IMG/VR virus record: IMGVR_UViG_3300028608_000006
Coordinates: 167,789-231,788 of that record
DNA: 64,000 nucleotides
Direction: 5' to 3' (one strand)
Each line of letters begins with the position of its first letter. Position 1 is the stretch's first letter. A program made the translations under genes and the position numbers. The notes beneath the pieces are model-generated. The model had not been told where the DNA came from and did no database searches. It saw only the letters and a program-made list of their open reading frames with translations. This document shows positions 1-64,000 of the stretch, piece by piece.

Positions 1-563
1 TCGATGTCAACACCCCGCCACTTATCACCCCCTGTCAAAGTCAGTTGTTCACCGAACTTGGTCAGCTGATAATGCAGGACGTTATCCAAGGTGGCCATCA
101 GCATGTGGTCAGCCACGGTCTCGTTCTTCAACAGAGCGTAACCGATGTCCAGCAACTGGAATTCCACGGACACCATGTTCAGTGAGTCCTTGGTCGACAA
201 ATCCGCCAGAGCGGTGTTGTTCGCCGCCATAGGCGCGCTGGAGTCATGGAGTGGGATAGCCCTGAACCGATACATGGTCTGAGTGTAGCCCTGACGCTCT
301 GTGACCTCGATGTAGAGGTTATCCTTCACCGGCAGTACGTTGTTCTGGTATACACCCGGTTGCAGCTGAGCTTTGATCCGGCAGTCATCAGAGTGGTTCA
401 CCCCAAACAACGCCAAACGAGCAAACCCAGTCGGAACAATCAACGGAATCTGCTCAGTGGGGGTAATGACCATCGCGGACATGGTAAAGATTCGTTCGCC
501 ACCACCCTGGTCGATCGTGTTGGCATACGCGACCAGGTTGGCTAACGGCTTTGGTACATCCAT
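1..563 (-). CDS. Virion structural protein, phiKZ gp101-like position, partial (runs off the window)
   Basis: Manual translation: ATG at 563, MDVPKPLANLVAYANTIDQGGGERIFTMSAMVITP..., open to position 1. Absent from the ORF track. Identity from synteny only. Confidence 0.6.
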   Translation of the reverse strand, partial: MDVPKPLANLVAYANTIDQGGGERIFTMSAMVITPTEQIPLIVPTGFARLALFGVNHSDDCRIKAQLQPGVYQNNVLPVKDNLYIEVTERQGYTQTMYRFRAIPLHDSSAPMAANNTALADLSTKDSLNMVSVEFQLLDIGYALLKNETVADHMLMATLDNVLHYQLTKFGEQLTLTGGDKWRGVDI

Positions 564-566
564 GAC

Positions 567-1283
567 TTATCCTCTAAAGAGCCATTCGGACGTCTCAGTC
601 GCGTTCGACTCCAGATTCACCAGACTGTCCATTACGGCCGTAGAAGGCTGCACGGGGCGATCAGCGGTTGCCAGCATGCTGTCTGAGGTCACGAAGTCCT
701 GTTCTTGCAATGCATCAAGGTGACTGACGAAACTGATCTCGCCTTTCTCCTTGTTGTGGCTGAACAACATCGACAGGCCCATCAGACCGACCCTGTTCAA
801 TGCCTTGTCGGTAATCATCTGCTTCTCGATATCGTTATCGATCACAAACGGCTTGAGACGCTTGTAGATGGGGAACAGATACCAAGCCAGGGATTCCAAC
901 CAACGCAGCTCCTGAATCGGCGGTGTGCTGAACTCAGGAGCGTTGTTCTTGATCTCACACCAGAGCATGATGTATTCCTGGATCGATTCATAGATCTCAG
1001 GTACGACATGGTTAGCGTTGTTGAACCCCAGATCTTCATGCCCTGTCAAGTTCGGCAGGATGTCGATCATCTGACAGCAGTTCATCTTCCTGACTTGGTG
1101 GTTATCGAAGTAACCCGCGTCGTTGGCGTACCCTTCCTGCTTGGATTCGTAACGCGTACGCAGCTGGTCGATGTCCATCAAGGTCTTCGGAGCAATCCAC
1201 ACCGGGTAGGCACGGTTGTTCAGAATGTTGAACAGAAAGAAGACCCGATCTCGGATCTGGTTGTACCGCGAATGAGACATCAT
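567..1283 (-). CDS. Conserved jumbo-phage hypothetical protein (gp100-like position)
   Basis: 238-aa ORF tightly coupled to both neighbours; operon context. Confidence 0.6.
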   Translation of the reverse strand: MMSHSRYNQIRDRVFFLFNILNNRAYPVWIAPKTLMDIDQLRTRYESKQEGYANDAGYFDNHQVRKMNCCQMIDILPNLTGHEDLGFNNANHVVPEIYESIQEYIMLWCEIKNNAPEFSTPPIQELRWLESLAWYLFPIYKRLKPFVIDNDIEKQMITDKALNRVGLMGLSMLFSHNKEKGEISFVSHLDALQEQDFVTSDSMLATADRPVQPSTAVMDSLVNLESNATETSEWLFRG

Positions 1284-2569
1284 AGAGGATCACCTAATTT
1301 GCGGCTGACCTCCAACAAGAGCATCAGGATCGCACCGTGGTAAAGTTGTTTGTTCTTGTCGAGGTCGAAGTAACCCTCGCAATAAGCAAGCAGCTTCTTC
1401 TTGTCCACGACTTTATCCCGAAGGATGGTGAGTACCAGTTGTTCAAACGTATCTTCCGGAGTGCCCTCAAAGAACAGTTCGGAGAACACGTAATTCGAGA
1501 AGTTCTTTTCAGTCGACGGCAACAGGATAGGGAACCCGTCCATGTTGAAGTAGGCTTTGTACTCCTTGTAGTCCTCTGGGTTGGTGCAGATGAACCACAT
1601 GAACTTGCTGGAACGCAGGTTACCGTAGAGCCGGGTATTCGCCAGACGCGTGGTCTGGATCATGGCAGCCTTATCGGAACAGATCCGCAGCAGGTTGAAA
1701 TCACCCCGCAGCAAGACTTCCCAGATGTTGATGGTGCCGTGATAACCCTTGTCCAAGCCGCCGTACTGTACGGAGAACTCGTTGATGAACGGGTACGTGG
1801 TTTGCAGCTCAGGAGGCAACACCGACCGGATAAAGCTAACCAGGTACTGGTCGTACACCTTCTCCCCGTTGGACGCATCGTAAGCAATGGTCTTCTCGGG
1901 GTTCCAGTAGAACTCACGCATCACGTAGTTAGCGATGGTGGCTTTCCAGTGTGACAGCTTTTGACCGATGTCGTAGGCTTCTGGACTGATAACGTCAGCA
2001 CCACTGTGCAGTGCTGCGTCACGGTCGTAAACCTGTTCATCCACCACACGGCCGTTCAGGATGTCGTACCATTCCTTGGTCAGAATCCCGAGGAACTGAA
2101 AGGTCAGGTAAAACATCTTGTTTGCGGTGACGTTACGAGGCTCAGGCTGTTCGGTTACCGTGAACAGGCCCGCGTTGCCATCGCCGATGTCCATGATCAT
2201 CACGTCATAGCGCACAGGTGCCAGCTTGCTGATCGACCAACCATTGAACGTTTCGGTGCTTTCGCCGTTCTCCGGGTTGAAGTTAAACGCCCCGTCACCT
2301 TCCTGCTTGATGATGGTTCGCTTGATTCGGGTGTAGCTTTGATACGTCCCGGTGTTCCCTGGAGAAAACGGGGTGGGTTCTTCATCAGCACCCAAGAAGC
2401 AACGGTAGTACTCGCACAGACGCGGAGCGCCATCCACCATACTCAGCAGACTGGTTTCAGGCTGATAAGAAGAGTCCACGATGGAGTGTTTGAAACTGTC
2501 ACTGTAAATCTTGGGGACATCCGGCGTAGGCGGAGTCTCTTTCCCCAGCGGAGTAATCGCAAAGGACAT
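1280..2569 (-). CDS. Putative virion structural (neck/tail) protein
   Basis: 429-aa ORF with a 4-nt overlap downstream and a 1-nt overlap upstream, in the structural cluster. Confidence 0.55.
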   Translation of the reverse strand: MSFAITPLGKETPPTPDVPKIYSDSFKHSIVDSSYQPETSLLSMVDGAPRLCEYYRCFLGADEEPTPFSPGNTGTYQSYTRIKRTIIKQEGDGAFNFNPENGESTETFNGWSISKLAPVRYDVMIMDIGDGNAGLFTVTEQPEPRNVTANKMFYLTFQFLGILTKEWYDILNGRVVDEQVYDRDAALHSGADVISPEAYDIGQKLSHWKATIANYVMREFYWNPEKTIAYDASNGEKVYDQYLVSFIRSVLPPELQTTYPFINEFSVQYGGLDKGYHGTINIWEVLLRGDFNLLRICSDKAAMIQTTRLANTRLYGNLRSSKFMWFICTNPEDYKEYKAYFNMDGFPILLPSTEKNFSNYVFSELFFEGTPEDTFEQLVLTILRDKVVDKKKLLAYCEGYFDLDKNKQLYHGAILMLLLEVSRKLGDPL

Positions 2570-4092
2570 TATCTTCTCTCCTGGATGATGTTCCAGGCAA
2601 TCAGCCCGGCATTCGAGGTGTAGGTGTTAATTGGACGCGTCGGGAACTTACCCCAGCCTTTAGCGATGTCTTGACGGACTTCGAACAGGTGGTTGATCCA
2701 GTGACTGTCAAACTGGTTCCAGTCGTATTCGTTCCAGAACGACTCAATGATCAAACGATCATCAGGATGATTGCGCATATCATCCCAGAAGGCGTCTGTG
2801 TAGTCGCGTATGGCCCAATCGATGCAAATGACGACCCGATATGTGTTACGCATCTCAGGCAGCCCAGAGAGCCAGATAGTACCCGTCTCGTCCAACGACA
2901 TCCGAGGAATGTGTACGCGCTGGTCATTACTGAACACTTGAATGGTGAAACAGCTCTCGTTATCACGGAAAGCAAACTCACGACGACGCAGGATGTAGTT
3001 CTTAACCCGTTCGTTCCATTCGTAGCCCGGGATCTCGAAGATGTTACCCAGCGCTTGGTTCTCGACATTCTGAACAGAACAGCGAACCTGGATAACCGGT
3101 TGCATCCACGCACGGAACTTCCAACGCCATGGATCGTGCAACGGTAGGCGGAGGTAGTACGGTGCTTGAATGTGACGGTCAGGGAAACCTAGGTCACGAG
3201 CAAACGCCACTTCAGGAGCCACACGCTTGTTGAACTGTTCTACGTGTTTTTCCTGAGGAGCCGGAATAAAGGCTTCAGGGATTTGGCTTTGGTAAACCAT
3301 CAGCGGGTACTGCAACTCCCAACCAATGAACTCTTGGAAGAAGAAGTTGTAGTTCATCGTGACTTCGTACTTACCAAAGGTTTCTGCTTTACGAGCCAGA
3401 GCGGTTTGCGGTTCGTCGAAGTAGATGCCGATGTTGTCCAGCTTCAGTGGGGCTACCATGCGCTTGAGGTTGCCCGCCACGTTACTGATCGTGGTGACCG
3501 GGGACTTGCAGCCAGCATCGAACCAATCCGGCAGCTCAGGAGTCGTAGGTTCGTTCGCCACTAGCAAACCGTGGATCGCTTTCATGAACTCGATAATCTG
3601 TGGGTTGATCACCAAGTGAATGTTGGCACTGAAGTTAAAGGCGGCGATCTGGTTGGCTTGCAAACGGTTGATGCGGTTAACAAAGGTCTTGGCAGAAGTC
3701 CGGCTATTAAAGTAAGCCGTGACCGCTACCTTGATGCGACGCCCTTCAAAGCTAGGCGTAAGAATCAGCGGCAACGCACCCCCGTCGGACCAAACCGGTA
3801 GTTCAGTCTCCATGCGGCGGGAGTTGCTGAAACCAGAGTTGAACTCATGCTGTTCAACTTCGGTAGCGATGAAAATCTTGTTACGGAATACACCGTCGGT
3901 ATAACGGACAGAGCGGTCGTCGTCAGTGGCGTTGTTGCCAACTAACTTAGCGATCTCGTTCTCACCGTTGAAGTAAATCTGGTTACCACTGTCCAGTCCG
4001 TAGAACTTGAGTACTTGACGGATGGAATCCATAATAGCTGGTCTGAAGAAAGCATTGTAGTCTTCCTCCGACTCAATAAAGGTGTTGAACAT
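2569..4092 (-). CDS. Putative virion structural (neck/tail completion) protein
   Basis: 507-aa ORF; beta-rich N-terminal half; structural cluster. Confidence 0.55.
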   Translation of the reverse strand: MFNTFIESEEDYNAFFRPAIMDSIRQVLKFYGLDSGNQIYFNGENEIAKLVGNNATDDDRSVRYTDGVFRNKIFIATEVEQHEFNSGFSNSRRMETELPVWSDGGALPLILTPSFEGRRIKVAVTAYFNSRTSAKTFVNRINRLQANQIAAFNFSANIHLVINPQIIEFMKAIHGLLVANEPTTPELPDWFDAGCKSPVTTISNVAGNLKRMVAPLKLDNIGIYFDEPQTALARKAETFGKYEVTMNYNFFFQEFIGWELQYPLMVYQSQIPEAFIPAPQEKHVEQFNKRVAPEVAFARDLGFPDRHIQAPYYLRLPLHDPWRWKFRAWMQPVIQVRCSVQNVENQALGNIFEIPGYEWNERVKNYILRRREFAFRDNESCFTIQVFSNDQRVHIPRMSLDETGTIWLSGLPEMRNTYRVVICIDWAIRDYTDAFWDDMRNHPDDRLIIESFWNEYDWNQFDSHWINHLFEVRQDIAKGWGKFPTRPINTYTSNAGLIAWNIIQERR

Positions 4093-4122
4093 GTCGAATA
4101 CTCGTTGTACGAATGAACAAAT

Positions 4123-4153
4123 CCGGTATGGAAGGGGCCACCCTCCATACCGG
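4123..4153 (-). terminator. Intrinsic terminator-like hairpin
   Basis: ccggtatgga(a)ggg / ccctccataccgg stem in the gap after the 242-aa gene. Confidence 0.55.
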
Positions 4154-4165
4154 CATTATGCCTGC

Positions 4166-4894
4166 TTAACCGGCTTTGTCTTTATCACTGGCATCGAGAA
4201 GGCGATAGCGTACGAACCACAGACGATCATCGGGAGTCCTGAAGACAGCGAGATCGGAAACCCCGTCGTTCATCAGGTCAACCACTTCGGCTTCCAGCAT
4301 GTCCGCCACCGAAGGAGCGCACTCGATCGTGTGGTGAATCAGCTCAGCGGCCAAAGATTGAACGAAGCCCTTTCCCAGACCACCACCGCCAACCACGATC
4401 ACGTCGTAAGCCGGGAAGACCTTGCTGACCAAAGCCAGTTGAGCCTTCTGTTCACCCAACGAGCAGCACACGGCGATCTTCGGACGATCGAACTTGGCCT
4501 TGTCCTTCACGGTGATGGCGAGAGAGCCTTTAACGTGGATGGACGTCTCGAGGATGTAAACCCCGGAAGAGAGTGTCCCCTCAACACCGAACCGCACAGT
4601 ACCCTCATCGGCCTCGTAATCAACGCCAGGGGTCAGATACAAACGGTACTTAGCGGAAACAGCCGCCATCACGTCTTCCCAGCTGTCGCCTTCGCTTGCC
4701 ATGACTTCAGCACGCTGACCAGACAGGTAACGAGTGACGTCAACCTTTGGCATGGTAACCCGTTTGGTTTCCTCACCGATCTGGACAACGAAGACTGCCT
4801 TCTCTGGAGACTCAGCAGCGCCGGACTGAATGACCGCGCCAACCGGCAAACTTGCAAGCACAAGTTCCAGCACGCGAGGATTAACGTTACTCAT
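4166..4894 (-). CDS. Putative virion protein with a jumbo-phage repeat-type domain
   Basis: 242 aa; segment PKVDVTRYL...VMAAVSAKYRLYL resembles a segment of the 162-aa ORF at 6308. Confidence 0.5.
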   Translation of the reverse strand: MSNVNPRVLELVLASLPVGAVIQSGAAESPEKAVFVVQIGEETKRVTMPKVDVTRYLSGQRAEVMASEGDSWEDVMAAVSAKYRLYLTPGVDYEADEGTVRFGVEGTLSSGVYILETSIHVKGSLAITVKDKAKFDRPKIAVCCSLGEQKAQLALVSKVFPAYDVIVVGGGGLGKGFVQSLAAELIHHTIECAPSVADMLEAEVVDLMNDGVSDLAVFRTPDDRLWFVRYRLLDASDKDKAG

Positions 4895-6296
4895 CCTTCT
4901 TCCCCTTCTTATCGGTATCAGCGATGAAGATCTTTGGACTGATACCGGAGATAGCCTTTTGGATACCGGCCATCAGTTTGGTGTGAGCAGCCAGTTCGAA
5001 CTTAACGTCCTTCAGCTTCTCTTTACCGGTTTTGACCTTGTCTTGGACTTTGGCCTTTTTAGCCTTCGCCACGTCCTTGTTGCTTTCGTCACCGGTGGTA
5101 TCGCTGGACGCGGTCTTGATCTCAGCCACAGCCTTTTGAGCGTCGGTGATCTCAGCGTTCAGTTTACCGCCAGACGTAGCCTCTTTGGACATGAACCCCA
5201 TCAGGGCGTCGATGACCTTAGGGGCGTCGCTTGGGGTACGCAGCTGACTGACCAACCCTTTCAGCTTACCCGAAGGATCAACTTCAGCCATCAGGTTGGT
5301 AATACCTTCCCGGGCTTTGTCGTTGATCACCGCGGCCGTGTCCTTCATCGACTGCAAGGCCTTCTTGTTGTTATCAGCCATCAACTCAGCCGACTTAACC
5401 TTTTCTTCAGGCTTGCTGGTGGTGAAGAGGTCTTTGATAGCACCCAAGGATGCTGTCAGTGCGCTCCAAGCTTTCTCGCCCATGTCTTTGATCGCGTCAA
5501 AGATAGGACCTTCCTGACCGGCATAACCTTCCAGACGAATGTTGTTAGCATTCGCCACGCCAATGAAGTATTCCTTAGCAGGACTCTCGGTCCCGTTCAG
5601 GAAGTGCTCCATCCCCTCGATAATCATGAGGGGGTGTTCCAGCGCGCAGCCGCACAGACAGTCGGTGTCTTTACGACATTCCAACCCGTCCACATCGAAG
5701 TCAGGATCAGGGATCTCTTCCAGATCATCGGGGTCAACCTCTGGGTACTCTGGCAACCCAGCCTCGGCGCCGATCCGGCAGGCCACGAAGCAATCCGTCA
5801 ATTCAAAGACCTTTTGAATGTACTCGAGTTGGCGGACATAACCACGCAGGATGGCAACCGGGAACTCTTCCTCCCCGGCATTAAGCTGTGCCAGTTTACC
5901 CAGATTGAAACGCACGTCATCCATGAAGAGTGCGAGCGAACTGGTCTGGTCCATGGGACCGCCTTTGTTCCCCATTCCACTGATGGTCATCGCCAATGTC
6001 GTTGGGCGTTCGTAGTAAGCGTTATGCATGTCATTAAAGACATCTAAGAGGTAAAGGTTCAGCGCACTGTTAACCTTCATCTCCGCCGCATCGTAATACG
6101 AGAAGTTCTTCTCGATACAAGCCAGAACATTGTTGAGAAGCGAGCGAACCTTCTTCTCATCCATAGGCTCGTCACCACTGTAACTACCCAGAGACTCGAT
6201 GATCCGTTTCAGGATCGGGTGATCGTCCTTGGAGAACTCGAACATCTTGGTGATCAACATCATCCCCAAGAGAGACAACTGGAGGTAAAGACTCAT
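4887..6296 (-). CDS. Head (internal/ejected) protein with acidic propeptide
   Basis: Several G-x-E sites (GAE, GLE, GME, GTE, GQE) followed by the helix GPIFDAIKDMGEKAW and a basic coiled coil. Confidence 0.6.
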   Translation of the reverse strand: MSLYLQLSLLGMMLITKMFEFSKDDHPILKRIIESLGSYSGDEPMDEKKVRSLLNNVLACIEKNFSYYDAAEMKVNSALNLYLLDVFNDMHNAYYERPTTLAMTISGMGNKGGPMDQTSSLALFMDDVRFNLGKLAQLNAGEEEFPVAILRGYVRQLEYIQKVFELTDCFVACRIGAEAGLPEYPEVDPDDLEEIPDPDFDVDGLECRKDTDCLCGCALEHPLMIIEGMEHFLNGTESPAKEYFIGVANANNIRLEGYAGQEGPIFDAIKDMGEKAWSALTASLGAIKDLFTTSKPEEKVKSAELMADNNKKALQSMKDTAAVINDKAREGITNLMAEVDPSGKLKGLVSQLRTPSDAPKVIDALMGFMSKEATSGGKLNAEITDAQKAVAEIKTASSDTTGDESNKDVAKAKKAKVQDKVKTGKEKLKDVKFELAAHTKLMAGIQKAISGISPKIFIADTDKKGKKDE

Positions 6297-6307
6297 GCCG
6301 AGGCTCC

Positions 6308-6796
6308 CTATTTGATTTTGACTTGAACTGTGCCTTTAAAGAGCACAGCGTTGCGAGCGTCGATGGTCATGTAGTCCTCAAACGAGCTGAGATCCACTTC
6401 GCTGAGCGACAGGCCGTTCAGACCTACCACGCGCTTCCACTGCGAGAACAACAGCCCCAGCGAGTCCCCAGGGCTCAGCTGGTCGGCCTCCTGAGCGATA
6501 ACCGGATACTCTTGGGTCAGCAGGTCGATGCTCAGTTTTTCATTCAAAGCGTCAGGAGTGGTGAGTGAGTCCTTGAACTCAAAGCCGGTAATGTCCTGAG
6601 GGATGGTTGCGAACAACTCGCCCAAGTCCACACGCTCAACCAACACAGCGTTCAGAGCATCGCCGCTCACAGCGTACTTGAACGACTTATCGTTGATCGG
6701 GTGAACCGTGCCGAAGCGAGGGTTCAGGTTAGTCAAGCCAGCCTGATGAACGGCCGACGAAACAATGACCGTTTGGTTAAACAGATTAAGCCGCAT
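6308..6796 (-). CDS. Putative small virion protein
   Basis: 162 aa; overlaps the stop of the upstream gene; ERVDLGELF motif. Confidence 0.5.
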   Translation of the reverse strand: MRLNLFNQTVIVSSAVHQAGLTNLNPRFGTVHPINDKSFKYAVSGDALNAVLVERVDLGELFATIPQDITGFEFKDSLTTPDALNEKLSIDLLTQEYPVIAQEADQLSPGDSLGLLFSQWKRVVGLNGLSLSEVDLSSFEDYMTIDARNAVLFKGTVQVKIK

Positions 6797-7844
6797 GAGA
6801 CTTACCCTTGTTGACAGTGGCGTTCAGGATGGACAACGAAGCGAAAAGACCTTTGAAGATGGTCAGCTCCAGCAACTTAATGTTGGCCATGCCGTTACGC
6901 ATGATGGTTTGAAGGTCACTGATCGTGCTAACGTAGTGAGAGTTCTTGTCGGAGTCAGCCTTCTTGGTCTTCTCCAGCTCTTTGTTCAGAGCCTTAATGA
7001 AATCCTTTTCCAGCTTGACGGTGAACTCCATCAGGTCATCAGCGTTGTTCATCAACGCCTTGTGTTCCTTGAACAACCGCAAGACTTCCGTTTGGTTGGT
7101 ACGGAAGGTTGGGTTTTTAGACTGGTTAGGTGGGGACGGTACTTCGTGCAACTTACCGTTCTGATCCATCTTGAAGTCGTGGGAAGCAAAGAACGGAGTG
7201 GAGACGTTGAACCCTTTAATGCTCAGAGTCCCCATCCCCAAAGAGACAATCTTGTTGATCGTTTCTTTGAGTTGTGCAGGACCGTTGTTGGTAGGGGCGG
7301 TCATGTCGGTCAGAGACTTACACGCACCCTGAAGGATACCGACGTACAGAGCCACGCGCTTCATGGCTTCACCGCAATCGTGGAACGCCGAGGACATCCA
7401 AGACAGACTAGCTTCCGGTTTGGTCAGCTTATCGTAGATGTCCATGTAGTCGAGGGGATAATGGATCTCCCCGGTGTTGATGCCGTTCTTCTCGATGTCG
7501 AGTTCCAGGGACTTGGTCTTGCGGCTGACCGCTTCTTTCTTACCGGTAAAGAAAGAGAACAGCCACTTGAAGAAATCTTTGACGGCCTGGATAACAACCT
7601 CAACGCCCTTCTTAACTTTGTCGAGGAAACCCTCGTTGCCCGATACAACAGAAACTTCTGGCAGGGAGACGTGAGAGAAGATCGCTTGATAGAACTCTTC
7701 GTTACCACTTACGCGGTCGTACTCTTTGGAGAGTTCAAACTTGGTGTCTTCGTCGATCACATCGCTGTAACCTTTTTGGTCCGCGTTGTATTCTTCCAAC
7801 AACGTCGGGGTGTTGATAAAACGTGGACTATCAGTAATGGACAT
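6786..7844 (-). CDS. Head protein, phiKZ gp93-type paralog family
   Basis: SGNE/GFLDKVKKGVEVVIQAVKDFFKWLFSFF: cleavage site followed by an amphipathic helix. Confidence 0.7.
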   Translation of the reverse strand: MSITDSPRFINTPTLLEEYNADQKGYSDVIDEDTKFELSKEYDRVSGNEEFYQAIFSHVSLPEVSVVSGNEGFLDKVKKGVEVVIQAVKDFFKWLFSFFTGKKEAVSRKTKSLELDIEKNGINTGEIHYPLDYMDIYDKLTKPEASLSWMSSAFHDCGEAMKRVALYVGILQGACKSLTDMTAPTNNGPAQLKETINKIVSLGMGTLSIKGFNVSTPFFASHDFKMDQNGKLHEVPSPPNQSKNPTFRTNQTEVLRLFKEHKALMNNADDLMEFTVKLEKDFIKALNKELEKTKKADSDKNSHYVSTISDLQTIMRNGMANIKLLELTIFKGLFASLSILNATVNKGKSHAA

Positions 7845-7916
7845 AAGGAAGCCCCTTGTCAGTGGTTAATAGAACGTGCCTATAGCATCCCCTAAATATC
7901 AAAATGCAGACATAAG

Positions 7917-7947
7917 GCTATCGCCCGGGATTGCCCCGGGCGATAGC
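7917..7947 (-). terminator. Intrinsic terminator-like hairpin
   Basis: Perfect 13-bp stem gctatcgcccggg / cccgggcgatagc just after the 415-aa gene. Confidence 0.75.
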
Positions 7948-7978
7948 ACTCATTTACGTCGTGCGCTAACCGCGAGGG

Positions 7979-9226
7979 TTAGACGTGAGCTGCAACGGCG
8001 TCCAGGGTCCAGCCGGCGCTACGGATCACTTGCTTGTTGACGGCCTGAGCGATCGACGACGAAGTCGCGAACACGGAACGTACAACCTGGATCTGAGCGT
8101 TGACTTCTTCAGCCTTTTCCTTGTCGTCCGCTTTCAGGACGTTCAGGGAGCCGATGACCTGGTCACGCTGCGACTTCGAGAAGGCAGCTGCGACTTTGTC
8201 GTTGCGGATGGCGGTAACGGTTGCTTTGACTTTGCCCAGGGCAGCAGTCAGAGCGCCTTTGTCAGCCTTGGCAGCAACTTCGCCGCTGGTCAGCTTGGAG
8301 GTGTCGCCGGTGCCGAAGAAGATCTTGATCGAGCGAGCCATTTCAGCTGCTTCTTTCAGATCTTTCGCCAGGCCGTCTTTCATCTCGGCGTGAACGCGAA
8401 CGCCAGCCGACATGCCGATCAGGGTCTTCTTGTCGCCTTCGCTCTTCTCGCCGGCGTTCACGTCGGACTTGGCGTCCTTCTTGAGTGCGGCCAGCAGGGA
8501 AGCGTAAGCGCTGTTGAAGGACGACAGATCGACCTTGGCAGCCGACTTGGCGATACCAGCGAAAGTAGCCAGGGCGCCTTTGGTGGCAGTCCAGCCTTCA
8601 GGGTCTTTGTTCAGACCGCCTTTCTCGTAGTCGAACAGGACGTTCCAGCCGCCCAGCTTGATCTTTTCCTTGACCTTCTCGGCCGCGGTGACGCGAGTGA
8701 CCAGTTGGTCATGGCGACGGCTCAGCTTTTCAGCGGCGTTGAACAGGCCGACGAAGAAGTTGATCACGGTGTTGAAGATGTGCTTGATGACTTCGATGGC
8801 TTTCTTGGCGTAACCTTTCACGGTTTCCATGAAGCCTTCCATGCCGCTGCGAGCCATGATCTGAGCGGTGGCCGCATCGGACATGGATTCAACGCCGCAA
8901 CGCTCGATGGAAGCGCCGCCCAGCTTGGTGTTCAGCTTGGCCGCACGGTTGTACATGCTGGCGAAAGCGGTGGAGTTGAACTGGCCGGAGCTGATCAGGC
9001 ATTCGAGGCCTTCAACCACTTCCTGGATTTCTTCGACGGCTTCGTCCTGCTGCTTGACTTCTTCACGCAGCTCTTCGATTTCCTGGCCTTGTTGCTCCAG
9101 GACTACCTGAACTTCGGCGACTTCAGCGCGAACCGAATCTTCAGCACCGGCTTCGATAACTACGTTGTCGGCAGCGCCGCCCATTTCCAGTTCTTCGAAA
9201 CCCTTGTAGCGATCAAGAATGTTCAT
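7979..9226 (-). CDS. Abundant head (inner body/ejected) protein, gp93-type family
   Basis: Glu-rich propeptide, GME/GFMETVKGYAKKAIEVIKHIFNTVINFF, strong codon bias. Confidence 0.75.
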   Translation of the reverse strand: MNILDRYKGFEELEMGGAADNVVIEAGAEDSVRAEVAEVQVVLEQQGQEIEELREEVKQQDEAVEEIQEVVEGLECLISSGQFNSTAFASMYNRAAKLNTKLGGASIERCGVESMSDAATAQIMARSGMEGFMETVKGYAKKAIEVIKHIFNTVINFFVGLFNAAEKLSRRHDQLVTRVTAAEKVKEKIKLGGWNVLFDYEKGGLNKDPEGWTATKGALATFAGIAKSAAKVDLSSFNSAYASLLAALKKDAKSDVNAGEKSEGDKKTLIGMSAGVRVHAEMKDGLAKDLKEAAEMARSIKIFFGTGDTSKLTSGEVAAKADKGALTAALGKVKATVTAIRNDKVAAAFSKSQRDQVIGSLNVLKADDKEKAEEVNAQIQVVRSVFATSSSIAQAVNKQVIRSAGWTLDAVAAHV

Positions 9227-9273
9227 GCGGTATATCCTTCGTTAACGAATTGAGTTTGGTTGTTTATAAACAG

Positions 9274-10257
9274 TTAAGCGAAAACACCCAGTACACCATG
9301 AATGTACCGGTCGGTGTATCCGACCACACGCGGAGTGAATCCACTATAAAATGCAAGCGCTCCACTGTTCCCTTCCAGAAGCTTCTCAGCTTCTTTCAAC
9401 GCAGACTTGCTGACTCGGTATTCCAGCTTGGTCAAGTTCTCGTCAACACCCTTGACCATTTCGGACCAAGACTTGATGAATGCGAGGTAGCCATCGTAGG
9501 CCGCCTTGACGCGCTGGTGCAGGTTGTTCACCTTGTCCAACTTGTTCAGCAGTTCGCTGACGTTGGATTTGGAGAATGAAACATTTCCACCTTCGCCAGC
9601 AGGAGTATCCCCCGACATAGAATATTTCGGAGCATTTCCGTCTGCATTGTTGAACTCCCATTCCTTACCGCCTGGGAGAACACCCGATGCTTCGAACGCA
9701 GGGTACTTCAACTTCTCGCACGCATCGATAACCTTAAAGACGTCATCCGTGTGTTTGGCGTCTTTCAGTTTCCGCACGGCAATCAGCTGGGCGTCGAGGT
9801 GATCCAGGACGGCCTTGCTGTGTTTGTCCAGAAGCTCTAGGTGAGCGATGAGAGTGTCCATGTCGTGAGAGATGGTACTCGGGTCGCCCTTGGAGGTGAT
9901 CATCGCTACCTGAGTCGCTGTGAGCTTCAGGTTGTGCTCGTCTTCTTTCGCCGTCGCCGCCAGCAAGCGCTTGATGTAAGACTTGTTGTCGTCGAAAGCT
10001 TTAGACAGCTGGTTACCCGCAGCGCTAATGCCAGCAGTAAAGGCACTCAGTGCTTTACCACCGACCCACATCGTGACGCTCAACAACCCTGTTCCGAGTT
10101 GCTGCATGCTGTCACCGAAGGCTTCGTTCCCCGCTACAGAATAGGGATCGGTTGCCATCAGCTGACCCAGCAGGTTCAGATCGTGGTTCGCTTGCATCAG
10201 CTTGATGTGCTGTTCCAGACCCGATGTGAGGTCCTGTTGAAGCTGTGACATATCCAC
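9274..10257 (-). CDS. Head protein, gp93-type family
   Basis: AGNE/AFGD site; C-terminal half resembles the 415-aa and 439-aa neighbours in layout. Confidence 0.6.
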   Translation of the reverse strand: MDMSQLQQDLTSGLEQHIKLMQANHDLNLLGQLMATDPYSVAGNEAFGDSMQQLGTGLLSVTMWVGGKALSAFTAGISAAGNQLSKAFDDNKSYIKRLLAATAKEDEHNLKLTATQVAMITSKGDPSTISHDMDTLIAHLELLDKHSKAVLDHLDAQLIAVRKLKDAKHTDDVFKVIDACEKLKYPAFEASGVLPGGKEWEFNNADGNAPKYSMSGDTPAGEGGNVSFSKSNVSELLNKLDKVNNLHQRVKAAYDGYLAFIKSWSEMVKGVDENLTKLEYRVSKSALKEAEKLLEGNSGALAFYSGFTPRVVGYTDRYIHGVLGVFA

Positions 10258-10269
10258 CTCGTCCTTGGT

Positions 10270-11589
10270 TTAAGGCGTGTTAACCTTGATGGAAGTATGG
10301 CAGAGTTCGATCAGGCCAGCGATGATCAGAACCAGATAGCTGTTCACCGCAACGCGGATGTCCAGCAGCTCCATTTGGTTCTTCCGCACGATGGCAGAGA
10401 AAGTAACCAGGAGTTTGTGTTTCAGTTCTTCGCTGATGTCCGACTCGAAGAAGCCTTTGGTGATGTCGTCGCAATCGGCACCGGACAGCTTGAATTTCTC
10501 GCCGCCCTCGAAAACCTTGTTCCATTCCTTCAACACATCGCGCAGGTTTTTGACGACTGCTTTGATCTGTTGCGAAGACAGGGACATGATCTCCAGATCC
10601 AACTTCGAGTACATCAGCGGGGCCGTGTTGTCGAAGAAGGTTGTGTCGATGTCGATATAACGCTGAACGAAGTCTTCAGCCGCACCCAGGGACTTGTTGT
10701 TCCGGCCGTTGTCGTTCTGGCGAACGTCTACGAAGTAGGCACCACCCATCAGTTCAACGGATTGCTTGGCAGTGATGCCACCGGTCGAATGCTGAGGGCA
10801 CGGGTAGGTGCATTCCTTGAAGCGTTCCGAAGGAATGGAGATCGGCAACAGCGCAAAACGCTCTTCAGCTTGGGCTTGGCTCAGACCAGAGAAACCGCCG
10901 AAGAAGGCCAGCGTCGAGTTGAGGCTGTTGCGGTTGTTGAGGTAGTAGTTCTGGCTCAAGCCGGACAGGGAGCGGCTCAGCTTGGTCAGATCTTCAGACC
11001 AGTTCTCGCTGACCTTGCCATTCACCTTGAACAGGTTGAACAGACGGTTGCCCAGGAGAATCTTTTCACGGTCCTTTTCGAACGGTGGGGAAGAGTTGAT
11101 CGAGTTTTCCAGCAAGTCCACCGAACCAGCCAGAGAGTCCTGACTTTGGGTGAACAGGATGTAAGCCTCTTTAAAGCTAATCCCCATCTGCGAAACGATC
11201 GAACGGGACTTCTTGAAGAAATCCTCCATGAAGCTCTCACAGCCTACCAGGCGCGTGAAAAGGTAATCTTTGGGCATCAGGGTAAACCCCAGTGCTTCAG
11301 AGCCTTCTACGGCGCTCATACCGTCTGCTGGAGGGATGTCCACTTCGGAACGCGCCAGCTGGGCATCCATGACTTGTGCCAGGGTGGGAGACACTTCGTG
11401 GGCCTTGAGGGCTTGCAGGGTATCTTTCACGGACTGAACACGATCACGCGAGTTGTCCAGTTCGTTCTGGTAACGGCTGAGGTCACCCGTTTCCGTGGCG
11501 CTGGCTACGAGTTCCGCAGACGTCACCACGTTAATGGCGGCCATCTCAGCCGCCAGCTTTTCGTTTGCAAGTACCTCAGGACTAGCCAT
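10270..11589 (-). CDS. Head protein, gp92/93-type family
   Basis: GSE/A and GCE/SFMEDFFKK sites after an acidic propeptide. Confidence 0.6.
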   Translation of the reverse strand: MASPEVLANEKLAAEMAAINVVTSAELVASATETGDLSRYQNELDNSRDRVQSVKDTLQALKAHEVSPTLAQVMDAQLARSEVDIPPADGMSAVEGSEALGFTLMPKDYLFTRLVGCESFMEDFFKKSRSIVSQMGISFKEAYILFTQSQDSLAGSVDLLENSINSSPPFEKDREKILLGNRLFNLFKVNGKVSENWSEDLTKLSRSLSGLSQNYYLNNRNSLNSTLAFFGGFSGLSQAQAEERFALLPISIPSERFKECTYPCPQHSTGGITAKQSVELMGGAYFVDVRQNDNGRNNKSLGAAEDFVQRYIDIDTTFFDNTAPLMYSKLDLEIMSLSSQQIKAVVKNLRDVLKEWNKVFEGGEKFKLSGADCDDITKGFFESDISEELKHKLLVTFSAIVRKNQMELLDIRVAVNSYLVLIIAGLIELCHTSIKVNTP

Positions 11590-12094
11590 AGTAATTTTCC
11601 CCGCCCAGGAGTAGAAGGATACGTCCTACAGCGGCTGGACCGACGCCCGCGGCAAGACGATAAAGGTCGTAGTCTTCCAGACGGTAGCCGTCCTTCAGAA
11701 ACGGTTCTGTGGTGCCAGGCCGGTGACGGGTCTGGTACGTAGCAGATCGGGCGCGGGCAGAGGCTTCAAGAGCGTGTTCTTCCATGCGCAGCGAAGTCAA
11801 GATCGTTTGGTGACCTTGCTTGCCGTTGAGGTAATGCACGATATCGCGAATCAGGTTCGCCAGAGGCCCACGGCCGCCATCGAAGTTGATCTCGAGGAAC
11901 TGAGCGAAGTTGTTACCGGTCAGGCGCTTTGCTTCCCGCAGTGTTTCCACGGCAACGTAGCCTTTGATAACCAACTCGAAGTCGTTGTAGGAATCCTGCC
12001 GCAGAAGGCGCAGGTTCCTGAACGAGCCACTCAGATCCTGATCGGACAACGACGCTTCCACGTAGCCGTTTTTGATCAGTCTGTAATCAGGCAT
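11582..12094 (-). CDS. Conserved head-cluster hypothetical protein
   Basis: Start revised to ATG at 12094 (MPDYRL...), which overlaps the upstream stop by 8 nt; 170 aa. Confidence 0.6.
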   Translation of the reverse strand: MPDYRLIKNGYVEASLSDQDLSGSFRNLRLLRQDSYNDFELVIKGYVAVETLREAKRLTGNNFAQFLEINFDGGRGPLANLIRDIVHYLNGKQGHQTILTSLRMEEHALEASARARSATYQTRHRPGTTEPFLKDGYRLEDYDLYRLAAGVGPAAVGRILLLLGGENYYG

Positions 12095-12968
12095 ATTTCT
12101 TCTCGATCTGTTCGATGGCAACAGTGTTCTTGATGATCTCGTCTTGGTAGATTTCGATCTGACGTTCGAGCTGTGGATCTTCACCGCCACCTTTCTTGTT
12201 GATGGCTTGCGAGATCTTCATCGCGAACAGTTCGTTATCACGACGCATGTTTTCGATGCGCATGATGTTGATCTTGGCCCAGGCCAGGTGGAACCAGAAC
12301 ACTGGGTTGACCATGTGCACGCCGAAGCCTTGCTTGAGCAGGTCGACCTTGGCATCGCCCTCCATGCTTTCCAGCACGTCCAGGGAGTTCTGGCTGACTT
12401 CCACATCCGGCACGCTGTTGAGGCGCAGGAGGATGCCACGGGAGCCCTTGAGCAGCTCGACGGTCAGGGTACGGAAGAACAACTCGGTACCATTGATCCA
12501 GCGCGTGTCATACTTCGACAGGTACTGGTCAGGCTGGATGTCCTTGTTGTTCATGGTCAGCAATACATCGAAGACCATACGCACGTACTTGATCCAGAAG
12601 GTCAGGTGCTCGATCAGGTTGAGGATGTTCACCTGTTTAAGGGTGATCAACTTACCGTCCCAGATCTTTTCGTTGTAGCCCTTGATCAACTTGATCGTTT
12701 CAGGTACCAACGCCTGGATGCAGGCAAGACCAGCGGAAATGGTTTCCGGCAGCTCACCCATGTGCACACCATTGGCACGCAGAGCTTTTTCCAGACCCTT
12801 GGTGATGATCCAGTGGCCGGCCACGGCGCTCAGGTCCACATTGCTGTTCTTGATACGAGCAATGTTGGATTCGAGATCAGTGGCGGCAACAGTGATGTTC
12901 AGCAAGGAGGAGATGATGTCTTCTTGCTTGAACGTCTGTACGCCAGCACTATATTCAACTGCGTTCAT
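12087..12968 (-). CDS. Head protein (phiKZ gp90-like position)
   Basis: 293-aa helical ORF adjacent to the gp89-like gene; C-terminal coiled coil. Confidence 0.55.
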   Translation of the reverse strand: MNAVEYSAGVQTFKQEDIISSLLNITVAATDLESNIARIKNSNVDLSAVAGHWIITKGLEKALRANGVHMGELPETISAGLACIQALVPETIKLIKGYNEKIWDGKLITLKQVNILNLIEHLTFWIKYVRMVFDVLLTMNNKDIQPDQYLSKYDTRWINGTELFFRTLTVELLKGSRGILLRLNSVPDVEVSQNSLDVLESMEGDAKVDLLKQGFGVHMVNPVFWFHLAWAKINIMRIENMRRDNELFAMKISQAINKKGGGEDPQLERQIEIYQDEIIKNTVAIEQIEKKYA

Positions 12969-14081
12969 TTACGCACCCCCGTTCAACAGTTTGACCAGAT
13001 CAGCCAGCGTGTTGCTGCCGGTGTCTTTCTTGGATTTGGACGACAGATCCTTACGGGTGTAAGTCTCCGCCATGTTCGCGCCGTGCGTGTAGAACGTGTA
13101 GATACCACGGTCTTCGTTGCACACGACGATGGTGTTGGCCTTGACCGCCGAGAAGATCGACTCACGGGACTTCGCATCGTCAAAGCGCTTACCGATATCC
13201 AGCTCGAGCTGGTTAGCAGTGTCCTTGGTGAAGACGAAGGTGTTGGCCAGGTTGTTGAAACTGACCAGACCGGTACGGATCGCCGCCATGCGGTTGCCGG
13301 TTTCGCGGTTCAGGGCTTCTTTGTAGTAGCCGGACATGTCTTCGTTCTTGAGGCGGAAGCGCTCTTTCACGATGTCCAGACCGCTGACGAATTCCGGGGA
13401 GGTGATCTCACCAGTCTTGACCATCAGCATGCGAGCCCAGAAACCGTCGTCGCCTTTGGCAGCCGAGAAGACACGAGCCAAGTCTTTCGGTTGAGTCGGA
13501 ACTGGGATCTGACGGAAGGTCAGCGGGAATTCGATCTTGGCACCGTTGTCACCGTAGATAGTCGCGTTGACTACCTTGCCGATGGCCAGCGGAGCGAACT
13601 CGTGGATGTCCGGGAAGGTCTTGCCGCCAACCTGTACATAGTTGGTCTTGCCTTCGTCGTCGTCCTTCTTGTCGTCTTCATTGCCGACGATGTTGTCGTT
13701 CAACGCCTCAGCACCCAGGATCGACAGCATGCCGCCGCGATTTGGGTTGATGGTGCCGACGATGTCACGGACCTTGACACCCATGCCAGCAGAGTTCTGC
13801 AAAGCCAGGTGAGTCAGGGTGGCCACGACGTCACGCAACATGATGATTTGGATCAAGTCGGACATGAATTCTTGGTGCAGCAGCGAGCCTTCAATCACGC
13901 ACATTGGGGCAATGATTGCTTGGTTCGCGGACTGTGTCACCGACGTGGTGGAAACCACATTGTATGAATGTTTTGCCCGCTCGGCTACCTGAGCAGCCGA
14001 CCCGATATCTTTGCTGTCTGGGTAGATCTTAGACGCGAAGTCGAGAAAGAACGACCCCAGATTAAGTACACTTCCGATCAT
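12969..14081 (-). CDS. Head protein (phiKZ gp89-like position)
   Basis: 370 aa with internal GAE and GNE sites; divergent from the + strand baseplate pair. Confidence 0.55.
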   Translation of the reverse strand: MIGSVLNLGSFFLDFASKIYPDSKDIGSAAQVAERAKHSYNVVSTTSVTQSANQAIIAPMCVIEGSLLHQEFMSDLIQIIMLRDVVATLTHLALQNSAGMGVKVRDIVGTINPNRGGMLSILGAEALNDNIVGNEDDKKDDDEGKTNYVQVGGKTFPDIHEFAPLAIGKVVNATIYGDNGAKIEFPLTFRQIPVPTQPKDLARVFSAAKGDDGFWARMLMVKTGEITSPEFVSGLDIVKERFRLKNEDMSGYYKEALNRETGNRMAAIRTGLVSFNNLANTFVFTKDTANQLELDIGKRFDDAKSRESIFSAVKANTIVVCNEDRGIYTFYTHGANMAETYTRKDLSSKSKKDTGSNTLADLVKLLNGGA

Positions 14082-14108
14082 GTTAACCTCTCCAAGAAGG
14101 AATAATTT

Positions 14109-15182
14109 ATGGCTGATAGCCCAAGTTCTAATGAGGGATGGTTTGACGGGACACCAGGAAACGAGAAACCTACTGTCGCGCTTGATTCACATAGCGTCCC
14201 CGAATACCTAGATTATGCGTTCAGAGAAAATGGTGGACCTGGTTACCAGAGTGCGTTGGTTAACATGCTCCGAGGCATCAGAATTCTCGGTCCAGGGAAC
14301 CAGCTAGCGCCCATCCCCGACGACACCATAGGATTAGCGTTTGTTAGCCGTCCGATGTTGAACCTGTCTGACGAAAACGTCATTAAACACCCGCAGTTGG
14401 CTCCTTTGTACAAGCCTCAGAAAAACACGCTGATGGCTTACATTAAAGGTTTGCTGGATCCGACGTGGGGACGTGGTAACAGTGGGCTCACCGACATCCT
14501 TGATCCGTTGTATCCCTGGATCCCACCGTGCTCCAACTTCCTCAAGGTTAGCTCGGGCTTTCCTGACCTGCAATTGACCATGGGTAAGTCGACTCCTGGT
14601 TTCCGTAAAGAAGTTTACCAGTACGTGAACAGCGTGCTTAAAGTGAACTACGATTACGACATGCGTCAGTCCTACCACACGTCCAAGCCTAGCGTGCTTC
14701 CTTATATGTTTGAAGCTTGGGTCCACTACATCGAAGCGGTGAAGTTGGGCGATGAAGGGATGGAGCCTTATCCCGAGGCATTGATCGAGAACTACGTCGA
14801 TTACGACTGCCGCATCTACCACATGATCTTGAACAAGGACATGCGGAGTATCGAGTGGTTGTTCTGTAGCGGTAGTTCCGTGCCTACGACGTTCCCATCG
14901 GGTGCCTTCAGTACCATCGACCGGACACAGAATACGTTGCGTGGTCAAGGGCAGGATGAGCTGGAGATTAACTTCTCCTCCGTGGGATTCCGTTTCGGTA
15001 ACATTCAAATTGCCGACATGTTCAACCGCACCACCGTCAAGTTCAACCCAGGTATGTTGCCTGCGGTGCGTGAGCAAAATTACCGTCTGTTGTCCATGTC
15101 CGAGTATTTCTCTGGTGGGTATGAAGTGTACCCGTGGATCAACATTGACACCATGAAGTTAGAATACTGGAGTCGGCTCTAA
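14109..15182 (+). CDS. Putative tail-tube-fold baseplate protein (T4 gp48/gp54-like; gp88 position)
   Basis: Pattern FEAWVHYI...YDCRIYHMIL...PTTFP...ELEINF resembles tube-fold proteins; inference. Confidence 0.45.
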   Translation: MADSPSSNEGWFDGTPGNEKPTVALDSHSVPEYLDYAFRENGGPGYQSALVNMLRGIRILGPGNQLAPIPDDTIGLAFVSRPMLNLSDENVIKHPQLAPLYKPQKNTLMAYIKGLLDPTWGRGNSGLTDILDPLYPWIPPCSNFLKVSSGFPDLQLTMGKSTPGFRKEVYQYVNSVLKVNYDYDMRQSYHTSKPSVLPYMFEAWVHYIEAVKLGDEGMEPYPEALIENYVDYDCRIYHMILNKDMRSIEWLFCSGSSVPTTFPSGAFSTIDRTQNTLRGQGQDELEINFSSVGFRFGNIQIADMFNRTTVKFNPGMLPAVREQNYRLLSMSEYFSGGYEVYPWINIDTMKLEYWSRL

Positions 15183-18109
15183 TGGCTATGTCCCAAGATG
15201 ACCTGGAACGGTTGGCGAATAACCCACAGCGTGGGATCAACCTGATCATTGACGAAGTCGAACGCAACTGGTTTAACGGCACCGTCAAGCTGAACAGCAA
15301 AGCTCACCCCGCTGTACTCTGCATGGACCTGATCCTGGGTACCTCGCATGGCTTCCTGAACCGTTTGAGTGATGCCACCAGTAAGGTGGCCTTGAAGCAC
15401 GCTCGTAACGTCAGCGACCTCAGCCGCAACATGGGTGACGACGAACGCTTTGGTCTGTTCGCCATGCCGTCGGAATCCACCATGCAGTGGGCGATCTCCG
15501 AAGATGCTTTCAAAGAGATCTCGAAAGAAGTCACGGTCGTTCAGGGTAAGACCACCTTTACCTACCAAGCGATCCTGATTCCTAAGGACTCGACCTTCGA
15601 CGTTAACGGTTATTCCTTTGCTGTTAACAACGGTGTTGAAATCCGCTGGAGTGAGAAGGCTGGTTGGCAGGCTGTGTACGACGAGCAGACCAATAACCCG
15701 TTCCAACCGATCGGCACTAACCTGATCGACAAGGACAAGAAGATTGTTAACGGTACGGTTTACCGACTGTTCAACATTCCGGTGACTCAGCTGGCTATTA
15801 AGTCGGTCGAGAACATCACGTCCAACGAAGGCTCGGGTTGCCGCGGCACTGTTGAGTATCCGGACTACCTGTTCGGTGTGCGTGCGTTCTTGGTCAAGGA
15901 CAACGTCCTGAAGGAGATTGCGGTCAGTTACGATCAGGATGTATTCGATCCACTGACGGTGACGCTGGCGCTGGACATCGACACAGTGAACAACCTGTTC
16001 AACTACGAGATCCCGGACGTCTACATCACCAACAAGCTGGGTACGGGCTCCATTCGCATTTACGCTTACACCACCAAAGGGGAACTGACCAAGAACCTCA
16101 CCCTGACCCCTTCGCAGGTGATCATCCCGAACTACCAGGACTTCCGTTACGGTGCAGGTAAGCTGGGTGATACCTCGGCCATGCTGCGTAACGCCAAGGG
16201 TGCTGCGTGGGCCATGACCACGGTTACCACTGGTGGTAGCAACCCGATCCCGTTCAACCAGATGAAGCAAGCCCTCATCGATGATCGTCGTCAACGTAAC
16301 ACCCCGATTACTCAGAGCAACCTGAAAGGCAAGGTTGAGAACTACGGTTACGGTTCTGTGAAGACCATCGACTACCTGACCGGTCGCGCATACTCCCTGA
16401 GCAAGGAACTCCCTATTCAGGACAACAAGGGCTTCTACGCTCCGATGTCTTGCTACGTGGGCAGTCACTTGGCTTCGGCGAACGATCTGGTGGGCGCAGG
16501 TGTGGTGCTGGACAACGGTAAGCGCATTACCATCCCGCACAACGTCTTGTTCGATATCACCTCGCCTACGTCTAAGTTGGTTAACCAAATCAACAAAGAT
16601 CGCTACTTGGGGATGTCGAGTGAACAGCTGGTTGACTTGACCGCTGATAGCACTCTGGTCTACACGCCGTTCTACTACGTGCTGGACATGACCAACAACC
16701 AAGCTGTGCTGCGCACTTATCACCTTGATGCACCGGTGGTTCGTAACCAGACCTTCGTGGCGGAGAACTCTACCCTGGGCTTTGAACTGGGTGTGGGTTC
16801 GATTGCGATTGACCACATCGACACGGGTTACCTGATCACAGTCGTGACCAAGTCTAACGATGCGTATAAACAGCTGGACAACAACCAGCTGGGTCTGCAA
16901 CTGTCGATCAACCCACAAGACTCCAGTAGCCTGGCCAGTATTGCGGGTGTGTTGGTGGGCGTGACTGAAGACAACGAACGTATTTGGGAATTCCGTATGG
17001 AGACCAAGTTCGATGTGGACGTCAACGATATCATCTACTTCACCAACCTGCATCAGTTCGGTACGGTTCAGCCAAGCACTGGCTCGACACTGGCCATCGA
17101 CATGACCTTCATCTTCTGCTTCGTAGGGGACATGGAGTTCAGTAAGTCGGACTCTGATGCGAAGATCGATCAAACCATCTTCCCTGAAGACATGGTGGCG
17201 ATCATCGAAACCAGCTACGGTATTACCTTCGGGAAACTGATGGGTAACCTGTACAGCCGGATTCGTCCGTTGGTGGGTGAGGCGCAGTACCTGCGTTACG
17301 CGGCTGACGTTCCTGAGACTTATCAGGACAACAAGCTGAAGCGTGAGAACGGTGAGTTGGTGTTCGATCCTGAAACTGGACTGCCTATCCTGGAGCACAA
17401 GATCGGGGATGTGGTGTACAACGACAATGGCACCCCTCGTCTATTGTACCGCGCTGGCGTGGACGTGGTGGTGGATGCACAAGGCAAGCCGGTTGAGGTA
17501 GCGCCTCGTGACTTGAAGTACCATTGGGACTTCATTGCTTTCGACGGTAACTACTTCTTCTCTGACGACCCGTATGACATCCAGTTTGCTCTGGATACGA
17601 AGAACTACTTCGTTAACGTCATCACCAAAGACATGGAAGCCTTTACCTCGGAAGCGCTGGACCGTACTGACTTGTTCTACCAGCCGCGCAGTAAGCTGGG
17701 GTACCAAAAGGTTGTGGTCAACAGCAACTACGAGTCGTTCCTCAAGCAGGACCTGGAATTCACCATTACGTATTACCTGACGGCCGCTGGTTATCGCAAC
17801 CAGAACCTGAAGGATGCGTTGACCGACAGCACGCCACGGGTTATCAACATGGCGCTGTACGGGGCTACCACAATCGCTATCACCAGTTTCGTTACCAGTC
17901 TGATGCAGGATGCTGGCGACCAAGTGGTGAGCGTGAAGCTGAGTGCCTTGTCGGGTGACACCACTGTTGACGTTATCAGTAACGCCGACACACTCACTGG
18001 CTTCTGCGTTCGCAAGATGCTGAAGTTGTCGGGTGATGGTGGTGTGGGTGTTAAGGAGGCGATTGACGTCATCTTCTTGCCGCACGATGCCAGTACCGCA
18101 AATATCTAA
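15182..18109 (+). CDS. Putative baseplate wedge protein (T4 gp6/P2 gpJ-like; gp87 position)
   Basis: 975 aa; TTGGSNPIPFNQMKQALIDDRRQRNTPITQSNL resembles the GG-x-D-x-E...R-A-V-T wedge motif. Confidence 0.5.
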   Translation: MAMSQDDLERLANNPQRGINLIIDEVERNWFNGTVKLNSKAHPAVLCMDLILGTSHGFLNRLSDATSKVALKHARNVSDLSRNMGDDERFGLFAMPSESTMQWAISEDAFKEISKEVTVVQGKTTFTYQAILIPKDSTFDVNGYSFAVNNGVEIRWSEKAGWQAVYDEQTNNPFQPIGTNLIDKDKKIVNGTVYRLFNIPVTQLAIKSVENITSNEGSGCRGTVEYPDYLFGVRAFLVKDNVLKEIAVSYDQDVFDPLTVTLALDIDTVNNLFNYEIPDVYITNKLGTGSIRIYAYTTKGELTKNLTLTPSQVIIPNYQDFRYGAGKLGDTSAMLRNAKGAAWAMTTVTTGGSNPIPFNQMKQALIDDRRQRNTPITQSNLKGKVENYGYGSVKTIDYLTGRAYSLSKELPIQDNKGFYAPMSCYVGSHLASANDLVGAGVVLDNGKRITIPHNVLFDITSPTSKLVNQINKDRYLGMSSEQLVDLTADSTLVYTPFYYVLDMTNNQAVLRTYHLDAPVVRNQTFVAENSTLGFELGVGSIAIDHIDTGYLITVVTKSNDAYKQLDNNQLGLQLSINPQDSSSLASIAGVLVGVTEDNERIWEFRMETKFDVDVNDIIYFTNLHQFGTVQPSTGSTLAIDMTFIFCFVGDMEFSKSDSDAKIDQTIFPEDMVAIIETSYGITFGKLMGNLYSRIRPLVGEAQYLRYAADVPETYQDNKLKRENGELVFDPETGLPILEHKIGDVVYNDNGTPRLLYRAGVDVVVDAQGKPVEVAPRDLKYHWDFIAFDGNYFFSDDPYDIQFALDTKNYFVNVITKDMEAFTSEALDRTDLFYQPRSKLGYQKVVVNSNYESFLKQDLEFTITYYLTAAGYRNQNLKDALTDSTPRVINMALYGATTIAITSFVTSLMQDAGDQVVSVKLSALSGDTTVDVISNADTLTGFCVRKMLKLSGDGGVGVKEAIDVIFLPHDASTANI

Positions 18110-18117
18110 AGGCAAAC

Positions 18118-18158
18118 ATAACCCCTACCCCAGCCAGCAACGGCGGGGTAGGGGTTAT
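18118..18158. terminator. Hairpin between convergent genes (probably bidirectional terminator)
   Basis: Perfect 14-bp stem ataacccctacccc / ggggtaggggttat. Confidence 0.75.
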
Positions 18159-18170
18159 TCACGCTTGCGC

Positions 18171-18887
18171 TCAGTCCGGATCAGTGAAGGAGTGCAGGTA
18201 GCCCGCAAACAACAGCGAGAGTTCCATGACTGCATCCAGCGAACCAAACCGCCAGTCCACATCAGACAGGCTCACGCTGTAGGACGTCGGGAAGTTTTCC
18301 TCGATGAACTTGTCGTGAGCTTTGCCGATCAGGTCGGGGATGTTTTCCAGGAACAGGTAGTCACCGTTTTCAACGGATTCCACGGTAGTGGTCAAGTCGA
18401 CCCACTTCTTTGGACCCGAAGCCAACAGCTGAGCTTTGATCTCGTACACACCCCAGTTAACGAAGTTGATGTAACGAGACACCTGAGCCTTAACAACGTT
18501 GAGCATCCGGGCCGTGTCAGGACAGTCCAGAGGGCGTGCGTTGATGTTGTCCAGGATCACCTGCACTTCGCTTTGGATGTAAACACCCATCCCGTTGAAG
18601 TACTGACGAGTCTTGTCCGTGCTGATGGAATCGCTGATGCGCTTGTCCAGCCCCATGTTGAGGATGATCTGACCATTCTCCTTAGGGAACGTGCTGTACA
18701 TGCGAACCTTCAGGTCGTTCGCTTCACGGGTTGGCCAGAAGCGGTTGATGATCTCGTTGGCTTCCTTCAGGCTGACACCCTCACGAAGTTGTTCCGCCAA
18801 GGTCTTCAACGCATCAGTATGCGCAACCATCTCTTCGCGTGCCGCATTACGGAACTCGACAAGACGATCGTAGGTAACGTCGGTCAT
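18171..18887 (-). CDS. Head-cluster hypothetical/structural protein
   Basis: 238 aa; 4-nt overlap with the upstream gene. Confidence 0.55.
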   Translation of the reverse strand: MTDVTYDRLVEFRNAAREEMVAHTDALKTLAEQLREGVSLKEANEIINRFWPTREANDLKVRMYSTFPKENGQIILNMGLDKRISDSISTDKTRQYFNGMGVYIQSEVQVILDNINARPLDCPDTARMLNVVKAQVSRYINFVNWGVYEIKAQLLASGPKKWVDLTTTVESVENGDYLFLENIPDLIGKAHDKFIEENFPTSYSVSLSDVDWRFGSLDAVMELSLLFAGYLHSFTDPD

Positions 18888-20413
18888 ACCAATTTCCCCC
18901 AGCCAGTTTGTTTGGCGAAGTTGTTGAACGAGGTTTTCACGCCGGCCAAGTCTTGGACGATGATCTCGTTCACGACCTTGCTGTTGCGTTCGTAGAAGGT
19001 CTTCGCGTCTGCGTCCTTAATAACGACCAAATCGGCCTCATAAGGGTAACCTTCCACATCGGCCGACGGACTATGGCCTTTGCTGCGCGCGTCTTGGTTG
19101 ATCTTGGCGATGGTGTCCATATCGTCAAGCAAGGCGTGGTAGTAGTAGGCGTGCGCACGGTTGTACCAGTCAACCAAGTTCGACGCCTGACGTTCTACCA
19201 GCATCAACGAGTTCGACACGCTGAAGCAGAACTGGGTGTAGCTCCGCACGTTGACACACAGTTGCTGATAAGCCGCCAGCAGGTGTGGTTGATTGTAGTA
19301 CCCAGCGATCTGCTCGATCTTGTCCGCTTCACCGCGTTCGACGATATCACCCAGTTTCCGGAAGTCGGTCTTCTGGATGTCAACGGTGTTCTCGGTGATC
19401 TCAATGTAACGCGCATTGAGGAACTGGATCTGATTGAGCAACAGCGGAACGTCCTGCTTCTGGATCTTGACGCTTTCAGTCACCAGAGTTTCCTGGATCT
19501 TCTTGCGGCATTCGCTGAAACCGTTCTGAAGCTCTTCGTTGCTGAACTTCAGGCTGTACAGAACTTCGTACAGCTTGGAGACCTGGTCCGAGATCGCATC
19601 GACGTTGAGGGCGGTGGATACTTCCAAGATCTCTTTGAGCAGGCGGTTGATTTCAGGTGAAGTTTCTGCCGTCCGTCCCAGCGAAGGGGTGCTTGCCCGA
19701 ACACGAGTCTTGGTGTACTCCTTACCGATGCTAGTCCGCAGCGCTTGGTTAGCACGGGTAATCTTGTCAGCGGACTGGTTCAGCTTAACCATGGCTTGTT
19801 GCAGCAACGGCATGGCTTCAACCAACGAGTCGATCGTACCCTGATCGGTTTCGAACTTGCTCTTCATCAGAGTCAGTTGAGCAACCCGATCCTGGTTAGG
19901 CGGCAGGTTCATCAGGAAGTTCTCGACGTTGTAGTCGGCTGCCGGGAAACCCAGACCGCTCAGCGTCGTAACGAATTCCTGTTTCATCTTGCCCAGGTTG
20001 TCGTTGATTTCCTTGTTGATGCGTGCGCTCTTACGGAAACCGAAGATACCCTTAACCGTATCCACCACCCAGTTCACCGCCATGCGGATATACTTGATGA
20101 TGTTCTCGATGAACTTCTTGAAACCTTCCACGATGGCGCCGAAGAAACCCTCAGCACCAACCCGGGCATTGCGCTCAGACGGGAACGGGTCGTAATGCTC
20201 GTGACCCACCAGTTTGAAGTGGGCGGCGACGCGCTTGGAGAACTTACCCAGTTGCAACGACTCGGCACCAGTAACCATCATGGTGGCTTCGTCTTGCTGG
20301 GTTTCCTTCCACATCTCGGTCAGATCAACACGTTGTTTCTCGGTTCCAGGCTCGTACGAATCGTCCGGGTGACCGCTGGCGACTTGTTTGTACGCGTCCA
20401 GGAATTCATTCAT
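18884..20413 (-). CDS. Processed head protein with gp93-type helix
   Basis: GAE/S and GAE/GFFGAIVEGFKKFIENIIKYI; long coiled coil. Confidence 0.65.
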   Translation of the reverse strand: MNEFLDAYKQVASGHPDDSYEPGTEKQRVDLTEMWKETQQDEATMMVTGAESLQLGKFSKRVAAHFKLVGHEHYDPFPSERNARVGAEGFFGAIVEGFKKFIENIIKYIRMAVNWVVDTVKGIFGFRKSARINKEINDNLGKMKQEFVTTLSGLGFPAADYNVENFLMNLPPNQDRVAQLTLMKSKFETDQGTIDSLVEAMPLLQQAMVKLNQSADKITRANQALRTSIGKEYTKTRVRASTPSLGRTAETSPEINRLLKEILEVSTALNVDAISDQVSKLYEVLYSLKFSNEELQNGFSECRKKIQETLVTESVKIQKQDVPLLLNQIQFLNARYIEITENTVDIQKTDFRKLGDIVERGEADKIEQIAGYYNQPHLLAAYQQLCVNVRSYTQFCFSVSNSLMLVERQASNLVDWYNRAHAYYYHALLDDMDTIAKINQDARSKGHSPSADVEGYPYEADLVVIKDADAKTFYERNSKVVNEIIVQDLAGVKTSFNNFAKQTGWGKLV

Positions 20414-20819
20414 GGCCGTTATCCAGCTCGGACATCAGGTAGTCCACCAGCACGCGGAACTGCTCGCACTGAGTGATGTCAACGCCTTCGGTGCCTTCAA
20501 CCACCACAACCACGGTGAAAGGCTCAGGCAGCTTACCTTGCAGGATCAGGGAAGCGCGCAGGCGGTTCATGCGGTCTTTAACGGTGGCGTGGACAAACGA
20601 ACCGTTGATTGGGGAGATCTTGTTCCAGCGATCCAGTTGAGCCCAGACGCGCTCTTCTTCGTTTTCGCTCAGACCGATGCTGCACGAGGATTTGAAGTGG
20701 CTGCGGATGATCGCAGTGGCGTAGGCTTCCAGCGCGAACTTGGCGCACTGCTCAGGGCAAGTGATACCCAGCTCTACCAGTTTGGCTTTGTAGTCGAGTA
20801 CGTGAGGCAAATGGGACAT
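20406..20819 (-). CDS. Small hypothetical protein
   Basis: Start revised to ATG at 20819 (SD AGGAG); 137 aa. Confidence 0.55.
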   Translation of the reverse strand: MSHLPHVLDYKAKLVELGITCPEQCAKFALEAYATAIIRSHFKSSCSIGLSENEEERVWAQLDRWNKISPINGSFVHATVKDRMNRLRASLILQGKLPEPFTVVVVVEGTEGVDITQCEQFRVLVDYLMSELDNGHE

Positions 20820-20858
20820 GGTAATGCTCCTGTTCATTAAGGGTGGCAAACTGGTGGA

Positions 20859-22289
20859 TTAGAACTCGAAGGTTTTGTTTTCTTCTCGTTCCTGGATGTT
20901 GTCTGGATCACGGCGGGCTTTCAACGCAGCCAACTTGTGAGAGAAGTTGTTAATCTCGTGGTTGGCAAGAACTTGGGTGTAGTGCTCGATCTCTTGCAGC
21001 TTGAAATCACCGCCATTGAAGACCCAACCCATGGCACGCTTGATAACAGTATCTTCGTACCACGGTTTGAATTTCTTACTCAGCTCGAGCATTTTGTCGA
21101 CAGACTTAACCAGTTCGGCTTTATCAGTCGGGCTAACGTTCTTGTCTTCACGGATCTTGGCGATCATCTGACGCAATGCATCTTCGAAACGACGGTGGTC
21201 GGCGTTGTACACACCCGAGTAACCACGACCGAAGTAAGCACAAACAAACGACACAGTGAACACTGCGCCGCTGAAAACGATGAACGGCACCAAGGTGGTG
21301 CTCGCCGCAACGAACAGCGTGATTGGTGTCAGCAAGATCAGCTCGAGGATGATCGTGGTCAGGGCTGCGGTGATCAGACTGTTGATCACGATGGTGATAG
21401 CACCGACATCAGCAAAGGCGGAGATAGCAGCGATGATGCCTTTATCACAACCCATACGAAGGGCGTACATGTCAGCAATTACTTCTGACGACATCTGTTC
21501 AACACCCACGGACAAACTACGACGGCTGTTACGCTGTACGGTCAACTTGTTCCAGTAGAGGACGAACGCCTCATCGGTAGGGTTCTGTGCAATGGCTTGC
21601 AGTTCAGCGATCTTGGCTGGATCGAGTTCGAGGATCGACGCAGCATCCTTGAGAACCACCACACGGTCTTCTTCACGCTCAGCCTTGCGGTAGTGCATCA
21701 GTGCGGCCTTGGCAACCAGGTTGTCCGAAGCAGCGGTGTAGATCATCATGCAACCACCGAACACATGTCCGAGTTCGTGAGCAACAGCACCCGCCATGAT
21801 GCCGTGGATAGGAACGCCGTACTTGGCGATCTTGGCTGGTTCAAACGTATCGTTCAGGTTGACGTTGATGTACAAGTTAACTGGAACCGATTTGAAGCTA
21901 CCGCCGACCTTACCAGTCTTGTAGTCAATAGTCCCCTTGAACATCTTGACCTTGTTCTCGGCAAACCAACGGTACAGGGTGGTCTTGGTGATACCCATCA
22001 ACTGGTCTACACCGTCGTTGTTGAGAACGTGATGCGGCGAAAAGTAACCGGTGTCAACCGCGAGGTTGCCTTTCTTTTCGTAGTTGATGTTGATGTTGTT
22101 GAAGCCAGTGAACTCTTCGATGATCGGGAGGATCTCGTCACCGATGTTTTCGCTCAGGACAGCCTTACCGGACTCCGTCGAGATATTTCTCTCGAAGGCA
22201 GCACTCAGGACGTCGTAGAACCGGGTGGATTGGAAGTCAATGAATTCATTACCAGCACGGTCGGATTTAAGAAAATCAATAGAGATCAT
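20859..22289 (-). CDS. Head-cluster protein with M48/HtpX-like zinc metalloprotease motifs and a membrane segment
   Basis: Start revised to ATG at 22289 (SD AAAGGAG). HELGH at 21765-21779, EVIAD at 21471-21485, then a long hydrophobic stretch. N-terminal AGNE site. Confidence 0.6.
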   Translation of the reverse strand: MISIDFLKSDRAGNEFIDFQSTRFYDVLSAAFERNISTESGKAVLSENIGDEILPIIEEFTGFNNININYEKKGNLAVDTGYFSPHHVLNNDGVDQLMGITKTTLYRWFAENKVKMFKGTIDYKTGKVGGSFKSVPVNLYINVNLNDTFEPAKIAKYGVPIHGIMAGAVAHELGHVFGGCMMIYTAASDNLVAKAALMHYRKAEREEDRVVVLKDAASILELDPAKIAELQAIAQNPTDEAFVLYWNKLTVQRNSRRSLSVGVEQMSSEVIADMYALRMGCDKGIIAAISAFADVGAITIVINSLITAALTTIILELILLTPITLFVAASTTLVPFIVFSGAVFTVSFVCAYFGRGYSGVYNADHRRFEDALRQMIAKIREDKNVSPTDKAELVKSVDKMLELSKKFKPWYEDTVIKRAMGWVFNGGDFKLQEIEHYTQVLANHEINNFSHKLAALKARRDPDNIQEREENKTFEF

Positions 22290-22320
22290 GCGCGGACGCT
22301 CCTTTAAGTTATACACAGAC

Positions 22321-22334
22321 CCTATTAATATAGT
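22321..22334 (-). promoter_or_regulatory. Possible early-type promoter
   Basis: Minus strand reads ACTATATTAATAGG, similar to the other four copies of the motif. Confidence 0.3.
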
Positions 22335-22366
22335 GTCAAAAGCAGGCATAAAATGCAGGGTACTCC

Positions 22367-24148
22367 ATGGAACCAAATAGCTCCCCCATAATTGCCAAAG
22401 TGTGCAAACATGCCGCTCAGTCGATTAATCGTTTTGACAAGAACAAAGATTTGCTGTGCGCCAAGATCACCAATATTCATGAAGATGGTTCACGTTCGAA
22501 TTCCCTGATCTCGCTGGAGAACTACAAGCAGCCGATCTGGATCGTTAAAGAAGACAAACGCAAGTTCAAGCAGCACAAAGATTACATCGAAGAGTCCATG
22601 TGCAAAGAGTACAAGGTACCTCGGTGTTCGTTGGCAGCTGCGGTCAACAAGTATTACTACGGGCGCTCTGACAGCTCGTATGACCTTCGTCAGGCAAAGA
22701 ACAACCCTCACGTATTCGGATTGGATCAAACCCCTCCAGTTCACTTCAAGCGACGCTTCTTCGAGAAGTACGGCGACTATCAAGAAACCGAGTCTTACAC
22801 CTTAGCGGCTTATGACGTTGAGGGCGACATGTTCAAGAAGGGCGTGCCGATCATGATGGCCTCGGTGACCTTCAAGACCAAAGCGTACTTCGCGGCATGT
22901 CGTGGCTGGTATTCCGAGAAGGCCGGCAAACATCTCGAAGACCACGAGATCATCAAGAACTTGAAGGAAGCTGAGTACAAGTACCTCAGTGACCACGTCA
23001 AGCGTCGTAACTGCACGATCGAGTATGAGTTGTTCGATACTCCGGGGCAGGTGGTTAATGCGTGTATTCAGAAGATGCACGAATGGGAACCGGACTGGGT
23101 AGCTGCTTGGAACGCGGCTTACGACATGGAGGCTAACGAGAAAGCTTTGTTGGCCGACGGCTATGACTTGGCTCAGGTGTATTCTGATCCTCGCATTCCT
23201 CGTGAGTACAAGTCCTACAAGTATCACCCGGGTCGTACGCACAAGCATAAAGAAGATGGCACGAAGATGCCGTTGGAATGGCAAGAGCGTTTCCCAACCA
23301 TTCGCACCATGGCCACCTTTCAGTTTGCGGATGCGGGTTCGTTCTACGCGATCAAGCGCCAACCAGTTGAAGGTAAGCTCCAGGACACCTCTCTGCAAGG
23401 CATTGCGACCAAAGAGGAAGTACCGGGTAAGTTGTACACCGTAGAGGGCGCAGAGCACGGCGTAGGCTCTCCTCAGTGGCATCGTTACATGCAGCAGTAT
23501 CACCCGTACCTGTACTCCATGTACAACATCTGCGACAACTTCGTTATTGAAGAGATTAACGAGAAGACCAGTGACTTCAGTCTCTCGTTGCCGATGTTGT
23601 TGAAATACTCGGAATACTTCAACTACGTGTCTCAGCCAAGCATGATCTCGGACACCCTGTCCTTCATGGCGCGTGAGCGTGGTTACGTATGGGGTTCAAC
23701 TCCAAGCAACCGGGATAAACAGTTCTCTGAGAAGTTGCCGACTCTGGGTGATTGGATTGCGTTGCTCGATACTGAGAAGAACGCTTCCTTCGGTAAGTTA
23801 CTCTTTGCCGGGCTGGAGGACGTCTACAGTAACGGTCGTACGGATACTTCTGACATCGACGTGGAAGGTGCTTACCCAACAGCAACCCTTGCGCTCAATG
23901 CCGGTGGTAAAACGACCATGGCGGAGGTCTACGGTATTCAAGGGGCTGACCCTATGAAGTTCCGAGAGATCGCGGTTAACTACGCCAGCAGTACACAGGC
24001 TAACGCATTCGGGTTGTGTCATGACCTGTTCCGTTTCCCTGCTCCTCGTGATCTGAAGAAGATCTTCGAAGAAGCGTTGATCGCACAAGGTAAAGAAGCT
24101 GAACTGAAGAAACTGCAAGAAAATGAAGCAATGAAAAGAGCCGCCTAG
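22367..24148 (+). CDS. Split family-B DNA polymerase, exonuclease plus motif A half (phiKZ gp82-like)
   Basis: ExoI YDVEGD, ExoII WNAAYD, ExoIII YNICD; motif A DIDVEGAYP near the C-terminus; no DTDS. Confidence 0.85.
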   Translation: MEPNSSPIIAKVCKHAAQSINRFDKNKDLLCAKITNIHEDGSRSNSLISLENYKQPIWIVKEDKRKFKQHKDYIEESMCKEYKVPRCSLAAAVNKYYYGRSDSSYDLRQAKNNPHVFGLDQTPPVHFKRRFFEKYGDYQETESYTLAAYDVEGDMFKKGVPIMMASVTFKTKAYFAACRGWYSEKAGKHLEDHEIIKNLKEAEYKYLSDHVKRRNCTIEYELFDTPGQVVNACIQKMHEWEPDWVAAWNAAYDMEANEKALLADGYDLAQVYSDPRIPREYKSYKYHPGRTHKHKEDGTKMPLEWQERFPTIRTMATFQFADAGSFYAIKRQPVEGKLQDTSLQGIATKEEVPGKLYTVEGAEHGVGSPQWHRYMQQYHPYLYSMYNICDNFVIEEINEKTSDFSLSLPMLLKYSEYFNYVSQPSMISDTLSFMARERGYVWGSTPSNRDKQFSEKLPTLGDWIALLDTEKNASFGKLLFAGLEDVYSNGRTDTSDIDVEGAYPTATLALNAGGKTTMAEVYGIQGADPMKFREIAVNYASSTQANAFGLCHDLFRFPAPRDLKKIFEEALIAQGKEAELKKLQENEAMKRAA

Positions 24149-24155
24149 CAACCAT

Positions 24156-24192
24156 ACCCTACCCATTCCCCGACAAAGGGAATGGGTAGGGT
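24156..24192. terminator. Hairpin between convergent genes
   Basis: Perfect 15-bp stem accctacccattccc / gggaatgggtagggt. Confidence 0.75.
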
Positions 24193-24208
24193 TATTCACG
24201 CTTGGGTG

Positions 24209-25276
24209 TTACTTAAGGCCGAAGATACGACGCACGGTGTCGCACAGGCTTTGGATGGTCAGGCAAGTGGTGTGGACGTAGCTGACGGTGCTGTTGATCG
24301 CAATCATCATGTCCTTCGCCACAGCCAGCTCGGCACGGGCGCCGGCTTTACGTTCAGCATGCTTATCCGACCAGCTCAAAGCCTTTTCGCACTCGGTGAT
24401 ACGATGCTCCAGGTTGTGCTTGTTGGCTTTGATGAAACCGTTAATGCTGTCGATGGTTTTCATCTGATGCTGAAGCACTTCGAGCACACGAGCACCCTGA
24501 CCCATATCGCTCACGATCATTGCGCCGTCGATGTGGTTGATGGCGGAACGGATGGCCGAGATATCATTGTTGTAGATCTCGGTGATCAGGTGCTTGTAGA
24601 AGTTGTAGCTTTCATTCGCACCCACATGGATTTCCACATCAGTGTGGAGCTTGGTAATGTGAGCAACCAAGCCGGCACCTTTCTCTTTCACGAGCTTAAG
24701 GCCAGTTTGCAACTTCTTTTGCTGCTTGTGGTTAAGCTTGGCGAACTTCTCGGCGACCTTCTTGGTTTCAGCAGGAGAAGGAGCCGGGGTGGCTTGGATG
24801 ACCTGGATGAGTTCCTGGACTTCCTTAACTTCGGCAGGGGTGGTCACTGGATCAGCAACAACCTTCTGCATGCTTTCCACCAGCTTGTGTTGAACGGCTT
24901 TCGTGTCCCCCGATGGCTTTTCGAGCGCAACCTTCGCCACAGTCAGCGCTTCTTTGGTGTTATCGATCTCAGCCTGAGCACCACCTTCCTTCTTACCGAA
25001 GAAGAAACCCCAGATAGACTTGAACAACTTCTGGACGTATTCCCAGACAGCTTTAAGGCCATCGCCGATAGAACCGAAGAAGCTTTCGTTACCATCAACC
25101 TTCTGCTGACGGGTCAGGCTGTCGTTTGCACCCAACACCGCGTAGGTGTATTCCTGAGCACGGGTCAAGCCAAAGCCTTCGCTACCAGTAACGCCACCCA
25201 TGGTGTCGTCCATTGCAACAAAGATGGTTTCCAGGTGGTCGTTATCAATCTGACCGTAATCTTCGCTAGCTTCCAT
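24209..25276 (-). CDS. Head cargo protein, paralog B
   Basis: GSE/GFGLT...DGNE/SFFGSIGDGLKAVWEYVQKLFKSIWGFFF. Confidence 0.65.
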   Translation of the reverse strand: MEASEDYGQIDNDHLETIFVAMDDTMGGVTGSEGFGLTRAQEYTYAVLGANDSLTRQQKVDGNESFFGSIGDGLKAVWEYVQKLFKSIWGFFFGKKEGGAQAEIDNTKEALTVAKVALEKPSGDTKAVQHKLVESMQKVVADPVTTPAEVKEVQELIQVIQATPAPSPAETKKVAEKFAKLNHKQQKKLQTGLKLVKEKGAGLVAHITKLHTDVEIHVGANESYNFYKHLITEIYNNDISAIRSAINHIDGAMIVSDMGQGARVLEVLQHQMKTIDSINGFIKANKHNLEHRITECEKALSWSDKHAERKAGARAELAVAKDMMIAINSTVSYVHTTCLTIQSLCDTVRRIFGLK

Positions 25277-25312
25277 GTCGTATTCCCCAAATAAGCAAAT
25301 ATAGGTTAAAGG

Positions 25313-25342
25313 GCCAGAGCAACCGATTAAAGTTGCTCTGGC
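25313..25342 (-). terminator. Intrinsic terminator-like hairpin
   Basis: 11-bp stem gccagagcaac / gttgctctggc between the paralogs. Confidence 0.6.
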
Positions 25343-25358
25343 TCAGTTTGCCGACGCC

Positions 25359-26432
25359 TTACAGGCCGAAGACCTTATTGGTGCGGTGTTGCAGATCAAC
25401 CTGGACGGAGATCGTCTTCTTCATCGACTGCGCAATGGCGGTGGTGAAGGAGAGAATGCCGCGCAGCATGCCCAGCTCGGTGTTCTTGTGCTTGGCAACC
25501 CAGTCGCCCTTGTCGTCCTTGTCGGTCTTGGCCAGGAACGCTTGGCATTCCTTGATCTTCGTGCTGACCTGAGGAGCGTGTTTGGAGAAGCTGGCGGCCA
25601 GGGTTTTAACGCCGTTCAGGTTGTCGATGATCAGCTTGGCCAGTACAGCGGCGTCAGACTGGGACTTGACTTCTTCGCGGTTTTTCAGCGCGGTGATGAC
25701 GGCCTGTTCTTTCGGCACGATGGACTTGGCTTCGCCAACGATGTCCTTGGCCAGGTCTTCGGTGAGTTCGAACTTGCCGCCTTCGTCGCCTTCAGCTTTC
25801 TCGACTACGCCGATGTACTTGCCTTTGGCGTCGATCACGGCCATGGCCGCCAGCTTGAAGCGGTTCTGGGCGTCTTTGTTGACTTTCGGCAACTCATTCG
25901 CCATCTCTTTCACGAGTGCTTTCTTCTCGGTGAGATCCAGGCCGGCTTCTTTCAATCGACCGATGAAAGCGTTCTTGTCGGATTCGGCAGCAGCCGCGAT
26001 CGATGCTTTGCGCATCTTGTCGAACTGGTCTTCGATCTGCTTGTCGTTACCGGTGCCAACCGCCGCTACTTCAGCAGCCAGTTCCTTGACTTCGGCAACA
26101 GCCGCGTCAACTTCTTTGCCCACGTCGCGCTTGAAGAAGAACTCCCAGACCGACTTGAACATCTTGACGATGTAGTCGTAGGTAGCCTTCAAGCCGCCGC
26201 CAACAGCGCTGAAGAAGCTTTCGTTGCCGTCGATGGAGCTGGCGCGCAGAGTACCGCTGGCCATCAGAACGCCTTCAGCATAACGCTGGGCTTCAGTCAG
26301 ACCGAAACCTTCAGCGCCGGTCACGCCGCCGATAGTGTCGTCCATGGCGTCGAACATGATTTCGACATGAGGGATATCCGGGATCGACGAAACTTCGTTT
26401 TCTTCACCGGGTACAAGAGCAAGAGGATCCAT
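25359..26432 (-). CDS. Head cargo protein, paralog A
   Basis: GAE/GFGLT...DGNE/SFFSAVGGGLKATYDYIVKMFKSVWEFFF; strong codon bias. Confidence 0.65.
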   Translation of the reverse strand: MDPLALVPGEENEVSSIPDIPHVEIMFDAMDDTIGGVTGAEGFGLTEAQRYAEGVLMASGTLRASSIDGNESFFSAVGGGLKATYDYIVKMFKSVWEFFFKRDVGKEVDAAVAEVKELAAEVAAVGTGNDKQIEDQFDKMRKASIAAAAESDKNAFIGRLKEAGLDLTEKKALVKEMANELPKVNKDAQNRFKLAAMAVIDAKGKYIGVVEKAEGDEGGKFELTEDLAKDIVGEAKSIVPKEQAVITALKNREEVKSQSDAAVLAKLIIDNLNGVKTLAASFSKHAPQVSTKIKECQAFLAKTDKDDKGDWVAKHKNTELGMLRGILSFTTAIAQSMKKTISVQVDLQHRTNKVFGL

Positions 26433-26471
26433 ATGCAGCTTCCTTGATTCTTAAGAGTTGGAGGAGGGCGA

Positions 26472-27125
26472 TTAAACGCTGGCGAGTTTGTTGAAGTACT
26501 GGGTCAGGTTCACTTGCCCCTGACGCGGCAACGTCCGTACAGCATAGGTGATGTCGACCAGCTTCTTCAGCTTGTAGCGAACGTTCCAGTTCACCGCAAA
26601 CTTGGTCAGCAGTTCAACGTAAGACTGGTAGGCCGCAACGTTGTCACGGTAGGCGCCTTTGCTGATGCCCTGGAGGAAACGGAAAGCAGTGCCACCGGTG
26701 AAGACTTTCTGGTTGTCGCGGATTTGTTGCAGCAGGTGGTCGGTCACAACCACATACGCTTCGAAGTCCTGCTTCAGGGTGTTGCCGATGGTTTCGATGA
26801 AGCTAACCATCTCGTCGTCACGTTCCTTGGTGCTGGCGAAACCTTCATCGCCACGCAGGAACTTCATGTGCCGATCGATACGAGCGATCATGTCGGCAGT
26901 GACCAGGGTGCCTTTGGCGTTGAGCATTTTGCCCACACCGATGACATCAGGGATCGGAGCCAGGGTAGGCTCGGCGGCTTTTGGTGCTTCAGCAGGTTTG
27001 TTAACAGGCGCTGCTGGAGCTTGCTTGGTAACCACGGCAGTAGAAACAACCGGGGATTTATCAGCGACACTACCCACCTCGTCAACAGCCGGAGGGGTGT
27101 ACTCTTTGGAATCGTTGGTGCTCAT
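26472..27125 (-). CDS. Conserved jumbo-phage protein with Pro/Ala-rich N-terminus (putative virion protein)
   Basis: Likely start ATG at 27125 (MSTND...); disordered N-terminus and helical C-terminal domain. Confidence 0.5.
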   Translation of the reverse strand: MSTNDSKEYTPPAVDEVGSVADKSPVVSTAVVTKQAPAAPVNKPAEAPKAAEPTLAPIPDVIGVGKMLNAKGTLVTADMIARIDRHMKFLRGDEGFASTKERDDEMVSFIETIGNTLKQDFEAYVVVTDHLLQQIRDNQKVFTGGTAFRFLQGISKGAYRDNVAAYQSYVELLTKFAVNWNVRYKLKKLVDITYAVRTLPRQGQVNLTQYFNKLASV

Positions 27126-27224
27126 TGAAAGGGCCCTTTCGTCTGAGTAATAAGGCAAAAATAGAGACGTGATGTCATAGAATATCCCTAAGGAGTCGCC
27201 CCCTTAGAGATATTCTTAGATGGT

Positions 27225-27743
27225 TTACGGTTTGCTGATATTAAGCTTTTTAGCCAACGCCAACAGTTCTCGGTCTTCTTTAGAAAGCCCGTCCGTTGGT
27301 GGTGCCGCAGCGGCATCAGCCTTAGCCCGCTGCTCATCCCCTTTGGTAATCCCCTTAACTAAACTCTCCACTAAGAAAGCTGGCAGGTTAAGGTAATCAT
27401 TGAGTGGGATGATGTCTTTCAATTTACCCCAACCGTATTGATGACCAATAGCGTCAATCGACCACGGGTGGTAGTACTCATTCTCCTTTTCAATGAATGC
27501 AACAGAGGAATGAGGCTTCAGGGTAGAACGGTCGTAATACCCCATGTTGAAGTCGTGCAGTATGCCTTCCTGAAAGTCCAGCTTCTCTCGACTGGTGTCT
27601 TTGAGATTCAGTCCAAACAGGTTAGCTACTACTGCACGATACTCATCGCTGAACTCTCTCTCGAACTCTATTCGGAGATGGCTTCTTTGGTGGCGGCTGC
27701 CGCTTCTGCCGCTTGAGTCATCAGCTTCAACTGGGTGAGGGTA
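27225..27743 (-). CDS. -1-frame ORF, probably the C-terminal extension of a frameshift product (tail chaperone T-like part)
   Basis: Frame open from 27788 to the stop at 27225. No ATG/GTG/TTG before 27545, and that ATG has no well-spaced SD. It is the -1 frame relative to the upstream gene. Confidence 0.6.
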   Translation of the reverse strand, partial: YPHPVEADDSSGRSGSRHQRSHLRIEFEREFSDEYRAVVANLFGLNLKDTSREKLDFQEGILHDFNMGYYDRSTLKPHSSVAFIEKENEYYHPWSIDAIGHQYGWGKLKDIIPLNDYLNLPAFLVESLVKGITKGDEQRAKADAAAAPPTDGLSKEDRELLALAKKLNISKP

Positions 27744-29392
27744 AAAAAAGCCATGAATGGGTCGATAGGGGTGTAACCATAACGACGTTCAGGATCCTGG
27801 AACTCTTCGGTACGACGCTTGCACGCCGGGCAGTGGTAGTTAGCCACAGCGACGAAGGTGCGAGCCATCATAGGCGATTTGTTCAGGATGAAGGCAGAGA
27901 GTTTCTTGTTCAGCTCTTTGCTGTCCAGGATAACTTCCATGCAACCCTTGTTGAACTCGGACGCATCACATTCCGAACGCTTCAACACCACGTCTTCGTC
28001 ATCGCTACCAGGAGCGGCCACGGACACGAAGGATTGGATCCAGTGCAGGAACTCGGTCGAGCCCAGAGTGGTCAGCAACAGACCCACTTGAGTTTGGAAC
28101 TCGGCTTCGTTAACCACCTGCCCACGGATTTCCTGGAGCTGTGGATTGATACGACCGGCGTAGTAGTCGAAGGTTTCGAAAGCTTCGGCCAGCGACGCAG
28201 GACCCACGGTGAAGTAGATCGACTTGTCGGCGTTGTAGACGCGGTTGCTGTCCAGACCGTAAGTGGTCTTTTCGATCATGGCCAGCGTCTCTTCGATGCT
28301 GTACTTGATCTTGGAGTTGAAGATGTTGGCGTAGATAGCCGCTTCTTCATCGGTTTCGATGGAGTGACGAACACGAACCAACTTGTCCGGGTCTGCCACT
28401 TCGAACGCCGACCAGTCGCACATCTCGTTCAGACAACGCAGCTGGAGGTTCACACCATTGCTGTGGGTGGAGCGCAGCAGTGCCATGCAGATCGTACCGA
28501 AGTCACTGAAACGGATAACCCGTACCAGGTCCTTGAAGTCGACAATGCCAGTCACCGAACTGTTGACGATACGAGCCGCCAAGAAGTCCCAGACCACACG
28601 CATGCCAGCGATCACCGACAGACTCACAGTGTTACCGCCTACGGTGCGAACGTAGCCTTTAACAGTGCGGTTGATGTCGTTGACCAGACCAGCCAATTCC
28701 AGCTTGCTTGGACGGGTGAAAGTCAGCGAGCAGAACGAATCACGCAACAGCACGTCGAACTGGAACTCACCGTCTTCCGCACGCATCGCCGAGCGACGCA
28801 TTACTTCCGATACGCTGAAGCCCTTAGTGGCACGACCCGGCTTCTTGCCCAGGATGTCACCGGTGACGATGTCGCTGCCACGATCGCTGACGTTGGAGAT
28901 GCCGTCTTCGTTCATGACCTTGGAACGGATCTTGATGCTGTCGACATGCTCTTCCATGAAACGGTAGAGGTCGGCGCACAGTCTGTTCATTTCTTCACGA
29001 GTTTTGCTCGGGAAGTTGGCTTCGATGTACTGAGCCCAGTCAGCATTAGTAGAAGCAACCATGCCCTCAGTTGCTTCACCGCGTTCGTGCAACGACTGCA
29101 TCGCCGTCACAGACAGCCACTTCGAAAGCAGGGTGTTAGCCTTTTCGTTGTTGGCGCGGGAGTTGCCCAGGAAGATCGGCAGGTAACCGAGTTCACGATC
29201 TTCTTCAGTACCGCTACGGGTAACTTCAGACACCGAAGGCAGGACTTTCTTCATCGGGGTGTTTTCAGCGGTATGCACATCGGCATACGCAGCTTCGGCT
29301 ACCGGAGGAGATGCAACAGCACCACCTACGTTATTGACCGCACCGCCCACATTGTTGACTTCACCAACTGGGCCAGTTTCAGATTCACTCAT
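27668..29392 (-). CDS. Putative tail/baseplate assembly chaperone (G-like; T4 gp26-like features)
   Basis: 574 aa from ATG at 29392; C-terminal CPAC knuckle followed by IDPFMAFF; function inferred. Confidence 0.5.
   Translation of the reverse strand: MSESETGPVGEVNNVGGAVNNVGGAVASPPVAEAAYADVHTAENTPMKKVLPSVSEVTRSGTEEDRELGYLPIFLGNSRANNEKANTLLSKWLSVTAMQSLHERGEATEGMVASTNADWAQYIEANFPSKTREEMNRLCADLYRFMEEHVDSIKIRSKVMNEDGISNVSDRGSDIVTGDILGKKPGRATKGFSVSEVMRRSAMRAEDGEFQFDVLLRDSFCSLTFTRPSKLELAGLVNDINRTVKGYVRTVGGNTVSLSVIAGMRVVWDFLAARIVNSSVTGIVDFKDLVRVIRFSDFGTICMALLRSTHSNGVNLQLRCLNEMCDWSAFEVADPDKLVRVRHSIETDEEAAIYANIFNSKIKYSIEETLAMIEKTTYGLDSNRVYNADKSIYFTVGPASLAEAFETFDYYAGRINPQLQEIRGQVVNEAEFQTQVGLLLTTLGSTEFLHWIQSFVSVAAPGSDDEDVVLKRSECDASEFNKGCMEVILDSKELNKKLSAFILNKSPMMARTFVAVANYHCPACKRRTEEFQDPERRYGYTPIDPFMAFFTLTQLKLMTQAAEAAAATKEAISE
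27743..27749 (-). promoter_or_regulatory. -1 frameshift slippery heptamer T-TTT-TTT
   Basis: Codons GCT TTT TTT ACC fit X-XXY-YYZ in the correct phase, 24 codons before the stop. Confidence 0.65.
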
Positions 29393-29419
29393 GTTCAACG
29401 TTTCCTTGAAGCGTGGAAG

Positions 29420-30373
29420 TTAAGCAACAGGTTGTTCGATAACGTCGCCGGCCTGGAGCTGGGCGATGGATTCGCGCAGGCGTTCGGCATTCGCATCGGT
29501 GGACAGAAGATGTTCAGTGTCATCGCCCACGACATCTTTCTCGACATCAGGAGCTTCGAGCAGAACCGCGTCAGCGACATCAGCGTCGATCACAGGGTCG
29601 GAAGGCATTGGGTTTTCCGGGGTGTAGCTGTGCAGCACGTCAGCCGCGTCGCCTTCAGCGGAAACCTGGGTGTGGTACAGGGGGAAAACCTTTTCCATAC
29701 GCTCGCAGTGCAGGGTGCGCATGTATTCGAAGATCGGGGTGGTTTCCTTGTTGTGGTGCTCGTCAGCGTAACCGTCGATTTCCGGCTTACGTGGGGTGAG
29801 CATCAACATGATGTCCGGGATGGTACCGTCAAACAGACGCGCCAGCATCTCGGTGTAGTGCATGAAGATGTCCATGTAATCTTCAGGCTCTTTCTTGCCA
29901 TCGACGAATGCCACGATTGCGTTGATGTCTTCAGTCACCTTGGTGATCTGTTCATCGCAACGGTTGATCAGCGCTTGTTCTTCAGGAGTGATCTCGAAGC
30001 GCTTCTCGTCAGCCAGACGGCAGAACACTTCAACGCCGGAGTGCACACGGATGATCGCAGGGATCACGTCGTTGATGTTCTGCATGACGATGACGTTGGT
30101 CAGCTTGTCTTCCATACTGGTGGCTTCGTCGAACTGAGCCTTGGTCATCTTGCCCTGACGAACCTTCTTCTTCAGCTGCTTCAGACGACGATTGGCCTGA
30201 TCGGCAATGCTTTCGTCGGTGGCCTGTTCGGAGTACAGCTTGGCCATTTCACGGCGACCAATGATCTTCTTGCTGAACGCCTCTTCTTTACGGGCGTGTA
30301 CTTGCTTTTGCTTAGCGCGCTTCTGACGTTTGGCTTGTTTGTTTGCGCGCAGCGAAGTTTGTTTGGTAGCCAT
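29420..30373 (-). CDS. Hypothetical protein with basic N-terminus and acidic C-terminus
   Basis: 317 aa; KQAKRQKRAKQKQ at the N-terminus. Confidence 0.6.
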   Translation of the reverse strand: MATKQTSLRANKQAKRQKRAKQKQVHARKEEAFSKKIIGRREMAKLYSEQATDESIADQANRRLKQLKKKVRQGKMTKAQFDEATSMEDKLTNVIVMQNINDVIPAIIRVHSGVEVFCRLADEKRFEITPEEQALINRCDEQITKVTEDINAIVAFVDGKKEPEDYMDIFMHYTEMLARLFDGTIPDIMLMLTPRKPEIDGYADEHHNKETTPIFEYMRTLHCERMEKVFPLYHTQVSAEGDAADVLHSYTPENPMPSDPVIDADVADAVLLEAPDVEKDVVGDDTEHLLSTDANAERLRESIAQLQAGDVIEQPVA

Positions 30374-30415
30374 ATGCTATGTTCCTTTTAATTAACAGCC
30401 AATGGTAAAGCCCCA

Positions 30416-31381
30416 ATGATTATTGAGAGCCAAGATGCGGTAGTGATGCATGAGGATGAAGATCTTGCCGCCACCCTCATCGGCGGGATCTGGACTGACT
30501 TTAAGGCTTCTATTCCCGAGCCCCAAGCTAGAATATTAACCGAGGGGTTCAATTTAATTCTCCTCGGAATGCCAGCAGGTGAATCATCTGTCGGTGACCT
30601 CGAAGACGACGAGAGCTACGACGGTGATCGCGTTGACTCCCTGCTGCCGAACGTGGTTTTGGGTATGTTGGTCGATGACACTGTCCATACCGCTGAAAAG
30701 AAAAATAACCTGTTTCAGCTCATAACCGGCAATATAATCGAAACGCTGGTGAAGATGGGCTTCACGCTCAACGAAGACGAAGTCAGTCAAGAGCGTCTGA
30801 CCGAACTGTGTCAATTGGTCTCCCTGTTCTACGACCTGCACAACTACCAAGACCTCATTGGTCTGGCTGACGTTCTGGACTCGGCGGACATCCCACCGAA
30901 AGAACGTTACCTGATGGTAATGCAGAAATACCTGGGTATGAACTTCGACATTGATGTCTACGAGCTCATGGTAGACGATGTGAGCGAGGTTACGCTCAAA
31001 GCCATCCGTGACGCTCTGTTGCAAGAGGACATCACTGAGATGCCCCCACAGATGATCGTAAAGCGGGTCATCCAGAACAAAGAGCTGCTGGACGGAACGC
31101 TGGCTTACAAACACATCCGTAACAACGGTTCTGTGGGTGGGTCTGTTCAAAGCTTCCTGAACTTCTACCGCCGTGAGCTGGAACGCCTCACTGACGAACC
31201 TACTTCGGACAACATGATCCAGTACGGTAAAGAAGTCATGGCGATCTTCCTGGCCAGTGAGCTGAACACACCGGTATTGAAAGACAAGCTGATCCGTTAT
31301 CTCGCCGACATCGTCACTGACTACCAAGCGATGATGCAGGTTGAATCACTCATTAACCGGTTGGTACTCACCGATGACTAA
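30416..31381 (+). CDS. Conserved virion-associated protein (phiKZ gp79-like position)
   Basis: 321-aa acidic helical ORF coupled to the vRNAP gene. Confidence 0.5.
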   Translation: MIIESQDAVVMHEDEDLAATLIGGIWTDFKASIPEPQARILTEGFNLILLGMPAGESSVGDLEDDESYDGDRVDSLLPNVVLGMLVDDTVHTAEKKNNLFQLITGNIIETLVKMGFTLNEDEVSQERLTELCQLVSLFYDLHNYQDLIGLADVLDSADIPPKERYLMVMQKYLGMNFDIDVYELMVDDVSEVTLKAIRDALLQEDITEMPPQMIVKRVIQNKELLDGTLAYKHIRNNGSVGGSVQSFLNFYRRELERLTDEPTSDNMIQYGKEVMAIFLASELNTPVLKDKLIRYLADIVTDYQAMMQVESLINRLVLTDD

Positions 31382-32672
31382 ACTCGAGTTTCTCAAGCAC
31401 TGCTTTGATAACAAGGGTTACGGGCTGAAAGCAGCACTTCAGTCCATGATCACCATTCAGTTTGAAGACGAAGACTCGTCGGGGGCTTTCAAGAAGATCC
31501 CGTTTGCGGTCTTCGTGGAAGGGGGTAAGTACCACACCCTCGTAGGTGATGAAGTCGTAGTGGTTGAAGGGGATGCCAAGGTACCTCTCTTCCACATGGA
31601 CTTCCTGATGGATCTCCCTGCTGACTTCCACCCCTGCCTGAAGAACACTGCGGTCAAGACCACCTTCGGGTTGTTCCTATTCAACGTGATCCTCTTCTGG
31701 GAACCCTTCCAAGGTAAGGTGGACTACGTCAACAAGGAATTCACCAAGGGCCTGATTGAAGGCCTGCTGAGCCGCTTGATGGTGGACAACCCTAAGCCGG
31801 GTGAAGAAGTTCCTGAAGGCAAGGCCAGTGTTGATGACTGCCTGAAGTTCAGCGAGAACTGCAACTTCCTCGAAGGGTTGGGGAGTCACTTCATTAAACC
31901 GGGTGGCGTGGACATTCTGGTGGTTGATCCGTCGATCACTAAGTTCCTCAATGAACAGTTCGAACTGCACAAGCACGAGCTGAACAACCCGGTTGTCTTT
32001 ACCGAGATCGTTGACAAAGCGGTAAAGATGGACGAAGAGATCCAGCGTAAGGGTCCGAGTAAGAACTTCTTCATTAACAAGAAGTTTATTCACACGGCTC
32101 GTAAGCGGATGTTCTTGGCGTTTGGTATTGAACCGAATGCCACGGGTGATGGTTGGGTGGCTTTGCCTCAGTCGCTGAACACCGGTATTGACCCTAAGCA
32201 CATCGTTGACTACATCAATACCTCGGTAGCGGGTTCGTACTCCCGTTCCATGGCAACAGGTGACGGTGGCGCTCAGGTAAAAGAAACCCTGCGTCTGGTG
32301 GGTCGTTCCTCTGTCGCAATGGAAGACTGCGGTAGCCCGGTGGGCGAGTTGATCCGTATCGACGACAAGAACAAGAAAGGTTGGATCGGTGGCTATCAGA
32401 TTGTTGACGGTAAGGCTGTACTGCTTACTGAAGAAAGCATCAACAAACTGATCGGCAAGAAGATCTCCATCCGTGTAACCGAGTATTGCACCACGCCTGA
32501 CGGCAACTACTGTCGTGTTTGCTGTGGTGAGAGTCTGGGTATGCTGGCAACTCGTATCAGTGCTGAGGTAGTGCTTATCCCGACTACGTCCATGTTGACA
32601 CGAATGAAGGCAGCTCACACCGCGGGTGGTACGGTTGTGCGTCTGGATCTGAAGACAGCGATTCGTGGTTGA
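31374..32672 (+). CDS. Virion RNA polymerase beta' middle subunit (phiKZ gp80-like)
   Basis: Bridge-helix-like SYSRSMATGDGGAQVKETLR followed by EDCG; zinc site RVTEYC...CRVCCG. Start at ATG 31374. Confidence 0.85.
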   Translation: MTKLEFLKHCFDNKGYGLKAALQSMITIQFEDEDSSGAFKKIPFAVFVEGGKYHTLVGDEVVVVEGDAKVPLFHMDFLMDLPADFHPCLKNTAVKTTFGLFLFNVILFWEPFQGKVDYVNKEFTKGLIEGLLSRLMVDNPKPGEEVPEGKASVDDCLKFSENCNFLEGLGSHFIKPGGVDILVVDPSITKFLNEQFELHKHELNNPVVFTEIVDKAVKMDEEIQRKGPSKNFFINKKFIHTARKRMFLAFGIEPNATGDGWVALPQSLNTGIDPKHIVDYINTSVAGSYSRSMATGDGGAQVKETLRLVGRSSVAMEDCGSPVGELIRIDDKNKKGWIGGYQIVDGKAVLLTEESINKLIGKKISIRVTEYCTTPDGNYCRVCCGESLGMLATRISAEVVLIPTTSMLTRMKAAHTAGGTVVRLDLKTAIRG

Positions 32673-32696
32673 AGCAAAAAAAATAAACAAGCTATA

Positions 32697-32725
32697 CCTC
32701 TCCTCCCCGTAATGGGGAGGAGAGG
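32697..32725 (-). terminator. Intrinsic terminator
   Basis: 12-bp stem cctctcctcccc / ggggaggagagg with a T-tract on the minus strand. Confidence 0.75.
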
Positions 32726-32732
32726 CTATGCC

Positions 32733-33236
32733 TTATGCGTGGAGTTTCTCAGGTGGGATGACCCATTGGAGGTTGCCCATATCGAAGTTGGCCTTGTCGT
32801 TGTCTTTATGACTGACGATCAAGTCCTTTGGATGGTGCCCTGCCAAATGGTCAGGGACTGGTAAGAAGGCACACGCTATTGCCCGGTGAATAGTCAGGGG
32901 TTCAGGCTTCTTCTTAATGTTCGTCACGATGTGCGGGTAACCGCTGGAATCGAGGTTCCAATCAACAAACTTTGGATCCGTGGAATTTCGTAGGTTGGCG
33001 ATGCGACCTTTGTTGCTAATGAAGTACAGGTACGGGGCCACTCTAACGTTCGCTCCAGGCACCGTTAACGCTGCTTCGTGCCGGAAGTACACCAACGGCA
33101 TGAAGACCTCGTAGTCGGGGTCGTGAGCAACCTTAGAGCGCAGCGTGTCATTAATGATACCAAGCGTGAACGGGTATTCGAACTCGCGATACAGTTTCAT
33201 TTCTGGGGTGCTGAGCATCGTCTCTAGAAATTCCAT
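32733..33236 (-). CDS. Free-standing NUMOD4/HNH homing endonuclease-like protein, C-terminally truncated
   Basis: YFISNKGRI, GYP, IHRAIACAF, VSHKDNDKANFDMGNLQWV; stop follows 8 residues later. Confidence 0.75.
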   Translation of the reverse strand: MEFLETMLSTPEMKLYREFEYPFTLGIINDTLRSKVAHDPDYEVFMPLVYFRHEAALTVPGANVRVAPYLYFISNKGRIANLRNSTDPKFVDWNLDSSGYPHIVTNIKKKPEPLTIHRAIACAFLPVPDHLAGHHPKDLIVSHKDNDKANFDMGNLQWVIPPEKLHA

Positions 33237-33326
33237 AATGCGTATACCTCGAAGTGTAGGGACAGGCAAGCATATCCCTAACGGATCCCGGAAGGACCGT
33301 TAGGAACATTAACAGGAACGTGTTGC

Positions 33327-33812
33327 TTACAGATCTATTGCGCCACTCAGGAGGAACATGACTTTGTCCCCTAAGTGGGTGGTGGAGAAGTTCAGTTTAG
33401 CCATGAACTCCGGCAACCGTAACATGTCCCCCAGGACCATTAACGTTGCCAGATCGTTGAACTGCGAGACGGTTTCTATCGCTAGACACAGCTTGGTAGT
33501 AACCCAGGCGGTGTGCACAGTGGCGATGTCGTTGAGGTACACCTCATTCGTCACATCGACACCCGTCTTCGCATCCATCTCCTTCATGACTTCCATGAGG
33601 AACTCCAGCGACGCCATGACGTTGCTTTCTGGATCGTCCATGTAGACTTCGGGATCATCCACCACCGGCATGTACACCGCCATGGCGTTGGGCAGATCCT
33701 TCACGACGTTGAATAGCGCTTCCATCAGGATAAACGCTAGGAAGTCAGGACTGACGTCTGCGTAGAGCTCTTCCCGTGTTGCAGGGTTTAAGTTGATGGT
33801 TAGGCTTTTCAT
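33327..33812 (-). CDS. Small hypothetical protein
   Basis: 161 aa; ATGA-coupled to the upstream gene. Confidence 0.6.
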   Translation of the reverse strand: MKSLTINLNPATREELYADVSPDFLAFILMEALFNVVKDLPNAMAVYMPVVDDPEVYMDDPESNVMASLEFLMEVMKEMDAKTGVDVTNEVYLNDIATVHTAWVTTKLCLAIETVSQFNDLATLMVLGDMLRLPEFMAKLNFSTTHLGDKVMFLLSGAIDL

Positions 33813-34183
33813 GCGACCGCCGGTTCAGGAACCTCGATCAACACGACGATGCCGGCTGCGGTAACGTTCGTGATTTCGAACTTGTTGTTGGCGTAGGGCT
33901 TCAGGTTCTGGATCGCTTCAGCGTACAGCGGCGTTTTCTCGAAACGCTCGAACGACTGCAAGATAACCTTGCCTTCGGACTTGCAGTACTTCTGGATATC
34001 TTCCTGGCGAACCAGCTTCGGAGGGATTTCCAGATAGCGCTCAACCAACGCACCGCTGATGTCGTTGAACTGATCGCCTTCCATGATGCAGCGAATACGC
34101 TCTTTTGCCAGCAACTGCACCAGGTAGTAGTTGCTGTATTGCTCTACTTCGGGTGTAGGGACGAACAGGGAACGAATGCTCAT
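33809..34183 (-). CDS. Small hypothetical protein
   Basis: Start revised to ATG at 34183 (ATGA overlap). Confidence 0.6.
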   Translation of the reverse strand: MSIRSLFVPTPEVEQYSNYYLVQLLAKERIRCIMEGDQFNDISGALVERYLEIPPKLVRQEDIQKYCKSEGKVILQSFERFEKTPLYAEAIQNLKPYANNKFEITNVTAAGIVVLIEVPEPAVA

Positions 34184-34614
34184 AATCTGACTCCTTCGGC
34201 CAACAGCAGCCATTGGTTTTTGTAGGCACGAGCCACCTTGATGGATTTAATGTCGTACCCGTTGTATGCCGCGTTGATCACGTCTTCGTTATGGGTATAA
34301 AAAGCCGTAATCAAATCGTCTACTTGGTTGCAGTAGTTGATGAACCCGATTTCAGGATTGCTCATGAAGTTCCAGAGTTCTTCACCATGTGCCGCCAAGA
34401 TGATGTTGCCGTGACCATCCCACAGACGGTCCTTGAGATGACCATAATACCAGCCATCGTCAAACCAATCATCAGCAGCCCCACTATCCATCATCATTTC
34501 GATGAGGCCTTCCTCAACCACCGCTGTAACAACATGCGATGCATTGTGAATGCCGGGGCACTTTAGTAGGAGTGGTATTAACTTGACGCGGTCGTCTTTT
34601 TCAAACAACGCCAT
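34180..34614 (-). CDS. Small hypothetical protein, paralog of 34616-35029
   Basis: LLKCP...FINYC...NQWLLLAEG. Confidence 0.65.
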   Translation of the reverse strand: MALFEKDDRVKLIPLLLKCPGIHNASHVVTAVVEEGLIEMMMDSGAADDWFDDGWYYGHLKDRLWDGHGNIILAAHGEELWNFMSNPEIGFINYCNQVDDLITAFYTHNEDVINAAYNGYDIKSIKVARAYKNQWLLLAEGVRL

Positions 34615-34615
34615 G

Positions 34616-35029
34616 TCATCCTCCCTTTACAGCAATTATCCAGTGGTTGGGAAGTTTCTTGAGTAGTAGCATGTCGCCATTGGAATGGTGGCGCTGTACT
34701 AAATCAATCACAGTTCGATTTTCCAAAGCAAATGTTTCCAACGCTTTGGTCAGTTCATCGCAGTAACCAAGGAACGTGGAGTAGGGATCACGCCTGAAAC
34801 TAATGTGCTCTTCCTCACTCCCATTGAACGTAACGTCCCCGTCGATCTCGTAGAACTGATCTTCGAGGCAACGCTGGTAGACACCTAGGTAGGTGCCCTC
34901 CAGAATCTCATCCCCATACGACAGGGCTGAGAACATCGCGTCTTCCAAGGCGTCTTCGACAACCTGACTGAGCAACCCTACCTTAGGACAGCGTAGGATC
35001 ACCGTCCGGTAAGTATCCTTCTTATTCAT
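34616..35029 (-). CDS. Small hypothetical protein, paralog of 34180-34614
   Basis: ILRCP...FLGYC...NHWIIAVKG. Confidence 0.65.
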   Translation of the reverse strand: MNKKDTYRTVILRCPKVGLLSQVVEDALEDAMFSALSYGDEILEGTYLGVYQRCLEDQFYEIDGDVTFNGSEEEHISFRRDPYSTFLGYCDELTKALETFALENRTVIDLVQRHHSNGDMLLLKKLPNHWIIAVKGG

Positions 35030-35056
35030 AACGGTAACTCATGAAGGTACCGCGCA

Positions 35057-37360
35057 CTACTGGAGTGCGCAGTTAGAGTCAATCACCTTAAACGTTTTCT
35101 TCTTCGCCTCAAAGGCGACTTCACGTTTGCGGAAGTACTCTTTATGCTTAGGCTGGCTAGCACACACCCCGAATACGAACCGTGGGGTGATGCGGTTGTC
35201 GAATGTCTTCAACGCCTTGTCACGTAAACGCCCAATCATTTGTTTGTTGCGTTGAGTCGAACCGACCGTATGCATACAGAGCACAGTTACTAAACCATCA
35301 ATGTCCTTACCCGTTCCGCAACTACCAGGTGTCGTAATGACCACCTCGTGTTTCATGTACTTCAACTTATCGGCGTCTTTACCTTTGGTATCCTCGCCGT
35401 GGAAGGTGACGATGTCCATGCCGGGGTATTCCTTAAGGAACATCTCGAGCATAGCCTCGCACATGCTGACCCTGGAGAAGAAGAACAGACACTTAGTGCC
35501 CTCCTCTCGGCATTCGAGGTAATACTCCTCGAACATCTTCTTGGCCACTTCAAAGTAGAAGTTGGTGACCGTCCGATTGTTCAGAATGCTCTGTTCCCAG
35601 GTTAGGTCATTGTAACTACCGAACTGCTGGGTCTTCAGGTTATAACGTCGCGGGTTGATGTCGTACAGATAAGCGACAATGTCGATGTAGTTCTCAGGCT
35701 CCGGTTCCTTAAGCCGGATGTGAATTGGGAAGAGGATCCGATAGATCTTGTTAATGAACGGATCATCGCCAGACAGAGTTGCAGACAACACAACCAGCTT
35801 GGGGAAGTTACCATACATCAACGAAATGCAGACCTGGTGAATCGCCTCGTGACCTTCGTCAATGATCCTGAGACCGCACTGGAGGCTCTCAAAGATCTTG
35901 TCTAGGCTCGGAGTCTTGGGATCCTTCTTCTCGTTCCTGAAGTGCACGTCAATGCGTGTCATCGGCACAATGATGACCTTCGGATCGATCTCACCCCTCA
36001 GCATCACTTCCTGCAACAAGCACAGGTCCTGTTCCCACACCAAGACATCGGCAGGTTGCAGGTCGATGATGTCACCCAAGGCTTTAATCCAAGTGGTGAT
36101 GTACCGAGGTTGAATCGTAATCAGGGTTCGCTTGCCCATCAACAACATTGTCCGAAGGCCCATGTAGGTGTTGTGCGTAACGAGGTAGTCCTTGATCACA
36201 AAGCACTTTGATTCGTGCTCCACCGAGATGCAGGTGGTTTCAACTGGTCGATCGATCTCAATCCGATTAATCCGCAACGCCAGATCACGGTTGTCGTGTT
36301 CCCACATCGCTTCCACCTTTTCTTGAAAGGTGAACAAGACATGTGGGGTCCGGTGGGTAATCACAACGTAATTATCACCATCAGAGTAATGGGCTTTTGC
36401 AACACCCCCTACACTCCACACCAGATCACGAACCATCTTGGCGCTAGTACCGTAGTCGGAGCGATAGATGATTGACCCATCGGCCTGTGGCTCACCTGTA
36501 GCGTCCAACAACCCACGAAGCAACCCCATGCGCTGAGAGTGAGAACCCTCGAGGTACTTCTCGGTCAGGAACCGATCTGTTTGCCCGATCAGGTAGGCGT
36601 CGATAATGTCGCCGCGATCAGGATTGCGTTCACTGGCCGTTAAAGGAATGCGCCAGACTTTCTCTGGGCTGTCCACTAACTCTTGGGTGGTCTTAACCTC
36701 CCATTTTGACCAGCCATCCGCTCTGACTTCCCACTGGTGCTCAGGACACGCCACAACCGTCCTGCCGTCCTCGAAGGTCAGCTTGTACGTTGGTGTCACG
36801 CCTTGAGGGAAAACCCCTGTGACGTACGTGTGAGAGCCGTCAGGTGCCATGACCAGATCGTTCATCTTGACCTGTCCGATGGGCTTCCAACCTTTAGCTG
36901 TTCTGACCGGAGTACTGTTGGCCAGCGCTTTACCGTAACCTGTGGAGGCGTTGTTAACCTTCACAGCACCCGGAGCCAATTGGTAGTTAACCCACTCATC
37001 CTGACCGGGACGGGTGTTCTCGTAACCAGGACGAAACTTAAATCGAACGTCCTTGCCAACCAATTCCGGTTCAGTTACCAGCTCAACCCGAGACGGGTTA
37101 TAGCCTTTATACTGAGCGAACGCGATGAACTCTTTTAACAAACTTGCGGGGAGACGGTATTCACTCTTGTCAAAGTTCGACCGAGCAAACACATGAGTCA
37201 CTTCCATCTTTGTTCTACCGGTACCAGGAATTGGCACTTTCCCCATTTTGTAAAGGTTGGCCCGGCAGAAAGGCAGTATTACTTGTGCGGCGAACTCACC
37301 GTAGAACCCAAAGATTCGGAGGTAGTTATGCGCTCGCGAGATAGTGGCAACGTGGCGCAT
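35057..37360 (-). CDS. SF2 DExH helicase (phiKZ gp75-like), intein-containing
   Basis: Walker A STGYGK/T split by the intein; IIDEGHE, LSAT, TPGSCGTGKDI, QMIGRLR. Confidence 0.9.
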   Translation of the reverse strand: MRHVATISRAHNYLRIFGFYGEFAAQVILPFCRANLYKMGKVPIPGTGRTKMEVTHVFARSNFDKSEYRLPASLLKEFIAFAQYKGYNPSRVELVTEPELVGKDVRFKFRPGYENTRPGQDEWVNYQLAPGAVKVNNASTGYGKALANSTPVRTAKGWKPIGQVKMNDLVMAPDGSHTYVTGVFPQGVTPTYKLTFEDGRTVVACPEHQWEVRADGWSKWEVKTTQELVDSPEKVWRIPLTASERNPDRGDIIDAYLIGQTDRFLTEKYLEGSHSQRMGLLRGLLDATGEPQADGSIIYRSDYGTSAKMVRDLVWSVGGVAKAHYSDGDNYVVITHRTPHVLFTFQEKVEAMWEHDNRDLALRINRIEIDRPVETTCISVEHESKCFVIKDYLVTHNTYMGLRTMLLMGKRTLITIQPRYITTWIKALGDIIDLQPADVLVWEQDLCLLQEVMLRGEIDPKVIIVPMTRIDVHFRNEKKDPKTPSLDKIFESLQCGLRIIDEGHEAIHQVCISLMYGNFPKLVVLSATLSGDDPFINKIYRILFPIHIRLKEPEPENYIDIVAYLYDINPRRYNLKTQQFGSYNDLTWEQSILNNRTVTNFYFEVAKKMFEEYYLECREEGTKCLFFFSRVSMCEAMLEMFLKEYPGMDIVTFHGEDTKGKDADKLKYMKHEVVITTPGSCGTGKDIDGLVTVLCMHTVGSTQRNKQMIGRLRDKALKTFDNRITPRFVFGVCASQPKHKEYFRKREVAFEAKKKTFKVIDSNCALQ
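36170..36928 (-). mobile_element. 253-aa class 3 intein with degenerate LAGLIDADG domain
   Basis: Starts with Ala (ALANSTPV); block B CPEHQW, block F TTCISV, block G LVTHN with +1 Thr; one LLRGLLDATG motif. Confidence 0.9.
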
Positions 37361-37385
37361 TGTAGCAGCCTCTTAACAAAATAAA

Positions 37386-37407
37386 CGAGAACCCCGAAGG
37401 GTTCCCG
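37386..37407 (-). terminator. Intrinsic terminator with cUUCGg tetraloop
   Basis: Minus strand cgggaaccc-TTCG-gggttctcg followed by tttattttg. Confidence 0.8.
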
Positions 37408-37419
37408 CTATCGGGTGTG

Positions 37420-39435
37420 TTAAGACGCACCTAACGCCCAGAAGCTCTCAAGTACGGAACCTTGACGGTCCATGGTCATGAAAGTACGCGGGTCGTTAAG
37501 AACGTTCTGTTGTTTCTCAAAGATTAACAAACCGCCTCCGCCCCGGCTGGTGATGCAGTTAATGAAACTGGAGAAGTACTTATCCCCAGAACCGTTAGCC
37601 ATTGCGAAGGACAGGTTGTTTGGATCTCTGGCCAGACAGCAATACAGTAGAGCTTCTACGTGCACTGCGTTAATACCTTTGATCTCCTGGTTAATAAGTG
37701 TCCAGAACTCAGACAATACTTCACCAAAGATCTTCGGCGTTACCACTTGGTTCCGCCATGCGGTATTGCGCTTGTTGAAGGTCATGAAGTTTTCCACACG
37801 AGCCCGGTGCATGTCCAAATCCTCACGAGTATAAGGAAGGGCAAACATCGGAGCCAGCGTGTTCCAATCAGACAGGTCGATGGAGATGAAGCGCTTATCC
37901 ACCGTGTTCCAACCTTTATCCAGCACGAAGCGCAGGAAGTCCAAGGAGAAACGAGCATTACGCGACGACACCGACGTGATAGCCGAATGCTGCTGCGTGG
38001 TCTTGCCACCCATCATGATGTCTTCCACTTGGTAGCGGAAGGTAACGTCAGAGAAGTACGGGAGCTTATCCAGCCCAACGTCGTCCAATACATCGAGCGA
38101 CTTCAGGTCAGACAGGTCCTTAACAATCGACGACTTCAGAATCAGCTCGGAACCCGGTACGCAGATCTCAGCCTTCAGGAAGATTTCATCCCCGTTGGTA
38201 TAAATGATATCTTTGTCCCGGACGTGAGGCACAAACTTCCGCGAGGTTGCGTTGCGGATGTAGTGCTTAGTACTGAGCATTTTCTGCCCCATCGGGTTAC
38301 ATAAGGTAGTACCCGAGTACATTCCCACGTTCGCGTCTTTCATCATCATGACGTTAAACGGGATGGTCGACTTCATTTTGCCGTAGCAGCGACCGCACGG
38401 CTGGCCAGGGTTGTGAGAGTTACAGAACGCCATGCTGCGGAAGGTAACGACGTCACCGGTCTTGATCGTGTCGACGTTGCGTTGATCAATCAGAACCGAT
38501 GAACCGTCCGCTAGGATGATGTACTTGCCCATCAAGGACAAAGCCATCTCCATGTTGAGGATCTTCATAGGAACGCCCACAGTCGTCCCACAGTCGTTCA
38601 TGTGCAAGATGCTGTGTAACGGCGCCGACAGCAAGTGAATCTTGCGGTGGAACCACTCAGCGTCCTTCAGACCCTTACCGTTGTTGATCAGCGACTTACC
38701 GGATGAGTTACGTTCACCCAAGGAGTCAGCCAGGTTGGTGATGCCGTGAGCATACGGCACGTTAACCGAGTTCGGGAAGATGGTGTTGTTCAAGTCAAAC
38801 ACCGAACCACGAATGATCGTCGTCTGGAATGCTTGGTTGATACTCACGCCACCTGTCCGCGCCAGCAGTGCCATGGTGTTGGTATTCAGACTCTCGGCTT
38901 CACGCAGATAGTTACTGAACACTTTCTCGCCATCGTCAATGCTGATCTCGTGCGCCAAGATACGGTCACGGATATCCATGATGCCGACGTCTTCCATCAG
39001 CTCGGCCACAGACTCAGCCGTCGCCGAAATTACCGACGCCTCACTCATCACCACAATCATGTTGTTGAGTTTGGTTTGCCAGATGTGGATCAGTCGCTTG
39101 ATACTGTCAGTCTCAACAGGATCATCGATCTCCGGCATAACGCTTTCCAGAATCCAGTTCACCGGAATGGCCAGAGTATCGTCGCTGTACACCACCTCCT
39201 TATGTTCTGGATTCTTGTTGGACGGGACCAGCTCGTCAATCGAGTAAGCCACGTTGTTGTACTTGCGGTGAACGATCAAGCCTTGCCATGTCAGCATCAT
39301 CGCGAACAGGCAGGACATTGTCTTCTTACCTTCGTCGTCCACCACCTCTACTGCTTGGCGGTGACCACGACAACGAAGGATATCCGCTTCAGTGAGGTTG
39401 GCCCATTCACGCAGGCTAATTTGCATCATGCCCAT
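37420..39435 (-). CDS. Non-virion RNA polymerase beta' C-terminal subunit (phiKZ gp74-like)
   Basis: EWFHRKIHLL...NDCGT; zinc site RSMAFC...CGRCYG. Confidence 0.85.
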   Translation of the reverse strand: MGMMQISLREWANLTEADILRCRGHRQAVEVVDDEGKKTMSCLFAMMLTWQGLIVHRKYNNVAYSIDELVPSNKNPEHKEVVYSDDTLAIPVNWILESVMPEIDDPVETDSIKRLIHIWQTKLNNMIVVMSEASVISATAESVAELMEDVGIMDIRDRILAHEISIDDGEKVFSNYLREAESLNTNTMALLARTGGVSINQAFQTTIIRGSVFDLNNTIFPNSVNVPYAHGITNLADSLGERNSSGKSLINNGKGLKDAEWFHRKIHLLSAPLHSILHMNDCGTTVGVPMKILNMEMALSLMGKYIILADGSSVLIDQRNVDTIKTGDVVTFRSMAFCNSHNPGQPCGRCYGKMKSTIPFNVMMMKDANVGMYSGTTLCNPMGQKMLSTKHYIRNATSRKFVPHVRDKDIIYTNGDEIFLKAEICVPGSELILKSSIVKDLSDLKSLDVLDDVGLDKLPYFSDVTFRYQVEDIMMGGKTTQQHSAITSVSSRNARFSLDFLRFVLDKGWNTVDKRFISIDLSDWNTLAPMFALPYTREDLDMHRARVENFMTFNKRNTAWRNQVVTPKIFGEVLSEFWTLINQEIKGINAVHVEALLYCCLARDPNNLSFAMANGSGDKYFSSFINCITSRGGGGLLIFEKQQNVLNDPRTFMTMDRQGSVLESFWALGAS

Positions 39436-41780
39436 TACAAGCCCCCGTAAATATTGTCAGTACCGCCGGTAACCCCGGTCATGTGCAGGTCTTCACCGAA
39501 TGCTACCGGATTAGGCAAGCGCTTACCCGAGTAACGTGGTTCGGCAGGTGGAGCTGGTTCCGGTTCAGGCTTATTAAGACCGCTCTCAGCCAACTCGAGT
39601 GCCACGCCGCTCAACTGGCTCATATCGAGCAGGTTGTTGATTGGCTCCATGGTTCGGTCAGTCGGGAGTTCATGACGGATGGTGTAACCCGAGTCAGACA
39701 ACATACTTGCAGCCATCTTCACGGCCCGGTTGTTCTGATACTCGTCTGGCTTCACAATCTGATCGATGTTAAACGGATCGTCTGCCCGGATAATACGGCG
39801 CACCATCACTTTACGCAGATCCGGTGAATACGCCATGGCCAATTGCTTAGCCGTTTCCTGACCACCGTGTTGGCTGGTGCGCAGACGACCTTCCGTTTCA
39901 CCCGTGTTACGGTTGCCCTGATCTCGCAGCCAGCTGGAGTACTTGCTGCTGTCGTTCAGTTTAGCCGGCATACCGAACAGGTTGGACTTAGGCAATGCCT
40001 GAGCCGACATATCCGTACCGAACTTATCCAGCATCATGAAGTGCTGGTTACTGATCAGGATTGGGTTCACGGTCTCCACGTACTCACCCAGCGAGTTCAT
40101 GAAGGTTGCCTTCTGCGGTTTGAAGGGATACTTCGCGCGCAGGGCGTTGATGATCGCCACACCATACAACCGGGTGTTACTGCGAACATGGATAGAGATC
40201 ATCTTGTCGCAGCAGTGGTCGACGTAATCCTTAATGTCGTCCGCATTGGTGTAGGTCGCCCGAACGATCTCACCGAACTCCGGGAACCCAGTTTCGCAGA
40301 ACTCGAGGATCATTGCGTAAGCTTCAGCGTACTGACCCAGGTTACGAAGCAACCGCGCTTCTTTCTGGATGTTAACGTTGATGTAGTTGATACTGAGCTC
40401 CATCAACATCGAGTAGATCTGACGACGGAACGCTGGCGTGTTGTTGATGATGACTTCCGCACGAGTACCGTCCGCATAGGTCGGCGCCATGTGGTCCTCG
40501 ATGATGCTCACCGCAACACCTTTGTCGCCGTTCAACCCTGCGAACTTGAACTTGATCTTGCCAGGCACGATTTCGCGCAGCAGGATATTAATGTTCCAGT
40601 CCTTCAACTTGACCCGCTTGATCCCCCGGCTGAGTGGGTTGATCTTGCCAGTGTTGGTATTACGGGTGTAGTTGCCGTATGCCGAGTTAATGAAGGTATC
40701 CAGTTCCAGCGTGATCGGGATGTCATTACCACGGTTGTTCGCGATACGACGTTCGTACCAACGAATCACGTTGTTGTGCATCTCGTTCTGCTTCTTCTCA
40801 TAACGCTCGAGAAGAATGTTGTGTGGCTGCTCGATGTAATCCGTACCGCGATTGTTAGCGCGGTTCTTCATGCGGTCACTCAACACTTCGACCGACATTA
40901 CTTCCGAGTTGATCGGAGCGTAAAACAGTTGATCGTAGGTCAGGTCCGGGATACGCAAAGCTTTACGTGTCAACGACACCAAGGAGTTCTCGGTGATGCG
41001 ACGACGGAAGCCCATGACGATGCCGTCTTCACGAATGCGCTGACCCGATTGTGGGAACGGGCAGTCATTACCTTGTGCATCTTTGTAAAGCATCAACGGA
41101 ACGAATTCTTCCTCGTTCCACTGGAAACCACGTTCGTGCTTGAACATGCACTTCAAACGTTCTTCAGCGTACGATCGAGTCAGCTGAATTGCATCCTCCT
41201 CGGTAACGTGGCTGGAGATCGCTGCAACGCGGGTGTTCATGCCGAAGCACCATTCGCCGCTTTCGCTGATCCGTGGGGACTTGGCGAAGACCGTGCCTTT
41301 CGGGAAGGTGGCCAGTGGCGACATCAGCTTGCGCATCACGTCTTTGTCGTAGACAAACTCGAACCCCACATATGTGTTCTGTGTGTTGTACCGGGGGAGT
41401 TCAAGAATGTCGTACATGTTCTTTTCGTCATTCTTATAAATGACGTACACTTTGTTCCAGGCGTCAGTCATCTCACGCGGGTCTTGGCTCCCCACGAAGA
41501 ACACTTCTTCCACTTGCATGTTGGCTGGCGCTACAATCTGGCGAGCAGTTTGAGCGTAACCTTGTTTCCACTCAAAGCCAGTCACCATCATGCGCTCATC
41601 GGCACCCGAGGTAACTACCGACTTCGGAATCATGTTGCCGGCCATGTACAGACGACCAGCAGAAGCCGACCACGGGAACAGAATCAGGTTGTTACTGACA
41701 CCCACCAGCGCAGGATGGATTTGGTTCGGTCCGCAGATGTATTTATATTTAACATCTTGCTGAGTCTCGTTGTCACTCAT
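39435..41780 (-). CDS. Non-virion RNA polymerase beta C-terminal subunit (phiKZ gp71-73-like)
   Basis: KFAGLNGDKG (GDK...KG motif), EVIINNTPAFRR, MMLDK, DQGNRNTGETE; uninterrupted 781 aa. Confidence 0.85.
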   Translation of the reverse strand: MSDNETQQDVKYKYICGPNQIHPALVGVSNNLILFPWSASAGRLYMAGNMIPKSVVTSGADERMMVTGFEWKQGYAQTARQIVAPANMQVEEVFFVGSQDPREMTDAWNKVYVIYKNDEKNMYDILELPRYNTQNTYVGFEFVYDKDVMRKLMSPLATFPKGTVFAKSPRISESGEWCFGMNTRVAAISSHVTEEDAIQLTRSYAEERLKCMFKHERGFQWNEEEFVPLMLYKDAQGNDCPFPQSGQRIREDGIVMGFRRRITENSLVSLTRKALRIPDLTYDQLFYAPINSEVMSVEVLSDRMKNRANNRGTDYIEQPHNILLERYEKKQNEMHNNVIRWYERRIANNRGNDIPITLELDTFINSAYGNYTRNTNTGKINPLSRGIKRVKLKDWNINILLREIVPGKIKFKFAGLNGDKGVAVSIIEDHMAPTYADGTRAEVIINNTPAFRRQIYSMLMELSINYINVNIQKEARLLRNLGQYAEAYAMILEFCETGFPEFGEIVRATYTNADDIKDYVDHCCDKMISIHVRSNTRLYGVAIINALRAKYPFKPQKATFMNSLGEYVETVNPILISNQHFMMLDKFGTDMSAQALPKSNLFGMPAKLNDSSKYSSWLRDQGNRNTGETEGRLRTSQHGGQETAKQLAMAYSPDLRKVMVRRIIRADDPFNIDQIVKPDEYQNNRAVKMAASMLSDSGYTIRHELPTDRTMEPINNLLDMSQLSGVALELAESGLNKPEPEPAPPAEPRYSGKRLPNPVAFGEDLHMTGVTGGTDNIYGGL

Positions 41781-41837
41781 TACAATCTCCTACCCACAAA
41801 TGCTCTGTTACAAAAAGAAATTGTTACCATATCTAAA

Positions 41838-41850
41838 CTAATGATATAGG
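41838..41850 (-). promoter_or_regulatory. Early (vRNAP) promoter-like motif
   Basis: Minus strand CCTATATCATTAG, 58 nt upstream of the RNAP beta start. Confidence 0.6.
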
Positions 41851-41887
41851 TTTAAAATCGGTTAACCCCATCTTTGCAGGTAGCTTT

Positions 41888-42217
41888 ATGCCAATTCCCA
41901 ATAACGAAATCAATGCCGACAAGGATGTGTTCTTTACTGAACGCTTTAAGACCCTTGTCCGGTCTGAAAAGGAGTTGTTGAAACGCACAGCTCACCAGAA
42001 GCCCATCATTGAAAAGAACGTGTTGTACGCCTACCGTAACGACATCTACCGTCTGCTGCGGCATTTCGAGATCCCGTCGTATATGTGGTGGGCAACAGCT
42101 TACATCAACGGTGTTGAAAACCCCACACAGGACATCACCCATCTGGAATACATCCTCATGATGGATGAGAGCATTCTTGCTTCGGCAATCTCCCGCAGTA
42201 ATACGGTTCAGGGATAA
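41888..42217 (+). CDS. Small LysM-like baseplate protein (T4 gp53/P2 gpX-like)
   Basis: YRLL...MWWATAYINGVENP resembles the lWW-Ia-xN-I-xP pattern; inference. Confidence 0.45.
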   Translation: MPIPNNEINADKDVFFTERFKTLVRSEKELLKRTAHQKPIIEKNVLYAYRNDIYRLLRHFEIPSYMWWATAYINGVENPTQDITHLEYILMMDESILASAISRSNTVQG

Positions 42218-42241
42218 AAAATAAATGAGTGCGAAGAAATG

Positions 42242-42266
42242 GGTAGGGGAGCACTGCTCCCCTACC
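42242..42266 (-). terminator. Intrinsic terminator-like hairpin
   Basis: ggtaggggagc / gctcccctacc stem. Confidence 0.7.
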
Positions 42267-42286
42267 TATGACTTATAGCCGCTTAC

Positions 42287-43738
42287 TTACCAGGATGCTG
42301 GACCAGCGCCGCCACCGTTGTCCGGGTAGACGCTAGGTGCGATGCCGCCGGCGGTGATTGGCTGGTTCATCATTGCCATCATCGGGTTCTGCATCATCAT
42401 CGGATTCATCATCATCATGGGGTTCATGTTCATCATGTTCTGACCCCCCATCATGTTGTTCATCAGAGCCTGGTTCTGCATTTGCATTGGGTTCAGCTCA
42501 ACGCGTTGCAGGAAGTTACCACGACGGGTGCAGTGGTACATCACAGGACCGCCGGTCATGCCGTTTACCGCATGGTGCAGCACACGACCCAGGTTCTGGT
42601 CGATCTCGGTACGAACATAACGATCGCCCGCTTGCATTGGTGGAGGAGTGAGGTCGTAATCACCTACCATCATGCTTTGGTTGTTGTTACCCTGGTTGTT
42701 GTTTTGCTGTTGATTGGTTTGTTGCATCTGCTGACCACCTTGATTGGTGGACGAGGAGACAGACAACAGGCCAGCCATGTCATTGCGACCCATGGCTTGG
42801 TTGCTGGTTTCTTCCATTGTGTTGTGGCTGTTGTAGTCCATGATCGGGACCTGACGATAAGTTTCTGGCAATTCCTCCAGATACTCATTCCAGTTCATGT
42901 CGATCATGTACACGCCGGCCTTGTCGAAGTCGCCGCGGAAGGTATTTTGTACCTTGTTCAGTTGATCCGCGATTTCGCTGTAGCAGCCCAGGTACGAGAT
43001 CAAACGTGCAGCCACCGGAGTGGTCGACTCGAACTCGTAGTCACCCGGGTTGTTGACCGCCGGCAGGATGGACTGGAACAGATGACGCGCCAGCTTGAGA
43101 GCAGCAATCGACACGCTGTGGTTGTTGAGCTCCACAGTTTGGTTGTCGCTGATGCCTTCCGAGCGAGCCAGGCGTTTAACGATCTCGTTGTAGAACGGGA
43201 ACGAAGGACGAGTCTTGTAGTAGACACGTTCGCCAGTGGCTTTGCTGCGACCGCCGCCTTTGGTCACGGTGAAGTGAATGAAGCGGTTGTCGAGGCCGTC
43301 TTCTTCCAGCTCGATGTGCATACGGGCGAACAGTTGGTTCAGTTCGTCACGCACAGAACGCTTGGCTTCTTTCAGGGGCTCCATCATGTCGATGATGTCC
43401 TGACGCCATGCTTTCTTTGGACGCGCCGCCGAAGCAATGCTGAACAGCACGATCGGGTACGCACGGAAGACCGACAGCAGTTTCATGCAGGTCATCTTGC
43501 GGATGATCTTGAAGACCTCAGTCTCCTTGCTGGTGATGTTCTCGCAGGCTGGGTGGAAGAACACCTTGTTGACCACGTTGCCGTCGAGGATGTTGCTCAG
43601 TGGCAGGTACATGTCCATCTCGTCAATACGGATGGGGAACTCTTCGCCGTTGATCACGAACATGATGCGACCGTCGTCCTTGACAGCGCAGTTCCAGGAT
43701 TTCAACATTGCAGCGTACAGCTTGTTCAATTCGTTCAT
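42287..43738 (-). CDS. Conserved nucleus-module protein (phiKZ gp70-like position) with Q/N/M-rich tail
   Basis: Lies between the PicA-like gene and RNAP beta; low-complexity C-terminus. Confidence 0.6.
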   Translation of the reverse strand: MNELNKLYAAMLKSWNCAVKDDGRIMFVINGEEFPIRIDEMDMYLPLSNILDGNVVNKVFFHPACENITSKETEVFKIIRKMTCMKLLSVFRAYPIVLFSIASAARPKKAWRQDIIDMMEPLKEAKRSVRDELNQLFARMHIELEEDGLDNRFIHFTVTKGGGRSKATGERVYYKTRPSFPFYNEIVKRLARSEGISDNQTVELNNHSVSIAALKLARHLFQSILPAVNNPGDYEFESTTPVAARLISYLGCYSEIADQLNKVQNTFRGDFDKAGVYMIDMNWNEYLEELPETYRQVPIMDYNSHNTMEETSNQAMGRNDMAGLLSVSSSTNQGGQQMQQTNQQQNNNQGNNNQSMMVGDYDLTPPPMQAGDRYVRTEIDQNLGRVLHHAVNGMTGGPVMYHCTRRGNFLQRVELNPMQMQNQALMNNMMGGQNMMNMNPMMMMNPMMMQNPMMAMMNQPITAGGIAPSVYPDNGGGAGPASW

Positions 43739-43755
43739 GAGTCGTTAACTCCTTA

Positions 43756-45195
43756 TCAGTAGCCGAAGTGTTCTTTGATGTTGGTGAGGTAGTTCTTCGC
43801 CGAACTCAGACCCACGTCATTACCAGCAATGTTGGTGCTGGTGCGGTTGATGCAGTACGTGGCGTTGGTGAACTGCTTGGTCAAAGCCAACTCACCGTTG
43901 AAGGCGATTGCCACCGTGGTCTCACCGAACATGTAGGAGTCAACTTCCACGTTCATGATGGTTTTCTGGTGGGCGTAAACCGAAGTGTACTTCTGGAAGA
44001 AGTGAGACTTCAGCAGTTCCTTGAATTTCTCCACGCGGTTGATCACGTAGTCATCGTGGTTGAGTACCGACATGGCCTCACCCGGAATGATTACGACGCC
44101 GTCTTCGTCACCGGCCATCCCGTTGAAATCCATCGGGTTGTTGGTGGCGCTGAAGTGGAAACTGGCCAGACCGCTTTGCAGCAACAGGTGAACCGTCAGG
44201 AACGCCAGCTCGGACGCCATCAGTTCGTGCGGGTTAGCACTGCCGTAAGCGGTGCTGGTGGCCAGCGTGTTGTCAGCCGCGAAGTTGCTCGACTGCAACA
44301 TGTTCAGGTTGAGTACGTCAGGGAAGTTGTTGAAGACCGTGTGGATCTCGCCAATCGAGAAACCCTGGAACCCCATCATGCTGTAGCCACCGGTGTTGAA
44401 CATCATGGTGGCGAAGAATGGGTTCTCGGTTACACCGATCTCGCCCAGACCCTGACTGCTCAGGTTATCAGCGATACCCATTTCCAAACCACCGAACTCG
44501 GCTTCTGTACCGGCGTTAGTCGCCAGACGCAGCAGCTCACGGGTGTGGTGAGTTGGGTTCAGGTTCTGGGTCTTCGAGACCACCATGGTCGTCTTGAGGT
44601 CAGTACCCACAGTGCCGTCGTAACGATCAGCACGACCTTCGTTCTCGCAAGCCAGGAAGCCCAGTGCTTCGTTGCCCACATCGATCGGACGCAGAGAGCG
44701 CAGGTTCTTGATCTGGTTAGGATCACCCATCAGGAATTGGTGGGAGGATTCCACAACCGTTTTGGTCATTGGGAAGCCGGAACTGTCTGCCACGTTCTGG
44801 GTCAGTGTATTCCACGCACGGACTGGAACGAATGTGACATCATTACTGATACCTTCGACCGACGCGGTACCGCCCACCAAGTAACCCACAACCGACAGCT
44901 CTTGTTGCACCAAAGCATTCGACTGCACCATGAAGCGCAGCATACCGATACCCCGGCGAACGTTCCAGCCGTCTTCTACTGTTACCATGCCCTGAGGCTG
45001 AGGCGACAGACCACCGGACATGGCGGCAACGTTGTTCAGTGTCGTTGCGGTAATGCCGCCTTGGTGTTGTTCCATCATCAGCTTGTCGAGTGCCATGCTG
45101 TCGATGTTCATGGTGTTGTGGCGGTGTACGTGATCGTGGTTCTGGTTACCCATGCCGAAGACTGCTTGGGTAAGGGTAATCGTTTGTTCGCTCAT
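43756..45195 (-). CDS. picA: Phage-nucleus protein importer PicA/Imp1 (phiKZ gp69-like)
   Basis: 479 aa directly downstream of the sigma-like subunit; assigned mainly by synteny and size. Confidence 0.6.
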   Translation of the reverse strand: MSEQTITLTQAVFGMGNQNHDHVHRHNTMNIDSMALDKLMMEQHQGGITATTLNNVAAMSGGLSPQPQGMVTVEDGWNVRRGIGMLRFMVQSNALVQQELSVVGYLVGGTASVEGISNDVTFVPVRAWNTLTQNVADSSGFPMTKTVVESSHQFLMGDPNQIKNLRSLRPIDVGNEALGFLACENEGRADRYDGTVGTDLKTTMVVSKTQNLNPTHHTRELLRLATNAGTEAEFGGLEMGIADNLSSQGLGEIGVTENPFFATMMFNTGGYSMMGFQGFSIGEIHTVFNNFPDVLNLNMLQSSNFAADNTLATSTAYGSANPHELMASELAFLTVHLLLQSGLASFHFSATNNPMDFNGMAGDEDGVVIIPGEAMSVLNHDDYVINRVEKFKELLKSHFFQKYTSVYAHQKTIMNVEVDSYMFGETTVAIAFNGELALTKQFTNATYCINRTSTNIAGNDVGLSSAKNYLTNIKEHFGY

Positions 45196-45219
45196 TGGAT
45201 GCCTCTGGTTACAAGGTTA

Positions 45220-46776
45220 TTAAGAGTTGTTGTGGCGGATCAGTGCGATGAGCTCGTTCTTGATTTCGACTTCAATCTCCATCGGGAACATAGCTCCTTT
45301 TGCGACGCGGTTGTAAATGTCCGGATCGTCCAGTACCCCATACTCGAGGTTGGAGGTCCAGATACCGTTCCCCAGTTTCTCCAGGAAATCGGTGGCAGAC
45401 ACGATGGCTTCGTTAAACGAGCGCCCTTCATTGTTGCGGGACTGAATGTCACAGATCGACGTGAGGAACTCTTTGTCTTCTGTGTTCAGTTTCAGTCCTT
45501 CCGACAAGCTTCGCAGACCGTCCGGGTTATGGATCGCACCCAGAACAGACGGCAGGTACTTAAAGCCGAGCTCAGCCAACCGAACTTGCCCCAGTGCAAT
45601 CGCGGCCATCAGCTGAGTGTAGTTGAAAGTCCAGAACACCATCGGAGAAACTTCGAAAGCGTAAGTGAGCTGCAATACCTTAAGAATATGGTCGTGCAGT
45701 TCAAAATCCCAGTTTGGAGGTAGGCGGTCATAGACAGCTTCCACCAACTCTACCTGTTTAATGCCTAGGCCCATGCACTGGAACTTGAAGCGATCTTTCA
45801 CACGCTCCTTGTCAGTCTCATCGAACAGGCCAAAGGTAAAGTACTCGGCTTGCTTTTCTTCGTTGGCTGTCTTGGTAGACTCTGCAACTTGATAGCGTTC
45901 ATAGATCGAGCGCTTATCGTCGTCGTCGCCTTCGGAGAAGTCTTTCTTGTTCAGCTTGCTGCCGCTGGTCTCGTGTTGCTTAACCGAGGCGTTGATTGCG
46001 GTGGCCAGGTTCTTGCCGTCTTCCGTTTCCGGGATGACCGCGCAGCACAGGCGGCTGAAGATGGTGTTGTACAGAACCTTCTCGGTAAAGTACTCGTTAC
46101 TGGCAACCGCGTCGACCTGAGACGGGATACCACGTTTGTTGAAGGCAAACTGCACGTAAGTGTACAGCTTGTGCCAGCCCGGCATTTGGTTGATGCGTGG
46201 GTTGTTCTTGATCAACTCGCCGCACACCAGTTCACTGTGACCTGTACCCATGGTCATGTCAAAGCGACTGAGCAGGGAGAAGATGATCGGGAACGCTGCA
46301 CGGCACACAAATGCAAACTTGACCATCTCAACGTAGTCAACGTCGGTGATGGTGGTTTCTGCTGGGTAGTCACCTTTGCTGGCGGCCACACTCAGGTCCG
46401 GCGGGATGGCCAGATGTCGCGAGTACTGAATGAACGCACAGTACTTTGGAATATCGATGAACTCGAACAGGTTGTTAACGATTGGCAGCACTCGAGAGAT
46501 TTCGATGTTGTAGTCAAGAAATTTACCACTCTCAACGATTGCATGTGCCTTCTCGAACAACTTGAACAGTTCGATTTTCTTTTCCGTGGAGAATGTCGCT
46601 TCCACGTATTCATTGAAGCAGTCGAACAGGTTGGTTTCTTTGTCGTCTTTTTCCTTCAATACCTTTTCCAACCGGACGGTGGCTTTACCGTTGAAGCGGA
46701 GGGTCTTATCGTTGAGCGTCACGATAATAGCTTCTATCGTCTTCTTACTGCTCCGGCGGACCTCAACATTAAACAT
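45220..46776 (-). CDS. nvRNAP promoter-specificity (sigma-like) subunit (phiKZ gp68-like)
   Basis: 518-aa helical ORF in the conserved position; synteny and size. Confidence 0.65.
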   Translation of the reverse strand: MFNVEVRRSSKKTIEAIIVTLNDKTLRFNGKATVRLEKVLKEKDDKETNLFDCFNEYVEATFSTEKKIELFKLFEKAHAIVESGKFLDYNIEISRVLPIVNNLFEFIDIPKYCAFIQYSRHLAIPPDLSVAASKGDYPAETTITDVDYVEMVKFAFVCRAAFPIIFSLLSRFDMTMGTGHSELVCGELIKNNPRINQMPGWHKLYTYVQFAFNKRGIPSQVDAVASNEYFTEKVLYNTIFSRLCCAVIPETEDGKNLATAINASVKQHETSGSKLNKKDFSEGDDDDKRSIYERYQVAESTKTANEEKQAEYFTFGLFDETDKERVKDRFKFQCMGLGIKQVELVEAVYDRLPPNWDFELHDHILKVLQLTYAFEVSPMVFWTFNYTQLMAAIALGQVRLAELGFKYLPSVLGAIHNPDGLRSLSEGLKLNTEDKEFLTSICDIQSRNNEGRSFNEAIVSATDFLEKLGNGIWTSNLEYGVLDDPDIYNRVAKGAMFPMEIEVEIKNELIALIRHNNS

Positions 46777-46810
46777 GGGAATACTCCAGATGGAAAATTA
46801 CTATTATTGC

Positions 46811-46838
46811 TTTACCTACTAATAATGTAGGCTCAAAA
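46811..46838 (-). promoter_or_regulatory. Early promoter-like motif
   Basis: tttacctactaataatgtaggctcaaaa, nearly identical to 55548-55575. Confidence 0.7.
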
Positions 46839-46866
46839 ATATCCAACGAGCCATAAGTCCGTTAAT

Positions 46867-46893
46867 CGAACGCAGGGGAATCCCCTGCGTTCG
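46867..46893 (-). terminator. Intrinsic terminator-like hairpin
   Basis: Perfect 12-bp stem cgaacgcagggg / cccctgcgttcg. Confidence 0.75.
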
Positions 46894-46910
46894 TTATTAA
46901 AGGCTATGCC

Positions 46911-47648
46911 TTAGAAGTCGACATCTTCGTCGAACGAATTACCGCCGCTATCGAAGTCGTTACCGCCACCCGAGTTACCGCCGCCACCGCCATTGCCACC
47001 ACGGTTACCGCCAGCCGCCGGAGCGCCATCTTTAGGCTTGGCCGGTTCCCAGCTGGTGGTGTCCATGTTGTCGAGGATCGGACGGTGGAAGTTGACCCAG
47101 GCACGAACAGCCCAACGCGACATCACGCCTTCGTCGATGTAACGCTCGCCAGCATCGTTCTTCATGTAGACGACGGTGTCTTTCGGACCCTTGAACTTGA
47201 ACTGGACTTTGTAGTCGCCCTTGCTGTAGCCCAAGGTGATGCAACCGTCTTTGTCGCGGGTGATGGTCAGGAACACTTGCAGGACTGGCTGGTCGGACAT
47301 GCGACCGCTACCGCCGGCGAATACGAACTGCTTCCACTGCACCGCGATCTGGCGGGTCTTGAAGTCCGGGTTAGTGGTCGCTTCAATCAGTGCATCGAAC
47401 AACACGCCACGGTGCATGTAGTCCATTTCCACTTCTTTGTGGTTGGTCTTAGCGCCTTCTTTATAGACACCGTCGTTGACCTTGAGCATCAGCTTGCCGT
47501 TGTTGGCTTGCTCCCACATCAACTGTGCAGGATACTTCGCACCGGCAACCGGCTCGATGGAAGTTGGGTGCGGCTGACGGTAGTCGTTCAGCAGGATTTT
47601 CTTACGAGGTGTGAAGGCAGGGCGTTGACCGTTGTTGTTACCATTCAT
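46911..47648 (-). CDS. chmC: ChmC-like nucleic-acid-binding nucleus-associated protein (phiKZ gp67-like)
   Basis: Beta-rich core with a Gly/Asn-rich RGG tail ending FDEDVDF; directly upstream of the gp68-like gene. Confidence 0.55.
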   Translation of the reverse strand: MNGNNNGQRPAFTPRKKILLNDYRQPHPTSIEPVAGAKYPAQLMWEQANNGKLMLKVNDGVYKEGAKTNHKEVEMDYMHRGVLFDALIEATTNPDFKTRQIAVQWKQFVFAGGSGRMSDQPVLQVFLTITRDKDGCITLGYSKGDYKVQFKFKGPKDTVVYMKNDAGERYIDEGVMSRWAVRAWVNFHRPILDNMDTTSWEPAKPKDGAPAAGGNRGGNGGGGGNSGGGNDFDSGGNSFDEDVDF

Positions 47649-47712
47649 GATTGATGACCTTGGATAAGGAAATGAAGAAGTTTTTGTCTATATACATTGG
47701 GTTGCGGTGAGA

Positions 47713-48519
47713 TTAAAGCATTAACAGTAACCCAGCTTTATCCACACCTGAAGGCAGGCTGTTGATGGTGCCCCTTATACGACCAATGGTCGTAGCGGAT
47801 GTCCAGTGATTGTCCGTGGCGAGCTTCTTGACCAGTTCTCGGATGCCATGAGAGGAAGCCTTGAAGTTGGTAGACTTGTCGCCAAAGATCTGAATAGTGA
47901 GGCGGTTGAACGGGATGTAATGCAGTTCTTTACCGCCAGTCAGCTTGGTGTACCAAAGCGTGAACGGCTTGAGAATCCCGGTATGGGACTCCAGTAGCCA
48001 TAACCGCGCAATACCCGCGGCAGTGGTTAGATCGACGACATGGTGCGTCAATACAATCCCTTTGCCATTGAACGGGGGTAGCTTAGCTTTGGTTTCAACA
48101 ATCATCTTGCCATACTGCTTGATCAACTTCTCCACCACCACATTAACCAATGCAGCAGTGACCTTTTGCTTCTCAGTCGCGTTCTTCGAGTTCTTCGAAT
48201 GGTCCACGAGATCAGCTTTAGGGAAGTCGCTTTTCAATCCGCTGTAGTCAGGGCAGTACACCACCATTTGAATAGGTTTGTGTTTACGGGCTTGATCCAA
48301 CCACCCGCCAATAAGACGCAAGTCACTGGAGACATCTTCCGCCAACTGAACAGCATCGTGGGCTTCTTTGTCAGCTGTCTCGTAGGACTGCATGGCATTA
48401 CGGATCAGCGTACGCAGGTTGAACATCACCGTGTCCGCCGAGCGTATACCATTAGCGCCTTCGCCTTCGAAAGCAAGGGAAGTCCCGACGGACATCCCCA
48501 GTGTACCGGTGGATCTCAT
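47713..48519 (-). CDS. Conserved protein, possible degenerate FEN/PIN 5' nuclease fold
   Basis: DTVMFNLRTL, YCPDY, QIFGDKSTNF (H3TH-like); ATGA-coupled to the nuclease gene. Confidence 0.4.
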   Translation of the reverse strand: MRSTGTLGMSVGTSLAFEGEGANGIRSADTVMFNLRTLIRNAMQSYETADKEAHDAVQLAEDVSSDLRLIGGWLDQARKHKPIQMVVYCPDYSGLKSDFPKADLVDHSKNSKNATEKQKVTAALVNVVVEKLIKQYGKMIVETKAKLPPFNGKGIVLTHHVVDLTTAAGIARLWLLESHTGILKPFTLWYTKLTGGKELHYIPFNRLTIQIFGDKSTNFKASSHGIRELVKKLATDNHWTSATTIGRIRGTINSLPSGVDKAGLLLML

Positions 48520-49631
48520 AGGAACTCCCTGAGCACCGACATGGCCTCGTCTTCTGATATGTCATGCTTTTCCAGATCTGCTTTGATCTCTGGAAGTAAC
48601 GCAGATTCAATGTTGTCTTTGTTGATCGTCACACCCTCGTAGACCGTGCTGTCAAATAACTCTTCATCCAACAAGACACCTTCGGCCATCTCGTTTTCAG
48701 CTTTGATCCGCAGGTCAGGGTATTCCCGACTCAACACCGACACAACCGGGTTCACAATCTCAGCCAAGCCACCCATGATGCGAAGGTTACTGTGCTTAGG
48801 GAAATTGCGATCCCGTATAAAGGTGTGAATGTCCGCTACCAGTCGTTCAGGAGTAATATCCTTTTCGACATTCATCGTGACGTAAGGCAGCGCATTCTTG
48901 TTTTCCCAGAAGACCGGCTTAAAGTCTCCCGTCTTCAAATTCAAATCAATGCAGTAGCCGCCCTTCGGATGTTCCTCACCGTGTTTATCACGATCGAACG
49001 AACCCGAGGTATACAACTTGCCAATCTGAACAGGTTTGTGGATATGACCTGCGAAGATGGCGTACTTAACGATACTTTCCCAGCGCTCCAAGTTGTGTGC
49101 CTTGTGACGGGCCTTGGGATGCAGCTGGAACTCGAAAGCACCGTGAAAGGCAATCATGTCAACCTTATCAAGGTTGGCCGCTCTGAGGACCTGTAGGGCC
49201 TTCTCCCAGATATCGTCTGGAGTCATGGTTCCCATGTTGTCCGGAACATACATGACGGTTAAGCCATCCTGATCCGGGTAGGTCTCAATGCACAAGGTAT
49301 CAATGTAGCGGAAATCTAAACCTTCCGGTGCAATGAACTGGAAGTGTGCCGGCTGACCCATGTCGTGAGACTCAGTACCAGCCAGAAAGATCACTCTGAC
49401 ATTGTGCTTCTTGCAACGGAGGAAGAACTGTTTAGCCCACTCCTCAACACGAAACATGTCAGGGTTAGGGCGTTCCACCATGCGTTCAAAGAAGTCGCCA
49501 CCAAAGAAGATCGTATCCACCTTGTCCAAGTCGTGGTCCTTATAAAGGAAGGTCGACAAGTTACCCAAGATGTGTTTCGTTGGTGTGTTGCTGTGTAGCG
49601 TGTGGTGATCTGAACTCCAGAGCATCCGCAT
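48516..49631 (-). CDS. Mre11/SbcD-like metallophosphoesterase nuclease
   Basis: SSDHH, GGDFFE, GTESHD, FHG and GHIH motifs. Confidence 0.9.
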   Translation of the reverse strand: MRMLWSSDHHTLHSNTPTKHILGNLSTFLYKDHDLDKVDTIFFGGDFFERMVERPNPDMFRVEEWAKQFFLRCKKHNVRVIFLAGTESHDMGQPAHFQFIAPEGLDFRYIDTLCIETYPDQDGLTVMYVPDNMGTMTPDDIWEKALQVLRAANLDKVDMIAFHGAFEFQLHPKARHKAHNLERWESIVKYAIFAGHIHKPVQIGKLYTSGSFDRDKHGEEHPKGGYCIDLNLKTGDFKPVFWENKNALPYVTMNVEKDITPERLVADIHTFIRDRNFPKHSNLRIMGGLAEIVNPVVSVLSREYPDLRIKAENEMAEGVLLDEELFDSTVYEGVTINKDNIESALLPEIKADLEKHDISEDEAMSVLREFL

Positions 49632-49645
49632 GTGGAACTTCCCCT

Positions 49646-49798
49646 TTACACTTTACGCGATACCGCCACAGTTACCAGTGTCTTGGACTTACTGAGTCGG
49701 GTCATCAACCGATATGCGGCGATTGCTTGTTTGCCCGGGACCAGCTTATCGAAAGTGTAGTAATTCGTACCGATCAAGACTAATGGATGAACTGTCAT
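49646..49798 (-). CDS. 50-aa basic ORF absent from the ORF track
   Basis: SD TAAGGA; MTVHPLVLIGTNYYTFDKLVPGKQAIAAYRLMTRLSKSKTLVTVAVSRKV; fills the operon gap. Confidence 0.6.
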   Translation of the reverse strand: MTVHPLVLIGTNYYTFDKLVPGKQAIAAYRLMTRLSKSKTLVTVAVSRKV

Positions 49799-49807
49799 GT
49801 TGCTTCC

Positions 49808-50566
49808 TTAGCATTCCAGTGGATTGGCTGGGGCTTCACGCTCTGCGGCAGCGGTGGTGGTCGGTGCAGCTTCAACCTTGCCTTCGATGATGAACTGATT
49901 CAGGCTCAGCTCGGCGAGGAACTTGTACTCTTCAGCACTCACCAGTTCTTTACGGTGGTCGCGGTAGAGAATGTCACGCGACTTGGTGATGTCTTCGATC
50001 GGCGCTTTGCCACGACGGATGAAGTCCTTGATGTAGTAGACCTTGCGCTCTACCTCAGGGATGATGCCGTACTTGGTGTAGAACTCAGGCGACACCAAGT
50101 CGGTGATGGTCAGACGCTCGGCCTGGAGGTGCTTCTTCACCATGCTGGCCACGCCCATGCTGGCGTTTGGATCCTGGCTGCGAGTGGTGTCGGCCTGAAC
50201 CTGCTGGATGTGACGGCTCACGGCACGCATCATCTCGAAGTCGTGCGGGGTCATGTTGTGTGCGATCAGCGGCTTCACCAGCAATACCGGTTGGTCGTTG
50301 TCGTCCACTACCAGCACCGACTGAGTACCACGGTTGCTCATGGTGTGCCACTTCGGTGCGTTGAAGTAGTTGACGCCCAGATCGTTACCCAACGCAAAGC
50401 CCATCAGCCATTCTTTTACGAAGTCCGCTTCACGCAAAACCGCCGCTACGTTGAACGGCATGTCGTCGTTGCCCAGCATGAGTTTGCCGTCGACGTTGAT
50501 AACCTGAATATCCTTGAGCCAGCCGAAATCTTCCGCGATAATGGCCTGACGTTGTTCTTTGTTCAT
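49808..50566 (-). CDS. Conserved core hypothetical protein (gp62-like position)
   Basis: Likely start at 50566 via ATGA overlap. Confidence 0.55.
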   Translation of the reverse strand: MNKEQRQAIIAEDFGWLKDIQVINVDGKLMLGNDDMPFNVAAVLREADFVKEWLMGFALGNDLGVNYFNAPKWHTMSNRGTQSVLVVDDNDQPVLLVKPLIAHNMTPHDFEMMRAVSRHIQQVQADTTRSQDPNASMGVASMVKKHLQAERLTITDLVSPEFYTKYGIIPEVERKVYYIKDFIRRGKAPIEDITKSRDILYRDHRKELVSAEEYKFLAELSLNQFIIEGKVEAAPTTTAAAEREAPANPLEC

Positions 50567-50967
50567 CCCAATCTCCATGTGTCAATGAGTTTATATTGTT
50601 CGCCGGTGATCAACACCGCATTAGCCAGATCGTAAGCCACGCCGTCACTGATGACCTTAACGGCGATGATGAGTCTGTATTGATTGACCTGCCCAGTAAG
50701 ATTTTCCCTGCTGACCGACACCGAGCAATCAGAGAACAGTTCCTTGATGTAACGCTCCAGCTCATCACGGGCTTGTTCTATCAGTTTGTCAGGATCCTGC
50801 CCGTACTGCTTAATGAGGAAGTAAAAGCTTGGGACTTTGCCCATGACCTTGCCCTGGTTCCGACGACTTGTGAACCAGTACGTAATGTGCTTAGACAACG
50901 CGTCAACAACGGAGTTAAATTCCCATCCGTTTGACGTGGTCATCGTTCCAACCAAAAATGTTCCCAT
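50563..50967 (-). CDS. Putative gp25-like baseplate/sheath-initiator protein
   Basis: Start revised to ATG at 50967; ELERYIKELFSDCSVSV...YRLIIAVKV resembles the gp25 fold; inference. Confidence 0.4.
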   Translation of the reverse strand: MGTFLVGTMTTSNGWEFNSVVDALSKHITYWFTSRRNQGKVMGKVPSFYFLIKQYGQDPDKLIEQARDELERYIKELFSDCSVSVSRENLTGQVNQYRLIIAVKVISDGVAYDLANAVLITGEQYKLIDTWRLG

Positions 50968-51031
50968 AAATGTGGCCTTCCGTTGAAATATAGAGACTGT
51001 TGCCTTCGTAATATCAAACAAAAAAATAAAC

Positions 51032-51060
51032 TAAACAGGAAGGGGTTACCCTCCTGTTTA
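51032..51060 (-). terminator. Intrinsic terminator
   Basis: taaacagga / tcctgttta stem with a TTTATTTTTTT tract on the minus strand. Confidence 0.7.
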
Positions 51061-51072
51061 GCTCATCGTCTA

Positions 51073-51711
51073 TTACTCGGCTTCAGGCTCTACATACGAC
51101 TTCAGCTTGGCACCTTCCTCACTGGTCAAGTCAAACATCTTCTTGGCCCTGTGATGGTCGATAGCCACCCACGTCTTATGAGAGTCTACCCGCTCACGGA
51201 ACGACAACTGTCCGCCAACGGTATCGAAGTAATGAGTGTGGCGAAGCTGGGCTTTGTCATCGACAGTTTCCAGATTCAGCACGCCGTTCATTACCCGACG
51301 GTAGAACAAGTTGTCTGCACCTACACCGGTGTTCCAGTTACTGAAGTCACCACCGTAGCCGGAGATTTCTTCATCGAGGTACATTTGCATCATCGCAGGG
51401 TGAGCCATGATGATGTCACGCATGTGGCCTTGAGCGCCTTGGAGCGCTTCGATGCTCCCCAAGTAACCGATCTCATAGCGACCTACGTAATCACCATCCG
51501 ACGTACCCAGCAGACGTTTACCCATTTCCCAAGCACGCGAGTTCACGAACTTGTCGAATGTTTCCAACGTCTTATTCGCTTGCTGAGCCAGCCAACCTCC
51601 TGCCCCCTGCAAGAGTGAAGCGCTCTGGTTTACATAGTCGCCGTACTTGGCGATTTGGTTCTCGGTAAAGCTACCCGAGATTGCGTAACTAAAAGCGTTT
51701 GCGCTGTTCAT
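51073..51711 (-). CDS. Conserved core protein (phiKZ gp59/Imp3-like position)
   Basis: 212 aa, 1 nt downstream of the RNAP beta' gene; identity from synteny only. Confidence 0.45.
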   Translation of the reverse strand: MNSANAFSYAISGSFTENQIAKYGDYVNQSASLLQGAGGWLAQQANKTLETFDKFVNSRAWEMGKRLLGTSDGDYVGRYEIGYLGSIEALQGAQGHMRDIIMAHPAMMQMYLDEEISGYGGDFSNWNTGVGADNLFYRRVMNGVLNLETVDDKAQLRHTHYFDTVGGQLSFRERVDSHKTWVAIDHHRAKKMFDLTSEEGAKLKSYVEPEAE

Positions 51712-51712
51712 A

Positions 51713-53350
51713 TCACTCCTGGATAAGATCAGTCTGTGCCATGAGCGTGTTGAGGTTCATCAAGTTTGTTGCAGCTTGACCAGCGTAGCCACCCACCCGG
51801 AACGGAATGTTCTTGTCGAGTACTTGGTGGTGACCGAAACCGCCGTACGCTTTGGCCTTGGACTCGTTATCGAAAATAGCGACGATATACATCTGGTCGC
51901 CGTCGAAGTCAGCGTTGAAAGTTTTGACCCCCAGGATTGGGAGTTTGATGCTTTCGTCTGACAGATCACGGTTGGCCTTGAGGAAGAACGAACGCAGACT
52001 GAGGAATTCGATCGAAGGATTTCGACCGGTCTCAATCAAGCACTTGCGATTAACTTCCATGTCCGTGAAGAAGTCATCGATCTCCGGAACAATCTCAAAC
52101 GCCGCTTTGTTAATGAGCGCCTGCGATTTCCAAGGAGTCATGCCCAGCCGGTATAGATAGCTGGTGATGTGATATTCCAAAATGGCAATACACATCTTCC
52201 ACGGTACAATCAACACATCGGTATCAATGATGCCGGTCTGCGAGGTGATCACAGAACGACCCGTGAACGGAATGGAACCCGCACACACATGCTTCCGGGA
52301 AATCGCTGGTTTGTTAAACAACGCTTTCGGGTTGTTCACCTGACGGTACTGGTCTGCCAGCAACACCAAGTTCTTGCCGACAATGTCGACGTTCCGGCGA
52401 TGGTCCTTGCTATCCAACTGATAACAGGTGTTGGACTTCAGGGTGTCAGCAATCGCGTTATACAGCTGCGCGGTTTCAGGATGGTGAGAGTAGCTGTACA
52501 CATCCTTGCCGGTTCGCTCAAACACTGTGGAGTAGCGCTTGGGAACCTTGATGTACTGACAGAATGCGAGGTGCTTGTACTTGTGGTAGAACGCCAGGAA
52601 CTTGTGACCTTCCTGCGGGTGTTTGCTGTAACGCTTACCCGGTCCCACCAGAATGTATTCCATGATCTGATCAGCGTTCTCAAAGAACGTGTTCAGGTTC
52701 GGATCCCGGATACCCAATGCTTCGAGCATCTGGAACAGAATGATCATGGTGCCGTTCTTTTTCTTCTTCTCAGCCTTTTGATAGGTTGGGTCGATGAAGT
52801 AACGCGGAACGGATACTTTGGGGCTCGGGTTCCCGATTGAAATGTTGCTAAAGAATGTAGTGAAGAACCCGATGTTGACAAAGCTCTTGACACCTTCTGG
52901 ACATTTGAGCCAGAGGTTAGTGTCATCACCCTTGTCGAGGAACTGCTGGGCTTCGTCACCACACTTGGTGCAAACGCGCCCACTACCCAGTAGGTAGTTA
53001 CCCACCAACCCGCCGGTGCCTGGAGCACAGCTACAACGCGCGACAGTGTCGAACGAGTTGCTGTCAAACTCCAACCGAGTCATACGAGCGAGTGCTTCGC
53101 GGTCGTCTTCTAGGTTGAAGTCGAAATCGTTGAGGTATACCTGATTCAACCGACTGGTATCGTGCAGGTAGTTAAAGTCCTCGAATTCCGGGTACAGCGG
53201 TAAAGAGAATTTCGGATCGTCATACAGCGGACCAGGAAACTTCTTCGCGTACCCATGGAAGTGCATAATGGGGTCGAGTTGGTCTGGTCGCTTTACAGTT
53301 AACGCCGCAATTGCTCGTTCGTTGGAAGGAGTTAATTCTGGCAACTTCAT
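51713..53350 (-). CDS. Non-virion RNA polymerase beta' N-terminal/catalytic subunit (phiKZ gp55-like)
   Basis: Catalytic FNADFDGDQM; zinc finger CSC...CTKCG; GRSVIT; GRNPS. Confidence 0.95.
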   Translation of the reverse strand: MKLPELTPSNERAIAALTVKRPDQLDPIMHFHGYAKKFPGPLYDDPKFSLPLYPEFEDFNYLHDTSRLNQVYLNDFDFNLEDDREALARMTRLEFDSNSFDTVARCSCAPGTGGLVGNYLLGSGRVCTKCGDEAQQFLDKGDDTNLWLKCPEGVKSFVNIGFFTTFFSNISIGNPSPKVSVPRYFIDPTYQKAEKKKKNGTMIILFQMLEALGIRDPNLNTFFENADQIMEYILVGPGKRYSKHPQEGHKFLAFYHKYKHLAFCQYIKVPKRYSTVFERTGKDVYSYSHHPETAQLYNAIADTLKSNTCYQLDSKDHRRNVDIVGKNLVLLADQYRQVNNPKALFNKPAISRKHVCAGSIPFTGRSVITSQTGIIDTDVLIVPWKMCIAILEYHITSYLYRLGMTPWKSQALINKAAFEIVPEIDDFFTDMEVNRKCLIETGRNPSIEFLSLRSFFLKANRDLSDESIKLPILGVKTFNADFDGDQMYIVAIFDNESKAKAYGGFGHHQVLDKNIPFRVGGYAGQAATNLMNLNTLMAQTDLIQE

Positions 53351-53387
53351 TTACAATAACTCCAAAAATATAAGAAGGCGTAGATAA

Positions 53388-53417
53388 GGGTTAGGAAGAC
53401 CGAAGCCTCCCTAACCC
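53388..53417 (-). terminator. Terminator-like hairpin after chmA
   Basis: gggttaggaag / ctccctaaccc stem (G-U pair on the minus strand). Confidence 0.6.
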
Positions 53418-53446
53418 CATCCATGTTTACTTAACCTTGGTTAGAA

Positions 53447-55462
53447 TCAACCGAAGGCTTGACCCATGCCGTAGCCTGCACCGATGCCGGCACCGCTTGG
53501 GTTGTTGCTGCCAACCGAGGTGTAGGTAGCCAGACCAGCGCCCGGTGCGAACACCAGAGTGTTGGAACGGAACGAACCCAGGTTGTTGGCGACGTTCAGA
53601 GTACCGATGCCGTCCATTGCTTCGCCGATAACGGCCATCAGCTGCGGATCCCAGATGTGAGTCTGAGCGAACGAGTTGATGTGGACTGCGCCGTCGAAGA
53701 TCGACTGGTTCAGTTCCAGACGCAGTTTCTGGCAACGAGCTTTGAAGTCCTCGTTGGTCATGCCGTACTGGGTAGCCAGGTACTGCTGGATCGACGCGGT
53801 GCCGCCTTTGCCCTTGAGGTGACCGAGCATCATCTCGTCCAGCTCTTGGGTGTTCAGCTTCTTGCCGCCGATTTCCGCCAGGCCGTTGACAGTGATGACC
53901 GGAGTACGGTGCAGCACAGGCATGCTTGGGTTCCAGCCGGTGGTGGCCTTGATGTTGCGATCAACCAGAGTCGAGAACGCACCATTCGACAGCGCATCCA
54001 GGATGGCGATCATGGTTTGTACTTCTTCCTTGCGGTTCTTGCTCGCCAGGCGAACCAGGAAGTTCTGGATCGAGGCGTGCGGGCCGCATGGGTTGATGTT
54101 GACCTGGAACGTAGCGTGCGGGCTGACGTTCTGACGGATCCAGGAGTTAACCAGGTCGGTGTCAGAAACAGTCTTCTCGGTCAGCACGATGCGGTTAGGC
54201 ACGGTACCAACTTGAGCCAGCATTTCGTCGATACGGACTTCCAGGGAAGCCAGGTTACCGCGAGCGCCAACGCTGTGCTTACGCAGAGCTTCAGCGAACA
54301 CGAAGTTGTTGTTGGTTGCCATCAACAGGTACAGGCCGAAGAAGAACGGCGCCAGACCTTGGTTGTAGCTCATCATCTCGCCAGCTTGCGCTTCTTCGAT
54401 GGTGATCACCGGTGCCAGAGGACGGTAGCCCTGTGGGTAGATGCCGCCGCCCAGGTTCATCATGCGTTGCAGGGCTTCTTGCTGCTGACGACCGGAAGCG
54501 GCTGCCAGTTGAGCGGTGTAGGCCTGGAACGATTGTGCGTTCAGAGCGACCGTTGCGGTAACGCGAGCGATCTCCTTGCTGTTCGCAGCGTAGGCGTTCG
54601 GGTTGTTGATGTTGTTCATGGTGGAAGCGATCACTTCCATGTTGGCCGCCGACAGAGTCTTGCCGGCGGTTACACGACCGCTGATAGCCGAGACGCGGGC
54701 TTCAGCATGACCGTCCTTGCCGTAAGGCGAGGTCTTGTTGGCGAAAGGCGAAGGCAGTTTCTGACCAGCGATGGCCATTTCCTGCGGAACCTTGACCAGC
54801 AGTGCTTCTTCCCATGCACCGGTGAGGTACTGAGACAGAGCGTGCGGACGATCTTTCGGATCACCAGCTTCTGGGTGGTCCAGCATTTCCAGGTCGACAA
54901 CCACCATGTTGATGATGGTAACGGCCTTGACGCCTTTGGATTCGCCGACGCGGGTGTAGTGAGCACGCAGGTTGTCGACGACGTTCTTGTCGGCGTAGCT
55001 GGCCGGGGTCAGTGGCGCCGATACCGATTGCGAAACGCCGGTGCCGAAGCCCATCGGGGTGTTCATGCGGATGTATTCGGAGCTGATGGTCAGGTGCTTG
55101 TTGGAGAACAGAGCGCCCATGACGTACAGCACGCCGCCGATTTCGCGGTAGAAGCAGATGCCAGGCAGAACAGGCGAGATCGACGGAGTCATGGATTCGA
55201 CGTCCGGGATGATGCTCAGTTGCAGCTCGGTCGTGGTGGACGACTTGATGCGCTTGTAGGTTTCGATGATCGCTTCGGTGGTGTCCGCTACTTCTTTCAG
55301 GTTGCGGTTGTCCGAGGTCATCGAGACCAGACCGAACAGACCAGCGAGGCCGCCTTTAGCCAGACCGGAAGTGGTGGTCAGGATTGCTGCGTCATCGGCA
55401 GCATCTTTACCTGCTGCGTTGTTGCCGTCTTCCCAGGAAGATTTGCCAGTGTTAACGCTCAT
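53447..55462 (-). CDS. chmA: Chimallin, major phage-nucleus shell protein
   Basis: 671 aa from ATG at 55462 (SD GGAG); directly upstream of the nvRNAP beta' gene; strong codon bias; Gly/aromatic C-terminal tail. Confidence 0.85.
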   Translation of the reverse strand: MSVNTGKSSWEDGNNAAGKDAADDAAILTTTSGLAKGGLAGLFGLVSMTSDNRNLKEVADTTEAIIETYKRIKSSTTTELQLSIIPDVESMTPSISPVLPGICFYREIGGVLYVMGALFSNKHLTISSEYIRMNTPMGFGTGVSQSVSAPLTPASYADKNVVDNLRAHYTRVGESKGVKAVTIINMVVVDLEMLDHPEAGDPKDRPHALSQYLTGAWEEALLVKVPQEMAIAGQKLPSPFANKTSPYGKDGHAEARVSAISGRVTAGKTLSAANMEVIASTMNNINNPNAYAANSKEIARVTATVALNAQSFQAYTAQLAAASGRQQQEALQRMMNLGGGIYPQGYRPLAPVITIEEAQAGEMMSYNQGLAPFFFGLYLLMATNNNFVFAEALRKHSVGARGNLASLEVRIDEMLAQVGTVPNRIVLTEKTVSDTDLVNSWIRQNVSPHATFQVNINPCGPHASIQNFLVRLASKNRKEEVQTMIAILDALSNGAFSTLVDRNIKATTGWNPSMPVLHRTPVITVNGLAEIGGKKLNTQELDEMMLGHLKGKGGTASIQQYLATQYGMTNEDFKARCQKLRLELNQSIFDGAVHINSFAQTHIWDPQLMAVIGEAMDGIGTLNVANNLGSFRSNTLVFAPGAGLATYTSVGSNNPSGAGIGAGYGMGQAFG

Positions 55463-55547
55463 GTTGTAACTCCATTGCTCTGAAGAATTAGTGGGGTATA
55501 TCGTAATCGCTGTTTTTAACAGTATTGCTAATAGATCTTCTAGCGAT

Positions 55548-55575
55548 TTACCTACTAATGATATGGGTCTCAAAT
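55548..55575 (-). promoter_or_regulatory. Early promoter-like motif upstream of chmA
   Basis: tttacctactaatgatatgggtctcaaa; minus-strand core CCCATATCATTAG. Confidence 0.7.
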
Positions 55576-55680
55576 ATTCTAGCCCCACACCAAATCGGTC
55601 AAAATGCGCTATCGACCCTCCCGGATTTCTCCAGGAGTCTTAACGGTGTATACAATAGGAACATAATTAGGATTTAATTT

Positions 55681-56778
55681 ATGCTCACTTTGTCTTTTCC
55701 AAGTCCTACTTCCTTTGTTTACCCGAAAGTCAACTACGGAAGCTTAGGCAATCTACGCCGTCAAACCGAATTTAACCGCAAGGCTTTCCGGGATTACGTG
55801 GCAGTAAACATCTTCAATCTCGAGAACGAACACCTGCTGGTAGGATTGCTACAACAGTTAAGTATTGATCCAGAGTGGACCCTCGAGTACGTTGTGGAGT
55901 ACACTCGGTTCCGTGCCTATTCATTGTGCACGCTGTACAACATTACTTCACTCAGTCATGTGGGCAACGCTATCGATACCGGCTTCTATCGTGAGGCCAC
56001 GCACGAGCACTGGTGTTTGATCGAGGATGACCGCGTCTATAAAGAAGCGACCTTCGATCTGGAGTCTTCTACCCCGATTGTTCCGCTGTACACCACACGG
56101 ACCGACCATGGGTATCGCCACAACGCCATCAAGCTCTGGCGTAACCCAAACCCACCAAAGGACCTTGCCATCATCGGCTTGAACCTTGTAGAGCTTGCTG
56201 TGGGCTGGTGGAAGTACATGCGGGATCCTCAGTTCGATGGCACAGGGATCTCAGCATACGTCTGCCGCTTTGCGTTGGTCAATGCTCAGTTGGTGCACAA
56301 CCAGATGGCGGTCTTCAACTGCCTGTACGAGCACATGGTGAATGGCATTCCTCTGGACGACCTGCTCAAGACTGACATGGTGAGTTTCATCACCCTCAGC
56401 GAGACCAAGTTGCTCAAGGAGTACATTGAGTTCCTCGTGATTCAGTTTACCCACAACCGACTCATGGACCTCAATCACCTGATGGTGCAGCTGCAAAGCA
56501 TTTATAAGCACCCGTACTTCAACTACGTGGATGCGGGTAAGTCAGCGTTGTTCTCACAGACCTGCTGGATCTGGGAGCCGCCTATCCTGAAGCTCTACGC
56601 TCTGTACCTGACGATTGCCAATTCGAAAGGCTATAAGGCAGCGGACATCAACACCCACATCAACCGGTCGCATTCTGGTCGTGTCAACAACTACCAACGC
56701 ATTCCGGAGATGTACTTCCGTAAACACTTCATCGATTTGGCCAATAAAGTCAATGCCTTGAACAAAATAAATGTGTGA
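55681..56778 (+). CDS. Conserved protein divergent from chmA (phiKZ gp52-like position)
   Basis: 365 aa on the opposite strand between the DNA polymerase and chmA. Confidence 0.6.
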   Translation: MLTLSFPSPTSFVYPKVNYGSLGNLRRQTEFNRKAFRDYVAVNIFNLENEHLLVGLLQQLSIDPEWTLEYVVEYTRFRAYSLCTLYNITSLSHVGNAIDTGFYREATHEHWCLIEDDRVYKEATFDLESSTPIVPLYTTRTDHGYRHNAIKLWRNPNPPKDLAIIGLNLVELAVGWWKYMRDPQFDGTGISAYVCRFALVNAQLVHNQMAVFNCLYEHMVNGIPLDDLLKTDMVSFITLSETKLLKEYIEFLVIQFTHNRLMDLNHLMVQLQSIYKHPYFNYVDAGKSALFSQTCWIWEPPILKLYALYLTIANSKGYKAADINTHINRSHSGRVNNYQRIPEMYFRKHFIDLANKVNALNKINV

Positions 56779-56787
56779 AACATATCC

Positions 56788-56823
56788 CCTCTGAGCAGCT
56801 CCTTTCGGGGCTGCTTGGAGAGG
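56788..56823 (+). terminator. Intrinsic terminator
   Basis: GC-rich hairpin (tttc loop) followed by TTATTTATTT. Confidence 0.75.
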
Positions 56824-56967
56824 AGTTATTTATTTACTAAACATTCTGTGGGAAAGACCTTTTCCGGGAGTACCGGGAAACGAATTCCAGATGTTAGATG
56901 AGATGTCATAAAAACCCACTTGGAGAGGCAAGCTTTAGGCTTCCTCTCCGGGTCGGGTTATGGCCGC

Positions 56968-57294
56968 TTAAAGCTTATCGTTGCCCGCCGTAAGGAACCA
57001 GAACCCACTCTCCACATCGATCTCAACTTCCACCAACTGCTTACCCAGATCGGCTGCATCTTCGATCAAGGTAATGATGTTGTTGTCATTGCAGTAGTGG
57101 ACATTCAGCGTACGACCTTGCATGTCCTTTACTGTCATAGGGACAGTGTTGTCGAACCGCACAGTCGCACCTTCGATGGCCGGGGTAACCTGTAACAACC
57201 AGGACTCCTCTGGGCCCGGGATTGGATTCGTCTCAGACTGGTTGCCCTTGACGTAATAACCGCGGTCGCACTTTGCAACAGTAATACTTCCCAT
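56968..57294 (-). CDS. Small all-beta hypothetical protein, paralog of 57307-57654
   Basis: Shared motifs GYYV, WxLQVxP, DxxGRxL and WF. Confidence 0.65.
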   Translation of the reverse strand: MGSITVAKCDRGYYVKGNQSETNPIPGPEESWLLQVTPAIEGATVRFDNTVPMTVKDMQGRTLNVHYCNDNNIITLIEDAADLGKQLVEVEIDVESGFWFLTAGNDKL

Positions 57295-57306
57295 AATACC
57301 CTCCGA

Positions 57307-57654
57307 TTAATCGAGTTTAATCTTCAGCTTACGGACAACGTGGAACCAGAGATGGTTTCCCTCGTTAGCCTTGATCTCCACATCCTCATCCGTGATCTTC
57401 AGGATCTCTCCAATAGTGAAGTGCTGGATAAATCCCTCTTCATCCGTGTGAGCCGTGAGTAGCCGCCCTTTGGCATCGCGGAACTCAAACTCCTTAGACA
57501 GTGGCTTGCGTGGATCCACCTGAAGCACCCAACGTTCCTTAACGGTTTCGTCGAGTACCTCAAGTTGGAAGCTCGGGCTCCTTCTGTCTTGTTCAACACG
57601 GAACGGAAGCACGTAGTAGCCTTCCGGTCCTTTGCTCAGCGTAAACGTTTCCAT
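57307..57654 (-). CDS. Small all-beta hypothetical protein, paralog of 56968-57294
   Basis: Shared motifs GYYV, WxLQVxP, DxxGRxL and WF. Confidence 0.65.
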   Translation of the reverse strand: METFTLSKGPEGYYVLPFRVEQDRRSPSFQLEVLDETVKERWVLQVDPRKPLSKEFEFRDAKGRLLTAHTDEEGFIQHFTIGEILKITDEDVEIKANEGNHLWFHVVRKLKIKLD

Positions 57655-57656
57655 GG

Positions 57657-58022
57657 CTATTCCTTGATGCCATAAACGTGATAGAAGAACTCAGGGGTCG
57701 TAATGATCTCTGGGTTTTCAAAGCACGTGTGGGTCTCAATGAACTCTAACATCTGTTTCATCTGTCCCGGGCATTGCAGGCGAAAGACAAACCGCTCGCG
57801 GTTAAACGTTGTTGCAATTTTGAAATCATCCAGCACCGTCAAGTGATCGGGGTGTTGGATCGGTGTGTCGCCGACCGGATAAATACGAATGCATTCTTCC
57901 AGGAAGTCGGCGGAGTAATGGCTTTCAATCGCGAACTCCAAACGACTTGGAGTGTGGACAAAGATATGAACCCCCTCGTCCGGGTTATGCAGAATTGTGC
58001 GCTTGATGTTTCTCATGTCCAC
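57657..58022 (-). CDS. Small hypothetical protein
   Basis: 121 aa, 1 nt after the DNA polymerase stop. Confidence 0.6.
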   Translation of the reverse strand: MDMRNIKRTILHNPDEGVHIFVHTPSRLEFAIESHYSADFLEECIRIYPVGDTPIQHPDHLTVLDDFKIATTFNRERFVFRLQCPGQMKQMLEFIETHTCFENPEIITTPEFFYHVYGIKE

Positions 58023-58023
58023 C

Positions 58024-60102
58024 TCAGTGTTCGTCGGATACCAAACGAGATGTCTTGGAGTTCATGATGAACAGACCCAAGGTTTCCAGAATGGCGTACA
58101 CAGACTTCAAGTTCTGGCTGATCAACAGACGCACGTCCACGATCGGCATGACCTCTTTCGGGATACCACCCATGCCAGTGATCATGTCCACCGGGATGTA
58201 CAACGAGGTCAAGTTATCACGCCCGCTGATGTACTGCTCCAGATTCGCCACAATGTGGTTAGTCCGGTGCTCATCAAAGAACGCTTTGATCTTGGTCTTG
58301 TTGTTCAGGGCCAAGTTGACCTTGTACGCCTTATAAGGCAGAACCGGTGCTTTACCGTATTTGTCAGCGAAGACCTTTTCCCACATTTCGTGGTAGTAGT
58401 AGATCGAAGAGTCAGGATTGGTGTAGGAGTCCTGATCCTTGATACCGTTCTTCGTCAACCAGCCCCAGCCGCCTTCCTCGATGTCCTTGATGAGGTCGCG
58501 TTCGATGTTCCCTACCTCGTGTAGCAGAGAAGGTGCATCGAGCTGTGAGCGGCCGTACAGGGCGTCCAGGATCTTGCGCATGAGTTTGGTGGTAAAGTCC
58601 CGAACCAACAGGGCAATCTTCACGCCCCGTAAGTGAACCCCTTTCAACTCAAGGTCGGCGTGATCGTTGAGGATGCCTTCCACCATGAGTTGCAGCGCAT
58701 AGTAGTGTTTCGACATCGAAGTCGTCACGTACGAACCGAACAGGTATTCGTTCTTCATGTTCAGACGGTGTAGGTACTTCTTCGCCACGTTCATGTTCTT
58801 GCTGAGACGCGCGTGCTGGTCTACGGCAATCGAACGGATGAAGTAGGTCAGTACCCCGTTGAACTTCAGGCCGGTGTCGGCATCACTGGCGTAATCGTCA
58901 ATGATCAAGTCAACGCTGTAAATCGAGGAGTCAGTGTCGGAAGTCAGTACAGACTCACGCACCATCTCTTTTACATCGAACAGACCAGTCGGCGGAATCT
59001 TCGACTTGAGGAAAGCCCGGATAAAGCTATCCCACTTCACTTCCAAACCAATGTGGTAGTTGTTGAGGTGGTTCATTTGCAGCGGGGTGGCTTTCTTACC
59101 CAGCTTGGTGATGCAGAGGATCTTGTAGTCACCGTTGGCTGGCTTGGGGAAGTCAGCAGCGTCAGCGCCTTCAGGGATCTCTGGGATCAAGCACCATTCA
59201 GCGAAGTACTGTTTCATCAGCAATGGGTTAGTGACGTACAACCCACGCAGGTCCATCGAGCACAACAGGATCGTCAGTTCCAGTGGGTCGAGGTCAGCGA
59301 GAAACATTTCAATCGCGCGCAGGTTTGCCGGGCTATCCCAGTAATACTTGGTGCAACGAATTACCATGTCCATCACTTGCGGGACAGTGGCGTAGGACAT
59401 ACGGTATTCGTCGATTACCGACTGGATCAAATCACGGTCAGCATACCGCAGCTGAGCAATGAAGTACTCCATCGTCTTGTTGTACGTCAACAACAGACGG
59501 TTACCGGTGATCAGTCGTTCGTTGGTCAGGTTCGCTGTCGAGGTTACCGCACGGCAGGTACTGGTCAGCGAGGTGTGACCCGACTTGTTGAACAACGGTG
59601 TACCCGAAGACGACATACCACCCGATTGGGCGTTGTTGAAGATCTTCAGGGCGTTCTGGATTTCGTTGAACGCTTTCCAAGCTTCAGAGCCTTTCGGTAC
59701 TTCACCACGTTTGCCTTTATAAAGACGACGGAATTCGATGAAGATCTCCGTACCCGAGGCGTTAACCGATTGCTCTTCCATCGTGTTCTTGTAAGCAACA
59801 AACGACGGAGACAAATGCCAGTTGTTATCTTCCACAGTCTGGAAGAACTCACGCGCTGGCTGGATGACCGGAACCCGATCCCCATGCTTGTTCTTTTGGA
59901 AGACCTTGAACTTGGCTTCCTTAAACCCGTTTTCATTCGGGATGAAGACTTCTTTAATCAGACCGAGGATATAGTCGTAGTCGTACTTGTAAACAAGCGC
60001 CAGATACATAGCGGCTTGTTCGTGATAATGCCTGACGAGGTTACGATCGGAGCTGTAATTGACTTCGACAAAAGGTGATAGGTGGAGAGCTTGAGCGCCC
60101 AT
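58024..60102 (-). CDS. Split family-B DNA polymerase, motif B/C half (phiKZ gp50-like)
   Basis: Motif B-like LKIFNNAQSG and motif C TSDTDS; no exonuclease motifs. Confidence 0.85.
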   Translation of the reverse strand: MGAQALHLSPFVEVNYSSDRNLVRHYHEQAAMYLALVYKYDYDYILGLIKEVFIPNENGFKEAKFKVFQKNKHGDRVPVIQPAREFFQTVEDNNWHLSPSFVAYKNTMEEQSVNASGTEIFIEFRRLYKGKRGEVPKGSEAWKAFNEIQNALKIFNNAQSGGMSSSGTPLFNKSGHTSLTSTCRAVTSTANLTNERLITGNRLLLTYNKTMEYFIAQLRYADRDLIQSVIDEYRMSYATVPQVMDMVIRCTKYYWDSPANLRAIEMFLADLDPLELTILLCSMDLRGLYVTNPLLMKQYFAEWCLIPEIPEGADAADFPKPANGDYKILCITKLGKKATPLQMNHLNNYHIGLEVKWDSFIRAFLKSKIPPTGLFDVKEMVRESVLTSDTDSSIYSVDLIIDDYASDADTGLKFNGVLTYFIRSIAVDQHARLSKNMNVAKKYLHRLNMKNEYLFGSYVTTSMSKHYYALQLMVEGILNDHADLELKGVHLRGVKIALLVRDFTTKLMRKILDALYGRSQLDAPSLLHEVGNIERDLIKDIEEGGWGWLTKNGIKDQDSYTNPDSSIYYYHEMWEKVFADKYGKAPVLPYKAYKVNLALNNKTKIKAFFDEHRTNHIVANLEQYISGRDNLTSLYIPVDMITGMGGIPKEVMPIVDVRLLISQNLKSVYAILETLGLFIMNSKTSRLVSDEH

Positions 60103-60163
60103 ATCGACTCACTTGATCCGGTAGCGTTAGAAATAAAAGACGCAGGCAAAAAAGAAAAGAAGG

Positions 60164-60195
60164 TACTACGCGTCCTAATAATAGGGCGCGTAGTA
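60164..60195 (-). terminator. Intrinsic terminator
   Basis: 14-bp stem tactacgcgtccta / tagggcgcgtagta with a T-rich tract on the minus strand. Confidence 0.7.
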
Positions 60196-60208
60196 TTTGG
60201 TTAGAACT

Positions 60209-60628
60209 TTACTCGTCTTTCACGTTCAGGGTGTACGTCGCACCGAGGTTGGCCAAGAAGGTCTTGATCGGTGCACGGAATTCTTCACGGAAGTTCGTGA
60301 TCTGGAGCGTGGCAATGCGGCCGTCCACAATCCGCCACGAGGACTCTTGGATCCAAGGGATACCAATGACCTCGATTCTGCCGTTGGCCCACTGGACCGC
60401 CATGTAGTTGTACTTGGACGGATCGTTGACAAAGCCAACCTTCTCATCGAAGTACGGGAACAGGGCAGTGTGCTTGAGAACCAGTTGCGGTTCCATCAAC
60501 ATGGCGGCTTGGTAATTGATGTCGCTGGCAATTACCGTAACCTGTACCCGTTCGTCGCCGTTGACGCCGTTTACCATTAACTGGAAACTGACTTTGTCAC
60601 CGCTCTTGGGGTTAATAATGTCGGGCAT
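60209..60628 (-). CDS. Conserved small protein upstream of the DNA polymerase (gp49-like position)
   Basis: 139 aa, strong codon bias, SH3-like beta N-terminus. Confidence 0.55.
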   Translation of the reverse strand: MPDIINPKSGDKVSFQLMVNGVNGDERVQVTVIASDINYQAAMLMEPQLVLKHTALFPYFDEKVGFVNDPSKYNYMAVQWANGRIEVIGIPWIQESSWRIVDGRIATLQITNFREEFRAPIKTFLANLGATYTLNVKDE

Positions 60629-60641
60629 CGGGGTGGAACTC

Positions 60642-60962
60642 CTAGTAGTCGATTTCGAGAAGGATCAAAGGCAGGATGAAATGCCGCTTACCGTTGTTCA
60701 CTACATGACCTGGAGAACGAGTCACCAGAATGTTGTTGATGTTACCGAACGTGTGGCGGCGTAGCAGGATATCGGTGAGGACAGCGTCCGACGCGTACGA
60801 ATCTGCATCCATCAAGTCTTCAACGTGTTGATCGATCACTTCCCTGAAATACTCAAACGTCATATTGGGAAGTGGACTATCTCTATCGTCTTGACCGTAA
60901 TGGGTGGTCAGGTGTTCGGCCAGCTCATCGTAATCCACGCCCACAATATGTGTTAGTTTCAT
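60642..60962 (-). CDS. Small hypothetical protein (array)
   Basis: 106 aa. Confidence 0.6.
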   Translation of the reverse strand: MKLTHIVGVDYDELAEHLTTHYGQDDRDSPLPNMTFEYFREVIDQHVEDLMDADSYASDAVLTDILLRRHTFGNINNILVTRSPGHVVNNGKRHFILPLILLEIDY

Positions 60963-60966
60963 AGGA

Positions 60967-61263
60967 CTACTCGAAATATTCGAAGATAAACGTAACCGTG
61001 GTGTTTTGCACCCGGGTGGTTCTCAGCACAAACTTTTTGAACTGCATCATGGCGCCTTGCAGAATCATCATCGTCTCAAAGAATTCCTTCTTCAGCCGCT
61101 CGTTCTCTTCCGGGATAGGATGTGTGAACCCCATCGTCGATGCGGGAAAGGGATCATCGATCGGGATGTTCATAGTAGCAAACAGTGAGTGATACTGACT
61201 AACCAGCTCCTGGACATCCGTTACCGGAGGCACCCGCACCGTGTGCGAAAAGAACTTGCTCAT
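60967..61263 (-). CDS. Small hypothetical protein (array)
   Basis: 98 aa. Confidence 0.6.
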   Translation of the reverse strand: MSKFFSHTVRVPPVTDVQELVSQYHSLFATMNIPIDDPFPASTMGFTHPIPEENERLKKEFFETMMILQGAMMQFKKFVLRTTRVQNTTVTFIFEYFE

Positions 61264-61576
61264 CTTCTATCTCCAGTAGAATTACGTAAGGCATGACGTC
61301 CCAGCGGATTAACCGACCGGCAACGACGTAGGCTCTGACTTGGTTTCCGATCTCGGTCATGGCCGCGCTGGCTTCCAGATAAAGCATCTGTGCAATCAGC
61401 GGATCCAAATCCAGTTCGGAGAAAATGTACTCGATGGTCAGATCACCTCGGTAGTCATTCGCCTTCCATACTTGGATAAGCGAGAACAGTACCGTAACAA
61501 ATTCATCGGGACCAAATTCCAGCCGTTTAAAAATCTCCGGCAATTTCCCCAGAGGTATCGATACCATCCTGCTCAT
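61199..61576 (-). CDS. Small hypothetical protein (array)
   Basis: Start revised to ATG at 61576 (SD GGGAG). Confidence 0.6.
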   Translation of the reverse strand: MSRMVSIPLGKLPEIFKRLEFGPDEFVTVLFSLIQVWKANDYRGDLTIEYIFSELDLDPLIAQMLYLEASAAMTEIGNQVRAYVVAGRLIRWDVMPYVILLEIEDEQVLFAHGAGASGNGCPGAG

Positions 61577-62015
61577 GATCAAACTCCCGAGGGTCAAGCC
61601 CAATCAAGACATTACACGTTGGCAAAAGCCGGTAAGCAAAGCGATGTTCAATATTGGATCTCGGCAGTATAGAGATAACTTTGGTGTTGAGTGCCGATAC
61701 AATATCCTGAATGATCTCGTCACGATCTTCAGCTAACGTATACTTCTTAGCCAGGTGAGTAGAGTACCGTGCATCACCCGGCTGGTGGGTTATTCGCGCA
61801 TCCCCCAGAAAGACCCCTTGGCTGCCAGCGAAAGTATCCACTGCCATCTGCAACATACCGACAGCCATTTCGTTGTAGCGATCAAACCCCGGTGGTATAC
61901 CGGTACTAGCGCCGCTGACCTCGGTTCGAATCCGAGACAACAAATCGCCCGCCTCGATCTGAAAGTAACGGAGTTCGGGGCTTAAGTTGGCGAGAAAACT
62001 CTCGATCGAATTCAT
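61527..62015 (-). CDS. Small hypothetical protein (array)
   Basis: 162 aa; SD GGAG 7 nt upstream. Confidence 0.6.
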   Translation of the reverse strand: MNSIESFLANLSPELRYFQIEAGDLLSRIRTEVSGASTGIPPGFDRYNEMAVGMLQMAVDTFAGSQGVFLGDARITHQPGDARYSTHLAKKYTLAEDRDEIIQDIVSALNTKVISILPRSNIEHRFAYRLLPTCNVLIGLDPREFDHEQDGIDTSGEIAGDF

Positions 62016-62460
62016 TCAACAGCTCCGGATTCGGATTATCTGAAACGACGTCAGTAATCTCCGGACGTCTTGCTCTGGTGTGGACCTTCCGCACTGACTT
62101 CGCTTCGGCTAGGACTGTAGCGTCCAGATCCATTTGCACAGTAATACGGTGGAAGGTGTTAGACAGCTTCTTGCTTTCCAGCTTGATCTTCAGCCGAGGA
62201 TCCCAACCCATACGCGCCATGTCTGCCTTGATCTGTTTGACCAAGTTCATGACGGTCTCATCTACGCGTGGCAAACCCATCTCCAACTCGTAGACTTCTG
62301 CCAACCCTTCAAACATTTCCGAATGGGTGGCTTTGGGAAAGTTGATCACCTCAACAGCGGCTTCGATTAAACGTTCGGCAACGACCTCTTTTGCACTGGT
62401 GTGCTGGTCTCCCAGGAAAATCAAATCCCGAGCCATTTGTTTAACGTCAAACACTGACAT
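61906..62460 (-). CDS. Small hypothetical protein (array)
   Basis: 184 aa; strong SD GGAGGAGGT. Confidence 0.65.
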   Translation of the reverse strand: MSVFDVKQMARDLIFLGDQHTSAKEVVAERLIEAAVEVINFPKATHSEMFEGLAEVYELEMGLPRVDETVMNLVKQIKADMARMGWDPRLKIKLESKKLSNTFHRITVQMDLDATVLAEAKSVRKVHTRARRPEITDVVSDNPNPELLNEFDREFSRQLKPRTPLLSDRGGRFVVSDSNRGQRR

Positions 62461-62476
62461 ACCTCCTCCCCTAGCT

Positions 62477-62773
62477 TTAATAAATAAACGTCAACAACAA
62501 CCGTTGCGATTTACCGCCCATGCGTTTCATATCAACACGCGCACTGGCAGGTACACCCAGGGTCGCCTGAGTCAACGTTTCGTTAAGCAATGGGATAGTC
62601 CCAAAGCGGAAAGGCAACACTTCAGAGTACTCGTTCAGGTTGTTATACCCCAAATCGATCAGTACCTGAGAAACCTCGTAAGGTCCTATTGCCCTCTGTA
62701 AGATCTTTTCTCCTCCAGCAATAGGTCTGCATAGGGAGAACGGCGTTAAGTCGATAGAGAAGCTCTTAGACAC
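62477..62773 (-). CDS. Small hypothetical protein (array)
   Basis: Start revised to GTG at 62773 (SD AGAGGG); 98 aa. Confidence 0.55.
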   Translation of the reverse strand: MSKSFSIDLTPFSLCRPIAGGEKILQRAIGPYEVSQVLIDLGYNNLNEYSEVLPFRFGTIPLLNETLTQATLGVPASARVDMKRMGGKSQRLLLTFIY

Positions 62774-62860
62774 GTTGTAGCCCTCTTGTAAGCGGTCATG
62801 GCTATAAATATGTCCTTGGCAGTAAGAAACCAGTCTACAAATAAAGACGGACATAAGGGG

Positions 62861-62898
62861 CTATAAGCAGGGAGAGCATGTGCTCTCCCTGCTTATAG
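62861..62898 (-). terminator. Terminator hairpin after phuZ
   Basis: Perfect 17-bp stem ctataagcagggagagc / gctctccctgcttatag. Confidence 0.8.
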
Positions 62899-62910
62899 TT
62901 AACCTGGGTG

Positions 62911-63906
62911 TTACATGATCATGCCGTTGGCATCAGCGCCGTTCGACACGTCTTTCTGCTTCACGAAGGTAGTCGCTACTTCGGCCTTGTGGTCGTCGAG
63001 CTTCTGCATTTCTTCTTCCAGCTTGGCCAGAGCTTCACCGTGGTCCAGGACCATGTGCAGTTGGGTCATGCCTTTCGGAAGTGGAACGCCTTCCGCGAAG
63101 ACGCCGGTGGTACGGTAGCTGGTGCCTTCGAACACAGGGATAACAGCATCGCTGGATTCGAACAGGCTGGCCACTGCAACCGGGATCTTGCCTTTGTGGT
63201 TCTTGCAGGTGTCCTGGTCGTAGAAGGTCACTTCCGAGAGTGCCGGCGGAATGCTGGAGTGCTCGGAGTAACGCAGGTAGTTGGCGATGTCTGCGTAGTC
63301 CATTTCCTCGTTGGCTTCGGTGAGGAACAGGGACAGCAGGTTCAGGCGCTCAACGACTTCTTCGTTGACTTCGCCACGGGTCTTCTCGGCCGTGTTGATG
63401 TTGTGCAGGTAGATCACCGGCGCATTCAACTGGGACGGCAGGGTTTGGTTGGCCAGGGAGCGCAGGGAGCCGACGGAGTTTTCCTTTTCCTTGGTGGAAG
63501 TGAAGTCCGAGATTTCGCACAGCACAACCGGCAGACCCATCTTGATCAGCGCACGCGCCATCAGGACAGCCATCATGGAACCAGTACCGCCAGCGGTGTT
63601 GCTAACCACAACGTTGAACGAAGTTGGTTTGTGCTTGGCCAGAACGGCGTTGATGAAAGGAACGGCTTTCTCGTAGTTGGTCGCTTTGACCTTACCCGAG
63701 CCACGAGCCATTTCGTCGGCGGAGCCAGCAGCGTGGATACGTTCGATCGGGAACAGGTCGCCAGCGGTGTTAGCGCCGGACGCATCGAGGCCGATCATGA
63801 TGGCGTTTTTGTTGCCAGGAGTACGGGCGTTTGCTTTCAGAGCTTTACCGATGTTGACGCCAGTGCCACCGCAGAGGTAATAAGTAATACCGGAAACAGT
63901 TGTCAT
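62911..63906 (-). CDS. phuZ: PhuZ phage tubulin
   Basis: CGGTGVNIG, GLDAS, GSGK and the AGGTGS tubulin signature; acidic/hydrophobic tail ending DANGMIM. Confidence 0.95.
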   Translation of the reverse strand: MTTVSGITYYLCGGTGVNIGKALKANARTPGNKNAIMIGLDASGANTAGDLFPIERIHAAGSADEMARGSGKVKATNYEKAVPFINAVLAKHKPTSFNVVVSNTAGGTGSMMAVLMARALIKMGLPVVLCEISDFTSTKEKENSVGSLRSLANQTLPSQLNAPVIYLHNINTAEKTRGEVNEEVVERLNLLSLFLTEANEEMDYADIANYLRYSEHSSIPPALSEVTFYDQDTCKNHKGKIPVAVASLFESSDAVIPVFEGTSYRTTGVFAEGVPLPKGMTQLHMVLDHGEALAKLEEEMQKLDDHKAEVATTFVKQKDVSNGADANGMIM

Positions 63907-63962
63907 GTGTTTATCTCTTCAGTGTGGAAAATTTGGAACAACCTTAATTGGTTATCCCACAA

Positions 63963-63970
63963 GTAATATA
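63963..63970 (-). promoter_or_regulatory. phiKZ-type early promoter core TATATTAC
   Basis: Exact match to the phiKZ early consensus, 57 nt upstream of phuZ. Confidence 0.75.
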
Positions 63971-64000
63971 GGGGTGAAATTCTCTTGCCCCCCCCCCTTA

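What the first reader, a model, noticed from the sequence alone, without database searches (positions are those of the whole stretch)
42287..42790. Met/Asn/Gln-rich prion-like tail on the protein next to PicA
The C-terminal region contains QQMQQTNQQQNNNQGNNNQSMM and NPMQMQNQALMNNMMGGQNMMNMNPMMMMNPMMMQNPMMAMMNQP (NPMMM repeats) flanking a small beta insert. This composition is typical of eukaryotic condensate or amyloid formers and unusual in phage. Its position in the PicA/ChmC block suggests a condensate or selective-gate role, by analogy with FG-nucleoporins.
Basis: partly seen in the sequence, partly recalled or inferred. Interest (0 to 1): 0.6.

Follow-up and report, generated by a model that had tools for sequence, protein, structure and literature searches.

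The report
Met-rich tail of phage-nucleus protein
The tail is real: a floppy, charge-free, methionine/glutamine/asparagine-rich end on this jumbo phage's copy of a conserved protein (phiKZ gp70 / PhiPA3 gp64) reported at the shell of the phage 'nucleus'; more than a thousand relatives have room for such a tail and those I examined carry one, so it is a testable candidate for part of the shell's selective barrier, but no function is shown.

Summary
The ORF at 42287-43738 (-) encodes 483 aa. Its parts are a confident globular head (1-305), a Q/N-rich disordered linker (306-358), a confident four-stranded beta domain (359-416), a Met-rich disordered stretch (19 M in 40 aa, unique in the 232-kb genome) and a conserved C-terminal motif ending in Trp.

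It is the ortholog of EL gp35, phiKZ gp70 and PhiPA3 gp64 (PHROG 3520). It lies in the conserved block ChmC - gp68 - PicA - this gene - nvRNAP. PhiPA3 gp64 is published as nuclear-shell-localised with unknown function. phiKZ gp70 did not co-purify with Imp1/PicA.

New here: the tail is a family trait. An N-domain profile finds 1358 clusters. The 138 representatives examined carry charge-poor, Q/N/P/G-rich tails of median 169 aa. Their hydrophobic 'stickers' differ by clade (Met here; Tyr, Phe or Trp elsewhere) and tend to sit next to Gly. Sequence drifts while composition holds.

The head matches no solved fold. The beta domain is clade-specific and recurs in one other protein of this phage.

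A cohesive, FG/YG-like brush at the shell is the reading I favour (about 0.35). A plain tether with a docking tip is nearly as likely. Nothing here shows self-association or gating.

The parts
42824..43738 (-). Globular N-terminal head, residues 1-305. This is the conserved core of the phiKZ gp70 / PhiPA3 gp64 / EL gp35 family, with the family-wide signature F61-H62-P63-x-x-E66 ... E72-[ST]73, N261, W283.
   Evidence: AF2 pLDDT 92.6 and pTM 0.91 when folded alone. PHROG 3520, E 4e-109. The profile finds 1358 clusters. Signature residues. No solved-fold match: Foldseek none at E<=0.001 and VIA best Z 5.6. BFVD matches only uncharacterised jumbo-phage proteins.
42665..42823 (-). Disordered linker, residues 306-358. 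It has a short conserved start (about 306-330) followed by a Q/N-rich low-complexity run (about 331-358) that varies by indels between close relatives.
   Evidence: pLDDT <50. Q+N 42% here and a median of 34% in 121 homologues. Indel pattern.
42491..42664 (-). Small folded beta domain, residues 359-416. It is a four-stranded antiparallel meander preceded by a [DE]-[YF]-D-x-T-P-P-P...G-D-R-Y motif and followed by a short helix. It is clade-specific and absent from phiKZ.
   Evidence: pLDDT about 93. Length is 55-58 aa in the sampled homologues (median 57 over all 121), with H388 invariant. Only generic beta-meander matches, Z <= 5.9. A paralogous copy sits at the N-terminus of P0122 in the same genome, 37% identity, E 2e-14. 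No match in the phiKZ genome.
42353..42490 (-). Met-rich, charge-free low-complexity stretch, residues 417-462. Met runs of 1-4 are separated by spacers of 1-5 residues, mostly N, Q, G and P.
   Evidence: 19 M in 40 aa, unique in the genome. pLDDT <50 beyond a weak helix at 417-426. Run and spacer lengths. Median tail Met is 18% (up to 34%) in 121 homologues.
42377..42436 (.). 18-bp tandem DNA repeat, 3.3 copies, underlying the NPMMM-type units.
   Evidence: Tandem Repeats Finder: 83% matches, score 78. Close homologues differ by indels inside the Met runs.
42290..42352 (-). Conserved C-terminal short motif, residues 463-483: P-[IV]-T-A-G-G-[IV]-A-P-S-V-Y-P-D, then a G-rich stretch, then a terminal Trp.
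   Evidence: An aromatic residue lies within the last three positions in 120 of 121 homologues. The last residue is W in 49, F in 27 and Y in 23. Motif alignment.
42242..42266 (-). Intrinsic-terminator-like hairpin (11 pairs, 8 G-C) with a T-rich tail, just after the stop codon at 42287-42289.
43756..45195 (-). Upstream neighbour, 17 bp away: the PicA / Imp1 ortholog (479 aa).
   Evidence: PHROG 3141, E 2e-88, the same family as phiKZ gp69. 58% identical to EL gp34.
45220..46776 (-). Ortholog of phiKZ gp68, a subunit of the non-virion RNA polymerase (518 aa).
   Evidence: PHROG 3209, the same as phiKZ gp68. 64% identical to EL gp33.
46911..47648 (-). ChmC / Imp6 ortholog (245 aa), with its own G/N-rich tail.
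   Evidence: PHROG 3284, the same as phiKZ gp67. 50% identical to EL gp32.
37420..41780 (-). Downstream non-virion RNA polymerase beta and beta-prime-like genes (781 and 671 aa).
   Evidence: PHROGs 3295 and 3015. Similar to phiKZ gp71 and gp74.
53447..55462 (-). Chimallin (ChmA), the major nuclear-shell protein of the same phage. The ORF is open up to 55588, but ATG at 55462 fits the homologues' lengths.
   Evidence: PHROG 4795 'nuclear shell protein', E 5e-139. Homologues are mostly 655-696 aa, most near 670, and carry PF25677.

Best explanation
Shown:
- The gene encodes this EL-like chimallivirus's ortholog of phiKZ gp70 / PhiPA3 gp64 / EL gp35. This is a conserved chimallivirus protein encoded between PicA/Imp1 and the non-virion RNA polymerase.
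- Its order of parts is: family-specific folded head, Q/N-rich disordered linker, small clade-specific beta domain, Met-rich charge-free disordered stretch, then a short conserved C-terminal motif ending in an aromatic residue.

From the literature: the PhiPA3 ortholog localises to the ChmA nuclear shell.

Inferred: the head, possibly with the beta domain and the C-terminal tip, holds the protein at the shell. The disordered tail works as a sticker-and-spacer domain. Met, which other clades replace with Tyr, Phe or Trp, supplies weak hydrophobic contacts. The G/N/Q/P spacers with almost no charge keep the chain flexible and cohesive. Many copies at the shell would then form a cohesive brush or small condensate. 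Such a layer could concentrate or filter macromolecules crossing the shell, either protein import near PicA or mRNA leaving the polymerase with ChmC. This is the manner of FG-nucleoporin or PEX13 YG domains, by analogy only and not by descent.
For: Identity and context:
- PHROG 3520 for both this protein and phiKZ gp70.
- 63% identity to EL gp35 and 21% identity (E 8e-9) to phiKZ gp70.
- All four genes of the block share PHROGs with phiKZ gp67-70.
- The same gene order holds in a 24%-identical metagenomic relative.
- Chimallin is encoded in the same window.

Disorder and composition:
- pLDDT <50 for 306-358 and 427-483.
- No K or R and one acidic residue in the last 67 aa.
- 19 M in 40 aa, unique in the genome.

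Selection on composition rather than sequence:
- In 121 homologues, mean pairwise identity is 0.57 in the head and 0.27-0.32 in the low-complexity parts.
- Across the same set the tail medians stay at M 18%, Q+N 22%, G 15% and charged residues 1.5%.
- Close relatives differ by indels within the Met runs.

Family-wide trait:
- The N-domain profile finds 1358 clusters; most of the 150 listed proteins are 390-570 aa, leaving room for a tail.
- In 138 representatives the tails have median length 169 aa, Q+N 20%, P 14% and charged residues 9%.
- Among the 127 distant ones, stickers (M+Y+W+F) make up 8-16% of the tail (10th-90th percentile). The dominant sticker is Y in 55, M in 42, F in 20 and W in 10.
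- Gly sits next to aromatic residues 2.4 times more often than composition predicts.

Literature:
- No pore large enough for proteins has been seen in the shell, and a phase-like route is raised as a possibility (PMC11087766).
Against: - No experiment or computation here shows self-association, condensation or selectivity.
- Met spacing is much denser than in FG repeats, with a median sticker gap of 3 aa.
- The tail is short, 39 plus 58 charge-free residues, against hundreds of residues in nucleoporins.
- phiKZ gp70 did not co-purify with Imp1/PicA and is listed as a nuclear rather than shell protein (bioRxiv 10.1101/2024.03.27.586873).
- The complex prediction of ChmA with residues 356-483 gave no verdict.
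- The function of the head is unknown, so the tail could serve something unrelated to traffic.
- The terminal aromatic residue, conserved in 120 of 121 homologues, fits a simple docking tip at least as well.
Confidence: 0.35

Rival explanations
1. Tether plus docking tip. The low-complexity stretches are only flexible spacers. The working parts are the folded beta domain and the last ~20 residues, whose terminal aromatic side chain and carboxylate plug into a pocket on a partner (ChmA, PicA, the polymerase or the protein's own head). This is how the disordered linker and C-terminal tip of bacterial SSB or T7 gp2.5 work.
For: - An aromatic residue lies within the last three positions in 120 of 121 homologues, next to a conserved P-S-V-Y-P-D-like motif.
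- The low-complexity parts tolerate indels and drift.
- The beta domain is a portable module reused at the N-terminus of another protein, P0122, in this phage.
- Distant relatives carry a short conserved G-x-x-W-type motif in mid-tail instead of the beta domain.
- ChmA's own C-terminal tail is likewise G/N/S-rich and ends in a conserved Phe-Gly.
Against: - A mere spacer need not exclude charge or keep 8-16% hydrophobic stickers in the distant clades sampled.
- Sequence profiles of the target's C-terminus and ChmA's C-terminus show no similarity: hhalign P 0.36 against 0.79 for a reversed control.
- In distant clades the last residue is mostly I, V, L or R rather than aromatic.
- No partner was identified, and the complex prediction gave no verdict.
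Confidence: 0.3
2. Intranuclear transcription or mRNA-handling hub. The protein works inside the phage nucleus with the non-virion RNA polymerase or nascent mRNA. Its prion-like tail would cluster these factors, in the manner of FUS/EWS/TAF15-type low-complexity domains.
For: - The gene sits inside the polymerase gene block and appears co-transcribed with PicA, being 17 bp apart with a terminator only after it.
- phiKZ gp70 is listed among nuclear proteins (bioRxiv 10.1101/2024.03.27.586873).
- Distant tails hold G-Y-Q-P repeats resembling FET and Sup35-type repeats; the resemblance is from my own knowledge.
- The head's best, weak, structural matches are RNA-binding HPF/RaiA and dsRBD folds, Z 4-5.6.
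Against: - Z 5.6 is under the noise mark of about 8 quoted with the search.
- The head is neutral to slightly acidic, pI about 6.1, across the family.
- There are no RGG or other basic motifs.
- PhiPA3 gp64 was seen at the shell, not in the lumen (PMC10643120).
Confidence: 0.15
3. Methionine-specific chemistry. The Met cluster would act as a redox buffer or switch (reversible Met oxidation, as in yeast Pbp1/ataxin-2), or bind Cu(I) as Mets motifs do, or offer a promiscuous 'methionine bristle' surface for hydrophobic peptides like the SRP54 M domain.
For: - Met reaches 28-34% of the tail in this clade, and M-x-M and M-x-x-M spacings are frequent.
- phiKZ-like tails are also Met-rich: 13% in one representative, and the phiKZ gp70 tail itself.
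Against: - Most clades replace Met with Tyr, Phe or Trp while keeping the rest of the design. Median Met is 3% in distant tails. The shared property is therefore hydrophobic stickiness, not thioether chemistry.
- The known Cu(I) Mets motifs act outside the cytoplasm (from my own knowledge).
- The SRP54 M domain is folded, whereas this stretch is predicted disordered.
Confidence: 0.06
4. Prion or functional amyloid. The Q/N-rich and Met-rich stretches would drive a self-templating cross-beta assembly.
For: Q+N is 42% in 306-358, and the stretch is charge-free and predicted disordered.
Against: - The Q/N run is only about 39 charge-free residues and is cut off from the second stretch by a folded domain.
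- The second stretch holds 12% Pro and 12% Gly, and distant tails hold 14% Pro. Both disfavour cross-beta structure.
- A lytic infection lasting about an hour leaves little use for heritable conformers (inference).
Confidence: 0.03
5. Functionless slippage product. Replication slippage on ATG-rich repeats would have inflated a tolerated, unimportant C-terminus.
For: An 18-bp tandem repeat lies in the region, and close relatives show indel polymorphism within the Met runs.
Against: - Tail length, charge depletion and sticker content were maintained in every set examined: 121 close homologues and 138 representatives of the 1358-cluster family.
- The conserved motif and terminal aromatic residue lie downstream of the repeats and stay in frame.
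Confidence: 0.06

Closest known systems
PhiPA3 gp64 / phiKZ gp70 / EL gp35 (PHROG 3520; chimallivirus conserved gene block)
   Same: Homologous head, the same position between PicA/Imp1 and the non-virion polymerase, and a disordered low-charge C-terminal tail. phiKZ gp70's tail is also Met-rich. PhiPA3 gp64 is published as nuclear-shell-associated with unknown function (PMC10643120).
   Different: This protein and the EL-like, RisingSun, Miami and Vibrio-phage clade carry an extra folded ~57-aa beta domain inside the tail, which phiKZ lacks. They also end in a terminal aromatic residue, whereas phiKZ gp70 ends in Leu-Leu. I found no paper that describes the tail.
FG-nucleoporin cohesive domains (e.g. 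GLFG type with N/Q-rich spacers)
   Same: Disordered and nearly charge-free, with hydrophobic stickers next to Gly in N/Q/G/P-rich spacers. Composition is conserved while sequence drifts, and the protein is associated with the boundary of a genome-containing compartment (the nucleoporin properties are from my own knowledge).
   Different: - No homology.
- The sticker is Met, not Phe; FG dipeptides occur at only 0.24 per 100 aa.
- Stickers are far denser and the domain roughly ten times shorter.
- No transport-receptor system is known.
- No phase behaviour has been shown.
PEX13 YG domain (peroxisomal import 'nuclear-pore-like phase')
   Same: A Tyr/Gly-rich, uncharged low-complexity domain on a protein at the boundary of a compartment that imports folded proteins. 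Tyr is the commonest dominant sticker in the distant clades sampled (55 of 127 tails), and aromatic residues sit next to Gly 2.4 times more often than expected. The idea is cited in the PicA paper's discussion (PMC11087766).
   Different: In the window's own protein the sticker is Met. There is no membrane anchor, no homology and no evidence of a meshwork.
Pbp1/ataxin-2 Met-rich low-complexity domain (yeast)
   Same: A Met-rich disordered region that could self-associate through Met side chains (the properties of Pbp1 are from my own knowledge).
   Different: No homology. Pbp1's Met residues are sparser. Redox control is untested here and unlikely to be the shared family property, because most clades use Tyr, Phe or Trp.
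ChmC / Imp6 (the neighbour two genes upstream)
   Same: A shell-associated chimallivirus protein in the same gene block, with a folded domain followed by a low-complexity, G/N-rich tail. It is published as a nuclear-shell-associated RNA-binding protein (bioRxiv 10.1101/2023.09.22.559000).
   Different: Unrelated sequence families (PHROG 3284 against 3520). ChmC's tail ends in an acidic-aromatic tip, whereas this one is uncharged. ChmC binds Imp1/PicA directly, and gp70 did not in the published test.
Bacterial SSB / T7 gp2.5 disordered linker with C-terminal tip
   Same: A folded domain, then a G/Q/P-rich disordered linker, then a short conserved C-terminal motif ending in an aromatic residue (the SSB properties are from my own knowledge).
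   Different: The tip here is not acidic, and no OB-fold match appeared in any fold search.

Membership tests
phiKZ gp70 / PhiPA3 gp64 family (PHROG 3520) | Sequence match to the family profile over the whole head | tested here: met
   phrog_3520, E 4.1e-109, residues 1-465. phiKZ gp70 hits the same PHROG at E 4e-122. Pairwise E 8e-9 to phiKZ gp70 and 63% identity to EL gp35.
phiKZ gp70 / PhiPA3 gp64 family (PHROG 3520) | Position in the conserved block ChmC - gp68 - PicA - gp70 - nvRNAP beta/beta-prime | tested here: met
   The window's gene order matches phiKZ and EL. PHROG identities of all neighbours match. The same order holds in a 24%-identical relative, L009.
phiKZ gp70 / PhiPA3 gp64 family (PHROG 3520) | Encoded by a chimallin-encoding (nucleus-forming) phage | tested here: met
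   A ChmA ortholog lies at window 53447-55588 (PHROG 4795 'nuclear shell protein', E 5e-139). Its homologues carry PF25677.
phiKZ gp70 / PhiPA3 gp64 family (PHROG 3520) | Localisation to the phage nuclear shell during infection | not testable with these tools
   Known only for PhiPA3 gp64 (PMC10643120). phiKZ gp70 is listed as nuclear (bioRxiv 10.1101/2024.03.27.586873).
FG-nucleoporin-like / PEX13 YG-like cohesive domain (functional class, not a homology family) | Intrinsic disorder of the repeat region | tested here: met
   AF2 pLDDT <50 for 306-358 and 427-483, with a 121-sequence alignment.
FG-nucleoporin-like / PEX13 YG-like cohesive domain (functional class, not a homology family) | Near absence of charged residues | tested here: met
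   No K or R and one D/E in the last 67 aa. Median charged content is 1.5% in 121 homologues and 9% in distant tails.
FG-nucleoporin-like / PEX13 YG-like cohesive domain (functional class, not a homology family) | Repeated aromatic (Phe or Tyr) stickers next to Gly, separated by polar spacers of about 10-20 residues | tested here: inconclusive
   Here the sticker is Met, with a median gap of 3 aa and FG at 0.24 per 100 aa. Distant relatives use Y, F or W, with Gly adjacent at 2.4-fold enrichment and a median gap of 5 aa.
FG-nucleoporin-like / PEX13 YG-like cohesive domain (functional class, not a homology family) | Forms a cohesive phase or hydrogel that admits selected clients | not testable with these tools
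   Needs purified protein.
FG-nucleoporin-like / PEX13 YG-like cohesive domain (functional class, not a homology family) | Homology to nucleoporins or PEX13 | tested here: not met
   No Pfam family. The profile against PDB sequences gave only a Q-rich stretch of Snf5 at E 0.52. No structural match was found.
Yeast-type prion-like domain / amyloid former | Long uninterrupted Q/N-rich, charge-poor core (PLAAC uses about 60 residues) | tested here: not met
   The Q/N-rich run is 39 charge-free residues (321-359) and ends at a folded domain. The 58-residue second run is Met-rich, with 25% Q+N. PLAAC itself was not run.
Yeast-type prion-like domain / amyloid former | Self-templating cross-beta aggregation | not testable with these tools
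   Needs thioflavin-T, SDD-AGE or seeding assays. Pro 12% and Gly 12% in the tail argue against it.
SSB-type disordered linker with C-terminal tip | OB-fold DNA-binding core | tested here: not met
   No OB-fold appears among the fold-search matches for either folded domain.
SSB-type disordered linker with C-terminal tip | Acidic tip ending in a hydrophobic or aromatic residue | tested here: not met
   The terminal aromatic residue is conserved in 120 of 121 homologues, but the last 20 residues hold a single Asp.

The most novel reading that the evidence does not exclude
Chimalliviruses encode their own counterpart of an FG/YG 'selective phase'. In this reading the gp70/gp64 family places a cohesive, charge-free sticker-and-spacer tail at the protein shell of the phage nucleus. 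The sticker residue has been swapped between clades (Met, Tyr, Phe, Trp) while the physics stays the same. This layer, working with PicA and/or ChmC, would be part of the long-sought route by which proteins or mRNA cross the shell.
Probability: 0.2. Interest if true: 0.85.

Novelty: new variant of a known kind. Interest (0 to 1): 0.55.

Why it matters
How folded proteins get into the phage nucleus, and how mRNA gets out, is the main open question for these phages. PicA/Imp1 gives selectivity, but no channel has been seen.

This gene is conserved beside PicA, and its PhiPA3 ortholog sits at the shell. It carries a tail with the physical hallmarks of the cohesive domains that gate nuclear pores and peroxisomes. 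The natural sticker swaps between clades (Met, Tyr, Phe, Trp) offer ready-made variants for tail-swap tests.

If the tail proves to be only a tether, the conserved terminal aromatic tip and the portable beta domain still point to a specific docking partner that could be found.

Tried and rejected
Head and beta domain, no function found:
- Pfam gave no family.
- A profile against PDB sequences gave only a Q-rich stretch of Snf5 at E 0.52.
- Foldseek against PDB gave nothing at E<=0.001 for the full model or the head alone.
- VIA-align over 48,161 chains gave a best Z of 5.9 for the beta domain (generic beta-meanders: PepSY, WRKY, propeller blades, PC4). For the head the best was Z 5.6 to HPF/RaiA. 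Both are below the noise mark of about 8, so I kept HPF/dsRBD only as a weak lead.
- The ESM Atlas searches by features and by shape gave nothing usable.
- BFVD returned only uncharacterised jumbo-phage homologues.

ChmA-tail mimicry:
- ChmA's C-terminus is also G/N/S-rich and ends in Phe-Gly.
- Profile-profile comparison with the target's C-terminus showed no similarity: hhalign P 0.36 against 0.79 for a reversed control. I rejected mimicry as a sequence-level claim.

Complex prediction:
- ChmA (671 aa) with residues 356-483 gave 'no answer', ipSAE 0.07 and 0.29 against a mark of 0.32. This counts neither for nor against binding.
- PicA, ChmC, the polymerase and self-association were not tested, because only one job was available.

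The second protein with the beta domain (P0122):
- No Pfam or PHROG family and no match in the phage record collection.
- Its only match in EL is to gp35's own beta domain.
- One ortholog was found, in the nearest sister contig.

Other:
- The 109-aa ORF on the opposite strand at 41888-42217 is unrelated to EL gp36.
- Paper searches for a description of this tail found none.
- The essentiality papers I read do not name gp70 in their main text.
- PLAAC and dedicated phase-separation predictors were not available. I did not type reference FG, YG or Pbp1 sequences from memory, so there is no direct numerical comparison with them.
Full report
**What is there**

The finding lies in the 3' third of an ORF at window 42287-43738 on the minus strand, encoding 483 aa.

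The protein's composition differs sharply by region:

| Region | Main composition |
|---|---|
| 306-358 | Q+N 42% |
| 416-483 | M 28%, N 16%, G 12%, P 12% |
| Long ORFs of the window | M 2.7% |

- The last 67 residues hold no Lys or Arg and one acidic residue.
- The window is the last 64 kb of a 231,788-bp viral record.
- Scanning every ORF of that genome, the best 40-residue window here holds 19 Met against 8 for the runner-up. For Q+N the figures are 19 against 12.
- Part of the Met run is an 18-bp tandem repeat at 42377-42436.
- An 11-bp-stem terminator follows the stop codon.

**Architecture**

AlphaFold2 with 121 homologues gives five parts (motif):

| Residues | Part | Confidence |
|---|---|---|
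| 1-305 | Folded head | most 10-residue blocks pLDDT >90 |
| 306-358 | Disordered linker | pLDDT <50 |
| 361-416 | Four-stranded beta domain with a short following helix | pLDDT about 93 |
| 427-483 | Disordered tail | pLDDT <50 |
| last ~20 | Conserved motif P-[IV]-T-A-G-G-[IV]-A-P-S-V-Y-P-D ... W | within the disordered tail |

**Identity and context**

- The protein belongs to PHROG 3520.
- It is 63% identical to Pseudomonas phage EL gp35.
- It is 21% identical (E 8e-9) to phiKZ gp70, which falls in the same PHROG.

Reading along the minus strand, the neighbours are:
1. ChmC/Imp6 ortholog (46911-47648)
2. gp68-like polymerase subunit (45220-46776)
3. PicA/Imp1 ortholog (43756-45195, 17 bp upstream)
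4. this gene
5. non-virion RNA polymerase beta and beta-prime (37420-41780)

Each neighbour shares its PHROG with phiKZ gp67, gp68, gp69, or the polymerase subunits. Chimallin lies 10 kb upstream. The same gene order holds in a metagenomic relative only 24% identical.

**What is published on this family**

- Enustun et al. (PMC10643120) found PhiPA3 gp64, the ortholog of phiKZ gp70, by proximity labelling. [quoted passage not shown] Its function was left unknown.
- The Imp preprint (10.1101/2024.03.27.586873) lists gp70 among nuclear proteins. It reports that FLAG-tagged gp70, unlike gp67, did not co-purify with Imp1 in E. coli.
- Two reviews and the PicA paper do not mention gp64 or gp70, and the three functional-genomics papers I read do not name gp70.
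- Searches for a description of its low-complexity tail found nothing.

**The tail is a family trait (new here)**

In 121 homologues of 37-94% identity:
- Mean pairwise identity is 0.57 in the head and 0.45 in the beta domain.
- It is only 0.27-0.32 in the low-complexity parts.
- The tail nevertheless keeps medians of M 18% (up to 34%), Q+N 22%, G 15% and charged residues 1.5%.
- 95 of the 121 tails hold at least 10% Met.
- 120 of 121 have an aromatic residue within the last three positions.
- Close relatives differ by indels inside the Met and Q/N runs.

A profile of the head alone, searched against 1.84 billion representatives, finds 1358 clusters. Most of the 150 listed proteins are 390-570 aa long, which leaves room for a tail on each.

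In 138 representatives the tails look like this:
- Median length 169 aa.
- Q+N 20%, P 14%, G 9%, charged residues 9%.

Among the 127 distant representatives:
- M+Y+W+F makes up 8-16% of the tail.
- The dominant sticker is Tyr in 55, Met in 42, Phe in 20 and Trp in 10.
- Gly is 2.4-fold enriched next to aromatic residues.
- Some tails carry G-Y-Q-P or G-W-G-Q-P repeats.

So the property held in common is a flexible, charge-poor chain with hydrophobic stickers. The Met-rich version belongs to the EL-like clade and, more mildly, to phiKZ-like phages.

**The folded parts**

The head, folded alone, reaches pLDDT 92.6 but matches nothing solved:
- Foldseek found nothing at E<=0.001.
- VIA-align's best is Z 5.6 to ribosome hibernation factors. 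That family fills roughly half of the top 20 rows, but at rmsd mostly 4-5 A and below the noise mark.
- BFVD returns only uncharacterised jumbo-phage proteins.

The head's family-wide signature is F-H-P-x-x-E ... E-[ST], plus N261 and W283. Its pI is about 6.1.

The beta domain gives only generic meander matches. It is missing from the phiKZ genome. Distant relatives instead show a short G-x-x-W-type motif in mid-tail.

Unexpectedly, the same phage reuses the beta domain at the N-terminus of an unrelated 408-aa protein, P0122 at G000:C1:70468-71694 (37% identity, E 2e-14). P0122 has an ortholog only in the nearest sister contig. The domain therefore looks like a portable interaction module.

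**Mechanism**

I favour a shell-associated protein whose tail forms a cohesive brush or small condensate that contributes to selective traffic. I give this about 0.35.

The argument rests on three things:
- selection for charge depletion plus stickers in every clade sampled;
- the published shell localisation of the ortholog;
- the conserved linkage to PicA, ChmC and the polymerase.

These steps are all inferred. Nothing here shows self-association or gating.

The rivals, in order:
- **Tether with a docking tip (0.3).** The conserved terminal aromatic residue and the portable beta domain fit this well.
- **Intranuclear transcription or mRNA hub (0.15).**
- **Met-specific redox, copper or 'bristle' chemistry (0.06).** This is weakened because most clades use Tyr, Phe or Trp instead.
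- **Functionless slippage product (0.06).**
- **Amyloid or prion (0.03).** The runs are short and rich in Pro and Gly.

**Tests of anchoring**

- ChmA's own C-terminal tail is G/N/S-rich and ends in Phe-Gly. However, profile comparison with the target's C-terminus shows no similarity.
- A complex prediction of ChmA with residues 356-483 returned no verdict. I do not count it either way.

**Verdict**

The gene is an ordinary ortholog of a known, uncharacterised, shell-associated chimallivirus protein. The tail is real, strongly non-random and conserved in kind in every set of relatives examined (121 close homologues and 138 representatives of the 1358 clusters). I found no published description of it.

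The analogy to FG or YG domains is physically reasonable but unproven. There is no homology to them, and the amyloid reading is unlikely.

Noticed in passing
Same genome, outside the window: G000:C1:70468-71694 (-), = L004:550-1776 (-), protein P0122: A 408-aa protein of unknown function carries a paralogous copy of the small beta domain at its N-terminus, including the D-x-T-P-P-P ... G-D-R-Y motif (37% identity, E 2e-14). It sits next to tail-fibre-like genes. It matches no PHROG or Pfam family and nothing in the phage record collection. The only ortholog found is in the nearest sister contig (70% identity).
   Followed up: partly
window 46911-47648 (-): The ChmC/Imp6 ortholog ends in a G/N-rich low-complexity tail (15 Gly in 40 aa) with an acidic-aromatic tip, F-D-E-D-V-D-F. 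This resembles the linker and tip of bacterial SSB. It is a second low-complexity tail in the same gene block.
   Followed up: no
window 53447-55588 (-): The chimallin ORF is open from GTG at 55588 (713 aa). Its homologues are mostly 655-696 aa, most near 670, so ATG at 55462 (671 aa) is the likelier start. Its C-terminal tail is G/N/S-rich, and Phe is the penultimate residue in 47 of 59 homologues. phiKZ chimallin's tail (L011) is itself M/G-rich and ends T-W-Y.
   Followed up: partly
window 42824-43738 (-), residues 68-275 of the head: Roughly half of the top 20 structure matches for the head (at least 11 rows) are ribosome hibernation factors (HPF, RaiA, pY), with dsRBDs lower down. All are weak: Z 4-5.6, rmsd mostly 4-5 A, about 90 aligned residues. 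This may reflect only a common alpha/beta arrangement, or it may hint at RNA or ribosome binding.
   Followed up: partly
window 41888-42217 (+): A 109-aa ORF lies on the opposite strand, between the terminator of the target gene and the polymerase beta gene. At this position EL has gp36 and a transposase instead. The ORF shows no similarity to EL gp36.
   Followed up: partly
Distant homologues P0137-P0266 (tails); L002:6328-7629 (phiKZ gp70): Relatives that lack the beta domain often carry a short conserved motif in mid-tail, of the type G-x-S-W-x-D-V. In phiKZ the counterpart is S-I-Q-D-L-L. It lies roughly where the beta domain sits in the EL-like clade and may be an older docking element that the domain replaced.
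   Followed up: partly
window 43756-43738 junction and 42242-42266: PicA and the target gene are 17 bp apart with no terminator between them. A strong hairpin terminator follows the target gene. This suggests the two are co-transcribed as the end of an operon, separately from the polymerase genes downstream.
   Followed up: no
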